From NCBI GenBank assembly GCA_946965045.2, contig OX337233.1, forward strand, positions 3,797,473 to 3,861,472: a DNA stretch of 64,000 nt, read 5' to 3'. This document shows positions 1 to 64,000 of the stretch, piece by piece. Numbering within the stretch: the first letter of the stretch is position 1; each line of letters opens with the position of its first letter. Made by a program: the position numbers and the translations under genes. This DNA comes from Epithemia pelagica. Lineage: Eukaryota > Protista > Bacillariophyta. The notes under the pieces were generated by a model, which worked only from the letters and a program-made list of their open reading frames with translations, ran no database searches and was not told where the DNA came from.

Positions 1-2
1 GC

Positions 3-191
3 TATGAACCTGAGCCTCCTTCGAAGGGTAAGGGCAAGGGCTATGAACCTGAACCACCTACCAAGGGTAAGGGCAAGGGATACGATGATAGCGACTACAG
101 CGACAAGAAGTCGGGCAAGAAGGAGAAGGGTGACAAAGACGATAGCGGAAAGAAGGACAGCGGAAAGAAGGACGACGACTATTACCGATAA
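3..191 (+). CDS. 3' end of a Lys/Gly/Asp/Tyr-rich repetitive protein (gene starts before the window); candidate cell-wall/biosilica-type protein
   Basis: Frame 3, not in the ORF track, reads YEPEPPSKGKGKG-YEPEPPTKGKGKG-YDDSDYSDKKSGKKEKGDKDDSGKKDSGKKDDDYYR* with TAA at 189-191. It has two 39-nt repeats and a KSGK (KxxK) motif. Function is inferred from composition only. Confidence 0.6.
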   Translation, partial: YEPEPPSKGKGKGYEPEPPTKGKGKGYDDSDYSDKKSGKKEKGDKDDSGKKDSGKKDDDYYR

Positions 192-1802
192 ACTCTTGGT
201 CTGTCCGTGACGGAGGGCTGACGTGACTGTGGATGGGTGGATACCAGCTGTATGAAACCTGAGGATCGGTTGCTGGCGTGCGTTCTGGAAGAGTGTTGGA
301 ACGATTGATTGCGACAAGTCGACGTTGTTGTAGGACCAAGTTTTGTTCCACAACGTTGCAGTTGTTATTATGAATTCGTGGACCCATGTGTGCTACGGCA
401 CTGTGATCTGCTTTTTGCCCACTGGATGGCTCATGGCACTGAAGTATAGTCTTGTAATCTAGTAGATCAATTTTCTTGAAAGCGGTTACTCTTACTCCTA
501 GCATTTTTTGGCTGATTAGTTTCCCGTCGCTTGGATATGGAAGTCGTCGAGTGTTTTCTATGTAACTCCTATATTATTTCTCACTGACTACCTGCCTAGG
601 GTATCGCTCAGAATTTTATCACATTCTGCAGCCCAGACAGAAAGATGCAGACGCAGAAACAACGCCAATTCCAGTGTTTGTGCAACTCCTCCCGCCTCGA
701 CAACCCCAGATGAAAGCTGCTGGGGATGAGATCTACCGCAACAGCTCCATGCTCTGTAGCTGAAGGCTTCTCGAGAGATAAGAGTCGGTACAAACATCTG
801 TTTGCTGATGCTTCAACTTTTGCTGTCGCCAGCGGCCAATGGGCAGCCATTTTTGTCGCCTTCGAATCACGACGAGAACAGAAGCTACCACCCGGCGCAG
901 CAGTCCCATGGAAAAGGAATCTTTCCAATCCTTTGTTGAATCTTTCTAAGTACGGGGAATTTGGAGCTTGACTTGCGCGTTTGTCGGAATGCGTTTAGTC
1001 TTGATCCTATGGATCTCGCCGTACTTAACTCTGTATTGGCTTGCGATCGAGAGGTGGCAATAATTCATTCTTTGCGTAGTAGAGTATCGTCCCGTGAGAG
1101 AGACACGTGCTACTATCGATCCAAGTGTAGAAGAATCTTTGCCACTCACAGAATTTGGCCAGGATCCTCACAAAAAGAGGTGTCGGCGTCCCAAAAACGA
1201 GACAAGGGAGGAGCAGATGGATACAACACAACTCCATCGGCGCTCATAGATTGCCGATTCAATTCATACAAGTGTTTGCTGAGTGAGACAACCATGAAGG
1301 TTTCATCATTGACGGCAAGTTCTTTGCTGGCTTTCTTGGGAACGGAACAGGCTTGGGGATCCTTTTTGCCCCTGCAGGATGCTGATCGTCAATTGACCAC
1401 CACGACAACGTGTCAGGATTTGGTATGCCAGTACGCTAGATCCATGGACGATCGGCATGGGTCACCCACGACACACAATCTCGGGACTGGAATAGTGCAA
1501 GATAGTGCCGGAAACTAGTCCCCTACCTGCTTCTACTCCTAGAGGAGGAAGGCGGGACACCACGGTGGACGCCAAGAAGGAATGTGTGATTCTGGTTGGT
1601 TACCATGTGGTGCAAAGTCTTCCCAGCTACCAGAAAAGGGCCCAAGATGACAACTACCACGAAAGACTAGATTTCCAATGAAACGATCAGACTAGTATCC
1701 TATCAATTATGACATATAGCAGTAGATGCGTCCTAGATCCATGAACTCAACTCCTTGGAACCAACACAAAGCCTCTCATGCATTTTGGATATACAAGCAC
1801 GT

Positions 1803-4248
1803 CTACTTGGTCGTGAGGGAGATTTTAAAGTTGCCGGTACTAGGTTTCGCATTTCGGATAAACTGGCCATCGACAAAGCTTCCCGTTGGGGACGGTGTTA
1901 CCATTTCGACGGCGTTTCCGTGCACCAAAACCTTGTAGGTTTCACCGGTGCACGTGTTGACTTCCACTTTGGATGTGAAGCCACAATCCGGAGAGCTGAT
2001 GGCACTATTTTCCGAAGCCACACAAATGGCTAGCGTGTCGCACTGGTGGGGGGCACAATGGACACTGAGTTTGGTGTCAAAATCGGCCATGCCACAGACT
2101 GATATTTCGACAGGCGTACCAGTCCCCGTAAACTCGTACCAAACGCCTCCCGTGTCCACGGCAACCTCGCCTTCGGGACAGGGAGAATTGGGAGCCACTT
2201 GGTCTTCGTCCGATTCGGCCAACATGGTTCCCACCGTCGTCCCGAGACGTGTGACACCGTTACTTAGTTTGAAAGGACTAGTAGCACCAAGAGTGCTATC
2301 ACACTCCTCATTGAGAGGCGCCGGAACAGTACTCTCAGCCTGAACAGCCAGGTTAAATGTGATCTCGGTGGCCCCTTTTTCACCCTGGACAAAAATATAG
2401 TAAAAGACATCCTCCTTCAGGGCTTCAAACTGGACATGGGATGGATTGTTGCCGTTTCGAGGGATTGCCCAAAACAAGAGTCCGGAATCTGAATGGCGTC
2501 GGATGTGGCCCCCACGGTGGTTTGTACGGTTATGATTCCGGGTCCCGTAAAAACAAATGGTGACGACGCAGGAGCAGACTCGACTTGACTGCACTGATCG
2601 TTGCCAAGACCAGATGGCGGCGAAGTGGTCGGGCTTTGGGTAACTTCAAGTTTAAAAGCTCCGACCGTAACTGGATCCACGGCACCGAGGTTACCATGAA
2701 CCAGGATGCGATAGGTCTTTCCAGCTTCTGTAGGGACCTCCAATTGCGATTTTGTCCCTCCGCAAGTACCATCACTAGTATCATTGTCGTTCGAACCGAC
2801 ACATGTCATTGTTTCTGATGATGGTGATCCCTGCCCCCGGTAGCTGAGAGCATCGTCTTGGTACACTGAAATGATTGTGTCAAATTCGGTCTCCGCGTTA
2901 CACGTGGACAAACCGAGTTGAACGTTGAATCCAGGAGCCGTAAAGGTGTACCACACTCCGCGGGAAACGGTTGTGGGACATACTGGCGCCACCTCGTCGA
3001 ATGTACTAATTTCGGTTGTGGCACCAATAATAGTACCATCAAAGGAAAGAGGCGATACCCCTTGAGGGATTACGGTTGCCCCTGTGCACAGATCGTTGGC
3101 AGGGGCTCCCGGATTTACCGCCAGAGTAAATGCTCCAAAATGGCCAGGGTTTGCATTTTGGTCAAACCCGTGAACCAAGATGCGATAGTTCGCTCCAAGC
3201 GTGGTAAGAAGTTCTAGGCGGGTATCGAAAAATTGGCAAGAACCGAACCCAATATTCGAGCTGTCGACACAATCCAGCTGCGAACAGACGCCACAGTTGG
3301 TACAGTCACGTTTATAGACACTAATTTGATTGTCGAAACTGGTGGCTCCTCCATCGGCCGAACAGGTGGACAACCGAATTGTTTACCTGTGCCGATGAAT
3401 TCGTACCACACTCCCTTCATTTCCGTATCCGAGTTTCTACAGGCATCATTGTCGACAGCCGGTAAAATGCCGTCATCCGGCGACGCGTTGGTTGTGTCTG
3501 CCATTTTCTTGTCACCCACGTTCACTTGGGATGCCGTTTCGCAGTAATCATTCATGGGAACATTGTCAATCACGGCAAGTTCAAAAGCTTGGCCAGTGAC
3601 TCCCTCTGTATCGTCATCATGATCCACCAACACAAAGTACTGCGTGCCATCCTCCGAATCAATTTCCACTCGAGACGAGGTCCCACCGCATCCCTCTCCA
3701 CCAATTTTATTGGCAGCGACACAGTTGAGGTCATTGCAGTCATTGTCATAGACCAAAATTTGGGTATTGTAAAAGGCTGCGGTACTTGCACCATCCACGG
3801 CACACGTGGAAAATCGCATCGGCTTGCCCGTCCCGTCCACCTTGTACCACACGCCCACGTTGGCGGACGAAAAAATGTTGTTGCACTTCAAGGCGTCCCG
3901 CTCAGTCGCATCTGTAATGCCAGTGGAATCCAGCAACGTGCCAGGCTTGGTAATGGTAACGGGAAACGTGTCTCCAATGTCGTCGGCATCGTCGCATGCG
4001 TCATTGTCCGGAGCTTCCAAGTGTCGCTGCCGTTTTTGGGCGGTCTCGGTGCCTTGGGGGGTACTGGAGTTTTTGGCCTTGTTCGTTGTCGTCATTGTCG
4101 TCGTTGTCGTTGTCGTCGTCGTAGACCTGGTGGTAGCACGGCTCGATTCCCAAGGGCTACTATTTGCCACAGCAGCAGCAGCAGCAGCCGGAGTGTCCAC
4201 TTGTTCGGGAGGAGTGGCACGAAGATTGGACAATGCCGTCGTTGTCAT
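1803..4248 (-). pseudogene. Paralogue A: five six-Cys PPC-like repeat domains, disrupted
   Basis: Three overlapping ORFs (3214-4248, 2417-3373, 1803-2594) together give five copies of the NDxC...GVWY...STC...DT...C...C...YYILVHG...F domain. There is a 1-nt frameshift at ~3376 (CAATTC-GGTTG where QFRLSTC is expected). An internal deletion plus frameshift at ~2455 removes the GVWY-to-Cys core of domain 4. No signal peptide was found. Confidence 0.75.
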
Positions 4249-4660
4249 TGTCTAGAAACACGGGTGTGGTTTGTCAAACTGCAATCTATACTGCACTGGA
4301 GTATGTCGTGTGGGACTAGGGCTAGCACGGATTGTGGACTTTTGCAACAACTCAAAGTAATTATGATCTATTCATGACACATGTAAACTATGTAGCTACG
4401 TAGAAAAAAGACACTATGCCAACCAGCTACAGGCTCGGTTTTGGAACACGCAATTTCCCCAAACTCTCTCGTATTGACAACGGGGTCTCTCATCATCTTT
4501 GGACCAAGACAGACGACCTTGAAACAATGAGAAATGACCTGTAACACGGATAATTTCTCACCAAATCACATTCCTGGACATTTATGAAGAAGGATCTTGC
4601 TCTTGAGGTGCTTGAATCAAATATTCCACATGGTTTGGCATGCATATTTCCCAGTGTTCC

Positions 4661-7600
4661 TCAGAAGCACGGCGAACCCCCGAAATTGTGGATCCATTTG
4701 TTCATAATGGCCGGTGAGCATCCATTTCGCGTAATTCTAGGATCGTATCCACACGCCGCTCGAATCTGTTCACAGGAACAACCTCTTGTTTGCTGCACTG
4801 TAAATGACTGCGAAGACTGTGGACTAGCATAGTAGTAGCTCGACGAGAAAGAGGAGGATAGAAAAATGTCATTCGAGAGCTTCCTTTGCTTTGTATCCTT
4901 CTGTCTGGATTTTGAATCCTTGCTGCTGTCTCTTGATTTTTTCTTTTGTTTGGAGCTGTCCTTTTCCTCTTTGGAACTATCCTCGTCTTTTGATTTTTGT
5001 TTCGTCCTTTTGTAGCGCCTATATCCCTGAAACGAATACGGTGCGCCCACGCTAAAGTTTTCTCGGTCGTTCTCATCCAAAAGGGCCGCGTGGTTGGGAA
5101 GGAGAGTGCCTTGAATGGATGCTTCCGGGACTACCGTACCGAGACAGTCATCGTCCGAGTCGGGGACACCGTCTTGGTCCTCGTCTACAGTCGTTGAGAG
5201 ATCCGTTGGTTGAAAAGTTGGTGATACAGTCGGAGGAGACGTTTCAAGAGTAGGTGATACAGTCGTTGAGACATCCGTTGGTTGAAAAGTTGGTGATACA
5301 GCCGGTGGAGACGTTTCAAGAGTAGGTGATACAGTCGTTGGGACTTCTGTTGGTTGAAAAGTTGGTGATACAGCCGGTGGAGACGTTTCAAGCGTAGGTG
5401 ATACAGTCGTTGAGACATCCGTTGGTTGAAAGGTTGGTGATACAGCCGGAGGAGACGTTTCAAGAGTAGGTGATACAGTCGTTGAGACATCCGTTGGTTG
5501 AAAAGTTGGTGATACAGCCGGTGGAGACGTTTCAAGAGTAGGTGATACAGTCGTTGAGACATCCGTTGGTTGAAAGGTTGGTGATACAGCCGGTGGAGAC
5601 GTTTCAAGAGTAGGTGATACAGTCGTTGAGACATCCGTTGGTTGAAAAGTTGGTGATACAGCCGGTGGAGACGTTTCAAGAGTAGGTGATACATTCGTTG
5701 AGACATCCGTTGGTTGAAAAGTTGGTGATACAGCCGGTGGAGACGTTTCAAGAGTAGGTGATACAGTCGTTGGGACTTCCGTTGGTTGAAAAGTTGGTGA
5801 TACAGTCGGTTGACCTGGAGCAATTTGAAGTTCTCGAAGCTCCTTTTGAAGTTCTCGAAGCTCCAGCTGGAACTCGCCACTGGCTCCATGAACCAAAATA
5901 TAGTAATTGACTCCTTCCTCCGTAGTAAAATCGACTCTGGACTGAACTCCACAAGTGTCGTCGTCGGCAATCTCACAAGTAAGAAAGTCGACACTACAAA
6001 AGCCTGTAAAAACACTGATTCTCGTGTCAATACCATTCGCGTTTGCATTGCACGTTGACACTATAAATTCATTTCCGGTACCGATCAATCTGTACCACAC
6101 CCCGACCTCGTTCGACGTCGGGACATTGTCACATATCTCGGCGACAAGGCTAGTGTCTGAAGTGGAATCAACGGTCGTTCCATCTATCCTTTCGCCCCCC
6201 GAAACGTCAGTTGCATTCACACACAAATCATTTAATGGCGGAGAACCACCACTGGGCGGACTTCCGACCACGGCAAGCGTAAAATCCCCTTTCTCCCCGT
6301 TGAATCCATGGACCAATACAAAGTAATAAACATCAGCCGTTGTAGAAAACGTGACACTGGAGGTTTCCGCATCAGGGACACTACCGCAACTTTCGTCATC
6401 GTCATTGTGAGCTTCACAGCTAAGGCTGTCACAGTCGCCTCTGTATACTGTCAAAAGTGTGTCAAAGTCCGCAAGACCACCATCATCAGGGCAAAAAGAC
6501 AAACGGTATGTTTCTCCGTTTCCTTTCAGCTTGTACCAAACGCCAATTTCGGGCTCTGTATCGTCACATACAGGAACGGTGCCGCCTTGGTCCGAGGTAG
6601 CTCCAAGCGTAGTTCCTTCGATTGTATTAATGCTGGAAATATCAATGGCATTTCCACACAAATCGTTGGATGGGATTTCAACTTGAGGGCTTGGGACAAC
6701 GGCGAGAGTGAAGTCCCCTTGTGTCTCGTTGAATCCATGGACCAACACAAAGTAATCAACACCTGCCGTTACATCAACGTCAACTCGAGAGGCAGTATCG
6801 CATGCATCGTCATTGTTCGCCTCGCAGGTGAGACTTTCACAATCACCACTGTATATTGTCAAAAGAGTGTCAAAATCCGCAAGGCCACCATCATCAGAGC
6901 ACAAAGAAAAACGGTATGTGCTATCCTCCGTGGCCGTCACCATGTACCAAACTCCATTCTCTGGTATTGTGCCGTCACAGCTTGGGACGAGATTGTTTCT
7001 GTCGCTAACAGATTCCAGGGTTGATCCACTGACACCACCACCACCAAGAACCACTTCTTGTGCATTGACACAAAAGTCATTTGGCTGGGTAAACACTGGA
7101 TTTTCGACAACAGCAAGATTGAAATTGCCTTGAGCTGAGTCGAATCCGTGGACCAGTATATAGTACTCTTCACCGTCAATGGTTTGAAAGGCAACCAGGG
7201 ATTGTTCATCACAAAAGTCGTCATTGTCGACCACACACTCAAAACCTGAGTCACAACTGCCAGTGTAGACATCGAGCAACGTATCAAACTCGGCCGAACC
7301 ACTGTCACGGTCACACAGGGACAGTGCAAACACATTTCCAGTCCCCATGAGACGGTACCAAACTCCAATCTCTGGGTCGTTACCACATGTCGATGGAGCG
7401 ACACTGCTGTCTTGCGTGGCACCCAATGTGGTACCCGGAATAACATCACCATCTGTGACCAATGGAGCCGTGTCGCTCCCACACACATCATTGACCGGTG
7501 GATCTGCCGTTAGATCAATGACAACCAGCGTGAAATTACCAAATGCGTCATCGAGGCCATGTACCAGAATAAAATAGTCTTGATCGACTTCAGTCGTGGT

Positions 7601-8974
7601 CAAGTCCACCGTTGAAGCGCCATTTTCACACTGCCCATCGCCGTCATCATTGGCCGTGACACAAGCAAGTTCGGAACAGGACCCCGTAAAGACACTAATT
7701 TGGGTGTCATAATCGGCCGCCCCTCCATTTCCGTCACAAGTGGAAAATCGAACCGGATTGCCAGTGCCCTTGAGGCGGTACCAGACTCCAAATCCGGCCT
7801 TGACAAAGTCGCAGGGATCCTCTGGGGTACCGACCTTGGTAGCAATCGATGTGTCTCCCTCCACCAGATCCCCTTCATTGTTCAATTCAATGGCGCCGTC
7901 ACACTCATCATTGTCTGGGGGCGGGGAAAAACCAATTGAGAGCGACCGGTCTTCCTGAGGTTTGTCCAGCTGTCGTGGCTGGAAGGTGTTGGTGTTGGTG
8001 TTGGTGACACCCTCTGGAGTCGTCGTCTTTGTGGTGTCGATGGTTGTAACCGTCGTGTCCTCCTTCCAATCGTCCGATACGACAATCTGACAACATTATT
8101 ATATACACGCAACATTATTATATACACGCAGAGCCAAACAAAGAGATGAGTCAAGACCATTTCAGTATGAAACAAAAGAAGGAGGAGCATGACAAGATAA
8201 CTGGCGGTTCGTGCCATTCGAAACTACCCTTGATATCCTGCAACTTACGGTTTGCTTGGACTCTTGTTGTAGGTGCTTGGCTTTCTCGTTGGCTTTTCTT
8301 TGCAGTTTCCGTTGGCGTTTCTCCAATTTTCGTAACAAGGCTTGTTGCTTTTGGAGTTCGTTCTTGTGAGTGTTGATTTTGGCCGTCTCTTTCACAGATT
8401 GGAGTGCAGCAGCCTTTTGTGCCTGTAGTGTGGTGGCCACCTCGAGCTGGGCTTCTTGGTTCGTGGTTTGGTTCGACCACACTTCTACAAGAGACGCGTT
8501 TTCCTGCGAAACGTCCTTTTCGACAGACACCTTGGTTTCCTTCATTTCCTGTGGATTGTTTTGGCCTTGAGGGAGGATGTGGTTGTTGGTCTCTGTTCCC
8601 CCTTGTGAATGTTGTTGCGTTGGAGCCTTCTTGAATTTTGTATCGTTCCGAACCGTTTCGTGGAGTGCTACAGGAACCTTCTGTGGTTGTTGTTGTACTT
8701 TCTCGGCAGTAGTAGTAGTTGCTGCTGGTGGTGTCTCACCCTGCACCACTCCTCGTTTCTCGCCTTGTTGCGGCAGTGGTTGCGGTCGAATCGGCCCTGG
8801 TTGGTGCACTGTCCCTGCCGGTTGTGGTGGTTGTTTTGGTTGTGGTTGGACATGGTGTTGGTGTTTCGTTTGGTCCCCGTGATGCGGCAACACTGTAGTA
8901 GTACCAGGAGCCGCCCGTGTGGTTGTTGTTGTGGTAAGCAACCAGCAGAGTACAACGAGGAGGTACCACCACAT
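4661..8974 (-). CDS. Paralogue B: secreted protein with signal peptide, Gln/Thr-rich region, five six-Cys PPC-like domains, Pro/Thr/Ser stalk, TSP3-like DxDxDGVPD motif and Cys-rich C-terminal domain; join(8974..8249,8086..4661)
   Basis: The ATG at 8974 gives MWWYLLVVLCWLLTTTTTTRAA (signal peptide). A phase-0 GT..AG intron at 8248-8087 joins in frame to the 4661-7885 ORF, with no stops or frameshifts. Confidence 0.85.
5188..5808 (-). repeat. Coding tandem repeat, 72 bp x ~8.5, encoding the mucin-like unit VSPTFQPTDVSTTVSPTLETSPPA
   Basis: GTGATACA recurs at 5221 and 5293 (period 72), and there are eight LETSPP units in the protein. Copies are near-identical. Confidence 0.95.
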
Positions 8975-10799
8975 TCCCCGTGCGGCTCTGGTCGTTGTCC
9001 TGGGGCGGCAAGTTGTTGGTCGAATCGCAACCGACGACGACTGACACATTCTGGTACTACGTTGTTGTTCCAGCAGTAGTGTGGTGGTCGACACTTGCTG
9101 GTGTATGGAACGAACCGTGGCCGAACGCTGCACAATTCTGAACGGGGTTCGACTCACAACACTCCGTCAAAGACTGTGCCGCAGTCAACAACGAAAACAA
9201 TGCCTCCACTTTGGATGATACCCGACCAACAAGTCTTGGATGGATGAATGAATGATCTGATAGAGAGGATTGATCGTCCAATATGTGTAACAGAAGAAGA
9301 AGAGAGATCCAAGGATCCTCCAGGAGGATTTTGCCTGACTGGTGTGTCACCTCTTTCGTTCAACGGACAAACTCTATATGGTTTGTCCTTTTGATTGGAA
9401 GATGGATTGAATTTGGGGGATCGCCCTCCCTGGCCTTTGTGGGTACCGGTTGGGCGCGGGTTCACTGTTGGAAATTGTAAGAATTTTGTCCCTGGAAACC
9501 GATCGGGAAGTGTCATTCCGACACGAGATCGCTATTCCCCGATCACTCCTTCATTTTTGACGTGACGCGTCAGGCCATGGAAGACGTCAATTTTCGGATG
9601 TGTCAATACAGTCAGGTAGCTACCTGGACTCCTACTTGCGCTAGCCGAGCTTCTTCTCTTCGTAGGAGGCATGGTGTGATTGTTTCGGTTCTCTACACAG
9701 TACAATAGTCTGAATCGAAGACATTGTCCTACCTCTCTACCTAGACTCAAAGAATCATATGATTTAAGAGTCATTCCTTGCGAATATAGGGTTGTGCATC
9801 CATTCTACTAGATACAGACCCAGTGCTTTTGGTTCCAAAGGAAGAGTCTGCGACACAAGTACGACTCTTCCTCCCTTCTATATAGATTATTCTGTCCATT
9901 TTCCAGGTCTACTGGCTTTGTAGTATGGTTCCATGTGTTTGGATCCCACTCTTGGTAGGATTACAACTCAAATGAAGGGAATCCACGGCGTGACCAGAAG
10001 CTAGAGAGGGCAGTGCTAGGGGACCCACCGAACGATGTTTGGTCGCATCCGTCCATAGGACATGCATGACACAGCCTGTTGACGTTCGACCAAAATCACG
10101 TGACTTTGATCGCAAAGAACAATTCCTTTTTCAATATTCTGATATCTGTCACCTTGGAGACACCCAACAGGTAGGCACGACCAACGACCACCGCATCTGT
10201 CCGTTGGTGAACTCTCGACCTGCGATTCAATATTGTAGAGTCCGTGTTACGTGTTTTGGATAAACTTTATACTACTAGGAGTACCTACTACCTAGTACAA
10301 AGTACTCCCTCCGTGGAAACAATGGGGACCTACTCGTATCGGGTACTCGTAGAGTGGTGAACCCAATTCGGACATTGGACCCAGCAAGATTTCGGATGTC
10401 TCCATGACTCTCTCCGACCAACGATTTTCTCGACCGCTCTCACAAATTACACAAACGCGCATACTCATGTTGTCGAGAGTCAACCATGCTTCGCTCTCTA
10501 GAGATGGAATCCAAAAACAATGAACTTGGGTGTTACGAGGACTAACGGCAAAATACTGGAGCACCGAGACACGCTACGATAAAGACAAACAGATCAATGC
10601 AATCAATCAAGTGCCTAACATGCATTTTATATTTCTCATGTAAACTAAAAAAACAAGAGCATGCCGATCATGAACTGATTCCTTCCAATATTCAAATGTG
10701 CAGCGACTTGGTAACTCAATGCCACTCTTCTTTTGTCTGGATGGCATGAGTCGACCGAATATAATAGTGATTCGTAGTGTTGCTCGTCTTGGCATTATG

Positions 10800-12989
10800 T
10801 TATGTCGATAGACAAGGATCTCCGTCAGTATTCTGAATCCACGCATCCATTATCTCGGGAGAACAGCCATCCTTTCTATCATATTGGCCGTCGTAGCCAC
10901 ACTCCTTAAAAATCTGGTCACAGGTACATCCACGAGTATGGTAAATGGTATACCTGTAGGGCGAAGGCGTTTCCTCCAACCGACGGACTCGGTCTTTGTC
11001 GCTCTTTTTGCGGCTCTTCTTCTTCTTCGACTTCTTTTTCTCCACGGCCGGCACTGCGCCAACGTCAAATTCAATTTGGTTTTCGTCCGACAGTAACGCC
11101 GCATGATGAGGCTTGAGGTCATCTCGCTCCGTTTCTTCCGGGATTATAGAGCCGGGGCACAAATCTTTCAAATCGGGGACTCCATCTCCGTCGTCGTCAT
11201 AGGAAGCGCTACCGCACATTTGGCAGGGAGTCGTAAAGGAACCCTGGAAATCATCCAAACCACAAGGGAGAACGCAATATTATAGGGTGAATTGAAGCTC
11301 AACAGCTAGAGGGCACGATGAGAACAACACAAACATGACACACGTACCACATCCGTAACACGGAGACGAACGTTTCCCACCTGGTCGTCTTTTCCATGCA
11401 CCAGAATTTTGTACGGTGTTCCCGCGCACGTATCAATGATCACGCGGGCAGTATTCAAAGAACCACCAATGCATAAGCCAAGAGAAGGACCGGTTCCACA
11501 AAAGATGCTGATTCTGGCATCAAAGTCAGCGGCATACAAACCAGTGTCGTCATACAATGAAACTCCACTTGTGTGCCGGTTCCCATGAAATCATACCAGA
11601 CTCCTGGTGCTGTAATTTTCAGTCCACATGTCATTCCCACAAGTCCATATTTCAGCGTCACCCCAGCTGTTGTTCCCTCCACCATATCACCCTCATATAC
11701 TGGCTGGGACGCAACCAAGGCATTGTTGTCAGGAGGCTGTGGATCTTCCGTAATGGACAAGACAAAGTCAAAGCCTTGATGTCCATTAATGTAATTGTTG
11801 ACCAAAATAAAGTAGTAATCGTCATCATCCGTATCGACCACGGTTGGGAACTGTACGACTGGTTTCGTTGGTTGATTCAAAAACTGGCCCGAGTTTGCCG
11901 TGATACAGGTCGGATTATTGCTGAAGAGTTGCTTGTGGCCATGATAGACATGTAGTTGAGCATAGTCATCCGCCGTCTGTCCTCGATTTTGGGTGACAAG
12001 GATGCGAGAAAGACCGTGCCGGTTCCTTTTACCTTGTACCACACACCATTGGAATTCGATGGAGTGAATCCAAAACAATCTACTACGACTTGATCGTCAG
12101 AGAAGGACCTCACTGTAGTGCCACTGATCAATTGGCCATTCGTCACCTCTACAGCACTTGTCCAAACATCATTGACGGGAGTGGCTGGATCCACGTCAAC
12201 GGCGAGTTTGAAGTTACCTTGCGCGTCGCCAACTCCATGGACAAGTATATAATAGTCATTGCCCTGTACTGCCTTGAACCGAACCGTCGACCCGTTCTGT
12301 GAGGAGGAGGAACAGCCACCTTGGTGCCCCGTCACGCATTGCAGGGCATTCGTTCTGCAATCATTGCCCAGTGGAATGGAGTAGACACTGAGCTTGGTAG
12401 CAGTATTAAAGTTCACAGCGCTATTGCAGGTCGATAGTTGATACTTTTGATCATTGCCCTGGAGCTTGTACCAGACACCGCTATGACTGGACGTGGGCGT
12501 GAGACAAAAGGGGGCACGGTCCGTGTCTGGAGTGGAATCTGTGATGGTTCCGGTTTTGAATTCTCCGTCTATTCCTGTCAGTTCTTTGGCTCGCTGACAC
12601 TTGTCCTTACCTGTCGGCGTAGCAACGCGTCTGGAAACCGAAACGAAATCATGCGAGGTGGTGTTGACAATGGATGGTAGGGTTCTGTTTTCACGAGACT
12701 CTTGGGGAGTGTCAACATCTGCATCCATGTCCTGATCCTCAAATAATCAAGCAACACAAACAAGAATTCACCATGTTAGAAGAAACGCAGCAACAAGGAT
12801 TGTTCGGCCGAGTGCTTCACTGTCTGTCTGTGAATGCAACCGTTTCATGGTGGTTGGTGTGTTGCTTACCACACAATTGAGTGGAGTGTCATGCTTGTTG
12901 TGAGTCGAGAGACGAGCCCATGCGGTTGGCGGAAAGGTATGGGCGACCAGTAGTAGTAGTTGTAGTAAGACTGCTGGGAAGCGGGCCAT
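10800..12989 (-). pseudogene. Paralogue C: signal peptide, three PPC-like domains, TSP3-like motif and Cys-rich C-terminal domain; frameshifted
   Basis: The ATG at 12989 gives MARFPAVLLQLLLLVAHTFPPTAWA. Phase-0 introns lie at 12869-12732 and 11347-11244. There are frameshifts at ~11997 and ~11560, and conserved Cys residues are lost (NDVW, NNAL). The last exon (10800-11243) is homologous to the paralogue B C-terminus (GCxCxQI...CGY...GCS..IM..WI.N..G.PC). Confidence 0.75.
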
Positions 12990-13694
12990 GGCTGCTGTTG
13001 TCGATTCTTGGAATGGTCTGTTTGATTCTTGTGGATAGTGTTTGTTTGGCGTTGATCCACAGTGTAATCTTTTGAAACGGTTGTGTGTGTGTGTGTCTTT
13101 TTTATGAGCCAAAAATTGGTCTGGACGAGAAGCTGTCTGCATGTATTCTCGGATGTCTCCAAATTGAGACAAACCTGATGCTGATGATGATGAGACAAGC
13201 TTCGGTTCGCATATCTGATCCTCCTCCTCTTGGGTCCGTGTTGTAACACTCTCAAAGTAAGGAGTACCGACGGGGGTACATCCAACAAAGAAGAAGGGCA
13301 TCCCGAAGACGAAAACGACGACGACGACAAGAGCTTCTCATCGATCGAGATACGAAATTGCCAATCGCGACCATCTCTCAGAACGAATCCGTGTACACTT
13401 GTTGTATCGAGTTGAGAATGTGGGAACGAGCCTTGAACCAGAGAATGGCCTCTTCAACAATCATTATTATTTGTCAGTCGGAATCACTGCCTTGGTGTTC
13501 GGATCTCGTTTGATTTTTCTACTATAGCGCATCCATTTGCGAAGCGAGAAAGGTTCTCATCATGTTTTGATCTCTTGTTCGTTGTGATTTGTGACGAGAT
13601 ACCAGAAGGCAAGTTCCCCTTCGTATTTGGTTCTTGTTCTTCTTCATCCATCCCATAGCAGTGTCTGCGAACACAACAACGATATTATCATTAC

Positions 13695-13696
<2 letters not shown>

Positions 13697-13728
<32 letters not shown>
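13697..13728. repeat. (ATC)n microsatellite
   Basis: About 10.7 perfect ATC units. Confidence 0.9.
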
Positions 13729-15442
13729 TCATGATTGGAATTCGGATAATCTGTGCGTTGTGGTTCGCTTTTTTTTGAATATACGAGAGGGGAAGCGGCA
13801 CTGTCCAACCTCTCATTGTCCCATCTCGATATCGATACGACCGAGGATCATCTTCCGGACAAGCAACGGGAGAGAAAGAGAGAGACCTTCGCCAAATCGT
13901 TCAGTGTCAATGGCTCTGTCATCGTCTCCCTGGGTTCAGGCATCGCACTCGCATTCGCCCTTTTTGCAGGGGACATTCCCCCCAAGTTCTCGCCTTCACC
14001 TCTATTCACCCCCGTTCGAGTCCCAGGGGACTCAGCGAACAGATACCACCAAGAGATGAGGGACTTGCTCTTAAGCGTCTTGGCTTGCTCGGAAAGGTCT
14101 GACCGGCGCCCGAATTTACAATATTGAAGACGGCGTGGCTTTGCGAGCCGTTCGACACTGAATCACTCACATTTTCAGGAGGTCCGGATTGTGCTCTCCG
14201 TCAAAGTCTGAACTGACCCCTTTACGATGGCACGCTATGGAAACGATCAGAAGTGAAGCCCGTAATAGGCCCAGAGGTGGAGGCGCACCAAGGATAGTAC
14301 CTGGGAATGCTCGTTGGCGGCTGGAAGCATCACTTTGTAACCCCAGACGCCGTTGGTGGTGGCACACATGTTCTCGTGCAATGTTCGTTCTCCAATGGAG
14401 TTTGCTCTATTGCCTGAATCGAGTACTGGAATTACGTACATGTAGTCTCGTGCTTTGCATTGGTGTTGTTTCCAACATTGTAGCGGGTCGGTTCAAGACA
14501 TTCGATTACACCTACAAAGAAGGACGGTTGTGAGGTATACTATATACGGTCCACGGACCTTCAACAAACTGGGGAGTCGCCAAATGGTCCAAAGACCTCA
14601 AACTGACTGGTGGGGAGTCGCCAAATGGACTGGAGTAGAGAGTGGGTGTCCTCTCGAGTCCCTTTATGGCCAATCGTGTTGAGGCCACAGTCCCAATTCA
14701 CCTCAGGAGAACGCGTAAGTCAACGAGAGTTCCTTTTGGCAGTCGCAACATGGGAATCTTTTGCTTCGAGAAGAGTCATTGGAACTGATGCAAGCTACAT
14801 TCAAATTGTAGCACGCACCATTCCTTGCAATTTCGAATGCAGGTTGCGTCCAAGAATCAGCAACCTGTTTTCGTTTGCAAAGCAGGCAGCATGATGCCTT
14901 GGCTACTGCAGGAACCTGTCGAATGGTCCAGATTGTATTATATGCTTCTTGTGGTCGAACAACCTGCTACGAACATTGTGTGATCCGCAGGAGGCCTCCA
15001 AGGAACAAGTGTGACACAAAGGGGGGCGAGTATATACCCGTAACAACGATGGTCCCTCCAATTTGTGGTTGCAGTGTCTCGCTCCTCCGTAGAACGCAGA
15101 GTTGACGAGATGGTCCTAGAGAATCCAATCCTCGTATACACTATACCTACAAGCAGATCTGTCGGTCTGCCAGTCGATGCGAAAAAAGACCCCCACTAGA
15201 TGAGACTCCCTGGTTGTATCTACCACGGTCACATATAGAGGAAAAGAATAGAGTTCGAATGGAAAACGAAAAAAACTATCTATATACTCTTGGGAATGGT
15301 ACTCATGAGATATACATAGCGAAATGTGGGAGGGTCTGGAATGCTTGGTACTTCCAGAACTCTTGAGAGAAATGGGCCGCGAAGGATCTGTCGCGGCCCC
15401 GGAGGATCCTTACTGAGAATCATAGTCGCAATATTGAAATCC

Positions 15443-16379
15443 TTAATGAAAGGCATCAATCTTGGCCAAGACGGGGACGGATCCGGGAATGGCATGTTCG
15501 GACAAGAAGCTCATGATGGCAATCATGGCCAAGCGTCCATTGTTGAGTTCGCGATTTTGCTTGGTTCGCATGACATCCGCCGAAATACCGCTGCTGTCCA
15601 CCTTGGGCCAAATCAATTCGGCCGTGGGTCCGCCCATCATGTAGTGCGGTTTTTGCAATTCGGCAAAGGATTCGGCCAGGAAAATGGTGCCAATAATTTG
15701 CCACTTGCCTGAGGAATAGTGAAACAATAGAAAGAGAGAACAAACACCAGTGTGCGTGAGACAAAACACTCTCGAAAGAATCGCCACACTGCCATTCCAC
15801 AACTCCAACAACAATCTACAATAGACGTACCAGCATCGGAGACGGCCGCCCATTGATCAACGGGGTTCAAGCCGGAGAGGGATTCAAAGGTGACGCCCTG
15901 CGACAGGTATCCAGGAAAGTGCAAGCCAGCGGCTTGGACCAAGAATCCCGTCGTGGCCAACATGGCGACACGGCCATGTTTCAATTCGGCCGCTCGGAAC
16001 CAATTCAAGGTTTCTTGCGATCCCTGTTGACTGTACTTGAGCGGATCAAAGGTGCCCAAGGGAGCCGTACCGCCCGCCATGGACTCCAAATCGGCCGCCA
16101 TGGACAAGGCGGACTAAAATAATATATACAAACAGTGTGTCATACCAAAGAGACGTTCAAGAGAGAACAGACAGGAAGAAAAACATGACATTCTCGTGAG
16201 AATGTAAAGTTGTTCGAAGACCTCCTCCGCCATCATAAAGATACCTTGGTGATCCGTCCATCGAGCAACCTCTCATCATGACGACGATAACAACCTACCT
16301 GTTGGGAGGGAATGGAGGCCGGAGCAAAGGCCGAGGCCGTGCTGGCCATCAACAAAGCGGTCAAGGTCTTGAACATCAT
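15443..16379 (-). CDS. Light-harvesting complex protein (fucoxanthin-chlorophyll a/c binding); join(16379..16299,16113..15831,15708..15443)
   Basis: The N-terminus MMFKTLTALLMASTASAFAP is a signal peptide with the ASAFAP plastid motif. Helix motifs ELKHGRVAMLA and ELNNGRLAMIA are present, and two GT-AG introns keep the frame. The subfamily (Lhcr-like?) is not established. An alternative in-phase donor exists ~54 nt further along exon 1. Confidence 0.93.
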
Positions 16380-16827
16380 GGTGGTGGTGGTGGTGGTATG
16401 TCTCAAAAGAAGGAGTATTCTTGCGGTTGTTGCAATTGAATCCACACTTCCGCCTCGCGATCTTTGCCGACTTGAACCTCTCTCTGTGGGAATCGCGACT
16501 CCTTCGTCCTGACGTGTCGACACTCAAGCGCGACTGCAGTTGAAAAAGACGAGCGACACTCCAGTTGACGTACCACAGTCCGTGTCGCCCCACCACACAC
16601 ACCAACCTCAACCCTCGCTTTGGATCTCGCCATCACTCATCTCCCTCTCCCTCCGACTCTCGATACTTGGACCGCCCGTTGTCGTGACTTGGTTTGGATC
16701 TGGAGAGAGGTTGTGGTTCCTGTGTCTGTGTATGGCACTACCGCATTCGTAAAGTAGCAGCAACAAACGATAGAGAAGAAGAAGAGACGGAGAATCACCA
16801 GAGACAAACCGATTGTGTATCCAACGA

Positions 16828-16830
<3 letters not shown>

Positions 16831-16862
<32 letters not shown>
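16831..16862. repeat. (AG)16 microsatellite in the short divergent spacer between LHC and NMT
   Basis: Perfect AG run. Confidence 0.9.
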
Positions 16863-16864
<2 letters not shown>

Positions 16865-16931
16865 GGATCGATTGGTGTCATTGCTGTTCCCTCGAGAGAA
16901 CCATCCATATCATTCATCATTATCATTCATC

Positions 16932-18746
16932 ATGTCACAACCAGACGAGGATAACAACGAAACCAACAAGACGGATGCTCCAGGCACAAGCACCACAAGT
17001 CTCACAACCGCCGCATCCAATCGACATGCCTTTTGGAGTACGCAGGTATGAAGTTGCCATGTTTGTGTTTGGATATCTATCAATATATATGGAGGAATGG
17101 AGCTCCTGTTATGTTATCAATGACGTTTTGTGGTCGTTTGCTCTCATATGGTCTCCTTCTTCTTGTTGTTGTTTCTTCTTTTCTCTGTCTCTGTTTATGT
17201 ATTTTTTCGTGGCTTGTTTCCCGTGCCCCTTGCATCTCGTCCTTTTGGTCGATCCATTGCATCCCACCTCTCTCTCCCTACATACACACACATTCGAATC
17301 AATCAATAGCCCATGCCGCACGGTCCTTCGGGTCGCGATACCTTACCGGAAGGTCCGATTGAAACGCCATCCTTGGATTCGATTCGCACAACGCCGTATA
17401 ATATGCCTCCAGGCTTTACCTGGGGACCCGTACCCGTTACCGAACCCGAATCGCTGTTGGAATTGTACAAGCTCTTGACGCACAATTATGTTGAAGATGA
17501 CGATGCCTTGTTTCGCTTTGATTATTCGCCCGAATTTCTCGTCTGGGCCTTGACGCCCCCCGGATGGCGGACCGACTTTTTGGTCGGTGTCTACAACAAT
17601 AGCAAACAAAAGAAATTGGTGGCCTTTATTTCCGGCGTGCCCACAACGATGCAAATTCACGGACAGGCCGTGCCCGTGGTGGAAATTAATTTCTTGTGCG
17701 TGCACAAGAAATTGCGGAGCAAACGATTGGCACCCGTACTCATCAAGGAAATTACGAGACGCGCCAATTTGCAAGGCATTTTTCAAGCCGTCTACACGGC
17801 CGGTACCGTCTTGCCCGTGCCCGTCTCATCGGCCCGCTATTATCATCGGAGTTTGCATCCCAAAAAGTTGGTCTCGGTCGGCTTTTCCCGATTGCCGCCC
17901 AATGGACGCTTGACCTTGGCCCGCATGTGCAAAATGTATCAATTGCCCGCGACACCGGTCGCCCTGCCGCAATTGCGTCCCATGACGGCCGCCGATGTCC
18001 CGCAAGTGACCAAATTGTTGCAAGATTATTTTGCCCAAAATCAATTTGCCATGCATGTCCAATATACACCGGAAGAAGTCGCCCATTGGTTCTTGCCCCG
18101 ACCCGGCGTCATGGATTCCTACGTGGCCGAAACTGAAATTACCACGAACACGACAAGCACGACGACGACCCCAGATGCCACGCCATCGTCTCAACAACCA
18201 CAACAACCAGAAGCGGACGACAACGATGACAACGGCGATGAGGAAGCAGCAACCGCCGATGCCGACAACGATGGGGAGGAAGCAGTGCACCAGGACGACT
18301 CGACGCAAACAAAGTCCAAAAAGAAGAAAAAGAAAAAGACGAAACGAAAAAAGAAGCAAATTACCGATTTTATTTCCTTTTATCATTTGCCGAGTAGCAT
18401 CTTGAATCAAGGGGGACCCAACAATACCAACACTACGACACCGTCCGAGGCCGGTTCCTTGACCCCGGAACAAAAACAAGACGATTATTCCACCCTCTAT
18501 GCGGCCTACAGTTATTACAACATCGCCACGACGGTGTCCCTCCAAGCCTTGCTCAAGGATGCCCTCATTTTGGCCAAACAACGCGGCGCCGATGTCTTTA
18601 ATGCCCTCGACTTGATGGACAATGATCCCGCCACGGTATTGGAACCTCTTAAATTTGGCATTGGCGATGGACAATTGCAATATTACATTTACAATTGGTC
18701 TTGTCCCGTCGTGCCGGCCAAAAAAGTGGGACTTGTCTTGTTGTAG
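16932..18746 (+). CDS. NMT: Glycylpeptide N-myristoyltransferase; join(16932..17045,17310..18746)
   Basis: Motifs HAFWSTQ|P, NYVEDDDALFRFDYS, EINFLCVHKKLRSKRLAPVLIKEITRR, KFGIGDGQLQYYIYNW and the C-terminal GLVLL are present, with a phase-0 GT-AG intron. The C-terminal half carries a long acidic/Lys-rich insertion. Confidence 0.96.
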
Positions 18747-20290
18747 AAATAGTAGTAGGAACCAGTTAATTCTACCAAACATGCACCCTCTGTTACAAGA
18801 GCTGTACCAAACGTGTTAACACAACAGTTCTCTACGAAATCCTCTAGAGGTTCCAGATTACCACCACCACCAAACTGGTACTTAGATATATGTAGGATAG
18901 ATCCATGGCACAGAACACAGAAGTGCCCTCGCAGTGAATGAGATGCCCCGCGGTTCCGGGTTGCGCGGTACCCGAAGTGCATAGCACGACTAGCTTTTTG
19001 ACAGCGTTCATCACCTGTTCCGCGACTGAAACGTGACCTCGAGAAGAGAGGGGCAGGACAATGGGATAGTAGAGATAGCCGCCCGCGACGACAGGGCATC
19101 GAAGGCTGCGGTTTCGTAGGCAGTTCGGCGAGATCTCGAATGTCTCGGATACACGAGGCTCTTGTTGTCGACATGTGTTGGAGTATAATAGTGGGACAAC
19201 TGACTTTCCCTCTGTGTGGATCTGTTGGCATTTTCCGTTTGCTTGCTATACTCTATATACCTCAACCACCAAACAACTCCACTCCACCTGACAAACGCAA
19301 TGTGTTGGATCCCATAGATGACCCAACATGAGGTCCTCCACAGAATAAAAGGAGACTTCAGGAACCAGACATGCCATGGCGCATTCGTCCTTGTACTAGA
19401 GTTTGATTGTCACATACCCATACCAGACGTCGCTATAGCGTTGTCTCGTCATACGTTCCAAACCAAACAACGGAATCGATAATAGACAAGATAATGCCCA
19501 GCACCGTTGCGTCCCGTGAGGCCGTTTCCACTGCCATTATGTCTTTCTACCAAACAAAACACTCCCGTGGAGCAGCTGGTTGTGGTCAAGATGACGAGCA
19601 ACAAGTCTCCACCAAGAATGTTATGAAAGACAAAGTGGGACTTGATCCTTCCTTTGCCCTGGATCGAGTCCAGTGGCACTATCCGGTTTCCTGCTTCATC
19701 ATCATGAGACACATTTACTATAGCATGACACATACTCTTGTCAGACCGACAAATAGGTAACACTCTTACTATGTAGTTCGAAAAACAATGGAACATCTGT
19801 TTCCGTTTCCTTCATTTCTCGGAGCAGTTGCGAAGCAGAGGAGTTCTCAGTCCGGATTGTTATGGGACACTTTGGAACGAGTGAAGTGGCAAGTGGCACA
19901 TTCATCATTGATTTCATATCCCATAAGACACAAATGATTATATCATGGCACATGCCCATTTCAGACAAAAGCGGGATGATCAGGTGGACAAATTACGTTT
20001 TATGATTTACGGGACCATCATAACACTTTGCTTTGACCCGACAAAAACTTTGTGATTGTCCATGTCCACTGTATGGCGATTGTGATCTATTAGGCTATCT
20101 CCACCCGGGGCCGCTAATGGTCCAAATACCGCTATTGAACTCCACCATCTCCTCTAACCGCTAAACAGCTCCCCTATCCGCTATTTTTGCCGCTATTTGG
20201 GGCCCCCAATAGCAGGGAAAATAGCGGATAGCGGTAACCGTAGGCATAAATAAATCAACGCATGATGCCAACAGCGTCCCCTTCATTTGG

Positions 20291-20570
20291 TTCTGTAGTG
20301 TTTTTGAATCTCTCCCGCCAAAGAGGTGGCATGGTAGCGATCGCATGGCATCTCTTGGGTTTCATGCTGGTGTTTTTTATGCCTCCTTCATAAAACAATC
20401 AAACAGAAAACATCGGTCGTGGGTCTGTGTATTCTGTTGTGCTTTTGAATCTCTCCCGCCAAAGAGATGGCATGGTAGCGATCGCATGCCATCTCTTGGG
20501 TTTCATGGTTGTGTTTTCTATGCCTCCTTCATAAAACAATCAAACAGAAAACATGGGTCGTGGGTCTGTG
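20291..20570 (+). repeat. 141-bp direct duplication in the left subterminal region of the Harbinger element
   Basis: GAATCTCTCCC occurs at 20306 and 20447, and AAACAGAAAACAT at 20401 and 20542. Confidence 0.9.
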
Positions 20571-21512
20571 TGGTCACCTGAAGAAAAGCGCATTGCTGCA
20601 CTTGCGTGGAAGAGGGCCTCTGCCGACCCTATTTCTGGTGCTGACCAGAAAGCTGATATATTCCGTGAAAAGGTAAAAGTAAACATTGCAGCACTTGCCC
20701 CACATGATTGCGACAAACAATGCTACCACTATCGCTCCACCGCGTCCATTTTTGGACATTTGCGTGATAGAGTTTTCGCAGACATCCAGAAGTTCAACAG
20801 TGTGTTGCGGTTGGTCGAAGGAGCAAATCTAAGTGATGTGGACAAGCAACAGAAAATAAACATGGCAGTGGCGATTCACCTCAAAAAAAGTTCGCTTCCT
20901 TCCTACCTTTTCAAGAGCTTTGATGCATACCAGTGGCCCAACTATCTGGCATGGATCGAATTAAAAGATATCCCTAAATTTGCTGTTGCCAAGTCCTCTT
21001 CGTCCAACTCTGGAGAGGATGACAACGTGACGGACTCCGTCTTTGATTCCTCAGCAGACGCGGAACAAGTGACATCTACTCCTAAGCCCAACAGCAAGAG
21101 TCGTCCTGGTGGTCGAGACATGGCAAAATCAAAAATGCTCAAGAACAAAAAGACTGATGAGACACGAGAACGGCTTGAAGAAGCAAAGAGACTCCGCCTT
21201 GCTATCGAGCACCGTAATAAACAGTTAGAGAGCATTGGGCGTCTGGCACAGCTGAAGAGCGTTATCTCATTGTGTGGTGAGACTCACAAGGACCAAGTTT
21301 ACCAACTCAAGCAACAGCTTCTTGAAGAAACCTTGCGCAAATATGGACAAAACCTGTCTAGCGCTGGTGAAGGTGAAAAAGAAAATGAACCTGGTACAAA
21401 CGAAGGTGACAAGGAAAATGACCCAGAAGAAAGCACTTACTCTACAGAAATTATGGACGGCGATGAATCTGAAGTGGCGGTTGCACTCAACCAGCTTGCA
21501 ACTAGTATTTAG
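20553..21512 (+). CDS. Harbinger accessory DNA-binding protein (Myb/SANT-like N-terminus, NAM-associated-like C-terminus)
   Basis: The N-terminus WSPEEKRIAALAW is typical of Harbinger ORF1. RPGGRDMAK is followed by a charged coiled region, and the ORF lies inside the TIRs. Confidence 0.75.
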   Translation: MGRGSVWSPEEKRIAALAWKRASADPISGADQKADIFREKVKVNIAALAPHDCDKQCYHYRSTASIFGHLRDRVFADIQKFNSVLRLVEGANLSDVDKQQKINMAVAIHLKKSSLPSYLFKSFDAYQWPNYLAWIELKDIPKFAVAKSSSSNSGEDDNVTDSVFDSSADAEQVTSTPKPNSKSRPGGRDMAKSKMLKNKKTDETRERLEEAKRLRLAIEHRNKQLESIGRLAQLKSVISLCGETHKDQVYQLKQQLLEETLRKYGQNLSSAGEGEKENEPGTNEGDKENDPEESTYSTEIMDGDESEVAVALNQLATSI

Positions 21513-21520
21513 TGATTAAC

Positions 21521-22855
21521 CTACCCGTTACGTTTAGACCATGCAAGTTCAATCAGGTCGCCTTTTAGGGATATTTTTTGTTGCGAGTCCTGGATATTCT
21601 CCTGCAAATGAGCATGCTGGAGAATGGCTTGAATTCCACTTCCTCCGACAGCACCAACTTCCTCGGCTGGTGCACCAAACAACGACACGACTTCATCTGT
21701 CTCGGCATTGAGCGCCATGTTTTTGCTATCGACATCCATCGGATCCGTGCCACGTCCATGCTCGACACACATGTTGTGTAGGATAATACAACAATCCAAC
21801 ACATCTCCAATTTTTGATCGGGTCCAGAACCGCAGAGGTCGCTTGAGAATATGGAACCTCTTAACCAGAACACCAAAACAGCGTTCAATGTCTTTACGGA
21901 CGGCTTCTTGACATGATGAAAAATACTTGAGCTTTTCTTCATCAGAGCCCTGACAGGAATCAATGAAAATGGACCAGTCTGGATAGATACCATCCACCAA
22001 GAAGTACATGTAGTCTCTCCAATTTGGTCCTATCTTGTATGGAGTGGGACATGAAAAATCAAAGGAGCCATTCACCATTGCGCCAACTATGGAACTCTTA
22101 TCCAGAATGTTTATGTCGTTCAAAGTCCCTGGTTGCCCAAAAAAGAAAAACCAAATGTACAAGTCAGGATCACAAATTGCGCTCAATACAAGAGTATTGA
22201 CACCCTCCTTTCCACGGAATTGCCTTTCCCAAGCTTTAGGACAGTTTTCCCAATTGAAATGCTTGCAATCCCATGACGCAAAGCAACCTGGGAAGTTACG
22301 AGCAGCATTTTTCTTCAACGCGTGCTCCTTTTCCGAAGACGTAGGTTGGCGATTTAAATAGTCTTTGGCAAAATGTTGTTTGATAAGGGATAAGAATTGC
22401 TCAAAGGATTCATGTAAGACCGACTCAGACAAGCAAAGATTTTCATCTTCCCTGTCATCAGCATCCCCATAAGCAATCTTCCGAAAGCAAGCCACAAGAC
22501 GCACAAGTGGGTTGATCCCAGGACGTCCATCAAGCATGTAATGTTGCGTGAAGCAACCACTACCATAAAGTTGGTTGTATATCTGATTGAAAACTGCGCG
22601 GGGTAATCGGAACCGACGCTCAAAGTCTGCCTCGTCGTAGATGGAGTTTTCTCCATCAAAGTAATTGCGCACCAATCGCTTGTACGCTTCGTCAAAGTCA
22701 CGACTCTTGTTTGGTACCTTTCCTTTAGGCGAACCACCATGTTGGGTGCTAGTATGTTGTTCCAGGAGGTCAGATGCAACTGTAGAAGCTACACCAATGT
22801 CAACATCTGCCTCCTGTTGGAGCAGCTCCAACAGTTCATCCAACGAGTCCTCCAT
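21521..22855 (-). CDS. Harbinger DDE transposase (Plant_tran/DDE_Tnp_4-like)
   Basis: Motifs FPGCFASWDCKH, GTLNDINILD, YFLVDGIYP and QEAVRKDIERCFGVL are present. The first ATG is at 22855 and the ORF is uninterrupted. Confidence 0.92.
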   Translation of the reverse strand: MEDSLDELLELLQQEADVDIGVASTVASDLLEQHTSTQHGGSPKGKVPNKSRDFDEAYKRLVRNYFDGENSIYDEADFERRFRLPRAVFNQIYNQLYGSGCFTQHYMLDGRPGINPLVRLVACFRKIAYGDADDREDENLCLSESVLHESFEQFLSLIKQHFAKDYLNRQPTSSEKEHALKKNAARNFPGCFASWDCKHFNWENCPKAWERQFRGKEGVNTLVLSAICDPDLYIWFFFFGQPGTLNDINILDKSSIVGAMVNGSFDFSCPTPYKIGPNWRDYMYFLVDGIYPDWSIFIDSCQGSDEEKLKYFSSCQEAVRKDIERCFGVLVKRFHILKRPLRFWTRSKIGDVLDCCIILHNMCVEHGRGTDPMDVDSKNMALNAETDEVVSLFGAPAEEVGAVGGSGIQAILQHAHLQENIQDSQQKISLKGDLIELAWSKRNG

Positions 22856-23138
22856 CTTTTTTGAGCAAACTTTGGTTTGTTCTTGCTGACTATTGTTTGA
22901 TGACCCCTCTCCCCTCTCATTCTTTAACCGAAACAAGATAGGGCATATGTGAATTTGCAAATGCCTTATCAATAGCGGCACTATTGTATAACGGAGATCG
23001 TGGAGTTCATTTCCTCTTGGCTCCGCTAACCCGCTATCCGGATAGCGAGGCCAATCAGAAAGCTCGAATACGTCAGCATAGCGGCGCTCGGGTGGAGATA
23101 GCCTTATGGTCTTGTTTTTGTTAGGGTCGCTTCACCGG

Positions 23139-23902
23139 GTAGTATAATTACTTCCCGGTGTCGAGTCCTTTCAAGGAGGGACCGCCCGGCGCGAAGGGTA
23201 GAATGGTCGAGGAGGGCATGCGCCCTCCTCGACCATTGCCCGTCGAGTCATTCTCCCGACAAGCCGGGCGCGCCCGACGCGGGAGGACGGCCAGACACAG
23301 GGAAGTAATTATTTGCTTACACTCCCTATCAAGAGCTGTGTAGGTAGTGAGAACTTCCTCTAAGACGTGTCACACAGTTGTCACACATGTGTCACACAAA
23401 TGTCACACACCAGGTAGGAAACCGCGCGGCCAGCACGAAAACCCTGAACACTACTTCCCAATCGTACAATAAATTCTTACTGTAGTATAAAAATGTGAGA
23501 CGAAGTCTGGCCCAGACTGTCATTGACGTCCTAACTCCATACCAGACTGTGTGGGTAGTTCGTCTCATATTTTTATACTAGAGTAGGAATTTTTTGTACG
23601 ACCGGGAAGTAGTTTCGTGCGAGTCGCGCGGTTTCCCTTTCGTGTGTGACACTTGTGTGACACTTGTGTGACACATTGTGACATGGCTTTCAGGAATTTC
23701 CCACTACCTAAAGTTTACTACTTCCCTCTGTCTGGCCGTCCTCTCGCGTCTGGCGCGCCCGGCTTGTCGGGAGAATGACTCGACGGGCAATTATCTTGTC
23801 GGGCGTGCGCCCTCCTCGACCATTGCCCTCCTCGTCAATCGACCCTCCGCGCCGGGCGGTCCCTCCTTGAAAGGACTCGACACCAGGAAGTATTAATACT
23901 AC
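23139..23902. mobile_element. Non-coding foldback (long imperfect palindrome), probable non-autonomous element
   Basis: The left arm (23139-23504) pairs with the right arm (23559-23902), e.g. TACTTCCCGGTGTCGAGTCCTTTCAAGGAGGGACCGCCCGGCGCG versus its near reverse complement ending at ~23892. The loop is 54 nt. No TSD was identified. Confidence 0.7.
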
Positions 23903-24079
23903 TTATCGAATTGCATCGGGAATAGCTATCTTCTGTACCAATCTGTGTACAATCGGTCGCTGGTAGTCACATTAATTTCATTCAAAGGACTTGCACGACA
24001 TGGAATGTCGTATCAAAATTGGGATATGGAACAATATGCTCCGGGTCTGCTTCCAATATTTTTCCTTCCTTTGAAGACT

Positions 24080-24252
24080 ACAATGACGTTGGGCCACGCC
24101 ATCTTTACCTCTCAAGTCTCAGTGCCGACAAGCCCGCACTGGAATGGTGTCGTCACACATCGACCACAATGACGTTGGGCCACGCCATCTTTACCTCTCA
24201 AGTCTCAATGCCGACAAGCCCGCACTGGAATGGTGTCGTCACACATCGACCA
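24080..24252. repeat. 86-bp tandem duplication
   Basis: ACAATGACGTTGGGCCACGCC... occurs at 24080 and 24166; copies differ at about one base. Confidence 0.9.
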
Positions 24253-24540
24253 ATCGCATGGCACTGGGCGACGTCCAATTGGTCGCTGAAGCCGTGTTGT
24301 TGTGGTGTGGTTCGACCATCCCCAACTCCTCCGCGAAAATTGATGGCGATTGGCACTGCTCGTATTGCTTCAACTTAGGGATATCAAACACCACTTCTGA
24401 TGGGTTCATTTTTTCGTGTCTCTCACTTCGTCAAGGCAAACGATCGCACACGCACAAAAAAGAGACCAGCAGCTCCTTTTTGGATCCACCAACCGCAACA
24501 TCCACACCGTCTTTTTCATTCTTTGATTCAAGCTGCAAGC

Positions 24541-26374
24541 ATGGCTCCATTGTCCAACCAAGACGCACGACAACCTCCCAACAATCGGTCCAGTAACATG
24601 TCTTCTTCCTCTTCCTCTTCCTCTTCTACCCAACGTTCATCCGCGCCAACATCGGCGCTGAAACAAGCTCAAGAGAGGCACCAAGTGTCCTTTGCAGAGG
24701 TTGAGGAAGCCAATACGGCCGAGTCCACTTCGTTTCAAGACAAGCTTTCGGATGAACCTGAATCTGCTTATTTCGGAGCACCGGTACGTGATGACTAGAA
24801 CAAAGATATTGAAGAAGTGAGTATTTTGGGGGGCCATTCGCTGACAATTTTTCTTTGTCATGTTTGATTGAACACTTTAGACCAGTAACTGGAAAAAGTA
24901 TTCTTCCTACACTTTGCAAGTGGACCCCAAACAAGATGATAAGGCGACGGAAATTGAGTTGCTTTCCCTCGAACGCCCACACATGCGTGCCTTTCATTGC
25001 TCCTGGTGGTGCTTCTTTACAGCCTTTTTCATTTGGTTCGCCATTGCTCCCCTCTTGTCTGAAATTCGTGATGATTTGGACATTTCCGATGCCGAAGTTT
25101 GGACCTCCTCCATTGTTGGTGTGGGTGGAACCATCTTTATGCGCTTTCTGCTCGGCCCTCTTTGTGACAAGTATGGAGCTCGGATTCTCTTTGCCATTGT
25201 CCTCTGTGTGGCCTCCATTCCTACAGCTTGCACGGGGTTGATTCAAGATGCCACAGATCTGGCCATTTTGCGTCTCTTTATCGGTATTGCCGGTGGTACC
25301 TTTGTCATGTGTCAGTATTGGATCTCCACCATGTTTGCACGAGAAGTTGTGGGTACCGCTAATGCCTTGGGAGCTGGATGGGGTAATTTGGGTGGAGGTG
25401 TGACGCAAATTGTCGTTGGATCCATGCTGTTTCCTCTCTTCAAGGTGATTTTCGATGGCGATTCGGAGCAATCTTGGCGAACCGTCTGTATTGTGCCCGC
25501 TATCATGGCCTTCATCAGTGGCGTTGTGGTGTACCTGGTATCCGATGATTCTCCCAAGGGACAGTATTGGGAACGCAAGAAGCATAAGAACATGCCCGAA
25601 GTGTCGGCCACCAAGTCCTTTAAGCAAGCCTCGTACAATTGGAATACCTGGGTCTTATTTATTCAGTATGCCTGCTGCTGTGGTGTGGAATTGACCATGA
25701 ACAACGCTGTGGCATTGTACTTTAAGGACGAATTCGGACAATCGACGGAATCGGCAGCCGCCATTGCTTCCATCTTTGGTTGGATGAACTTGTTTGCTCG
25801 AGGTATGGGTGGTATCTTTTCCGATTACGCCAATGCTCAATGGGGCGGCATGGGCGGTCGTATTTTGGTACAAACCTACTTTTTGGCCTTTGAAGGAGTC
25901 TTGATTCTCGTCTTTGCCAGTTGCCAAACCTTGGCTGGAGCCATTATCATCATGATTGTCTTTTCCCTCTTTGTCCAAGCCGCCGAAGGTTCCAGCTACG
26001 GTATTGTCCCCTATGTGGATCCTCCTTGTACGGGTGCCATTTGCGGTATTGTGGGTGCCGGTGGCAACGTGGGCGCTGTGGGTTTCAGTTTGGGATTCCG
26101 TCAAATGTCCTACCGGCCCGCCTTTTTCATCATGGGCTTTTCCATCCTCGTGTCGTCCCTCCTTTCTATTTTTATCAAGATTGAAGGTCACTCCACCTTG
26201 TTGTCTGGAGGCGACACTCCCGAAGAGCAAGCAGATGAAAAGGTGGAAGAACAACGACAAAAGGGAGTTGCACACTTTTTGCATTTGCGACTTCCCTGGC
26301 GCAAGGAAGCCGCCGCCAAGGCCAAGGCGGAAGCCGCTGCAGCGGCCAATGGCGAAGAGATCCCATCATCCTAA
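24541..26374 (+). CDS. NRT2: High-affinity nitrate transporter (MFS, NRT2 family); join(24541..24783,24881..26374)
   Basis: Motifs RPHMRAFH, MCQYW, GWGNLGGG, GVELTMNN, MNLFARGMGG and GIVGAGGNVG are present, with a phase-0 GT-AG intron at 24784-24880. Confidence 0.95.
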
Positions 26375-26517
26375 AAATGACATGGACCCACGGATGCTTT
26401 TGCGCCTTGTCTCAACCACTTTCGCCAAGGGTGTTTGGCAGACGACTGTGGCCATAAGGTAAACCGAGAACGGGAGAGAGGGTTTGTTGTCACAGGTCTA
26501 CATAGTCGACGATGTGG

Positions 26518-26639
26518 ACAATGTGCACCCATTGCTCAAAGTTACAGGCAGTGGTGACTACCGACCCAAGCTATATTACAATGTGCACCCATTGCTCAAA
26601 GTTACAGGCAGTGGTGACTACCGACCCAAGCTATATTAC
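26518..26639. repeat. Perfect 60-bp tandem duplication downstream of NRT2
   Basis: Sequence lines 26521 and 26581 are identical over 59 nt. Confidence 0.95.
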
Positions 26640-27604
26640 CCGTCTTTCTATTGTACCATTTCCATATTTTTGTGGGTTGTCTTCTGGGGGCAAGCAAGAA
26701 AATGATCCACACTTGTACTGACATACTTCACATAACTACATGAGGAGTATGCGAGACTCCTCGTAACTCCCAAAGTGATAGATTCTCAACTTTAGAAAAT
26801 ATCATCTTTCTTTCGACAATCGTTTCTTGGCCATGGCCACAATTTGGGACTATCTACTCCTAGGAGTAGTTGTCCTAGGAGTACCTCACACTCACACATC
26901 TTCATAGCCGGGGTAGATAGACAATCGTTGCAAAGGCGACAGGCGACTCATGACTCGCCTTACGTACGTGAAATGCGGAATGCGGGCTCCTTTTCCTTTT
27001 GTGCCGCACGTGACATCTGCCGAGTATATGACCGTGCCAAAGTTATGCCCACCCATTCCATTGCCTAATGACTGAAGTGATTGACCATGCCTCAATTATG
27101 CCCATCCACTGAGAAGTTATAATGGCTGATGAGTGACCATGCCCAACTAGTGCCCAGACCTCACCCATCCGAAAATCCTCGTTAAATGACGAAATTGACA
27201 GTTGACAGTTGACAGTGCCTAAAATAATAATACGAGTATGACCACTTCCACTTTCTTTCAGGCGCCTTAAAATGAAAGTACTCGTAAGAGTACGAACTAC
27301 GAGTACACGTACAACACAAAGAAGTTGACACAGAAACCGTGTGAACCCATTCCTCTTCCCTCTTCCCCCTAGCATCCATCCAGTATCCAATAAGTATATC
27401 TAGAGTTGCCCCAAAATCCAAAATCCCTGCCAAGAATGCAAGAATGTCAGATGCAGATTGGTCAAAGAATTATCCCCTACCCAACCAGTTTTGTCTCGAC
27501 AGATACGAAATCTCTATGAATAAAAAATGCTCCTATTCGTAGTGATCGATGAGATTGTCTCACAAAATTAGTCGAACGACGAAAGAGCACCAACAACAGT
27601 AAAA

Positions 27605-28765
27605 ATGGTTCGATGGTCTCAATCTCGTTCGACAATGTCATTTCGGTATCGTTGTCTGTGCTTCGTCACAGTGAGCATAATATCAACCCTTACGCTTTTC
27701 ATTGATTTGTGTACCTTGCCCCAAGCAAACTACTCCGTCGACAGTGTTTCGATGGAACAAGAGCCCAACGCAACTCCCCCCTTGTCCTCATCGTTACCTC
27801 CCCCGTCCGTCTCGTCATGGTTTGGTAAGCCCCCAACGGATGAAGAACGACAAGCCAAGTGGCGCTATATGCAAGAGCAGGAAGCCAACAATACAAAAGA
27901 GTGGAGACGATTGCGTAAATGGGAAATCAAACAAGGTGTTCAACGCATCTACTACATCAATTTGGACAAGAACTTTGGTCGTCGTCAGCAAATGGAGAAT
28001 GCCTTGCAACAGGTCCAGCCTCCGATTCCGTACTATCGATTTGCCGCTCTCACCGGCACCTTGGATGGTTCTCAATGCGTCAAGGGGAAGCAAGACTCGG
28101 CATGGTGTCGTGGCATTTCCGGTTTGTCGGACACGAATCGTCGTCTCTTGGAAACGCAAAACATGTCTGGTGGCTTGACCATGATATTGGAGGACGATTA
28201 TGTGCTTGCGCCGAATCGGACACTATGGGAAGCCGCCATTCAACTGGTACCCGACGACAATTGGGATGTCATTCGGTTCATGCTGAAAAACCCCAATAGC
28301 ATGTTTCCTCAAGTTACTCCTCGAAGGGGTGTGGCACCCTGGGACTTCAACAAGACAATGGAGGAGAATGTCCGAAAGCCAGCACCTCCTCCTGTGTATC
28401 GATACACCAAGCCCAAACGCAAGAACACGGAAGGTGATATCTGCCAAGGAACGCATGTACAGATCTGGCGAGAATCGTCCTTGTACAAGCTGCATCGGTT
28501 GTGGAGTCGCCGTCCGTACGAGGATATCGATTGTGCCTTTACCATGGCCAAGCCGGCGATCCGATCCTATGTCGTGGGTGTGTTTGGAGACCACGATTCC
28601 GTGGAATACTTGGGAGACATTATCAAGCCACCCAATGAAGACACTGACATTCCGAAACAGGACCACCAACTCCAAAAGAATAATTTCGTTCTTGTGAAAA
28701 GAGCCGATATGAAACGTCTTCCCAAAAACGCCAAGGGACTCTTCTTCCGACAGCAAAGAGGTTGA
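27605..28765 (+). CDS. Type II membrane glycosyltransferase, GT25-like
   Basis: An N-terminal TM segment is followed by YYINLDKNFGRRQQM and MILEDDYVL, which match the GT25 pattern (YxINL..R..R and LEDD). Confidence 0.7.
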   Translation: MVRWSQSRSTMSFRYRCLCFVTVSIISTLTLFIDLCTLPQANYSVDSVSMEQEPNATPPLSSSLPPPSVSSWFGKPPTDEERQAKWRYMQEQEANNTKEWRRLRKWEIKQGVQRIYYINLDKNFGRRQQMENALQQVQPPIPYYRFAALTGTLDGSQCVKGKQDSAWCRGISGLSDTNRRLLETQNMSGGLTMILEDDYVLAPNRTLWEAAIQLVPDDNWDVIRFMLKNPNSMFPQVTPRRGVAPWDFNKTMEENVRKPAPPPVYRYTKPKRKNTEGDICQGTHVQIWRESSLYKLHRLWSRRPYEDIDCAFTMAKPAIRSYVVGVFGDHDSVEYLGDIIKPPNEDTDIPKQDHQLQKNNFVLVKRADMKRLPKNAKGLFFRQQRG

Positions 28766-29838
28766 TTCCCTTCGCAACAGCAGTCTGTCCAATACAGTTT
28801 TACAATATTTTTAAGCTTTACAAAGTTAGTATCAAGTCATGACGCTTCATCTTGAAACTTTTAGACGAGTCTAATGCGTACTGGTCCATGAATGCTGTAG
28901 TACAGGACTCGAGGACGAAGTTTATTGCACTGACTGCTATAGATCTGTCGAAGCACAGAAAGTGGTCGGTCTCTTTGTCATGTTTCTGTCCTGTTTCCTG
29001 ACCCGATTGTAGAACCACAGGAATAGTACTACTACTTCTTTATCGCCTTGTTGTTGTTGGTCTGGACCAATGCCGCCCTACCTGGAAGAATCATACAGAT
29101 TCCTCCAGATAAATGACAAATAACGTTCTATTAGTAGCATGGCCACACACGTTTTGTTGGTATTTTTGTTCCGACAAAAAAGTCCCTCCTACTCTTGTCC
29201 CTCTCCACTCTGCTCCTTTGCCATTGGGTGCCTCTTCTGGAGCCAAACTCAAACTGGCTTTTGTCCGAGAGTGATGGAGCAAAATTCTTTGTTTTTGGTT
29301 TTTCGAAATACAGATTCACTGTAGTTGGTTCAGACCACTGTTACCCTATTCACAAGACCAGAAACAATACTACTGTGATTCCTCCAGATGAGTGAGAAAC
29401 GTTCTAGGTGGTAACATGTCCACACGCTTTTGGTTGGTAGTATTGTTCCGGTCTTGGTGTTGTGAATCCTTGCCGCCAGACGTACAAGCACACACACACA
29501 TCTCTGTCTTGTAGGACTAGCTAGCTCCATAGCTAGAGTAGCAGTTGCGGGTCAAACTGAATCCTATTCCACATATGGTTGAGACCGCGATCCAACGGAC
29601 AGGAGAACCTACGGACCGTGCCGGACGCGCCAAACTCCTATTGCTCCCACGACTGCTTGTCGAAACTCACGACGGGACTATGATGGCGAGGAGGTTGGTG
29701 TGAGAAAGTCGCTGTTTGTGGCCAAGCAAGTCAGGTCGATGGAAGGATCCTTCTCTTTGTTCCAGAACGTACTCGCAACAAGCCGGGAACAGGGATTATC
29801 ACAACGAAACGCCTGAGATCCATTCTGAAAGATAGTGC

Positions 29839-30122
29839 AGAGTGATTTGCTTGCTGCATAACACACCAAGAACCGCAGTTTTTACAAGAAGGACCCATGG
29901 TGATAACACAACACCGAACAATTGCTTGTCCGAGAGTGACAACAAGATTTTTTGTTTTTGGAAAAAATGGGACAAAATATAGAGTGATTTGCTTTGCTGG
30001 ATAACACCAAGAACCGCAGTTTTTACAAGGAGGACCCATGGTGATAACACAACAACAAAGAACAATTGCGTGTTGTCCTAGAGTGACAGCAAAATTTGGT
30101 TTTGGAAAAAATGGGACAAAAT
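29839..30122. repeat. ~142-bp imperfect tandem duplication, intergenic
   Basis: AGAGTGATTTGCT occurs at 29839 and 29981, and both copies end in GGAAAAAATGGGACAAAAT. Confidence 0.85.
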
Positions 30123-30604
30123 TGATACAGTCTCGTAATGACTGACCTGGTGCGCGCGAATGACTGCGCGTGTGGGTGGCCTGGCGCTCATTTTGGGCAT
30201 GGTAGCAGTGGTAGCAATGGGCTAGATAGAGGCCATGACACATGACACTGCGACACGATGAATCTTCAGGAAGATTCTTCGCCTTGGAGTCCACATCAGT
30301 GAGTGACGACGACCAAGCGACTGCGACTCCAAACAATAACAGACATGAATCATCCCTCCAGAGAAAAAGTGACGGATGAATCCATGAATCATCCACAACA
30401 TGATGCCTGACTCCTCACTCACCGAACAAACGAAACCAATTAGTTGTGGCTCGTAGGTACGTACGTGCCGACGATTGTAAAGCGCAGATACCTTTTCTCG
30501 TTTCCTCGCTCGTTGATCTCTCACCACAAATTCTGTCTCGAACCGACGACACCCAACGACAACCACACAAGTACAACCACCTTTCTAGTATCATCATCAT
30601 CACC

Positions 30605-31249
30605 ATGGCGCAACCATTACGATCAAGCTGGACGTTCTTGGCCCTCATTGCCACCACCTGCATGACCTTTTCCCACGTGCAAGCCTTTACCAGTATTGCA
30701 CCGCCCTCGTCGTCGTCGAGTTCGACGCGTCGTTTCCTGTCCGAGGCGGTCGCCGAAGCACCCACTGAAGAAGCCGTTGAGGTGGAAGAAGAGGAAACGG
30801 CGGAACCGGCGGCTCCTGTTCCTGAACCAACGGGTTTGACCATGAAACTGGTGCGCAAGAGTATTGACGACTTGACGGCCGACAATTTTGCGTCGACGTT
30901 GGAAACACTGGAACCCTTTTTCTTGTACGAGGCTGGTACCAGTATTTATTCCAAATCCATGCGTCGCATTGGTAACAAGGCCAAGGAGCTGGACGTGACG
31001 GTCCCGACGGACTATGCCAAGGCCGCCAAGTGCGTGGCCAAACGTCGGGAAAAACAAGACGCCTTTATTGCCGTCAAGGAACAAGAACGAATGGACCGAG
31101 AAGCTGAAGAACGAGAAGCTGCCGAAGCGGCTGCGGCGGAAGCTGCTGCGGCGGCAGAAGCAGCAGCAGCTGCAGAAGCCGAAGCTGTCGAAGAACCAGC
31201 CGAAGAAGAAGAGGCTGCTCCGGTCGAAGAAGAAGCCGTGGCTGCCTAA
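30605..31249 (+). CDS. Probable plastid-targeted protein of unknown function with a Glu/Ala-rich tail
   Basis: The ATG at 30605 gives a signal peptide ending HVQA|FT, followed by a Ser-rich transit-like segment (diatom bipartite pattern). An ordered core is followed by an EAAAAE-rich coil. Confidence 0.7.
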   Translation: MAQPLRSSWTFLALIATTCMTFSHVQAFTSIAPPSSSSSSTRRFLSEAVAEAPTEEAVEVEEEETAEPAAPVPEPTGLTMKLVRKSIDDLTADNFASTLETLEPFFLYEAGTSIYSKSMRRIGNKAKELDVTVPTDYAKAAKCVAKRREKQDAFIAVKEQERMDREAEEREAAEAAAAEAAAAAEAAAAAEAEAVEEPAEEEEAAPVEEEAVAA

Positions 31250-31273
31250 GCTGTGAGTGTGTAGTTATGATAG

Positions 31274-31534
31274 GTCTCTATAGGAGAGAGGGATCATGTC
31301 GTAATCTATCGCGTGGCTACCAAAACTGTGCGTTTGTAGGAATAATAATGTCTCTACAGAGAGCAACACATACGTCGTAATCTAGAGTGGTTTCCGAAAC
31401 TGTGAGTTTGTAGTAATAAGATATGTCTCTATGAGAGAGGGATCATGTCGTAATTCATCGCGTGGTTACCTAAACTGTGCGTTTGTAGGAATAAAAATGT
31501 CTCTATAGAGAAGAACGAATACGTCGTAATCTAG
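31274..31534. repeat. ~75-bp degenerate tandem repeat (A-B-A-B, ~3.5 units) between two convergent 3' ends
   Basis: GTCTCTA starts at 31274, 31350, 31425 and 31499. Units 1/3 and 2/4 are more alike. Confidence 0.85.
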
Positions 31535-31554
31535 TGTCAGCCATTTTCTCAGAA

Positions 31555-34500
31555 TCAAAAGGAAGCTTCCTGAACAGCCTTGAGGGAACGTTCGTAAAAG
31601 TCCAAATGAGAAAACATTTCTTCGCCCGCGGCACGGGCCAAATGCTTGGGAATTCCCGAGCTGCCGCTCGTCTGAGAGGTACCACCTGTCGAGCCGCGTG
31701 GGGCCAAAGAGGCATGACGTCCTGCATGCGGATTGTGCGAATGGGAGCGACTCGGTGGTGGAGGAATATTCTTGTTGTGAGAAGGCATGGAGGATGATAG
31801 CAGGGAGGAGGATGCCAATCGATTGTGTGGTCGCACGGAATTGGATGTGCCTGGAACTGGATAGTCCATGGATGGTTGTGGAGACGTGGGAGTTTGCTTC
31901 TTTTTGGCCGCCATGCGGTCTCGGAAACGCTGCTTCACGCCTTCAATCTTTTGCTGATCAATCGGTTGTGTACCGGTAGCGGAAGGCGCAGTGCCAGGAG
32001 GAACTTGATTGTGGGTTGTTTCGAGAGATCGAGCCTGATGAGAAGTTTTTCCAAAGGCATCGTTGGCCGACGGACGAGATGGTGGTGGACGCTGGGCAAC
32101 GGCACTGGCCGGAGTCGGCAAATTCTCAAACACAGCCTTGTGTTCGCGCTGCGAAATGGCGGTCGAGGCTTCCGATTGCAACTCGGCCAACTTGAGCTGG
32201 ACACGTTCGAGTTCTTGCTGCGACTCTTGTCGAATCCAATCGGCTTCTTGTCGTGCCATGAGGGCTTCTCGTGCCGCAACCTCCGCCTTGAGTTCCGCCC
32301 GTTTGGCGCGACGGGCCCACATTTGGGCTTCGCGCTCTTCGTCGTGGTCCGTGTACAAGGACGACTCGTAAGTGACCACCGACGAGGCACCACAGACAGA
32401 CGTATCATTCTCAATGCGGACCAAGAGTGCTTCATACTTGGCAATCAATTTTTCAATCCGATCACGAACAAGAGTAAACGCTTGCTCGGCGACCACCAGT
32501 TGCTTTGAAACGGTCTTGACCTTTTCCATAGCCGACAGATATGCCATTTCCGATTCTGTCATGAAACCATTGTCCGCGTCTGCTTCTTCCTCCTTCATGA
32601 GTTCCTCTGCGACAAGTTGTTCTTTGGTAGCGATATTCAATGCTTTTCGGAGTTCGGCACAGCGTTCGTTCGTGAGCTTGAGCAAAATACTTTGGCAGTC
32701 ACCAATGGTAAACATTTCGAAACCTCGCAAATTACGGGGTCCCAAGGACGGACATCGGTACAACATAAAGTCTGTGTCGTCAATCCACTTGACGGCCTCC
32801 CAAAAGTGCCGACTACTGTTGTGACCACCACTGCTCAAGGTGCTGAATCCACTCACGACCGAACTTGCCGAGGAATGATGGCGGTGACTGTGATGAGGGT
32901 GCAACGGTCTCCGAATAAAATAGGTCCGTTCGGGTCGTCGGGTCAGCAAGGCCGTATTGACAACGTCTTTGGGACTGGCACCGTCACGCCACGCTTTGGC
33001 AACAATCACCGCGTCGCGAATTCGATGAGCCGTGCGATTGTAGGCCGTGAGAACCAGATCGTCCACAACCACAGTGCCTCCACGACGCTCTAATCCACGT
33101 TCCATATCCTTTTCCATAATTCGACTGCGCATTTCCAGTAAGGCGAATGCCTTGTTTTCATCCTCCAATCGTTCAAACTCTGTTAAATTGACCTTGCGGG
33201 TGATGCGGTCGGAAAGTTGTCGATAGACGCGCAACAGCTTCTTCATATGATCCGGTTCCACATAGTATTTGGCTAAACGGCTACTGCGAGGCGACTGCAC
33301 GACGCTCGTACCGTCACTGTATGGATCAATCGAGTCCTCTTCCGAGCCCTCATCGTCGTCAACATCATCATCCTCTTCTTCATATCGGTCAATGTCCTCA
33401 TGAGGATGCTGATAGTGATGCTGTCGGTAGGATTTTTCATTGTTTCCTCGTGAATGATGACGATGGGCAAGAGAATGGTGATTGTTATTGTCGTCTTCGT
33501 CGTCGTTGGAAGGAGCAAAGTGATGACTGGGAATCGAAGAGGACCCTTTGGAATCCACCAAGACAGCCGCGTCACTACCACGTTTCCCCGCATTCATCAT
33601 CTCGGCCACACTTGGTGTTCGCGTAAATCCATTGGATTCCACTTCACTGGTACTTAGAGCTTCGTCATAATCACTCGGCGTTTGTCGACTCACATAGCCC
33701 ATGGCGGAAGATTGAATGGCCGTTAAACCACCACCCAATAGCACCATCTTGTATTGATCTTGATCACTGTGTAGGGACGTAAAATTGCCTCCCTCCTCGT
33801 CCATGTCATCTTGGTGGGGTTCTTCGTCATTGCTCCTGGATTCCTTGGTGGCAACCGGTGAGAGGAGTGCAGCATCTTCTTGTTCTTCCGCAATGGCTTC
33901 CGGATAGTGTGCCTTCTTGATACGACTGTTGCTTCGAACAAATTTGTGAGGTTGCTGCAAGAGATGGGTTGCCGGATTATTGGCATTGCTCCCCTGCGGA
34001 TTGGTCGTAGCGTTTCCGTTGGGACCGGAGGACGCCGCGTTGGTAGTATTGGGTTCCTCCATCAGAGTCATGGGATTGGTAGCAATGCCATCAAACACAT
34101 CGCTTTCGGCATGAGTCTGTCTCGATGTGTGCGAGGAGTTTCCTCGCGACGAATTGTCCGAATCGTTCAAATCCATGAGGGCGGGAAAATCTTGCGTCTT
34201 GTCCAACAAGCCGCGAAATCCCTTGCTGCCAGCGGAATAGGTACGATGCGGAGGTGCCCAATGATTGTTGGCGGCCAGCGATTCCGCCGTGATGGAAGGC
34301 ACATTGGAATGACCTTGTGGTTCTTGTGAATAATGTTGTTGCGGATAGTGCTGTTGTTGAGAGCGCAACACCGATGCCGCTGCTGCTTCGGACATGGATC
34401 GACCTTGGCTAGCACCACCACCTCCATAGGGATTAAAGGACGACGACAATCCTGTTGCGGAGGTGGACGCCATGTGGGGCAAAAAGGGTGGCCCTCCGGC

Positions 34501-37122
34501 AGCATTGGAAGGATGAGGATGAAAGTCGGGATAGGCCAAGGGATTGACATCGCGTTCCGTGAAATAGGCCGACGATGTCTTGGAAAAGGCCGTGGACGGA
34601 GACGATGGCAAATCATCTTCCAAATATCCACCTCCCGGCTGTTGTGGTTTGCCCCAATGACGTCCATTGGCCAAGGTCATGGTTCGAGAAGGCAGGGGTG
34701 CAGCCTTGAAATTGTGATTGTGATCACGATGGTGCTCCATATCTTGCTCTTGTTGTTGTTCGTGACCAAAGTCCATTTCGTCCTTCTTGTTGTTGTCGGC
34801 ATGTAAATAGTGTTGTTGTTGCTGTTGTTGTCGACTACTGCGCAATCGGCGCCGCAAGAGAGCACCACCAGCACTTCGAGTCGGCACCCGATCGGGGTCA
34901 TTGTCATTGTCGTCGTCTGGTGGTTGGTGGTCGAGGGATTCACGTTCGCACCGAGCACTGGACAAGGATTGACGCAACCGTCGAGCCGGCGAAGAAGCAT
35001 TCGAGCTCATACGAGCCATGCCGTCGTCGTCGTCCGTGTGGGTCGTTTCCGGGTACCCCACAGCCGACCGAGGAGCTTGGGGCGATGGTGTCACGACTGC
35101 ATGATGAGGATGATGAGGATGAGGATGGTGGTGATGGGTCGTTGCCGTTTGCTGGGGCGTACTGGTACTGGGAACACTTCTACTCGTCATTGTGGGAGCA
35201 CCGGGTGCCGACGATAACGTTTCTTCTTCGGATTGCAAGGCTACCAACTTGCCTCGTCGATCTTGTGTGCCAGGCCATCCCACGTAGGCACTGCTCCCAC
35301 TCGTACTGGACGCGGTACGACCCACCGGTTCGACGGGTTCGTCGTCGTCATCATCATGAGTATAGTGGTGGTCGTCGTCGTCCTGATCATGTTTGTGGTC
35401 CTGTACCTCCTGTTTCGTGGCGTCATGATCGTAGGAGTCGTCGTCGTCGTCGTCTTCTTCTTTTCGCTTGGAACGGTCCTCCGGCTGGTTGGAGTCCTTC
35501 CATGCTTGTGCTTCCTCTACTTGTCGTGCTTTTTCATTCTTCTTATGATTCTCGTCCTCTGGATTCGTCGTTGGGACTGTACTAGGCGTGATGTTGTAGT
35601 GGGACCGTCGTCGCGGGAGTCGATTGTAGGGACTCGTGGCTGGACTAATGGGTCGTTGGGGTCGTGGCGGAGAGGAGGGTTTGCCCGATCCGGCAAAGAG
35701 TGAGGCCAATCGTGACACTCGCGAGGACGACGACAAGGACGATCGAGTCGGTGTGGTGGAACGTCGTACGGGTTGTGCCTGTTGTGGAGGTTGTGGAGAA
35801 ACAATGTCGGGATGCTCTTGCGGTGGCAGTTCCAAAGTGTCCTGGTCCTCGGTCTCGTTGTGTTCCAAAGGACGAGCAGCAGGGTCCCATTCGGATTGTT
35901 GTGGTTGTTGCTCGTCATCTTCTTCCTCCATGTCGACTTGGTGTGCCAAGGGACGGTGATGATAATGTTGTTGTTTGGAGGCGAGGGGTGATTTGGGTCG
36001 ATGGTGGCGTGACAAGAGAGATCGTGGCGATTTGGGACGATGATTGGTGTTGCTGGGCGATTTGGGTCGTTTCAAAAAAGCCATGGGTGATTTGGGACGT
36101 GGCGATTTGGGACGATTCTCCGAATGTGAAGGCGATCGTTTCAAGGAGGCCACAGCCGATTGCAACAAGGAGGAAGTCGTCGTTGTCGTAGTAGTTCCAC
36201 CCGGACCCAAAATGACACTGGCACTGCCCGAGGCATGAGGAGGATTGGGAGTGCTATTATGGTTGGCAAGTGATTTCCGACCACTCTGTTGTTGTTGTTG
36301 TTGTTTGCGCAATTGCTTGTATTGTCGTGCCCGATGGGCCATGCTGGTGGATGCGACCGACACGACGGACCGAGGGCGTGATACGGCATGAGACTGGGGC
36401 GAGTGGGGTGGTGATGGCTGCTCCTCTTCTTGCATCAGACCATCTTCCTTTTTCTCTTCCCTCCATTGCGGTTCTGCATCCTTGTCATCGTCTTGATCCC
36501 ACGAGGCACCGGGAGAAGAGGAGGATAGGGCGGGCAAGAATTGAACGGCGCCTTGTTCCGGTGACAATTCCTTGTCATTGTGTTGTTGTTGCGGAGTATC
36601 CTCAAAGTGCGACACGTGGTGTCCTCGGTGTCGCTGCGCTTGCAATCGTCTGGGTCCTCGTTCATCGTCGTCGTCCTCGTCTTCTTCTTGTGGTGGTTTG
36701 GCAAAGGGATCCGAGGGTCTTCGGCGTCGCAGGGAATGACTGGCGGCCAAACGAGAATGAGGTTTCAACAAAGAAGAAGAATTGGAGTGCTGGCGTGGTT
36801 CGGTCGGTGAAGTGGGAGGCGACGACGACGAAAAGGCCAGAGCCGAAACATGGGGATCGCCTTGTTCCATCCATCTTGTTGTTGTTGCTGCTTCTTGTGG
36901 TTGTGGCTGTTGTTGTGGTTGTCGCAAATCGACATCCAAATCCACCAAGTTGCGTCCTCGTCGTTCGAGTGGATAGTGTTCAGGTTCTTGTTCTTCTTCC
37001 TGGTCCGGCCAGGCTGTAAAGTCCTCCGGAGGAACATGATGCGATTGTGATTGTGATTGTTGCTGTTGCGAATGCCGTCGTTGATGATATTGGGCGGCCG
37101 CTGCCAACAATCGACGAGACAT
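31555..37122 (-). CDS. 1855-aa mostly disordered protein with an ordered C-terminal domain and coiled coil; function unknown
   Basis: Uninterrupted 5.5-kb ORF with Q/H/D/S-rich low complexity. An ordered block (KAFALLEMRSRIMEKD...RIRDAVIVAKAWRDGASPKD...GFEMFTIGDCQSILLKLT) is followed by heptad-rich sequence. Confidence 0.8.
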   Translation of the reverse strand: MSRRLLAAAAQYHQRRHSQQQQSQSQSHHVPPEDFTAWPDQEEEQEPEHYPLERRGRNLVDLDVDLRQPQQQPQPQEAATTTRWMEQGDPHVSALAFSSSSPPTSPTEPRQHSNSSSLLKPHSRLAASHSLRRRRPSDPFAKPPQEEDEDDDDERGPRRLQAQRHRGHHVSHFEDTPQQQHNDKELSPEQGAVQFLPALSSSSPGASWDQDDDKDAEPQWREEKKEDGLMQEEEQPSPPHSPQSHAVSRPRSVVSVASTSMAHRARQYKQLRKQQQQQQSGRKSLANHNSTPNPPHASGSASVILGPGGTTTTTTTSSLLQSAVASLKRSPSHSENRPKSPRPKSPMAFLKRPKSPSNTNHRPKSPRSLLSRHHRPKSPLASKQQHYHHRPLAHQVDMEEEDDEQQPQQSEWDPAARPLEHNETEDQDTLELPPQEHPDIVSPQPPQQAQPVRRSTTPTRSSLSSSSRVSRLASLFAGSGKPSSPPRPQRPISPATSPYNRLPRRRSHYNITPSTVPTTNPEDENHKKNEKARQVEEAQAWKDSNQPEDRSKRKEEDDDDDDSYDHDATKQEVQDHKHDQDDDDHHYTHDDDDDEPVEPVGRTASSTSGSSAYVGWPGTQDRRGKLVALQSEEETLSSAPGAPTMTSRSVPSTSTPQQTATTHHHHPHPHHPHHAVVTPSPQAPRSAVGYPETTHTDDDDGMARMSSNASSPARRLRQSLSSARCERESLDHQPPDDDNDNDPDRVPTRSAGGALLRRRLRSSRQQQQQQHYLHADNNKKDEMDFGHEQQQEQDMEHHRDHNHNFKAAPLPSRTMTLANGRHWGKPQQPGGGYLEDDLPSSPSTAFSKTSSAYFTERDVNPLAYPDFHPHPSNAAGGPPFLPHMASTSATGLSSSFNPYGGGGASQGRSMSEAAAASVLRSQQQHYPQQHYSQEPQGHSNVPSITAESLAANNHWAPPHRTYSAGSKGFRGLLDKTQDFPALMDLNDSDNSSRGNSSHTSRQTHAESDVFDGIATNPMTLMEEPNTTNAASSGPNGNATTNPQGSNANNPATHLLQQPHKFVRSNSRIKKAHYPEAIAEEQEDAALLSPVATKESRSNDEEPHQDDMDEEGGNFTSLHSDQDQYKMVLLGGGLTAIQSSAMGYVSRQTPSDYDEALSTSEVESNGFTRTPSVAEMMNAGKRGSDAAVLVDSKGSSSIPSHHFAPSNDDEDDNNNHHSLAHRHHSRGNNEKSYRQHHYQHPHEDIDRYEEEDDDVDDDEGSEEDSIDPYSDGTSVVQSPRSSRLAKYYVEPDHMKKLLRVYRQLSDRITRKVNLTEFERLEDENKAFALLEMRSRIMEKDMERGLERRGGTVVVDDLVLTAYNRTAHRIRDAVIVAKAWRDGASPKDVVNTALLTRRPERTYFIRRPLHPHHSHRHHSSASSVVSGFSTLSSGGHNSSRHFWEAVKWIDDTDFMLYRCPSLGPRNLRGFEMFTIGDCQSILLKLTNERCAELRKALNIATKEQLVAEELMKEEEADADNGFMTESEMAYLSAMEKVKTVSKQLVVAEQAFTLVRDRIEKLIAKYEALLVRIENDTSVCGASSVVTYESSLYTDHDEEREAQMWARRAKRAELKAEVAAREALMARQEADWIRQESQQELERVQLKLAELQSEASTAISQREHKAVFENLPTPASAVAQRPPPSRPSANDAFGKTSHQARSLETTHNQVPPGTAPSATGTQPIDQQKIEGVKQRFRDRMAAKKKQTPTSPQPSMDYPVPGTSNSVRPHNRLASSSLLSSSMPSHNKNIPPPPSRSHSHNPHAGRHASLAPRGSTGGTSQTSGSSGIPKHLARAAGEEMFSHLDFYERSLKAVQEASF

Positions 37123-38380
37123 GATGACAATCCAAAAAGAAGAAGACGAGAGTGCAACTTAGGAACGACGATTGGATGAATCCAGTACGACCACAACTGG
37201 CCAAGAGAAGCACGGTTGGCTTGTGGTGTGTTGTTGTTGTTGTGTGGTGGTGGTGGTGGTGGTGGTGGTGGTGATGGTCTATGGTGGTTCCCTCACGCTC
37301 GTCCGTCCGTTTGGGATTCTTCTTGTGTGCCGTTGTGTTGAGCAACTGGCGGTCCGCCACGTTTTCTGTTGTGCAGCAGCACAAGAAGGCTTTGGGTGGT
37401 GGAAACAGTGTTGGTGTGTGGTGCACTGGATTGTGCAACGGCAGCCCCAACTCACACTACTAGGTAGGGACAACGACTGCGGCTGTGTGGCAAGGTCCAA
37501 AATGACCCACCGCCACGCGTGAAAGAAAAGAGGAGCCGTTGGAGAGACAATGCGCTTGGTGTATCACGCAAACAGTCGGAGAATTACTCGCACTCTCTCG
37601 ATAACTCTTGTCCAATTACACGAACGGATCTGGTTCGTGTAGAAAGAGAGAGAGAGCAGCAGCAGTACAACGAAAATAGAAGCAAGGACCACAGAAAACG
37701 GTCGTTGATGTAGTTCGGCTTGGATGGAGACTTGGATGCAGGGACGACTCCTCTCTCTCTCGAGCTCGAGAGTATGTGTTCTGTGAGTACGCGCACTCCT
37801 CTGCGGCTGCGCGACCGTATATCCTTACAAAATAGTTGAGTCTTGTGTGGGAATCGAGAGTCCTACGCCTGGACGGGAACGATCGATTCCGTTTCTGTTA
37901 TAATTAAAATATTCTTTGAATCCACGCGCTGGAAAGTACCGAAACGTGTCTGCAGGATCGGCACGACATGCGTTGCGATTCGTGCCGTCGCAACGCTTTG
38001 GATTGGGACAGAATGGCTGGCGTTTGTACACTCGGGACTCCGCACCATGGGTGGTGCGCCACAGCAATACACGCGCGTAAACCTCTCGGTCGTTTGCAGC
38101 CAAAACCGCGAGCGAAAAAGGATAACAGACAGACGATCATAGCCCAGTTCCTTAATGGATATACTATCTACTATCCTGACTTGGGACTGGACCATCCGGT
38201 AGACTAGCTAGAGCTAGCTAGGTGTTCGCCATCTTTTGAGTCGCTTTTTGGTCTTTAAGTCAAATAATCTTTTCGTCGCTGTCGGCAGCAGTGGCATGGA
38301 GGAATGGAGAACAAGTTTCGTCGGCGTCGTCGTCATCGTCATCGTCTTCTGCTGGTGCTACTTTCTTGACAGGTCGCTTA

Positions 38381-41300
38381 ATGAAAGGCCCTTCATCGCG
38401 TCGTCGACGTCGGCCGTGGTACTCCAAAGGGTATGCTCGCTATGGATGTTGCCTTGGTGGTTCGGTCGTCTTGTACTTTGTAGTCACCACCACGTGGTTG
38501 CACTGGTCCATTTCCTTTCAACAACAACAGCACAAGCAGCACCCTCCTTCCTTGTCCGCACCAATCAAACATCCGCATGAGCGCCACAAGAGACCATTGC
38601 CGAAGGACAATTACCACCAAAAGGAGGCACCTTCTCGCTTCGAACCCACACAACTATCGAACAAGACGCCGTTTCAATCCAAACAAGAGAATGCTGCAAT
38701 AGTAGACAAGGCCGAGACGGTAGCAAAAGATGATCCGAGGCCGCACATCTTGCCCGAATCAGGTTTGGAACCATTTGCTTCTCAACTCTTGGTGGATTTT
38801 GGAGGTTCCTTCTTGTCGGAATCGGAATGGGAGTGGGTCTTCCAATCCACAAGTCGCAATTTGCGCTTGCAATCGCCCGAATCCTCCTCGTGGCGTCGCT
38901 CCTTGACGGCCTATTTGGAAGCGCCCTTTACGCATTATGTAGCGGGCAAGGTTGGATCACGAGGCAATTTGTCTCATGTCGATACGGCCAAGGATCAGGA
39001 TTTGGGCGAGCCGCCGGAATTTGTCAAGCCCTTGCCCTTACGAACGCAAACACCACAAGACTTGGAGCGACACGTTTATCCTCGGATTCAAACCTGTCAC
39101 GATGTACCGGGTGGATTTCCGACCGACGCAGGGTTGCAATGGAATGTCCAACTCCAACGCATGGTTCCGGTCCAGTCCAATGTGTATGGACCCAAAGAGC
39201 CGCTGTCACCGACTTGGTTGGAAGATTCGCTACCCTATTGTCCCGTCGATCGGGATCCCTTTTTGCCCTGGATTCACGATGTCTTTCCCAATGACCAGGG
39301 GACTGTCATTCATGTCTTGGCACAAAACAAGCGAAAATGTCGGACTGGCATTCAGGATTCCGAGGTGGTGAACCGTCTCACACCCCAAGTGGCCTTGATG
39401 CAAGCCGTATCGGTCGAACGCATTTCTCAATCCTTGGCACAGCAGCTGGCACCGTCGCTCTGGAACAAGAACTCCGACACTGGCAGCAACAACAATAATA
39501 CTTTAGCTACGATCGAACCTCCTCGCTATCGTTTGATTGGTCGCGACCAGGTTCGAGTGGGGGAGAATCATACACGATTTGTGTGTCGATTCACCATGCG
39601 CCATGCCACGAATTTGTCTCGTACCTGGCTGGTGGGGGAGACTCTCTCTACCTATGCCTTTGATTACGAATATGCCGCCTATCGCAAAAATCCCCTGGGT
39701 CCCTATTACTTGCTGACCCCCAAGGGGAAGGATACCAAACTCTTTTGGACCTCCCATATCCAATTCCAATGCCCCGTGCCGAATAGTACCGCCTTGCAAT
39801 CACGAATCGCTCAAGGACGACACGTCTTGCAGCAGCAGCAACAACAAGAGGCATCTGAAGCAACCCTGGATGCGGCAACCACCACCACTGCCAATAGTAC
39901 TTCCTTGCCCTGGTGGCATGGGATTCCCCTCTTGTATGTCGATGTGATTCCGATTCGTACCACGGTTCGCTATCGCCAACATTATTTGGATCCCTCGTGG
40001 ATTGGTCCTTCCGACTCGGCATCGACGCGGTCCATGAATCCCACGCTGGAATGGGGATCGCAGGGTCATGTCGTACCGCAGGTCGAGGCCAGTGGACGAT
40101 GGACGAATATACCAATCTGTTTGCCACCGCACTTGCCCAGTCTAGAACGTCCGAGGAAACCTCCTTTGGGAACAACGACAATGACAACGACTACCACCCA
40201 AACGACGGGTGGTGAACCATCGGACAAGACCATTACCGACGATGATGCTCCACTCCTCGCGGAACCACCACCAACGCCGAAACGTGACCTCGTTCGAACC
40301 TCCACCCAAGAGCAACCATTGTCCAATTCACACATAAGCAAAATTGTCCCTCGTACCAACAAGAAATATTTCTTGTCGGCCTGTTTGTGGGCGTCGGCCG
40401 AATTTGAAACACGTGGATTGCGACAGGCCAGTCAAGGGGGTGGGATTGGGGGAAGAGCCACCACGGATACCGCGGTACGATTAATCGAATGGCTGGAATT
40501 TCATTTGTTGGTGGGTGTGGAGCACTTTTTTATTTACGACAATACCGGTGCCCATACCAATGCCACCTCCTTGTATCCGCTCTTGTTCCCTGCCTTTGCA
40601 CATGTCGTGACCTATGTGGAATGGCCCAGTCAAGTCTGCAACAACAATATTCCCGCAGCCGACTCCACGGGGGAACGATCGACCCAATATGCGGCGGAAA
40701 ATTCTTGTCGGACACGGTACGCACCACAAACCGAATGGCTCATTTCCTTTGACACGGATGAATACATTGTACCCATGGGACATCACCGCAGTCTTCATAC
40801 CATGTTGCAACAAGCGCATGATGAAACGGATATGCGAATCTTGTCCTTGCGGTCATCCCGAGGCCATTTGCGTGTGGATCAATCCTTTGCGGTTGGTTCG
40901 GGGCGCAAACGATTTCCCAATACCACATTTTTGCAAGCCTACAATTGCGATTCGGCGGGCAGTCCCAAACCAGAATGGGCCGAACGAGCTCGGAAACAAG
41001 TGTATCAAGCCGACTATGTCTTGTATCATTTTGTCCATTATTCCACCGTTACACAAGGTTATATGGATCGCTACATTGATTCACCTACCTCGTATCGAGT
41101 TCATTTTCGAGATCATGCTCCAACGGAACGAACGGCCAATGAGTTTACCGAAGCGGTTTTGGTTCATACCAAGACTGTCAAGTACGATCAAAGTACGTTC
41201 CTTGTGTGTCTTTTGTTCTGTCTCGTTTCGTGTATCGGTTGTGTGCATGTGGTTTGTGCGTATTGTCATTTTGGTGTCGTGAGAGAGCAACTGTGGCCAT

Positions 41301-41735
41301 TGGTTGCCTTGCATTGCTCGATCAGAAATGAGAGTGCGATGGAACTCTATCTGGAAATGTCTTGTCACTAATTTGCTTCTCTGTTTCCTCGTCTCATCTA
41401 TACGATATTGTTGACGCTTCATGCTCCTTGGACGAACCTTTTTTTTCCATTTCGCAATCGACCATCCAGCTAAAAACTACATGACACGCTGTATGTACAA
41501 CTGGACCAAGAAATGGCAAGGCTGTTTGGTTGGCTTTCCTTGGCCAGCGAATGCTACCAACAAGGACAAACACAGGCAGACCTATGATCCCCAAACGGGC
41601 ATGGATTACAACTGCTACGTCAATGAGAAGCTTGAAACCCTTTGGATTCCCAAATTGAAACAAGCCTTGCGTGAACGACATGAAGCCTTTCCACAATTGA
41701 CGACGCAAGTCCGCCAAGTCGGCCGTGGTCAATAA
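38381..41735 (+). CDS. Type II membrane protein with a C-terminal GT92/DUF23-like glycosyltransferase domain; join(38381..41192,41470..41735)
   Basis: A TM segment follows the basic N-terminus. Motifs LSACLWAS, LIEWLEFHLLVGVEHFFIYDN and WLISFDTDEYIVP are present, and a phase-1 GT-AG intron joins the last exon. The start codon is uncertain. Confidence 0.75.
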
Positions 41736-42057
41736 CAGCGTGATCCAATATAAAGTCTTTGGTTTTGATCCATTCATTCCGGTACCAGCGATATCGGCAC
41801 ATCATCACCAGTCTCAACCAACGCCAGACACTGCTGGCTTTGAAGGTGGCGGTACAGTCTACAGTCTCCTCGTGGTGGAGTCCATGAAGCGTAGCCATAT
41901 ATAAAAAGCACACCATTGGACCAAGAAAGTTACTTAGAGTAAAGACACACAAAGCTAATACATGTTTCTCTCATCTCCATGACCCGTCGCTGTAAGTTTC
42001 TGGGGGACATGGCAGTCTGAATTCCACAGCAACACTAACAATTCACAAGCCTATTGC

Positions 42058-45000
42058 TTAGTCCAATTTCTTGCCCTCATCGGAGAGAGGATCAATCGCA
42101 GATTCGCGATCCAACAGATAGAAAATTCGACCGGCGCTAGTTTTCACTTCGCCACTGTCCGAAACATCTTGGAAAGCAGTGCCCAATCCAAAGAGAGCAA
42201 AGAGGACCGCAAAGTTGGCAATAAGGAAATCATTGAACCCATAGTCATCAGGGAAGGTAAACAAGAGCCAACCTCCGAACCACAGTTGAAGTCCGTTAAT
42301 CCACTGCTGGATGAACTGAGATAGACCACTAGTCACTCCACCCGTGAAAGATTCCATTACGTGGTTAGGTTCGGAGGTCGTCAAGGCTCTTTCATAGTCT
42401 GCAAATCGTTGTTCCTCCAGGTTCAGTGCGGAGACAGTTCTCATGTTCAAGAGTGTTTCGACGAGGACGCCACCAGGGCTGTTCAATTCGTCGGCAGAAT
42501 CTACGCCGTCATCAGATCCTAGCATTTGTTTCATCTCGATGGATGTGGCGAACCCCATTAAAGGAACACATCCAATTGCGAGCAAAGCGAACGGCCACAT
42601 GAACTAGAGCAAAAGACAATCACGGTCAGATACATCCACACATCAAACCGACTTCGTAGTTTCTAGTGGCACGTACGATAAAGGAAAGCGTTACACCCGT
42701 GACCACCGAAGCACAAGCAACAACAAAGGCTCTCACTGGTTCTCCCGAAAAGGCATGGAGACGTGCTGCATCATCTTGTAACTGTGAAGTGAGACTTCCC
42801 ACACTGTGTTTGTCTTCACAAAGTATGTTCCACCGTGAGTTTACATGGACCAAAGCGATGGCGATGGAATCAAGGTGAAAAAACTTACCAAAGAATGTAA
42901 CTTCTTGACGTAGCAGAGATGTAAACGTATCATCCCTAACTCTCTTATTCAGACGTTCACTGGCCATTCCGAAGCCCCAAAACGTCAGAATGTTTCCAAC
43001 AATGCATATAACAAACAAAGCTCCCCAAAAAATGGCAACCAGGAACGACCGCTCACGCATGTCGTCGGCAGTGTCCTGCCAATAATCTTCACAAGTCGCA
43101 AAATTGTCAGGAACACTGCCTTCTTCACATCGTTCAACGCGTACAAACAGTAAATCAATCGTTTCAGAGAAAATGACACCCCACAACGGGAACACCCCAC
43201 CTGCCATGACGGCGCCAACAATCCCAACAAGCATGTAACTGGTGTCGGGACTAGCAAGGTTTCGAGCACGTTTCATGTTGAACGCTTCTTCCTGTTGAGT
43301 CTTTTCTTCTGCCTCCCAATCGTGCTTACTATCTTCCCCTTCCTCTGTCACTGTGGATACTTGACTCTTCCGTAAACCCTTTGTATCAACGGTTGTACGA
43401 CGCTTCGAAGATTCGGTGAGTCGACGGTATTGTCCATCATCTTTTTCCATCAATTCGTCATGAGCACCAAATTCGACCAGTCTTCCGTCTGCAATCACAG
43501 CGATCTTGTCAGCACCGCGGATAGTGGACAGTCGATGCGCAATCATAAGAACCGTGTGTTCGCGTGACAGTACCAGCTTATCAATAGCAGCTTGAACAAT
43601 TGCCTCTGACTCGTTGTCCTGAACGACCAGTGAAGCATCGAATGATTAAATGTAAGACAGCCGTGGAAAATTGCGACATCTTCGAACAAGACGTACCAAT
43701 GCTGAGGTGGCTTCGTCAAGAAGCAAGACCTTGGGCTTTCGGACCAAAGCGCGGGCTGTGGATAGCGAAATGAGTTCATGTAAACTTTTTCAAGCACAAC
43801 TGAACGACGATATCCTACTCTTACCGATTGCAATCCGTTGCTTTTGTCCTCCACTGAGAGCAGTTTTCTCCCCAAGCTGAGTATCTGAAAGAGCGACCGT
43901 CGTAAGAGATGAAAGAAACAATCACAGCTGAGCCATCACAAACCACATACCATATCCATCAGAAAATTCCATCACGAAATCATGAGCATTTGCCTCTCGA
44001 CAAGCATTCTCAATTTCTTCTCGAGTGACTCCCTCTGTTCCGTAAGCAACGTTGGCAGCAATTGTGTCATTGAAGAGAGTCGGTTCTTGACCAACGTAAC
44101 CAATCTGACTGCGGTACCAAGCAACATTAAGGCTCTTCAGGTCGTGTCCCAGGTATTCGACACTACCTTCATTCGGATCGTAAAATCTCTCCAAAAGTCC
44201 AACCTTCAAACAGTAAAGAAAATATTGCAAGATTAGACACAAAAAATGCTCCGACGTGACAAAAATCCGCAGGGATGCTTACGGTCGTGCTTTTGCCTCC
44301 TCCGCTGGGTCCAACAAGGGCGATTGTGGCACCTTGTGGGATAACCAAATTGAACTTGCTGAGAATGATCTTGTTTGCACGGGTCGGATAGGAGAAGGTG
44401 ACGTTGCGAAAGGCAATGTGAGGAACAGACCCGGTTACTTTCTCCTCATCACCCATTCGAAGTACCACGGAGTCCATTTTGGACAGGTTTGATGAGCTTG
44501 GATTGCGAGACGGTGGATTAGAGGGCGCGTTTGAATCATCATCCTTGCCTTCTTGCTTATCAACAAGACGTCGATAGTAGCTTTCCGTGGCCATGAGTTC
44601 ATCATGACTCCCGTTCTCAACAACTTTGCCTGCGACGATTACATTGATAACATCGGCATTGCGTATAGTAGAAAGCCGATGTGCTATGACAATAGTTGTG
44701 ATCTTCTTTTGCTCCAAGATATTGTTGAGTGCGTCCTGAACAACAAGCTCAGATTCCGCGTCCAAAGCACTTCGAGAATAATAGTTAGCAACAATTCTCG
44801 CATGTTGTCATAAAATTGGTGGAAACCTTACCTCGTTGCCTCATCAAGTAAAAGCATTTTCGGGTTCCCCACAAGTACTCGGGCAATAGCAATTCGCTGC
44901 TTTTGTCCTCCTGCAAAAATGAACGTTCAATATGAGACAATTTCTAGTGTGCAGTGAAGGCATGAACAGAAAAATAGTCAGGCACCACAACTTACCGGAA

Positions 45001-47263
45001 AGTTGACTTCCTTTGTCGCCGACCTGTGTATCGTACCTAGGGAGATTTGGGTAAGTTCACAGCACAAACGAGATGAACGCAACATACAGGGAAACTTACC
45101 CTTCTGGAAAAGCTGAGATAAAGTCATGTGCATTCGCAAGCCTTGCCGCTTCTTCAATGTCTTTATCGGTTGCATCAGGATTTCCGTATCGAATATTACC
45201 ACGAATGCTCGTAGCAAACAATGTTGGCTCTTGTCCAACGTACCCAATGATTGACCTCAGATATTTCACATTGAATTCTTTGATATTCTTTCCATCCAGA
45301 TAAATCGCGCCAGATTTGGGGTCGTAGAAACGTTCAATGAGAGCAATTGTTGAAGACTTCCCGCCTCCGCTCGGACCAACAAAGGCGACGGTGCTACCTG
45401 GTTGAATATCTACCGACAGGCCGTTCAGCACTGGGTCGTTGGGGCGAGTTGGATAGCAGAATTCGACGTTCTGGAAAGAAATGGCCCCTTTGATATCTGC
45501 AGGTTTCAGTCCATCAGGAGAGGAAACATCAATTTCAAACTTGGGTAGAATCGCTTTGATTGGCTTTGACAGACCATCTTCGTCCAAGCCAAATGGAGCG
45601 CTTCGGCCAAGTTCGGACAATGCAAGAGATCGAGAAGCATCTGTCGTTTTCTGTTTGTCGCGTTTGCTTCGGCGAGAGTGTGTAGTGTTTCCAAGGTCGT
45701 CGCCCTCGTCATCTTCTTTGAAGATAATTTCTTCTTTTGCACCTGGTTTACGTCGAATTGCCTGCAGTGCGTCGAATACTGCAATCCGCGCAGCAGTAAA
45801 GGCTTCACTCGCATTGCCAAACTGTGACATCCCTTGTCCAGCAAACGCTACACCAAGCATTGCTCCAAAAACGTCAGGACCGGCACTATCGCAAGTTGCA
45901 TTGTCTGAAACACCATCACTCGGGTCACATCCGGTCTCCTCAACATCCTTGTACAACAGAGATGAACCATACAACGTAAGAGCCGCATAGAGGAGGAGAA
46001 ACGTGCCCAACATAGAACCTGAAAGAACACCGTGATTGTTGAAACATGAGGCAAAGCTTAAAGCGACAAAGAAAGAAACGAAAAGTTGATTCAAGTCGTA
46101 CCATTGGCCAAGCCAATCTTCACAAGAAAGGACGTGGCAAGATCATAGGCTTCGCTTGTCGCTTGTTTGTACCGACGGACCATCTCAGCTACACCATTCA
46201 GCGAAAGGACGGTACGAATCGCGGAGATGGTGGAATATGCGACGCTGCTTCCCGTCTTGTATGATTCGGCCGCCCGCTTCCCCTTGGTTTGATTGTAATG
46301 CACTGTATAGGAGGCTGCAATGGCAACGAAAGGGAGAACTGTCAAAATTACCAGGGCCACACGCCACGATGCCCAAAAGGCATAGGCCAAGCCGCCAATG
46401 CATGTCGTTCCAAACTGAATACCTTCTCCAAACTTTCGACCAATCCCCCGACGATACTTATTGGCGGCAGGCCCAATCTGTCCTGCCATACCACCAATGT
46501 CGCGAACATCTAACGAACCACAGCAACCAGAGGAATTACAATGAGATTACTGAATAGAGGCAGGATTTTCCAACTCTGTAACAGTTCTGAAATACTTACC
46601 AAAGTAGGCAGGGTCTTGTCGCAGCAAAGCTCGAAACCACTGCAAACGAAAGGCATGCGAGCCATGATAGGCCACGGTTGCAAAACACCATCCCTGTACG
46701 GTTGCCCAAATCAGTGCGTAAGTGCCAATAATCATAAAGGTATAGGCCAACTCTCGAACTTGACTGAGGCCTTCGTTTCCTGCCGCCGAAATATCCGAAA
46801 AAGCACTACTAAACATGTAGGCCAACATTGGATAGACAAGACCGTTGAGAATTCCAGCAAACAAACCAAGGGCAAACAAGAACTTGACACGAGGACCGCA
46901 CCCCATGACAAAGGAGAGAGTTTCGCCAATGGACGCCATTTTCTTTTCGTCCTTCTTCTTCCTGCTGGCATCGGTGTTGGCCTTGGACGGAGTCGAATGA
47001 ATGGTGTCCTCCATCCGCTCCGTCATTCGACCAGAGGTTATCTGATCTTTATTCTTGTCCATGAGTCCAAAGTATGCTTTGTTTGTCAATCCACGACGAC
47101 TTTTTATGTTCTCAGCTGTTGAATGAGAGATATCGAATGTTGATGTTTGTTTCCCAACCTGCGGTGGCGAGTGGCACGACCTTCCGCCTGCCGGTGTCGA
47201 TGTCCAATCGCACTGCGCGCGTTTGGGTTTTGGACGTTTTGTGGACGTATCATTCAGTCCCAC
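42058..47263 (-). CDS. Multi-exon ABCB (MDR/P-glycoprotein-like) transporter with domain order TMD-NBD-NBD-TMD
   Basis: Two Walker A motifs (GPSGGGKS), two QEP loops, two [13 protein letters not shown] signatures (one intron-split), two LLLDEATS and two IAHRLST motifs are present. TMD1 is at ~46950-45800 and TMD2 at ~43270-42100. The first in-frame ATG is at 47062. Confidence 0.92.
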
Positions 47264-47743
47264 ATCCCTTAAATGTAGATGTCGGACCCATGTCTCAGAT
47301 CAATGGCTTTTGTCTTTGTTGTCCGTTAGAGTCAGACGGCGCGCGTGCGGAACTTCCCGAGAAGATCCAGTGCGTTCCACGATATCGACTATGTACTCGT
47401 TGAGTAGACGGGAAGTCAAACAAATAATTCCAGTCACGCAGTTCGGCAATGTTCGTTTTACCGATAAGAGAACCTTGAGGTAAGGCATTTGTACACTACA
47501 ATAATTACTTCCGTTTTAAGGCGACTGCAATGCAAGTAGTAGTCGATAACGGCATGCAGTCGCGGTTTCGATGTGTCGGTCGGTCGCGAGAAACCACCTG
47601 AAAAAAATGACGATACGGACGACAAGGACCATCCAAGAAGAGAGCCGAAGAACGCAACCCATTACGACCAAAGTGGTCGTCGGAGATAACGATTCTCCTC
47701 ATTGCTGCAGAACAAAAACCATCGAAGATTAGAGCGCAACCAA

Positions 47744-49102
47744 ATGGCCTCCTTATCGAGCAACAACAACGACTCCTCTGTGGATCCTTCTCGTGTGTGG
47801 ATTTACCACGAGCGTCAAGAGTCTCTCTTGTGTGGACAACATGCCTTGAACAATTTGGTGCAATCATCGCAGTTTGCCGTGGACGAATTGGCGCAGATTG
47901 CTCAAGAATTGGATGCTCTGGAGTTGCAGTTCATGGCAGCCAGCAATGAAGGGGGAATGCAATCTCGAGAATACCAACAACGCCTCCAAGAAGGGTCCGT
48001 CAATGTCGACGAACGCGGTAATTTCAGTATTCAAGTACTCAAGACGTGTCTCAATCGATACTTTGCCCTACAACAACAACAACAACAACACGACCAACTG
48101 AGTCACGACCAAGGAGATTGGTTGCCTCATTTAACCGACTCGGTATTGAAAGACCGTTTGGGTCTGCAAGACATTACTCAAGTGACGGCTTTTTTGTTGC
48201 ACAAATCCGATCATTGGTTGGCCATTCGGCAAGTGGCTGGACGCTTTTTCAATTTCAACTCCACCTTGGAACGACCAGTTCCCATTTCCCATTTTGAATT
48301 AGGGACGCAATTGTCGCAAGCCGCACAACCTGGAGCGACGGGTGGATATACCGTCTTTTGTGTGGCCGCCCCCTCGCAGTGGTTGCCTCCGCCACACATT
48401 GGAGACTATCCTCCTCCCACACCATCGGCTTCTTCTATAGGAGGAGGTACGTGGCACAACATGGCAGATTTACTCAAGGCGGCTCCACAGTTCCACAACA
48501 ATGCGCTACAGGCCTTTTCGTCGCAACAGCAACTTGCACAATCCTCCAGCAATCCGAATACTGCCACGACATTGAACAAACCTCGAGTCGATCCTTGGAC
48601 CAAAGTCACGGGCGCAGGGCGTCGTCTCGATGGCAAGTCCACAGTACCATCCTCCTCCTCCTCCTCCATGAATATGGCCATTGAAGGATTGACCGAAGAA
48701 GAGCAACTGCAATTAGCCATGCAATTGTCTTCGCAACCACCAGAACTGGTCCAAACGAGTAGCAGCCAAACCGAACTTGCCAATCTGACAGTTCCGGAGG
48801 AACCAATAATCGGAGCTCCCGACACTTGTCGAATTCAGTTCCGCTTCACGGACCAGACCAGCAGCCAAAAGTCACCCGTTCTGGTCCGTCGTTTTCCCAA
48901 CAGTGCACTAGTCCAAGTCTTGTATCTGCTCTGTCATGAGCACTATCTGGATGGCGGCAACGATGGTATGGACGTGGAATTGCGAGCGGCAGCCTCCTTT
49001 CCACCCCGAAATTTGGATTCCTTGCGGAACCAAACCTTGCAAGAAGCAAGCTTGATCCAAGGAGAAACGATTCAGGTACGCATTATCTCAAAAGGATCCT
49101 AG
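47744..49102 (+). CDS. ATXN3: Ataxin-3-like Josephin deubiquitinase with UIM and C-terminal UBX-like domain
   Basis: IYHERQESLLCGQHALNNL (catalytic Cys), GNFSIQVL, HWLAIR (His) and FNFNS (Asn) are present. The UIM reads TEEEQLQLAMQLS, and the UBX-like domain starts CRIQFRF. Confidence 0.9.
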   Translation: MASLSSNNNDSSVDPSRVWIYHERQESLLCGQHALNNLVQSSQFAVDELAQIAQELDALELQFMAASNEGGMQSREYQQRLQEGSVNVDERGNFSIQVLKTCLNRYFALQQQQQQHDQLSHDQGDWLPHLTDSVLKDRLGLQDITQVTAFLLHKSDHWLAIRQVAGRFFNFNSTLERPVPISHFELGTQLSQAAQPGATGGYTVFCVAAPSQWLPPPHIGDYPPPTPSASSIGGGTWHNMADLLKAAPQFHNNALQAFSSQQQLAQSSSNPNTATTLNKPRVDPWTKVTGAGRRLDGKSTVPSSSSSSMNMAIEGLTEEEQLQLAMQLSSQPPELVQTSSSQTELANLTVPEEPIIGAPDTCRIQFRFTDQTSSQKSPVLVRRFPNSALVQVLYLLCHEHYLDGGNDGMDVELRAAASFPPRNLDSLRNQTLQEASLIQGETIQVRIISKGS

Positions 49103-51456
49103 TACAGATCAGCAAGGGACAAATGAGATAAGAAGCTTAGGATAGGTGTTGTGGCTTAGACCGTGCTAGAGACCAATGCTCAAACAAGCTTTTATGGCCA
49201 TGTCAGTAGTGGCTTTTCTTGTTCAAGCTGCAACTACGTAGGTAGTCATGGCGATATTGCAGAAATCAACTCGGCTTATGAGACACAAATGGCCTTTTCA
49301 GAATGTTACTAAGCGTGATGTTCGTCACTGAGATACAGCAATAGTGTGTCAAAATCCGAGGCTAATGATGACGACGACGAGACGACAACGAAGTTCGAGA
49401 AGAAACCTATTTCGCCCTGAACATGTGCTGGTTCGTGGGTGAGCTCGATTGGCGGAGAGATAGACAGACAACCGCAATGTCCCTGTCGATAGAGTCGTAA
49501 GACGGATGGCTTTTCAGAAATTATTACGGTCGCTCTCTCCCGCTTCTTCACTTGTTGAGCTCAAAGACTAGCAGGTCGGCACATGGTAAGTTGATTGCAG
49601 TTCTGCCCGCCGACAAGAAGAAATCAGGGAGGTACGGACTGTCACGATCAAATGCCCCCTTGGCGACCCACTACCAGCATGGTTCCTGCGGAGCCCGTCG
49701 ACGCTGCAGCTTAATACAACTCTTCCGCCACGGAATCAGGTAAGGCCCAGCTAGGTAACGCAAAAGTATCGGGAAGTTTGTCCATTCTTTGCCACTATCC
49801 ACCGCATCGTCCTTCCTGAAGCCGTTGTCGGAACGGTCTTGAATGAGTTTGACGGCTATAGCTACACGAGAACGAGCTTGATCCAAAAGTTACTGTGTCG
49901 CTTCTTCCGGCGGAATCGTCAGTGTCTTTTTGGCATGTAGGCGCAGCTTGACAACTGCCCGATCCAAGTCATAATCGTGGATATCTTCGACTAGTTCTGA
50001 TCCATCCAGAGTTGAATTCGTCCACCAAGAAGCCGGCACGCCGTCGTCATTGTTTTCGTTGGTATCTCCATGCCGAATGGGATATTGAGACTGCATAAAG
50101 GGATTCAGTTGCTCGATGCGTCGAATCCCCAACATTAGATGAGGACGATCCACGTAAAGCACGGTAACGTCCTTGTCCTCTTTGTCGTGGTCAGCTCCAT
50201 CCTTAGTGACTGCAAAGCATTCCCTTTTTCCTCAAGGCGTTGTGAGAGGCTTCCGTGGCCTTGAACGCTAACTTGGCCTTCATTTTACTCAGAAAGACGG
50301 GTTGCAGAACTTTTTGTTATTGCGGTTTCTCCCGAACAACTTTTGCTGGAAAGTAGGCAACCGTGGGCATGGTAGCATGTAGATCCACGGCCGTCAGTGG
50401 CAAGTGAGCTGTCGATTTGGCCTTGGCCAAATTGAATCGTTGTGTTTTGTCGCAAACTTCCACCACCAGTGCAGATGCAGTCGATGCTGATGAAGCTGCA
50501 CCCTTTGCAAAACTCGTGGTCGTCGGTGGAGATGGCGGCGCCAAGGCTGAAGAACCAGCAGCGTTGGTCTCTCTCAACTCCCAACAGCTTCACCAGCAGC
50601 AACGATATTGTCACCATTCATTCATTCTTCTTCATTGATTCGGATCTTGACAAGGCCGGCACTCTAGAGATCTTACAAGAATCCTATGCTACATCCGAAA
50701 CTACTGGACTCTTGGCCAAACAAAACGAGCAGTTGGTGAATCCTGCCACCACCACCATTTCGTATCCGGTACAGCCAGTCACATTGAAAAAGACAAACCC
50801 TACAATGATCCTGCTACGGCGACAGGCCCTGGTCGGGAATTGCCGCTTGGTCTCGTTTGCGGCTATCATAGATTGATACACCGTCTACGTCGCGTCACGT
50901 CACATCACGTCATGTTGTGGTCCTCTAGACTTGACGAGAGAAACAGTTAGTCCCCACTGTCCCCCAACTTCCGCCAAAGAGTATAGCCCCTGGCCCCCGT
51001 CATTCGCGAGCAGCGCTGCTCTGTGGGATCGCACCGAACAAACCATCCTTCTCATTTTTCGTCTCGTGGATTTCACACACAGATCCTTCGTTTGTGAGCA
51101 GAGATCATCTCTCTCTCTGGATGGTGTCAAGAGAGCCGTCAAGTGAAGGGGACAACCGACAACCTAAGCACGAAAACAGAATCCACTATTTCATCTGCGC
51201 AAGCAACAAGAAGAAATTAGAGTGTCGAGAAGGAGCAAGACGATGCCACGTTTTCTCGGGCGATTCGGCAACTCACCAATGACGACATGGACAAGAAGAA
51301 GCAGTCGGTTCCCTGTCTAGTGGTTCCTTTGTCTGGCAATCCTCCTTCCCAACAACAATTTAAAGTTTGTGATGGTCACGGTTCCTCCACCAACGCCTGC
51401 CGAATAAGGACGACACCACCAAAGACATTGTCGACAAGCAAGAAGCGGCACAATGA

Positions 51457-53198
51457 TTGATAGAAGCACTGAACCAGGTAGTGGGAGGAGAAGCCGAAAG
51501 TGTCGAGGCTCACGAACTCCTCAACGACCAGGAGCACTATGCTCTGTTTGGGGGAGACGATCACACCGTTTATTCCGACACTAACAATAACAATAGCAAT
51601 GACAAGAAGAAGAAAAAGAAGACACCAGGTCTCTTTTATGCAGATCGACATGTCGCCAAAATGATGCAAATCGTCAATGACCCTGATTGTCGGACCAAGA
51701 AGCTCGATGCCACCTCGGACGACTTTAAGGTTTCACAAGCGGTCGAAATCTTGACCAAATGCAGCTTTGTGCACATTCAAAATGCCATTCCCCGCATGGT
51801 GTTGGAGCCTTACAAACTCCAAGTCACTTCCTATCTCAAGGGGCTGCAAAGTGGACGTATTGGTAGCGAGGGAACCACTACGTTAGGGGAACCCTATTTT
51901 ATACATGAAACCAGTCCTCGTCGATACGATTTACTCTTTCCCGACAACCTGTTGAATGAAGATATCATGGCTCCTCGACTACTCCTCAAGATTCTCAAGG
52001 ATTCTCAAGTCATTGGGTACGTTTCTTTGTTTGTTTGTTAGTTGGTTTTCGAGAGTGTGTGTGTGTCTCGCGTTCGCTGTCGCCACCACACGAGCCATCC
52101 CCAAGCCATGTACCCAAACTCACAAATTCCCATATTCTGTTGCTGTGATTTGCGTCTCGCTTTCTGTGTGCGTGGCACTGATGCTACGACAACTACTATA
52201 ACAATTGCTACTTCCGCAACAGGGATGAGGTTCGGATGCAAGACTTTGGAGCTGTTGTATCAGTACCTGGTTCCAAACTGCAGCGCTGGCATGACGATAG
52301 TGAAATTTACGACAACCTCTTTCGGACTCATGGACTGGCGGGCTTTGATTTGCCTCCCTTTTCCGTCGGCGTTATGGTCCCCTTGCTCAATACCACCATG
52401 GCTCATGGCCCGACTGAATTCTGCATGGGTCAAAATGCCTTGGCCCGCATTGGTGGAGTTCCACCCATTCGAAACGAAACCTTGCGAGACGCCTTTGACA
52501 GAGCCAATCAGTACTTTTCCCGAAACGCCTGTCCACCCAACTTTTTGCGAACGCCGCTCCCTCAGTTTGGCGATATCCTCGTCTTTCACTACAACATGGT
52601 CCATCGGGGAGGAGAAAACACCAGTCCCAATATTCGAACCATTTTGTACCAAACCTATGTACACAAATGGTTCCGAGATGAAAATTTTGATAACAATGCC
52701 GACTACGGCTATGGATCCACCAAAGCATTGAATCGACTCTTTGGTAACATGCGAGCGGCCATTCCCGAATACACCAAGTCGGAAGATCCTTCCATGACCT
52801 ACCAGCTTGACGATTTGGAAGCCATGGGTAAATTCGAACCCACGGGAGGATTCCTGGTGGGGAAAATTGGCTTTTCTAACAAGATACGAGATGTTACAGT
52901 CGCTAATGTCGATGTCGATGTGGGGGGCATGGTACTCTGTGTCCTGTCGCAACAACAAGAACAAGATGCCCAGTGTTATCACGCTCCCCCTGTCGGTGAA
53001 GGAGCCGTGATACTGGCCTATGAGGGAGACGAGATTCGTATTGTATATCATGACGACACGACGAATACGAATATCGAGCTCAAATCATGGCTCATCAAGG
53101 GAATGGAACAATTGTTCATCTCCTACCAGCATTTGGACCGTTGTTTGTGGAAGGACAAGTGTGGTAGTAATGGTGGTCCCATCGCCACTGCCGTGTAG
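51457..53198 (+). CDS. PhyH-like Fe(II)/2-oxoglutarate dioxygenase; join(<51457..52016,52223..53198); 5' end uncertain or degraded
   Basis: HxD (QRWHDD), GPTEF, a distal His (MVHRGG) and a 2OG-binding Arg (NIRTILY) are present, with a phase-2 GT-AG intron. An in-frame TGA lies at 51454-51456; the first in-frame ATG is at 51661. Confidence 0.75.
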
Positions 53199-55144
53199 AC
53201 GAGCAGCAGCAGCAACATGTTGTTGTTGTCGGTGCCGTGATCATGACACACGTTTACGAGCTTACAAACTACCTTGAATCTCGGCAGCAGCATTGTGCCA
53301 AGTCATATCTATATTCAACACAAAGTAGCTAGTTGTTAGTAATCATTTTAAGTGTTGCACAGTAACCATTTGCAACAAGGGTATGCCTCTTTTTCCTACT
53401 GACCATAACCTGCAAAAGTCGGTTCAACTTCACTCCTTCACAACCCCAAGGAGGAAGTGGAGCTTGCCCGTAGGGGATACGTAGGCTATAGGTAATAGGG
53501 TTTGTTCAGATGGATTGCTGTCATTCTGGAACCGTTCTTGACTTGCCCTGCAGATTTTCGTCCGACGACTCCAAAATGCATATTGACCAAGGGCTCAAAA
53601 TGGATACCTTCTTGGAGCTGCCGGTAATGCCGTGGCCTGTGCATGTTTGGGATCATGCCTGGCCTCCCTGTTTTGAGTGTTTTGCTGGGTGGATAACTTC
53701 CTCAGTGCCTCAGAACCACGAAGCATACGAGGAGACTGCAGCGTTACAGAGTCGTGGAACAATACTCCCTATAATGTTTATCAACATGCAACTAAACCAA
53801 TCCAGCAATTCACAGTCACACGTTGTTCTTTCATAGCAATATTCAATGCTTTTCGTAGTTCGGAACAACGTTCTTAAGGTTACTGCTGGTGAACTTCGAC
53901 GCGAAGGAATCAAGTAAGACCGTGGCCACTGGATTGACACAGGTGATACCGTCTTCACGTACCGAAACGACTACCAGTCGATCACGGGTTGGAGGGACGT
54001 CCGAGCTTGTTGGAAATCTCGGCCACAAAAGCCTCCACAGAGATTGTTTCGCCTTCGACGAGACTGTTGCGATTGTTATCTATTGGCTGGATCCTTGATG
54101 GGTGGTGCGGTTTGGTCGATGGATCCTTAATGTCCCTGTTGTATTGGTAAATGGGCGACGTTGATGGAAGTAATCACGACCGTCGTATGATGAATGGTGG
54201 CAGCTTCCTTTTGCAAAGAACGGGTCATTCTTGCCACTGAACGTTGAGAAGTGGATGCACGGCGGTCGTGTTGAGCCTCGTACGCGGCTCGAAAATGGCA
54301 GCGGCAGGAATGGCCACCATGGTGTCAAAGACAGACACTCCCCGTCGAGAACTGTCGTATCTTTCCTGTCTCTTGAGCATGCGGGGTCGCACGCTCGCAA
54401 AAGCTGTTGGACAAAAGCTATACCCGGGGTGCATGTTGCATGCCAATCAATGGAACCAAAGGTCGTTCCGATGAACGTTCCTCTCTTCAAGCTCGCTCCT
54501 GACATATACTCTTGTCTCTTGTTCGTGTTCTTATTGCGTCTGCTGCGAGCTAATGCAACACGGGAAGCGAGTCACAATGGGATGAATGACATGTTCCTTC
54601 TAGTCCATCATGTCCTCGGATTCTTGTCTCTGTGGAGTTGTACTTGTGGCCTTGGTTCCTTCACTAACTCGATGAGTGATGCCCATTCGAACAATTGGAT
54701 CAAGAGAAGACCACTCTCTTTGTTGTTGTTGTTCTTGTGAGCAGTCTGTAGGAACAAGGGAAGAATGGTGTTCCATAAATGGCGTTGGACGAGATGACTC
54801 AGAAATTAGGGATTGTTGATCTGTGGATGTTGGATTACCAATCTGTGGACCTCTTCGTCATACGAGGACCTCTTCATCAGACAGATTGGAATGTCGCTCT
54901 CTCTCACTCCACTCGTCACTGTACAGCAAAAGATACTTTTGGGGCTTGTCATGAAATCTATGTGCGATTGACTGCTCTACACCATCGTACGCAGGACAGG
55001 CACACCTTTTCTGTCTCCACTCTCCACACGCCGCGGTCTCCACTCTCCACTCTCCACGCACAAAAAAGCTCGCTGCGAAAGCTTCCACGCGTTGCTCTAT
55101 ATTTGTGTTGCCATTTCTTGTCGACATTGTAAAGCGCCGTGACC

Positions 55145-56347
55145 ATGACAACGACACTGCAGAAGCAAGCATGGCAGTCGGGCCTTGTCCTGTTAGACGA
55201 GACACCTGAATGGAATTTCGAGGACTGGCCTCCTCTTGAGGGTGGATGGCGTTATCGTCATGCTTCGGTCGTTCTGAATCATACCGATAGCAACAAGGAA
55301 CAAACCGTCGTCGTGTTGGGTGGATATCGAATAGGTCAAGGCGAGCTCGATTCCATTTTTGTATTAAACTTGGCAGAATCAAACAAGCAGTGGCGAGAAG
55401 GGCCACCCATGAACCAGAAACGTGATGGACATGCCGCTGTTGTGTGCAATGGAGACGTCTACGTGATGGGAGGAGAGAAAAGAAATGGAGGATCTTTGGA
55501 TTGCATAGAACAGATTGATGCCAATCATTTGTTTCCATTTTCCTTGACAACCACCACCATGCAGGAGAGTCATTGGACGACATTGAATTGTCGCTTATCA
55601 ACGCCAAGGTATGGATGTTGTGCTGTTGCGGTTCACAACCGATACATCGTTGTAATGGGAGGTTACAGCAATCGTTATTTGTCGTCGGTGGATATTATTG
55701 ATACCAGGAACCACACTGTCACTGCGGGACCAAGCATGACTGTTCCACGACAATGGTGTGTCAGTGCGGTTGTTGGCCACCGCATCTTTGTCGCTGGAGG
55801 CCGTAACGAGAATGGCAATCTTGACTCGGTCGAGTATTTGGACTACGCAACACTCTGTGACAATGATGAGACAAAAAAGGAGATTGGCTCAACATTCGTT
55901 TGTTTCTCATCCACCTGGATCACTCAGGTTGAGTTCGTGCTTTCCGAACTTCGAGGTTCTTGTGCAATGGATGCCGTGGGATCTTGTCTGGTGGTGGCGG
56001 GAGGAGGATACAATCTTACCGTAGAAGTCTGGGATACGCTTCGCAACCGCGTGTGGAATCTCCCACCATTCGTGAATTACCACAATCGCTGCAGTATAGT
56101 GGCTGTTACCAATCAAGTTGCCGTGATAAGTGGACTTTGCAATCCTACCTGTGCGACGTTACCACTAATGGACAAGCATACATGGTGTTTTCGTCGACTC
56201 TGTGAGCAGCAGCGCAACAGATGGTGTCTTTTGGGGGAAGGAATGAATATCCAACATGCTGATAATTCACCATTCTCCACCTCGACATCAGCTCATAAAC
56301 GAGCAAGGCCCGACACACGCCGTGGTGATGAAGGCAAGGATATATGA
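55145..56347 (+). CDS. Intronless kelch-repeat beta-propeller protein
   Basis: Repeated hydrophobic-GG kelch motifs (VVVLGG, VYVMGG, IVVMGG, IFVAGG, LVVAGG) and WREGPPMNQKR / AGPSMTVPR turns. Confidence 0.88.
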   Translation: MTTTLQKQAWQSGLVLLDETPEWNFEDWPPLEGGWRYRHASVVLNHTDSNKEQTVVVLGGYRIGQGELDSIFVLNLAESNKQWREGPPMNQKRDGHAAVVCNGDVYVMGGEKRNGGSLDCIEQIDANHLFPFSLTTTTMQESHWTTLNCRLSTPRYGCCAVAVHNRYIVVMGGYSNRYLSSVDIIDTRNHTVTAGPSMTVPRQWCVSAVVGHRIFVAGGRNENGNLDSVEYLDYATLCDNDETKKEIGSTFVCFSSTWITQVEFVLSELRGSCAMDAVGSCLVVAGGGYNLTVEVWDTLRNRVWNLPPFVNYHNRCSIVAVTNQVAVISGLCNPTCATLPLMDKHTWCFRRLCEQQRNRWCLLGEGMNIQHADNSPFSTSTSAHKRARPDTRRGDEGKDI

Positions 56348-56963
56348 TGAAATGTGCGACACGTTGCATCGATGTCCTACACTGTAGAATAACGATTTGG
56401 TTCTCAAACGCTTTCTTGTTTCCTATTGCTAACTATTGGGATACCATGAACACCGCTTTACTAGTAGAAAATGAAACGTTACAGTGCCGTCTGGTATGAT
56501 ATAGCTGTCCTCGCAAAAGGAGTGGAGCCAGGCTCATGGGTGCACACACAATGTTACCAGGCCTCTCTCCGGGTGAATGGGTTGAGTTATCTGCTTGTCG
56601 AAGATGATGGTTGTGCGCCTGAAACGCTCTAGTCGGAACCATCAATACCAAACAACGTCAACACATACAAACGTTCCGGCAACACGTGTGCTTCTTCTCG
56701 GCTGTTATAAAGAAGGCAGAGCGACTCGTCGGACGATGGTCGTGGATCCGGCCAGGCGTCAGTTTGTAGGTCCGGTCCATTCATTACGGATATGCCTGCG
56801 TGACAATTCCCCGTATCTCGCTGCTTGTGGTTTCGGGTGGCAGTGGTTACTGGGACATTAGAGAACCCTTTGCGAATTTTTGCCCCTGATATGTAGGACC
56901 TTTTCTCCGATACTGCCGCTACTTCATCAGGAATCAGGAGGTCAAAAGTGTTGCGTCGGTTCA

Positions 56964-57629
56964 TCAGCAAAGTCATATGCACTCGTACATACGAGTGGTA
57001 AAACTGGTCTATTGAAAATTATGATATCTAGGTCCATCTGTCTCTTCTATGTGCGACTGCTGCACACTTTGCTGAGTCCCCCCAAACGGAACATACCATA
57101 TTTCCGTTTGTTGAATGGGTGCATCAGTTGTATTCTCGTAAAAACGAAGGGAACCGTCAAACCTGCTGAAACCACTCCTCGAGTGGATGGAACTGATGCA
57201 TTGGACGTCTCAATCATGATCTGTCAGGTCATATATGATTAGACCTAACAGATGATCACGCTTCTGCCCACCTGGCAGGACCTTTGTTGCAACATCGGCT
57301 GGATTCATTGTCGTTGAGATGTGTGTCGTCAAACATTCTCCCATTGCCACAGATTCGCGTACCGCATGATAGCATATTGAATTCGACTTCTTTTTGAGGA
57401 CGGATTCAGGCCGTTGGGTATTGTGAATCACGCTCATATTGTCTCCATAGACGAGCGCTGGTCCGGACACTGGGATGCCCATCATCCTCAGCTTATATCT
57501 CAGACCTCGGACAGCTTCCACACCGGTCTTCATTGCAACAAACTCCGCTCCGAACACTGACGTCTCAATGGTTGCTTGCCGCTTCGTGTACCACACAATG
57601 GGCGACATGTTGAGATAAATTAGAAAACC
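56964..57629 (-). mobile_element. 5'-truncated Ty1/copia (CoDi-type) remnant: RNase H end, PPT and candidate 3' LTR
   Basis: GFLIYLNMSPIVWYTKRQATIETSVFGAEFVAM...GDNMSV...KKKSNSICYHAVRE...NPADVATK is Copia RNase H (stop at 57210). The PPT TTTGGGGGGAC is at 57086-57076. A 112-bp segment (57075-56964) is bounded by a 10-bp inverted repeat. Confidence 0.85.
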
Positions 57630-58278
57630 CTAAGGATATTTCACTTTTTTGGGAGCTTTTAGTACTAGAGACCGTAGAATTTGAACGTGTGCATATGAGC
57701 ACAAAATCCTATAGTGCCTGTTGCATATGAGCAAGGATTTGTTGCGGATGAGCTGCAATTTGTTATGCTTTTGTTGCGATTGAGCAGTGGCCTTGTCTAT
57801 GCCCCTTTGACCACTCCCCAAAAGCAGTCATATTCAATATGCTCTATACTGGCCAAATACTTTTCAGAGCTCTGCCAGTTAGGTTTTTGTCTTGCCCTAC
57901 TCTACATAGAAGAATCAACGTAAGATTGAATTTCCTTTGGTTTGCTGTACAAAATTTCCTTGTTACAACAAACCAGCTAATATGTGTGTACAAGTGACAT
58001 ATATTTGTACACAAATGACCAACTAAATTTTTTGTACAATCTTTTTTCCCGCCAAATGACGCTGGCATTTCACAGAAAAATCTCATTTCACCCATCACTA
58101 GTTCTCATCAAAATCCCATTTTGACCATTCCTAGTTTATGCCTCTAGGTCTTTGTACCTACCCATCATTCGTCCAGTAAATTGGGCCCAATGCAATTCTG
58201 CAAAGGGTCATCACTCCCTTTCTTTGATGAACGATGAAAGATGTCTCTTGAACACTCTCAGCAAAACCTCTATCGACA

Positions 58279-61200
58279 ATGGCTTCCCCCTCTAATAATG
58301 GGCCAGGGACTCCTTCTCCATCAAGGAGGAGACCAACGAAGAAAAAAAAGGAAGAGGACAAACTACAGGCTGTCGATGTCACGCTAGTGACCCCCTTTGG
58401 TATGGGATGTCGCCTATGTGGGAAACCGTTCGGAACCAGTCTATGGTCCATGCAAAGGCACCTTAATGGCCATGGTGTGTCTGTCTCACGTTCTGAAAGC
58501 CAGACACTGATAAAACATCAAATGACCCTCCTTCAAGGTGTTATGCAAGACATTTCAAGTGTCTCTGAATATATGACGGGGGAAAAGGTCAAGGGCTATT
58601 CATGTCATTGTCTTGTTGGGAGCTTGAAACTTCAAAATGTGTACAGACATTTGTCCTCGGGTCGTACCTGCGGTGCTCCCTCCCCTACAGAAGAGGAACT
58701 ACAAATCAGTACCTGTGGCCGTATGATTTCCCTCAAGGCATTACAGATCAAGTATTCCTGTCAAGAAGCCCCTTCACTCAAAACAAGCACACAACTACAA
58801 GCAACTCTTCATGTACTCCCCGATATGATGGGGTGTTTCGTACCCCTTTTCCATCCCTTGGCCCAAGACGAACCTTACCCATCCAGGCCCAAGGGAAGGT
58901 CATTCAAGGAACGAGTGCATTTCTTATATGACTCCATCAACTTGAAACACATCATCGACAATCAACCACTCTTTGATTTGTTGTACCATCAAGGAGAAAA
59001 CTGGCTCACAGCACAGGCTGCCCTCCATGTCCAGATGGTTCCAGCAAATTACCGATCAAGGCTGTTGGTCTTTGATGGAGCAAGAAGTCCCAATGCGATT
59101 TCTACTTTCACCTTAACTGCATACCCCAAAAGACTTCTCCCCGAGTTCAAGAAATTGCTCTCGTTCCTGTGTCAAAGCAACCACAAACTTCTGCCACTCA
59201 CTAGAGATATTCCCTCTTTACTGGCAAAGCTTTGTTTAGAAACAGTGGATTCTGTTCAGCATCATACCACAGTCATGACCTACTGCGCGGGGAGAGTTGT
59301 CCGGGGGCAAGAAGGTTCAGAGACACTTTCTGTTTGGAGTCCCTCCTACATTGCGACAATGCTGTCAGCCATTTTGGCCATGCTTCGGGCCAGTATTTGC
59401 TCAATGATATACTTCATGGGACGGGGCTACCATGAGAAAGCTTCTCGGCTGGTGGAAAATGTTCAAAACTCCATCACAGTCAATTTTTTGGCAAGTACGA
59501 TTCGGCGTATGCGGGAGAGAGAGTCGCTCACACCGTCTTCACGGAAAGTGTCCCTTCAAGACAACTACGATATACTTGTTGATGGTTTTATGTTCAAGTT
59601 TCAAAAATGGTCGAACGTCATTCCGATCATCTTTGACAAGTTGGTTGCTTCACTTTGCAAGGTGATCAAGGGTAATCGTTGGGTGAATCTACTGAATCGA
59701 CGATATCCACTGTTCGTGTGTTGGAGTTCTATGGGCAAGACAACAATGACTTTGGCATCGGGTCACAATAATTACTCCCAAGAGGATATTGTTCTTCAGG
59801 ACGACTATGATCTCTGCGACATTGATGTCCTTGCCTCCTATTTGGAATTGGCATTTCATGGAACAGGTTTGGGGTCCATGCGATACACTGAAATTTCTCG
59901 TAGCCTGTTTTCTGACGTGCGGTGGCATGGAGGCTGTGTGTATTACTACTCACACAGTGAAAAAGCGTTCAGTGTTCACCACAAAGGTAAAAATTTGATT
60001 GAGCACAAACTTTGCATGACCTTGAGTCGAGCATACATGGTCTTTCGAGTGCTATGTGAACTTCGCCATGAATCTCTTGGTTGCCTTGTTCCTGTGAGAA
60101 ATAATCGGGCATTCTACATGGGTGATGCTGTGGCAACCATCTTTGGGTTTGAGGATCGCCCGGACTGTACACAAATCAGGCATTTGTGGACATCTGTGTC
60201 CAATGTACTTTTTCCCCAGGTGGATGAGACAGCAATACATAACCAGCATACAACTCAGATGGTCGCAGAGCAGTCGGGTCATAGTTATTGGACCCATAGA
60301 GATCATTATGGATCTCTATCCGGAAACACGAAAGAGGAGTTGTTCATGATATACCACAAGGCTTTGGGAGAAAAATTGGTTCAGAAAGAGACAGTCATTG
60401 CGAAGGGACTCAGTGACGAACAGATACTACTCACATTACGTAAACTGTTTGGGCCTGCTGCCAATTACACTTGCGACCAGCAGCGGGACATGTTGCACTA
60501 CACTTGCTCGGAATATGAGAGACATGGTCACTTTGGCTTGCCGTGTGGAGGGGGTAAATCGATGTCATGGATTTTGCCAACAACCGGGGTGAGGTTGTAT
60601 GGAACCAAACAACAGACAACACTAGTCATTGTTCCCTATAAATTCCTGGCGGGATATCATGACGAGAGTATGATATCTACAGCGAAACAGACTAAAGTTG
60701 ATGTCAGATCAGTGACTTTGACAGCATCAGATTTCTCATTGGGTGAATTACCAGATGTCATTTCTGACATGAAGAACCTTCCCGATGTCGTCTTCATGAG
60801 CTTGGATGCAATTTGGGTGTTGGAACGAAATCACTCGTTCATTCTAAAAGAGTGGGTGACGGCGGGAAAGCTGGGAAGGATCATTGTGGATGAGATTCAC
60901 ACTATTTACTCAGAAATTGGGTTTCGTACACGATTGGAATGTTTGCCTCGGTTGGCAAAATATGAAGTGCCCATTATGACCTTGAGTGGTTCTTTGCCAC
61001 GGAGATTTCTTCCCCCATTAATGAAATATTTGGCCTTATCTAAGGGGACCTTGGATGACATGACAATCTCGCACTCCGACAGGGTTTTGGGTTCCTTCCC
61101 ATCTGGTTTTCGGTTCTCGGTAGTGGTTGATGTCGCTATTCGTTACAAATTCAAAGATTTTATTCAATCCACCATGAACTCTTTTACTCGATTGGGACAT

Positions 61201-62202
61201 GGGATTCATGTCATTGTTGCTTCTAAGCAGCTTGGGATGGATGTTGTTGCAAGTTTGGAAGAAATGTCCCTTGGTCCCGTGGAGTTCGTAACATCGGAGA
61301 CAACAACGAGCAAGCAACGTGCTATTGCCAAGAGATGGTCGGCTTCAGCGATATCAATTCTAGTTTCTTCAACAGTGGCATTGGTGGGCAACGAGAATCC
61401 AAAGTGCCATTGTGTGGTCGTGGTTGGCCATTTGTTTTCCTTGATGTCTGTGGTTCAAGCACTGGGAAGACTTCGTCCCAAACAACGTACTGGGACTTCA
61501 TCCTTTGTGATATTTGCAAACAAATTATCATCAACACGACAAGCGGCAATGGAGAAGGAGGAGATGATGAACTTCCATCGGTTGAGAGAGCTTTGTGTTA
61601 TTGATACCAGTAACGAACAAGATTACATGCAAATTGGAACCATAAAAGGTCTTGTGGACTGGGAGACTGAGAGAGGGAAGTGTCGGGTTGTATCTTTGGC
61701 TGGCAAATTTGGCTCGACGTACGAACAGTGCAACGTATGTGATGTATGTATTGGAAGGCAAAAAATGATCCCTGTAAAAGTAGTTGGAAGCCAAGCCAAA
61801 CAAAAGGAAGAGATTCGTACTACGCAAGTAAATGATGCTATGCTTGTCTTAATGACTTTGAAGGAACGATGTCTTGTGTGTGGTCGGAGAGAATGCCAAG
61901 GTGATGCCTGTTTGACGAAGGGTTGTTTCAATTGCGGGGGAGACCATTTTCGAAGGGACTGTCGGTTCAGTGATTTCTTGACTAACCATTACAAAGGCAG
62001 GATTTGCTACAAGTGTCTCGATTATCATGAGAGACCAGGGTACCAGTCTCATTCGTTGTCAAATTGTCCCTTGAAGAACCGACTGAAGAGACTCCTCATA
62101 TCAGGATCTGTACAAGCTCAGTGCTCACTCGCAGACTACATGGCCACAGTCTACACAAGCGAAAGCACATTCATGGCTTTCCTTGCAAAATCTAAAGTAT
62201 AA
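58279..62202 (+). CDS. Telomere-linked fusion protein: C2H2 finger, tyrosine-recombinase-like domain, RecQ-type SF2 helicase and C-terminal Zn fingers
   Basis: C44/C47/H61/H65 form the finger. YR-like motifs are GSMR535YTEI, K562, TQIR634H, SGH668S and Y677. Helicase motifs are LPCGGGK760S, D871EIH and Q1060ALGR. The RecQ Zn-binding motif is C1135R...C1151xxC1154DxC1157, followed by CxxC..H..C knuckles. The ORF is intronless and points toward the telomere. Confidence 0.85.
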   Translation: MASPSNNGPGTPSPSRRRPTKKKKEEDKLQAVDVTLVTPFGMGCRLCGKPFGTSLWSMQRHLNGHGVSVSRSESQTLIKHQMTLLQGVMQDISSVSEYMTGEKVKGYSCHCLVGSLKLQNVYRHLSSGRTCGAPSPTEEELQISTCGRMISLKALQIKYSCQEAPSLKTSTQLQATLHVLPDMMGCFVPLFHPLAQDEPYPSRPKGRSFKERVHFLYDSINLKHIIDNQPLFDLLYHQGENWLTAQAALHVQMVPANYRSRLLVFDGARSPNAISTFTLTAYPKRLLPEFKKLLSFLCQSNHKLLPLTRDIPSLLAKLCLETVDSVQHHTTVMTYCAGRVVRGQEGSETLSVWSPSYIATMLSAILAMLRASICSMIYFMGRGYHEKASRLVENVQNSITVNFLASTIRRMRERESLTPSSRKVSLQDNYDILVDGFMFKFQKWSNVIPIIFDKLVASLCKVIKGNRWVNLLNRRYPLFVCWSSMGKTTMTLASGHNNYSQEDIVLQDDYDLCDIDVLASYLELAFHGTGLGSMRYTEISRSLFSDVRWHGGCVYYYSHSEKAFSVHHKGKNLIEHKLCMTLSRAYMVFRVLCELRHESLGCLVPVRNNRAFYMGDAVATIFGFEDRPDCTQIRHLWTSVSNVLFPQVDETAIHNQHTTQMVAEQSGHSYWTHRDHYGSLSGNTKEELFMIYHKALGEKLVQKETVIAKGLSDEQILLTLRKLFGPAANYTCDQQRDMLHYTCSEYERHGHFGLPCGGGKSMSWILPTTGVRLYGTKQQTTLVIVPYKFLAGYHDESMISTAKQTKVDVRSVTLTASDFSLGELPDVISDMKNLPDVVFMSLDAIWVLERNHSFILKEWVTAGKLGRIIVDEIHTIYSEIGFRTRLECLPRLAKYEVPIMTLSGSLPRRFLPPLMKYLALSKGTLDDMTISHSDRVLGSFPSGFRFSVVVDVAIRYKFKDFIQSTMNSFTRLGHGIHVIVASKQLGMDVVASLEEMSLGPVEFVTSETTTSKQRAIAKRWSASAISILVSSTVALVGNENPKCHCVVVVGHLFSLMSVVQALGRLRPKQRTGTSSFVIFANKLSSTRQAAMEKEEMMNFHRLRELCVIDTSNEQDYMQIGTIKGLVDWETERGKCRVVSLAGKFGSTYEQCNVCDVCIGRQKMIPVKVVGSQAKQKEEIRTTQVNDAMLVLMTLKERCLVCGRRECQGDACLTKGCFNCGGDHFRRDCRFSDFLTNHYKGRICYKCLDYHERPGYQSHSLSNCPLKNRLKRLLISGSVQAQCSLADYMATVYTSESTFMAFLAKSKV

Positions 62203-62250
62203 GTTTACATAATACCATTCGTTGCGATGTGAGTATTCGGGTTAGTGGAA

Positions 62251-63485
62251 GGTGTGTTTCGTGCAGTGCGAACTTGGAGTATAGTGTTGTGGATATTGTG
62301 GACTTGTGATTTGAGTGTGAATTTGAGTGAGATGTCAATATGCGACATGATTCGCAAGTAATGTGTCTTGAAGATATTAGAATGGTCTATCTATTGATGT
62401 TTTGCGATTTTTGTTCACCAAGTGGCCAGGTGTGTTTCGTGCAGTGCGAACTTGGTGTATAGTGTTGTGGATATTGTGGACTTGTGTTTTGAGTGTGAAT
62501 TTGAGTGAGATGTCAATATGCGACATGATTCGCAAGTAATGTGTCTTGAAGATATTAGAATGGTCTATCTATTGATGTTTTGCGATTTTTGTTCACCAAG
62601 TGGCCAGGTGTGTTTCGTTCAGTGCGAACTTGGTGTATAGTGTTGTGGATATTGTGGACTTGTGTTTTGAGTGTGAATTTGAGTGAGATGTCAATATGCG
62701 ACATGATTCGCAAGTAATGTGTCTTGAAGATATTAGAATGGTCTATCTATTGATGTTTTGCGATTTTTGTTCACCAAGTGGCCAGGTGTGTTTCGTCCAG
62801 TGCGAACTTGGTGTATAGTGTTGTGGATATTGTGGACTTGTGTTTTGAATGTGAATTTGAGTGAGATGTCAATATGCAACATGATTCGCAAAGTGATATG
62901 TCTTGAAGGTATTAGAATGGTTTATCTATTGATGTTTTGCGATTTTTGTTCACCAAGTGGCCAGGTGTGTTTCGTGCAGTGCGAACTTGGTGTATAGTGT
63001 TGTGGATATTGTGGACTTGTGTTTTGAATGTGAATTTGAGTGAGATGTCAATATGCAACATGATTCGCAAAGTGATATGTCTTGAAGGTATTAGAATGGT
63101 CTATCTATTGATGTTTTGCTATTTTTGTTCACCAAGTGGCCAGGCGTGTTTCGTGCAGTGCGAACTTGGTGTATAGTGTTGTGGATATTGTGGACTTGTG
63201 TTTTGAGTGTGAATTTGAGTGAGATGTCAATATGCGACATGATTCGCAAGTGATATGTCTTGAAGATATGAGAATGGTTTATCTATTGATGTTTTGCGAT
63301 TTTTGTTCACCAAGTGGCCAGGTGTGTTTCGTGCAGTGCGAACTTGGTGTATAGTGTTGTGGATATTGTGGACTTGTGTTTTGAGTGTGAATTTGAGTGA
63401 GATGTCAATATGCGACATGATTCGCAAGTAATGTGTCTTGAAGATATTAGAATGGTCTATCTATTGATGTTTTGCGATTTTTGTT
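62251..63485 (+). repeat. Subtelomeric satellite, 178-179 bp x 7 (last unit truncated)
   Basis: Units start at 62251, 62429, 62607, 62785, 62964, 63143 and 63321. The + strand is strongly G+T-rich. Confidence 0.96.
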
Positions 63486-64000
63486 AGGGTTAGGGTTAGG
63501 GTTAGGGTTAGGGTTAGGGTTAGGGTTAGGGTTAGGGTTAGGGTTAGGGTTAGGGTTAGGGTTAGGGTTAGGGTTAGGGTTAGGGTTAGGGTTAGGGTTA
63601 GGGTTAGGGTTAGGGTTAGGGTTAGGGTTAGGGTTAGGGTTAGGGTTAGGGTTAGGGTTAGGGTTAGGGTTAGGGTTAGGGTTAGGGTTAGGGTTAGGGT
63701 TAGGGTTAGGGTTAGGGTTAGGGTTAGGGTTAGGGTTAGGGTTAGGGTTAGGGTTAGGGTTAGGGTTAGGGTTAGGGTTAGGGTTAGGGTTAGGGTTAGG
63801 GTTAGGGTTAGGGTTAGGGTTAGGGTTAGGGTTAGGGTTAGGGTTAGGGTTAGGGTTAGGGTTAGGGTTAGGGTTAGGGTTAGGGTTAGGGTTAGGGTTA
63901 GGGTTAGGGTTAGGGTTAGGGTTAGGGTTAGGGTTAGGGTTAGGGTTAGGGTTAGGGTTAGGGTTAGGGTTAGGGTTAGGGTTAGGGTTAGGGTTAGGGT
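63484..64000 (+). repeat. Telomere (TTAGGG)n, about 86 units to the window end
   Basis: Uninterrupted TTAGGG array with the G-rich strand running 5'->3' toward the end. Confidence 0.99.

Follow-up and report, generated by a model that had tools for sequence, protein, structure and literature searches.

Organization of the chromosome-end locus

The window, a 64,000-nucleotide stretch of Epithemia pelagica contig OX337233.1, runs into a telomere. Near its end lies an element that is joined to a broken retrotransposon and carries a single long gene. The features of this locus, in window positions, are listed below.

57210..57627, minus strand: truncated retrotransposon pol C-terminus, the DNA to which the element is joined; its frame is open up to the junction
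57628..57635, plus strand: fixed element terminus, CCCTAAGG, holding one inverted telomere unit; homology with the other copies begins here
57628..58278, plus strand: 5' leader of 651 bp, carrying subterminal repeated GCATATGAGCA-like motifs
58279..62202, plus strand: ORF for a TLH-type protein of 1307 aa
62250..63485, plus strand: 178-bp satellite, 6.9 units, in the interval between gene and telomere (repeat analysis)
63483..64000, plus strand: telomere, (TTAGGG)86, up to the window end (TTAGGG unit count)

The whole element comprises 57628-63485 plus the telomere, and its first bases, CCCTAAGG, adjoin the cut retrotransposon. They are followed by the leader, the one gene, the satellite and the telomere, in that order. 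The ORF is intact, with 0 internal stops, as a preliminary description of the locus had read it. The same description had placed it last on the contig, at 1.3 kb from the telomere. This agrees with the distance of 1.28 kb from the ORF to the TTAGGG tract; since only the 178-bp satellite and the 86 TTAGGG units lie downstream, no further gene precedes the telomere. A Pfam domain search found no reverse transcriptase in the element.

The leader presumably contains the promoter and 5' UTR. It was 99% identical to the leaders of other copies of the same family (family 1), while only its first ~106 bp were conserved in family 2, at 87%. The satellite also occurred 3' of full units at two other loci (L011 and L012) and had very high word depth in the reads. 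The pol fragment at 57210..57627 gave 0 Pfam matches, and its putative copia-like identity rests on the YHAVRE...ADVATK motif alone. In one read contig (run X3), the retrotransposon repeat continued uninterrupted past 57630 (...AAAACCC-GTTCGCG). The read runs found were DNA-like and provided no RNA evidence.

Domain architecture of the encoded protein

Reading from the N-terminus, the protein begins with two zinc fingers, continues with a Cre-like region of two domains and a RecQ-type helicase that includes its zinc module, and ends in zinc knuckles. The corresponding segments, all on the plus strand, are as follows.

58408..58671, plus strand: N-terminal zinc-finger pair, the first of C2H2 type (aa 44-65), the second of C2HC type (aa 109-131), from motifs and relatives
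59011..59538, plus strand: helical domain, aa ~245-420; its counterpart in the alignment with Cre is the core-binding domain at the N-terminus
59539..60378, plus strand: tyrosine-recombinase/topoisomerase-IB-like catalytic domain, the 'TLH domain', aa ~421-700
59881, 59962, 60178, 60280 and 60307, plus strand: catalytic candidates R535, K562, R634, H668 and Y677, respectively
60481..61503, plus strand: SF2 helicase core of RecQ type, aa ~735-1075 (Pfam DEAD and Helicase_C)
61681..61749, plus strand: RecQ zinc-binding module, C1135, C1151, C1154 and C1157, aligning to the RECQ5 zinc module
61870..62067, plus strand: C-terminal zinc knuckles, aa 1198-1263

The C2H2 finger of the preliminary description was present (C44-x2-C47-x13-H61-x3-H65), but the finger positions needed slight correction and a second finger of C2HC type was added (C109-x-C111-x12-H124-x6-C131), which is nearly invariant among relatives. 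The assignment of an SF2/RecQ helicase with a zinc module and further zinc knuckles was borne out. The helicase matched Pfam DEAD with an E value of 1.6e-7 and contained GxGKS at 757-761, DE at 871-872 and QxxGRxxR. The family profile matched human RECQ5 (E 3e-8) over positions 735-1188, zinc module included, and also bacterial RecQ structures 4tmu and 1oyw. The four Cys of the zinc module, of the type C-x(15-17)-C-x2-C-x2-C, were invariant in 16 full-length relatives, as were the Cys and His of the knuckles, which occupy the C-terminus in place of an HRDC domain. Compared with a 99% identical copy, pN/pS was 0.37, and the catalytic residues were unhit. On this sequence evidence, the ORF is under purifying selection.

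The recombinase-like domain

A tyrosine-recombinase-like residue set had been proposed at R535, K562, R634, H635, H668 and Y677, and these positions proved exact. All six residues were invariant in the 16 full-length relatives. Among 43 diverse relatives at 22-39% identity, the only invariant columns were R535, K562, R634, H668, Y677 and G697, so that apart from one Gly only residues named beforehand were retained; a repeat analysis gave the same six columns. The canonical His-to-Tyr spacing of +9 equals that of W315-Y324 in Cre, and model residue 509 (H668) was placed at approximately Cre 314-315. In the hhalign register, R535 was paired with Cre R173 and with XerD R148, while K562 was paired with Cre K201. 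The HxxR histidine (Lys in topoisomerase IB) was absent: the position at -3 from R634 is Thr631, and it varies across the family. As far as alignment can tell, the active-site set Arg-I, Lys-beta, Arg-II, His/Trp-III and Tyr is conserved and in order, although its spatial convergence in the model was not inspected.

Support for a tyrosine-recombinase fold, also anticipated in the preliminary description, came from structure comparison but not from sequence profiles. The top 33 Foldseek matches in the PDB were nearly all Cre, XerH, XerA or topoisomerase IB. With a model of the domain alone (pLDDT 86.7), an exhaustive fold search ranked 30 tyrosine-recombinase/topoisomerase-IB folds first. Foldseek TM-scores were low (0.3-0.45), and the domain has an extra beta-rich insert. 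HMMER gave 0 recombinase matches, whether 43 family members were searched against Pfam (E<=10) or the domain profile against PDB sequences. The hhalign probability against solved recombinases was only 1-14%, with 14% for Cre. On the basis of the predicted model, the fold of the catalytic domain is that of the tyrosine recombinase/topoisomerase IB superfamily.

It could be argued that the fold alone is shared and that the domain binds DNA without cutting it, like yeast Ndc10. We consider this very improbable, because the five would-be active-site residues are exactly the invariant ones in the 43 relatives, apart from the Gly, and invariance of just R/K/R/H/Y is not expected of a purely structural domain. 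The domain region shares with Cre, XerC/D/H/A, Flp and lambda Int the two-domain, clamp-like fold and an R-K-R-H-Y set ordered and spaced as in the active site. Unlike these enzymes, the diatom domain lacks profile-level similarity and the HxxR His, carries the beta-rich insert, and is fused to a helicase.

Copies, chromosome ends and junctions

The gene is multi-copy: at 90% identity or more, twelve distinct proteins were encoded on at least 9 contigs, some of which may represent haplotype alleles of one diploid assembly. In the same species, five further contigs carried units, all of which faced the nearest contig end; one of these contigs (L011) ends in a telomere. The copies are thus multiple, end-associated and end-oriented, the pattern that a chromosome-end element had been predicted to show. 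The octamer CCCTAAGG headed 22 units in the same orientation on these five contigs (22 forward, 3 reverse), and it was also found at the start of a contig from another species. Five leader families, one of them from another species, were otherwise unalignable, and the octamer was their sole common sequence. Distant relatives on metagenome contigs had neither CCCTAAGG nor a telomere.

Every copy had an entire CCCTAAGG end, and truncation was confined to the telomere side. All eight family-1 units (8/8) began at nucleotide 1, none with a recessed 5' end, while their 3' ends lay at 1253, 1717, 3156, 4444, 4444 or full length. Each of the 13 junctions that could be reconstructed was at a target CCC (13/13), mostly CCCT or CCCA, against a CCC frequency of 0.0118 per position (p about 1e-25). 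The join fell within or after the CCC, with overlaps of 3-5 nt. Two loci (L001 and L014) shared one distal block on differing proximal DNA. No inverted repeat or second binding arm was found at the conserved site, which is one-sided. Cre-type recombinases do not usually have such a site, and topoisomerase IB offers the nearer parallel. No excised or extrachromosomal form was seen.

The polarity of the copies also bears on whether the element is a linear replicon, in which a head-to-head palindrome, CCTTAGGG|CCCTAAGG, would be resolved in the manner of a protelomerase to give a free linear element whose short end joins chromosomes. We attach hardly any credence to this scheme: the head-to-head junction was not found (22 forward and 3 reverse octamers; 0 CCTTAGGGCCCTAAGG), multi-unit blocks were shared en bloc, which argues against unit-length free forms, and protelomerases scored far below Cre, Xer and topoisomerase IB in the structure comparisons.

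With roughly even chances in our judgment, the element propagates itself among chromosome ends by means of its own recombinase/topoisomerase-IB-like domain and RecQ helicase. The main competing explanation is passive spread of a subtelomeric gene family by host recombination, through break-induced replication, gene conversion or microhomology-mediated end joining. The recombinase-like domain would then have another role, for example relaxing or processing telomeric DNA for the helicase, and the junctions would not be its work. This is the classical explanation in the literature for the Y' and TLH families. It is compatible with the overlaps of 3-5 nt, which microhomology-primed synthesis could leave, with entire distal blocks common to different ends, and with the lack of an observed excised form. 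However, host end joining or break-induced replication is not expected to act always at the first three bases of the element and at CCC, as in 13 of 13 junctions without any recessed 5' end. Nor would it be expected to keep the terminal octamer across unalignable leaders and across species, or to leave the active-site set as the only invariant part of the domain. We therefore regard passive spread as unlikely, while noting that it retains some force against self-propagation, as host enzymes that prime their copying on microhomology could also produce the 3-4-nt CCC overlap.

Relation to TLH genes and yeast Y' elements

TLH proteins have two N-terminal C2H2 motifs, a 'TLH domain' of ~250 aa directly before a RecQ-type helicase and, in some, extra C-terminal zinc motifs (10.1101/2024.02.27.582403). 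This published architecture is the layout of the diatom protein. TLH genes, among them Magnaporthe TLH1, S. pombe tlh1/2 and Ustilago UTASa and those of Fusarium, Botrytis and the choanoflagellate Monosiga, are likewise telomere-adjacent, multi-copy and often truncated. The diatom gene belongs to the TLH/Y' kind, which was known before, and is not a new gene type; it differs in its host and in belonging to an element with a defined fixed terminus and a CCC junction rule. We found no report of TLH genes outside fungi and choanoflagellates in the searchable literature, and no searchable paper describes the TLH domain as a tyrosine-recombinase/topoisomerase-IB fold with an intact active site. The domain, its function and its mode of spread were still described as unknown in a 2024 preprint (10.1101/2024.02.27.582403). 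The fixed terminus and the CCC junctions suggest how TLH genes spread.

A fold search with aa 192-730 gave yeast Y'-Help1 (YRF1) as the best match, in seven copies, with E values of 2e-7 to 2e-4 and probability 1.0. S. pombe tlh1 matched with probability 0.8, at the fold level only and without sequence comparison. In AFDB and Atlas, fungal-looking 'C2H2 / DNA 3'-5' helicase' proteins matched at TM 0.5-0.67, again at the fold level. Going by these models, the yeast Y' helicases appear to share the whole N-terminal fold. The S. cerevisiae Y' is also a telomere-adjacent repeat with one long helicase ORF, and it amplifies on chromosome ends. It differs in having telomeric TG1-3 tracts between its units, whose movement has been attributed to homologous recombination or circles. 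We know of no description of recombinase activity for Y'-Help1.

Alternatively, the protein might be a domesticated host factor for telomere maintenance, a backup of ALT type whose recombinase and helicase parts would work on telomeric or satellite DNA and rebuild ends when telomerase fails, with the stacked units as a by-product. Literature on Y'-Help1, which is induced in telomerase-deficient yeast, and on TLH genes, which respond in Ustilago survivors, speaks for such a role, as do the intact ORF with purifying selection and the telomere unit inside the fixed terminus. A host function is harder to reconcile with the many diverged families and many truncated copies in one genome, and Botrytis strains differ in the presence or absence of TLH. 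The coexisting families and the Botrytis polymorphism are more readily explained by a selfish element than by one host function, although the two readings are not exclusive. We judge the host-factor explanation improbable, more so than passive spread.

Proposed mechanism

If the element propagates itself, the recombinase/topoisomerase-IB-like domain would cut CCC|TAAGG through a 3'-phosphotyrosyl link to Y677, and the cut strand would be rejoined to a CCC(W) site on another chromosome. Everything distal to the donor site, namely the element, further stacked units, satellite and telomere, would then replace the recipient end. The fused RecQ helicase would unwind or branch-migrate the joint, and the zinc fingers would bind the subterminal repeats. 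One strand exchange, possibly completed by replication, could suffice for the full product. The outcome would be spread between chromosome ends and perhaps also the re-capping of damaged ends. The covalent intermediate and strand transfer are inferred activities without biochemical evidence. Against the proposal stand the absence of biochemistry, the low TM-scores, the lack of profile homology and the missing HxxR His. The selfish chromosome-end reading of the preliminary description thus gains support from the conserved residues, the copies and the RecQ match, and its refuting conditions, so far as they could be checked, all came out in its favour. Recombinase activity and self-mobilisation are still inferences, however, and the same holds for catalysis, mobility and expression.

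A close analogy to the proposed reaction is the poxvirus topoisomerase, a CCCTT-specific type IB enzyme. With a monomer-style, one-sided, pyrimidine-rich specificity of this sort beside the scissile bond, joins at CCC that demand little else of the target would be explained. Vaccinia topoisomerase can join heterologous 5'-OH DNA to a CCCTT end that it has cleaved. To our knowledge, no element of eukaryotic chromosomes encodes a type IB topoisomerase as its end-joining enzyme, and the predicted cleavage position and polarity of the element are undetermined. In contrast to tyrosine recombinases, the diatom site is one-sided without an inverted-repeat core, and the outcome would be end replacement, not excision or integration. 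Cryptons are eukaryotic DNA elements that can rely on a tyrosine recombinase. On its architecture, the element does not qualify as a Crypton: Cryptons are internal, with the recombinase as sole enzyme, whereas here a RecQ helicase is part of the same protein and the one-ended copies are terminal. Drosophila HeT-A/TART, Bombyx SART/TRAS and rotifer Athena/Terminons also build up truncated copies in polar stacks at chromosome ends, which can replace or supplement telomerase. These telomeric retrotransposons are RNA-mediated, attached by the 3' end and 5'-truncated, while the diatom element is attached by its 5' end, 3'-truncated and without reverse transcriptase.

A broader proposal, which we put forward only tentatively and with less confidence than self-propagation of the diatom element, is that TLH genes and yeast Y' form one ancient, eukaryote-wide class of DNA mobile elements in diatoms, fungi and choanoflagellates, moving by one-ended, site-specific 'end replacement' (CCC|TAAGG to CCC(W)). 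Each would rely on its own tyrosine-recombinase/topoisomerase-IB-like enzyme, assisted by the fused RecQ helicase, and would thereby carry itself and its telomere to other chromosome ends.

Implications

Work on TLH genes and yeast Y' goes back decades. At the level of fold, the analysis places their middle domain in a family of DNA cutting-and-rejoining enzymes, with the active site intact in the diatom protein, and it extends the range of the TLH family to diatoms. This assignment, together with the strict junction rule, in which the CCCTAAGG end always meets CCC, makes the question experimentally approachable. If the enzyme acts as its anatomy suggests, the element would represent a new class of DNA mobile element. 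If true, chromosome ends could be capped without telomerase by a third route, besides telomerase and retrotransposition, and the protein would be a natural 'attach a telomere here' enzyme.

Organization of the chromosome end

The window terminates at a true right-hand chromosome end. The features involved are as follows:

57210-57627, minus strand: truncated C-terminus of a retrotransposon pol, its frame open up to the junction, copia-like by its YHAVRE...ADVATK motif
58279-62202, plus strand: intact ORF of 1307 aa, uninterrupted in the ORF listing and the translation
62250-63485: 178-bp satellite of 6.9 units, starting 47 bp past the ORF

The satellite is followed by 86 perfect TTAGGG units, which reach the window end. 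The preliminary description had placed a single intronless gene of 1307 aa last on the chromosome, about 1.3 kb from the telomere. Both statements held, with one unbroken plus-strand frame at 58279-62202, no later gene, and the telomere beginning at 1.28 kb. Between copies that are 99% identical, pN/pS was 0.37 (18 replacement and 14 silent changes). Judged from sequence, with these small counts and no RNA evidence, the ORF is intact and under purifying selection.

The telomere begins within a satellite unit (63440-63490), where ...GCGATTTTTGT is joined to TAGGGTTAGGG and the satellite would have read on with TTCACC. A GTT/TT overlap is present at this point. The distal boundary has the appearance of a break inside the satellite that telomerase healed by ordinary de novo telomere addition. 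The sequencing runs that contain element sequence behave as DNA assemblies, with contigs of up to 0.5 Mb, and summed word depths in them are not copy numbers. In the reads (62216-62600), the satellite reached summed word depths in the thousands to tens of thousands, far above the gene at about 500-1300, and it has different upstream sequences in other read contigs. Because of this high depth and the differing upstream sequences, the satellite probably occurs on many ends or forms long arrays.

Copies and polarity of the element

A copy with 99% identity was found in another assembly, on the 519-kb contig L001. It matches window positions 57624-62071, and both copies open at CCCTAAGG (window 57628), the fixed octamer at the start of the element. 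The 90% cluster of the protein comprises 12 distinct sequences, which come from nine contigs or more and may in part be haplotype alleles. Every copy inspected, in L001 and four further fetched loci, faced the nearest contig end, 3-15 kb off, as expected of the multi-copy, end-associated gene that had been proposed. The complete structure of unit, 15 satellite units and telomere recurs on L011, and L012 carries two full units in tandem with satellite after each. All of the units in family 1, the leader family of the window copy, begin at element nucleotide 1 (8/8), while their 3' ends lie at 1253, 1717, 3156, 4444, 4444 or full length. The octamer was oriented outward in 22 cases versus 3 reversed.

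One distal block of two units, in which a family-2 unit comes after a family-1 unit truncated at 4444, occurs at both L001 9350-17950 and L014 9350-~17500. Because it sits on different proximal DNA in the two contigs, multi-unit distal blocks may move together as wholes; alternatively, the two contigs may be partly allelic haplotigs. At L013 8185-12505, a family-1 unit carries an insertion of ~1.17 kb between element positions ~124 and ~130, possibly another mobile element.

In metagenome contigs of distant relatives (L002, L004-L008), neither CCCTAAGG nor telomere repeats were present. In distant relatives, which have 26-33% identity and come from short contigs, the helicase gene is closely followed by a second ORF of ~290-560 aa, in the place that the 178-bp satellite takes in the diatom element. 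These second ORFs matched no Pfam family:

L002, 5241-6284: second ORF
L003, 4531-6210: second ORF
L004, 5222-6088: second ORF
L006, 5838-6737: second ORF
L007, 3980-4885: second ORF

The junction rule

In the window, the element abuts the pol fragment at 57210-57627, which had no Pfam match and is multi-copy in the reads; the two meet at a CCC. In a read-derived contig, the retrotransposon without the element reads on ...AAAACCC-GTTCG. For 12 further junctions, the uninterrupted recipient sequence was found elsewhere in the fetched DNA. With the window junction as the 13th, recipient CCC lay exactly at the join in 13/13. As the fourth base, eight recipients had T, four had A and one had G. 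CCC occupies 1.2% of positions, which puts the chance of 13/13 at about 1e-25. Furthermore, the leaders of four same-species families have CCCTAAG(G) as their sole alignable sequence, both among themselves and with the beginning of a 6.4-kb contig of another species, whose encoded protein is 32% identical. The window shows neither terminal inverted repeats nor long direct repeats on either side of the element. The join is polar, one-ended and sequence-specific, with a conserved terminus, and the evidence is strong that a site-specific rule governs the joining of the element to chromosome ends.

The main rival explanation is that host microhomology-mediated copying produced the junctions. Such copying accounts for the junction overlap of 3-5 nt, but it leaves unexplained why the overlap is always the first three bases of the element and always CCC. 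Two other routes were rejected. Telomerase healing at the proximal junction would have the wrong strand polarity, since the outward 3' end of the recipient is CCC and is joined with a C-strand unit. Retrotransposon-type attachment is ruled out by the lack of a reverse transcriptase, the attachment by the 5' end and the 3' truncation.

Subterminal direct repeats, distinct in each leader family, were seen within ~200 bp of CCCTAAGG (57690-57800; L001 3083-3260). Families 1 and 2 have three to four GCATATGAGCA-like motifs, and family 3 has GACCACAAAAAGGTC-ATTT three times. These repeats may be where the zinc fingers or the recombinase-like domain bind. The subterminal motif ATGAGCA showed no window-wide enrichment and remains a local observation only.

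Helicase and zinc motifs

A Pfam search of the whole protein returned DEAD (E 1.6e-7), Helicase_C just below threshold, and nothing else. Sixteen full-length relatives with 26-33% identity could be aligned end to end. The profile of this alignment matched human RECQ5 (E 3e-8) across the helicase core and the RecQ zinc module, and also matched bacterial RecQ. The zinc cysteines C1135, C1151, C1154 and C1157 and the helicase motifs were invariant in the 16 relatives. These matches and invariant residues confirm the RecQ assignment, bearing out the earlier reading of an SF2 helicase with a RecQ-type zinc-binding module. The claimed C2H2 finger (C44, C47, H61, H65) and further zinc knuckles, a set of invariant Cys/His knuckles at the C-terminus, were both present, together with a second N-terminal finger of C2HC type (C109, C111, H124, C131).

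The recombinase-like region

A first model covered aa 160-730 and was built with the family alignment (pLDDT 70.9). The Foldseek check proposed for this region ranked Cre first in the PDB (E 9e-4, probability 1.0), and Cre, XerH, XerA and topoisomerase IB made up nearly all of the best 35 matches. A domain-only model of aa 415-712, from a 35-sequence alignment, reached pLDDT 86.7 and pTM 0.85. Among 43 diverse members with 22-39% identity to the query, the only invariant columns were R535, K562, R634, H668, Y677 and G697. The five residues that the preliminary description had named as catalytic are all in this set, and the canonical His-to-Tyr spacing that it noted, H668-Y677, is identical to that of W315-Y324 in Cre.

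Assignment by sequence profiles failed. An HMMER profile of the domain found no recombinase among PDB sequences, and Pfam gave nothing relevant on the catalytic regions of the 43 members. In hhalign against Cre from P1 and XerD from E. coli, R535 was registered on Cre R173 and XerD R148, and K562 on Cre K201, a correct register at low probability. Three further points count against the assignment, namely the low Foldseek TM-scores, an extra beta-rich insert, and the missing histidine of HxxR, which is replaced by T631 at a variable position. On the predicted models, we regard the tyrosine-recombinase/topoisomerase-IB fold as solid, and an active site in this domain as likely but unproven. There is strong evidence that this unexplained domain is an enzyme of tyrosine-recombinase/topoisomerase-IB type, its catalysis being inferred.

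Proposed mechanism

The enzymatic mechanism given here is inferred, although on good grounds. The recombinase/topoisomerase-IB-like domain would cleave beside CCC at the element end and at CCC(W) pseudo-sites. The strand would then be exchanged or transferred, and the donor distal DNA (element, satellite and telomere) would replace the recipient end, while the RecQ helicase might extend or resolve the joint. Recipients would be 3'-truncated without erosion because their ends are replaced by donor distal DNA. Poxvirus topoisomerase IB, a CCCTT-specific cleavage and strand-transfer enzyme, is closer than Cre to the one-sided, short, pyrimidine-rich specificity of the element.

Relationship to telomere-linked helicases

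Searching the Swiss-Prot AlphaFold models with the aa 160-730 model retrieved seven copies of S. cerevisiae Y'-Help1 (YRF1), with probability 1.0 and E 2e-7 to 2e-4, and S. pombe tlh1 was also matched. The YRF1 match covers the part N-terminal to the helicase and outranks XerD, XerS and XerC. The best two proteins matched by the domain model in the AlphaFold clusters were B8C8W7 and B8C7N0 (TM 0.77 and 0.69), presumably from a centric diatom, judging by the accession style. Many of the further matches (TM 0.5-0.6) are named C2H2-type, DNA 3'-5' helicase or DEAD/DEAH helicase. In the ESM Atlas, Ascomycota clusters (TM 0.62-0.67) ranked above bacterial and archaeal Phage_integrase clusters. One cluster of 621 members, mostly Ascomycota proteins of ~930 aa with an OrsD (C2H2-like) domain, matched the recombinase-like fold at TM 0.62; its proteins seem to lack a helicase.

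Our literature search found no paper joining "telomere-linked helicase" with "tyrosine recombinase", and no report of diatom telomere-linked helicase (TLH) genes; among the papers searched, the TLH domain is named in just three. When the non-helicase region was searched exhaustively as a profile, 522 cluster representatives (50% identity) were recovered, and 171 of these lay below 1e-30, which makes this a large family. TLH proteins have two N-terminal C2H2 motifs and a TLH domain of ~250 aa and unknown function directly upstream of the RecQ helicase, and some bear additional C-terminal zinc motifs (10.1101/2024.02.27.582403). This published layout matches the diatom ORF exactly. The diatom gene is a real and well-preserved member of the TLH/Y' kind.
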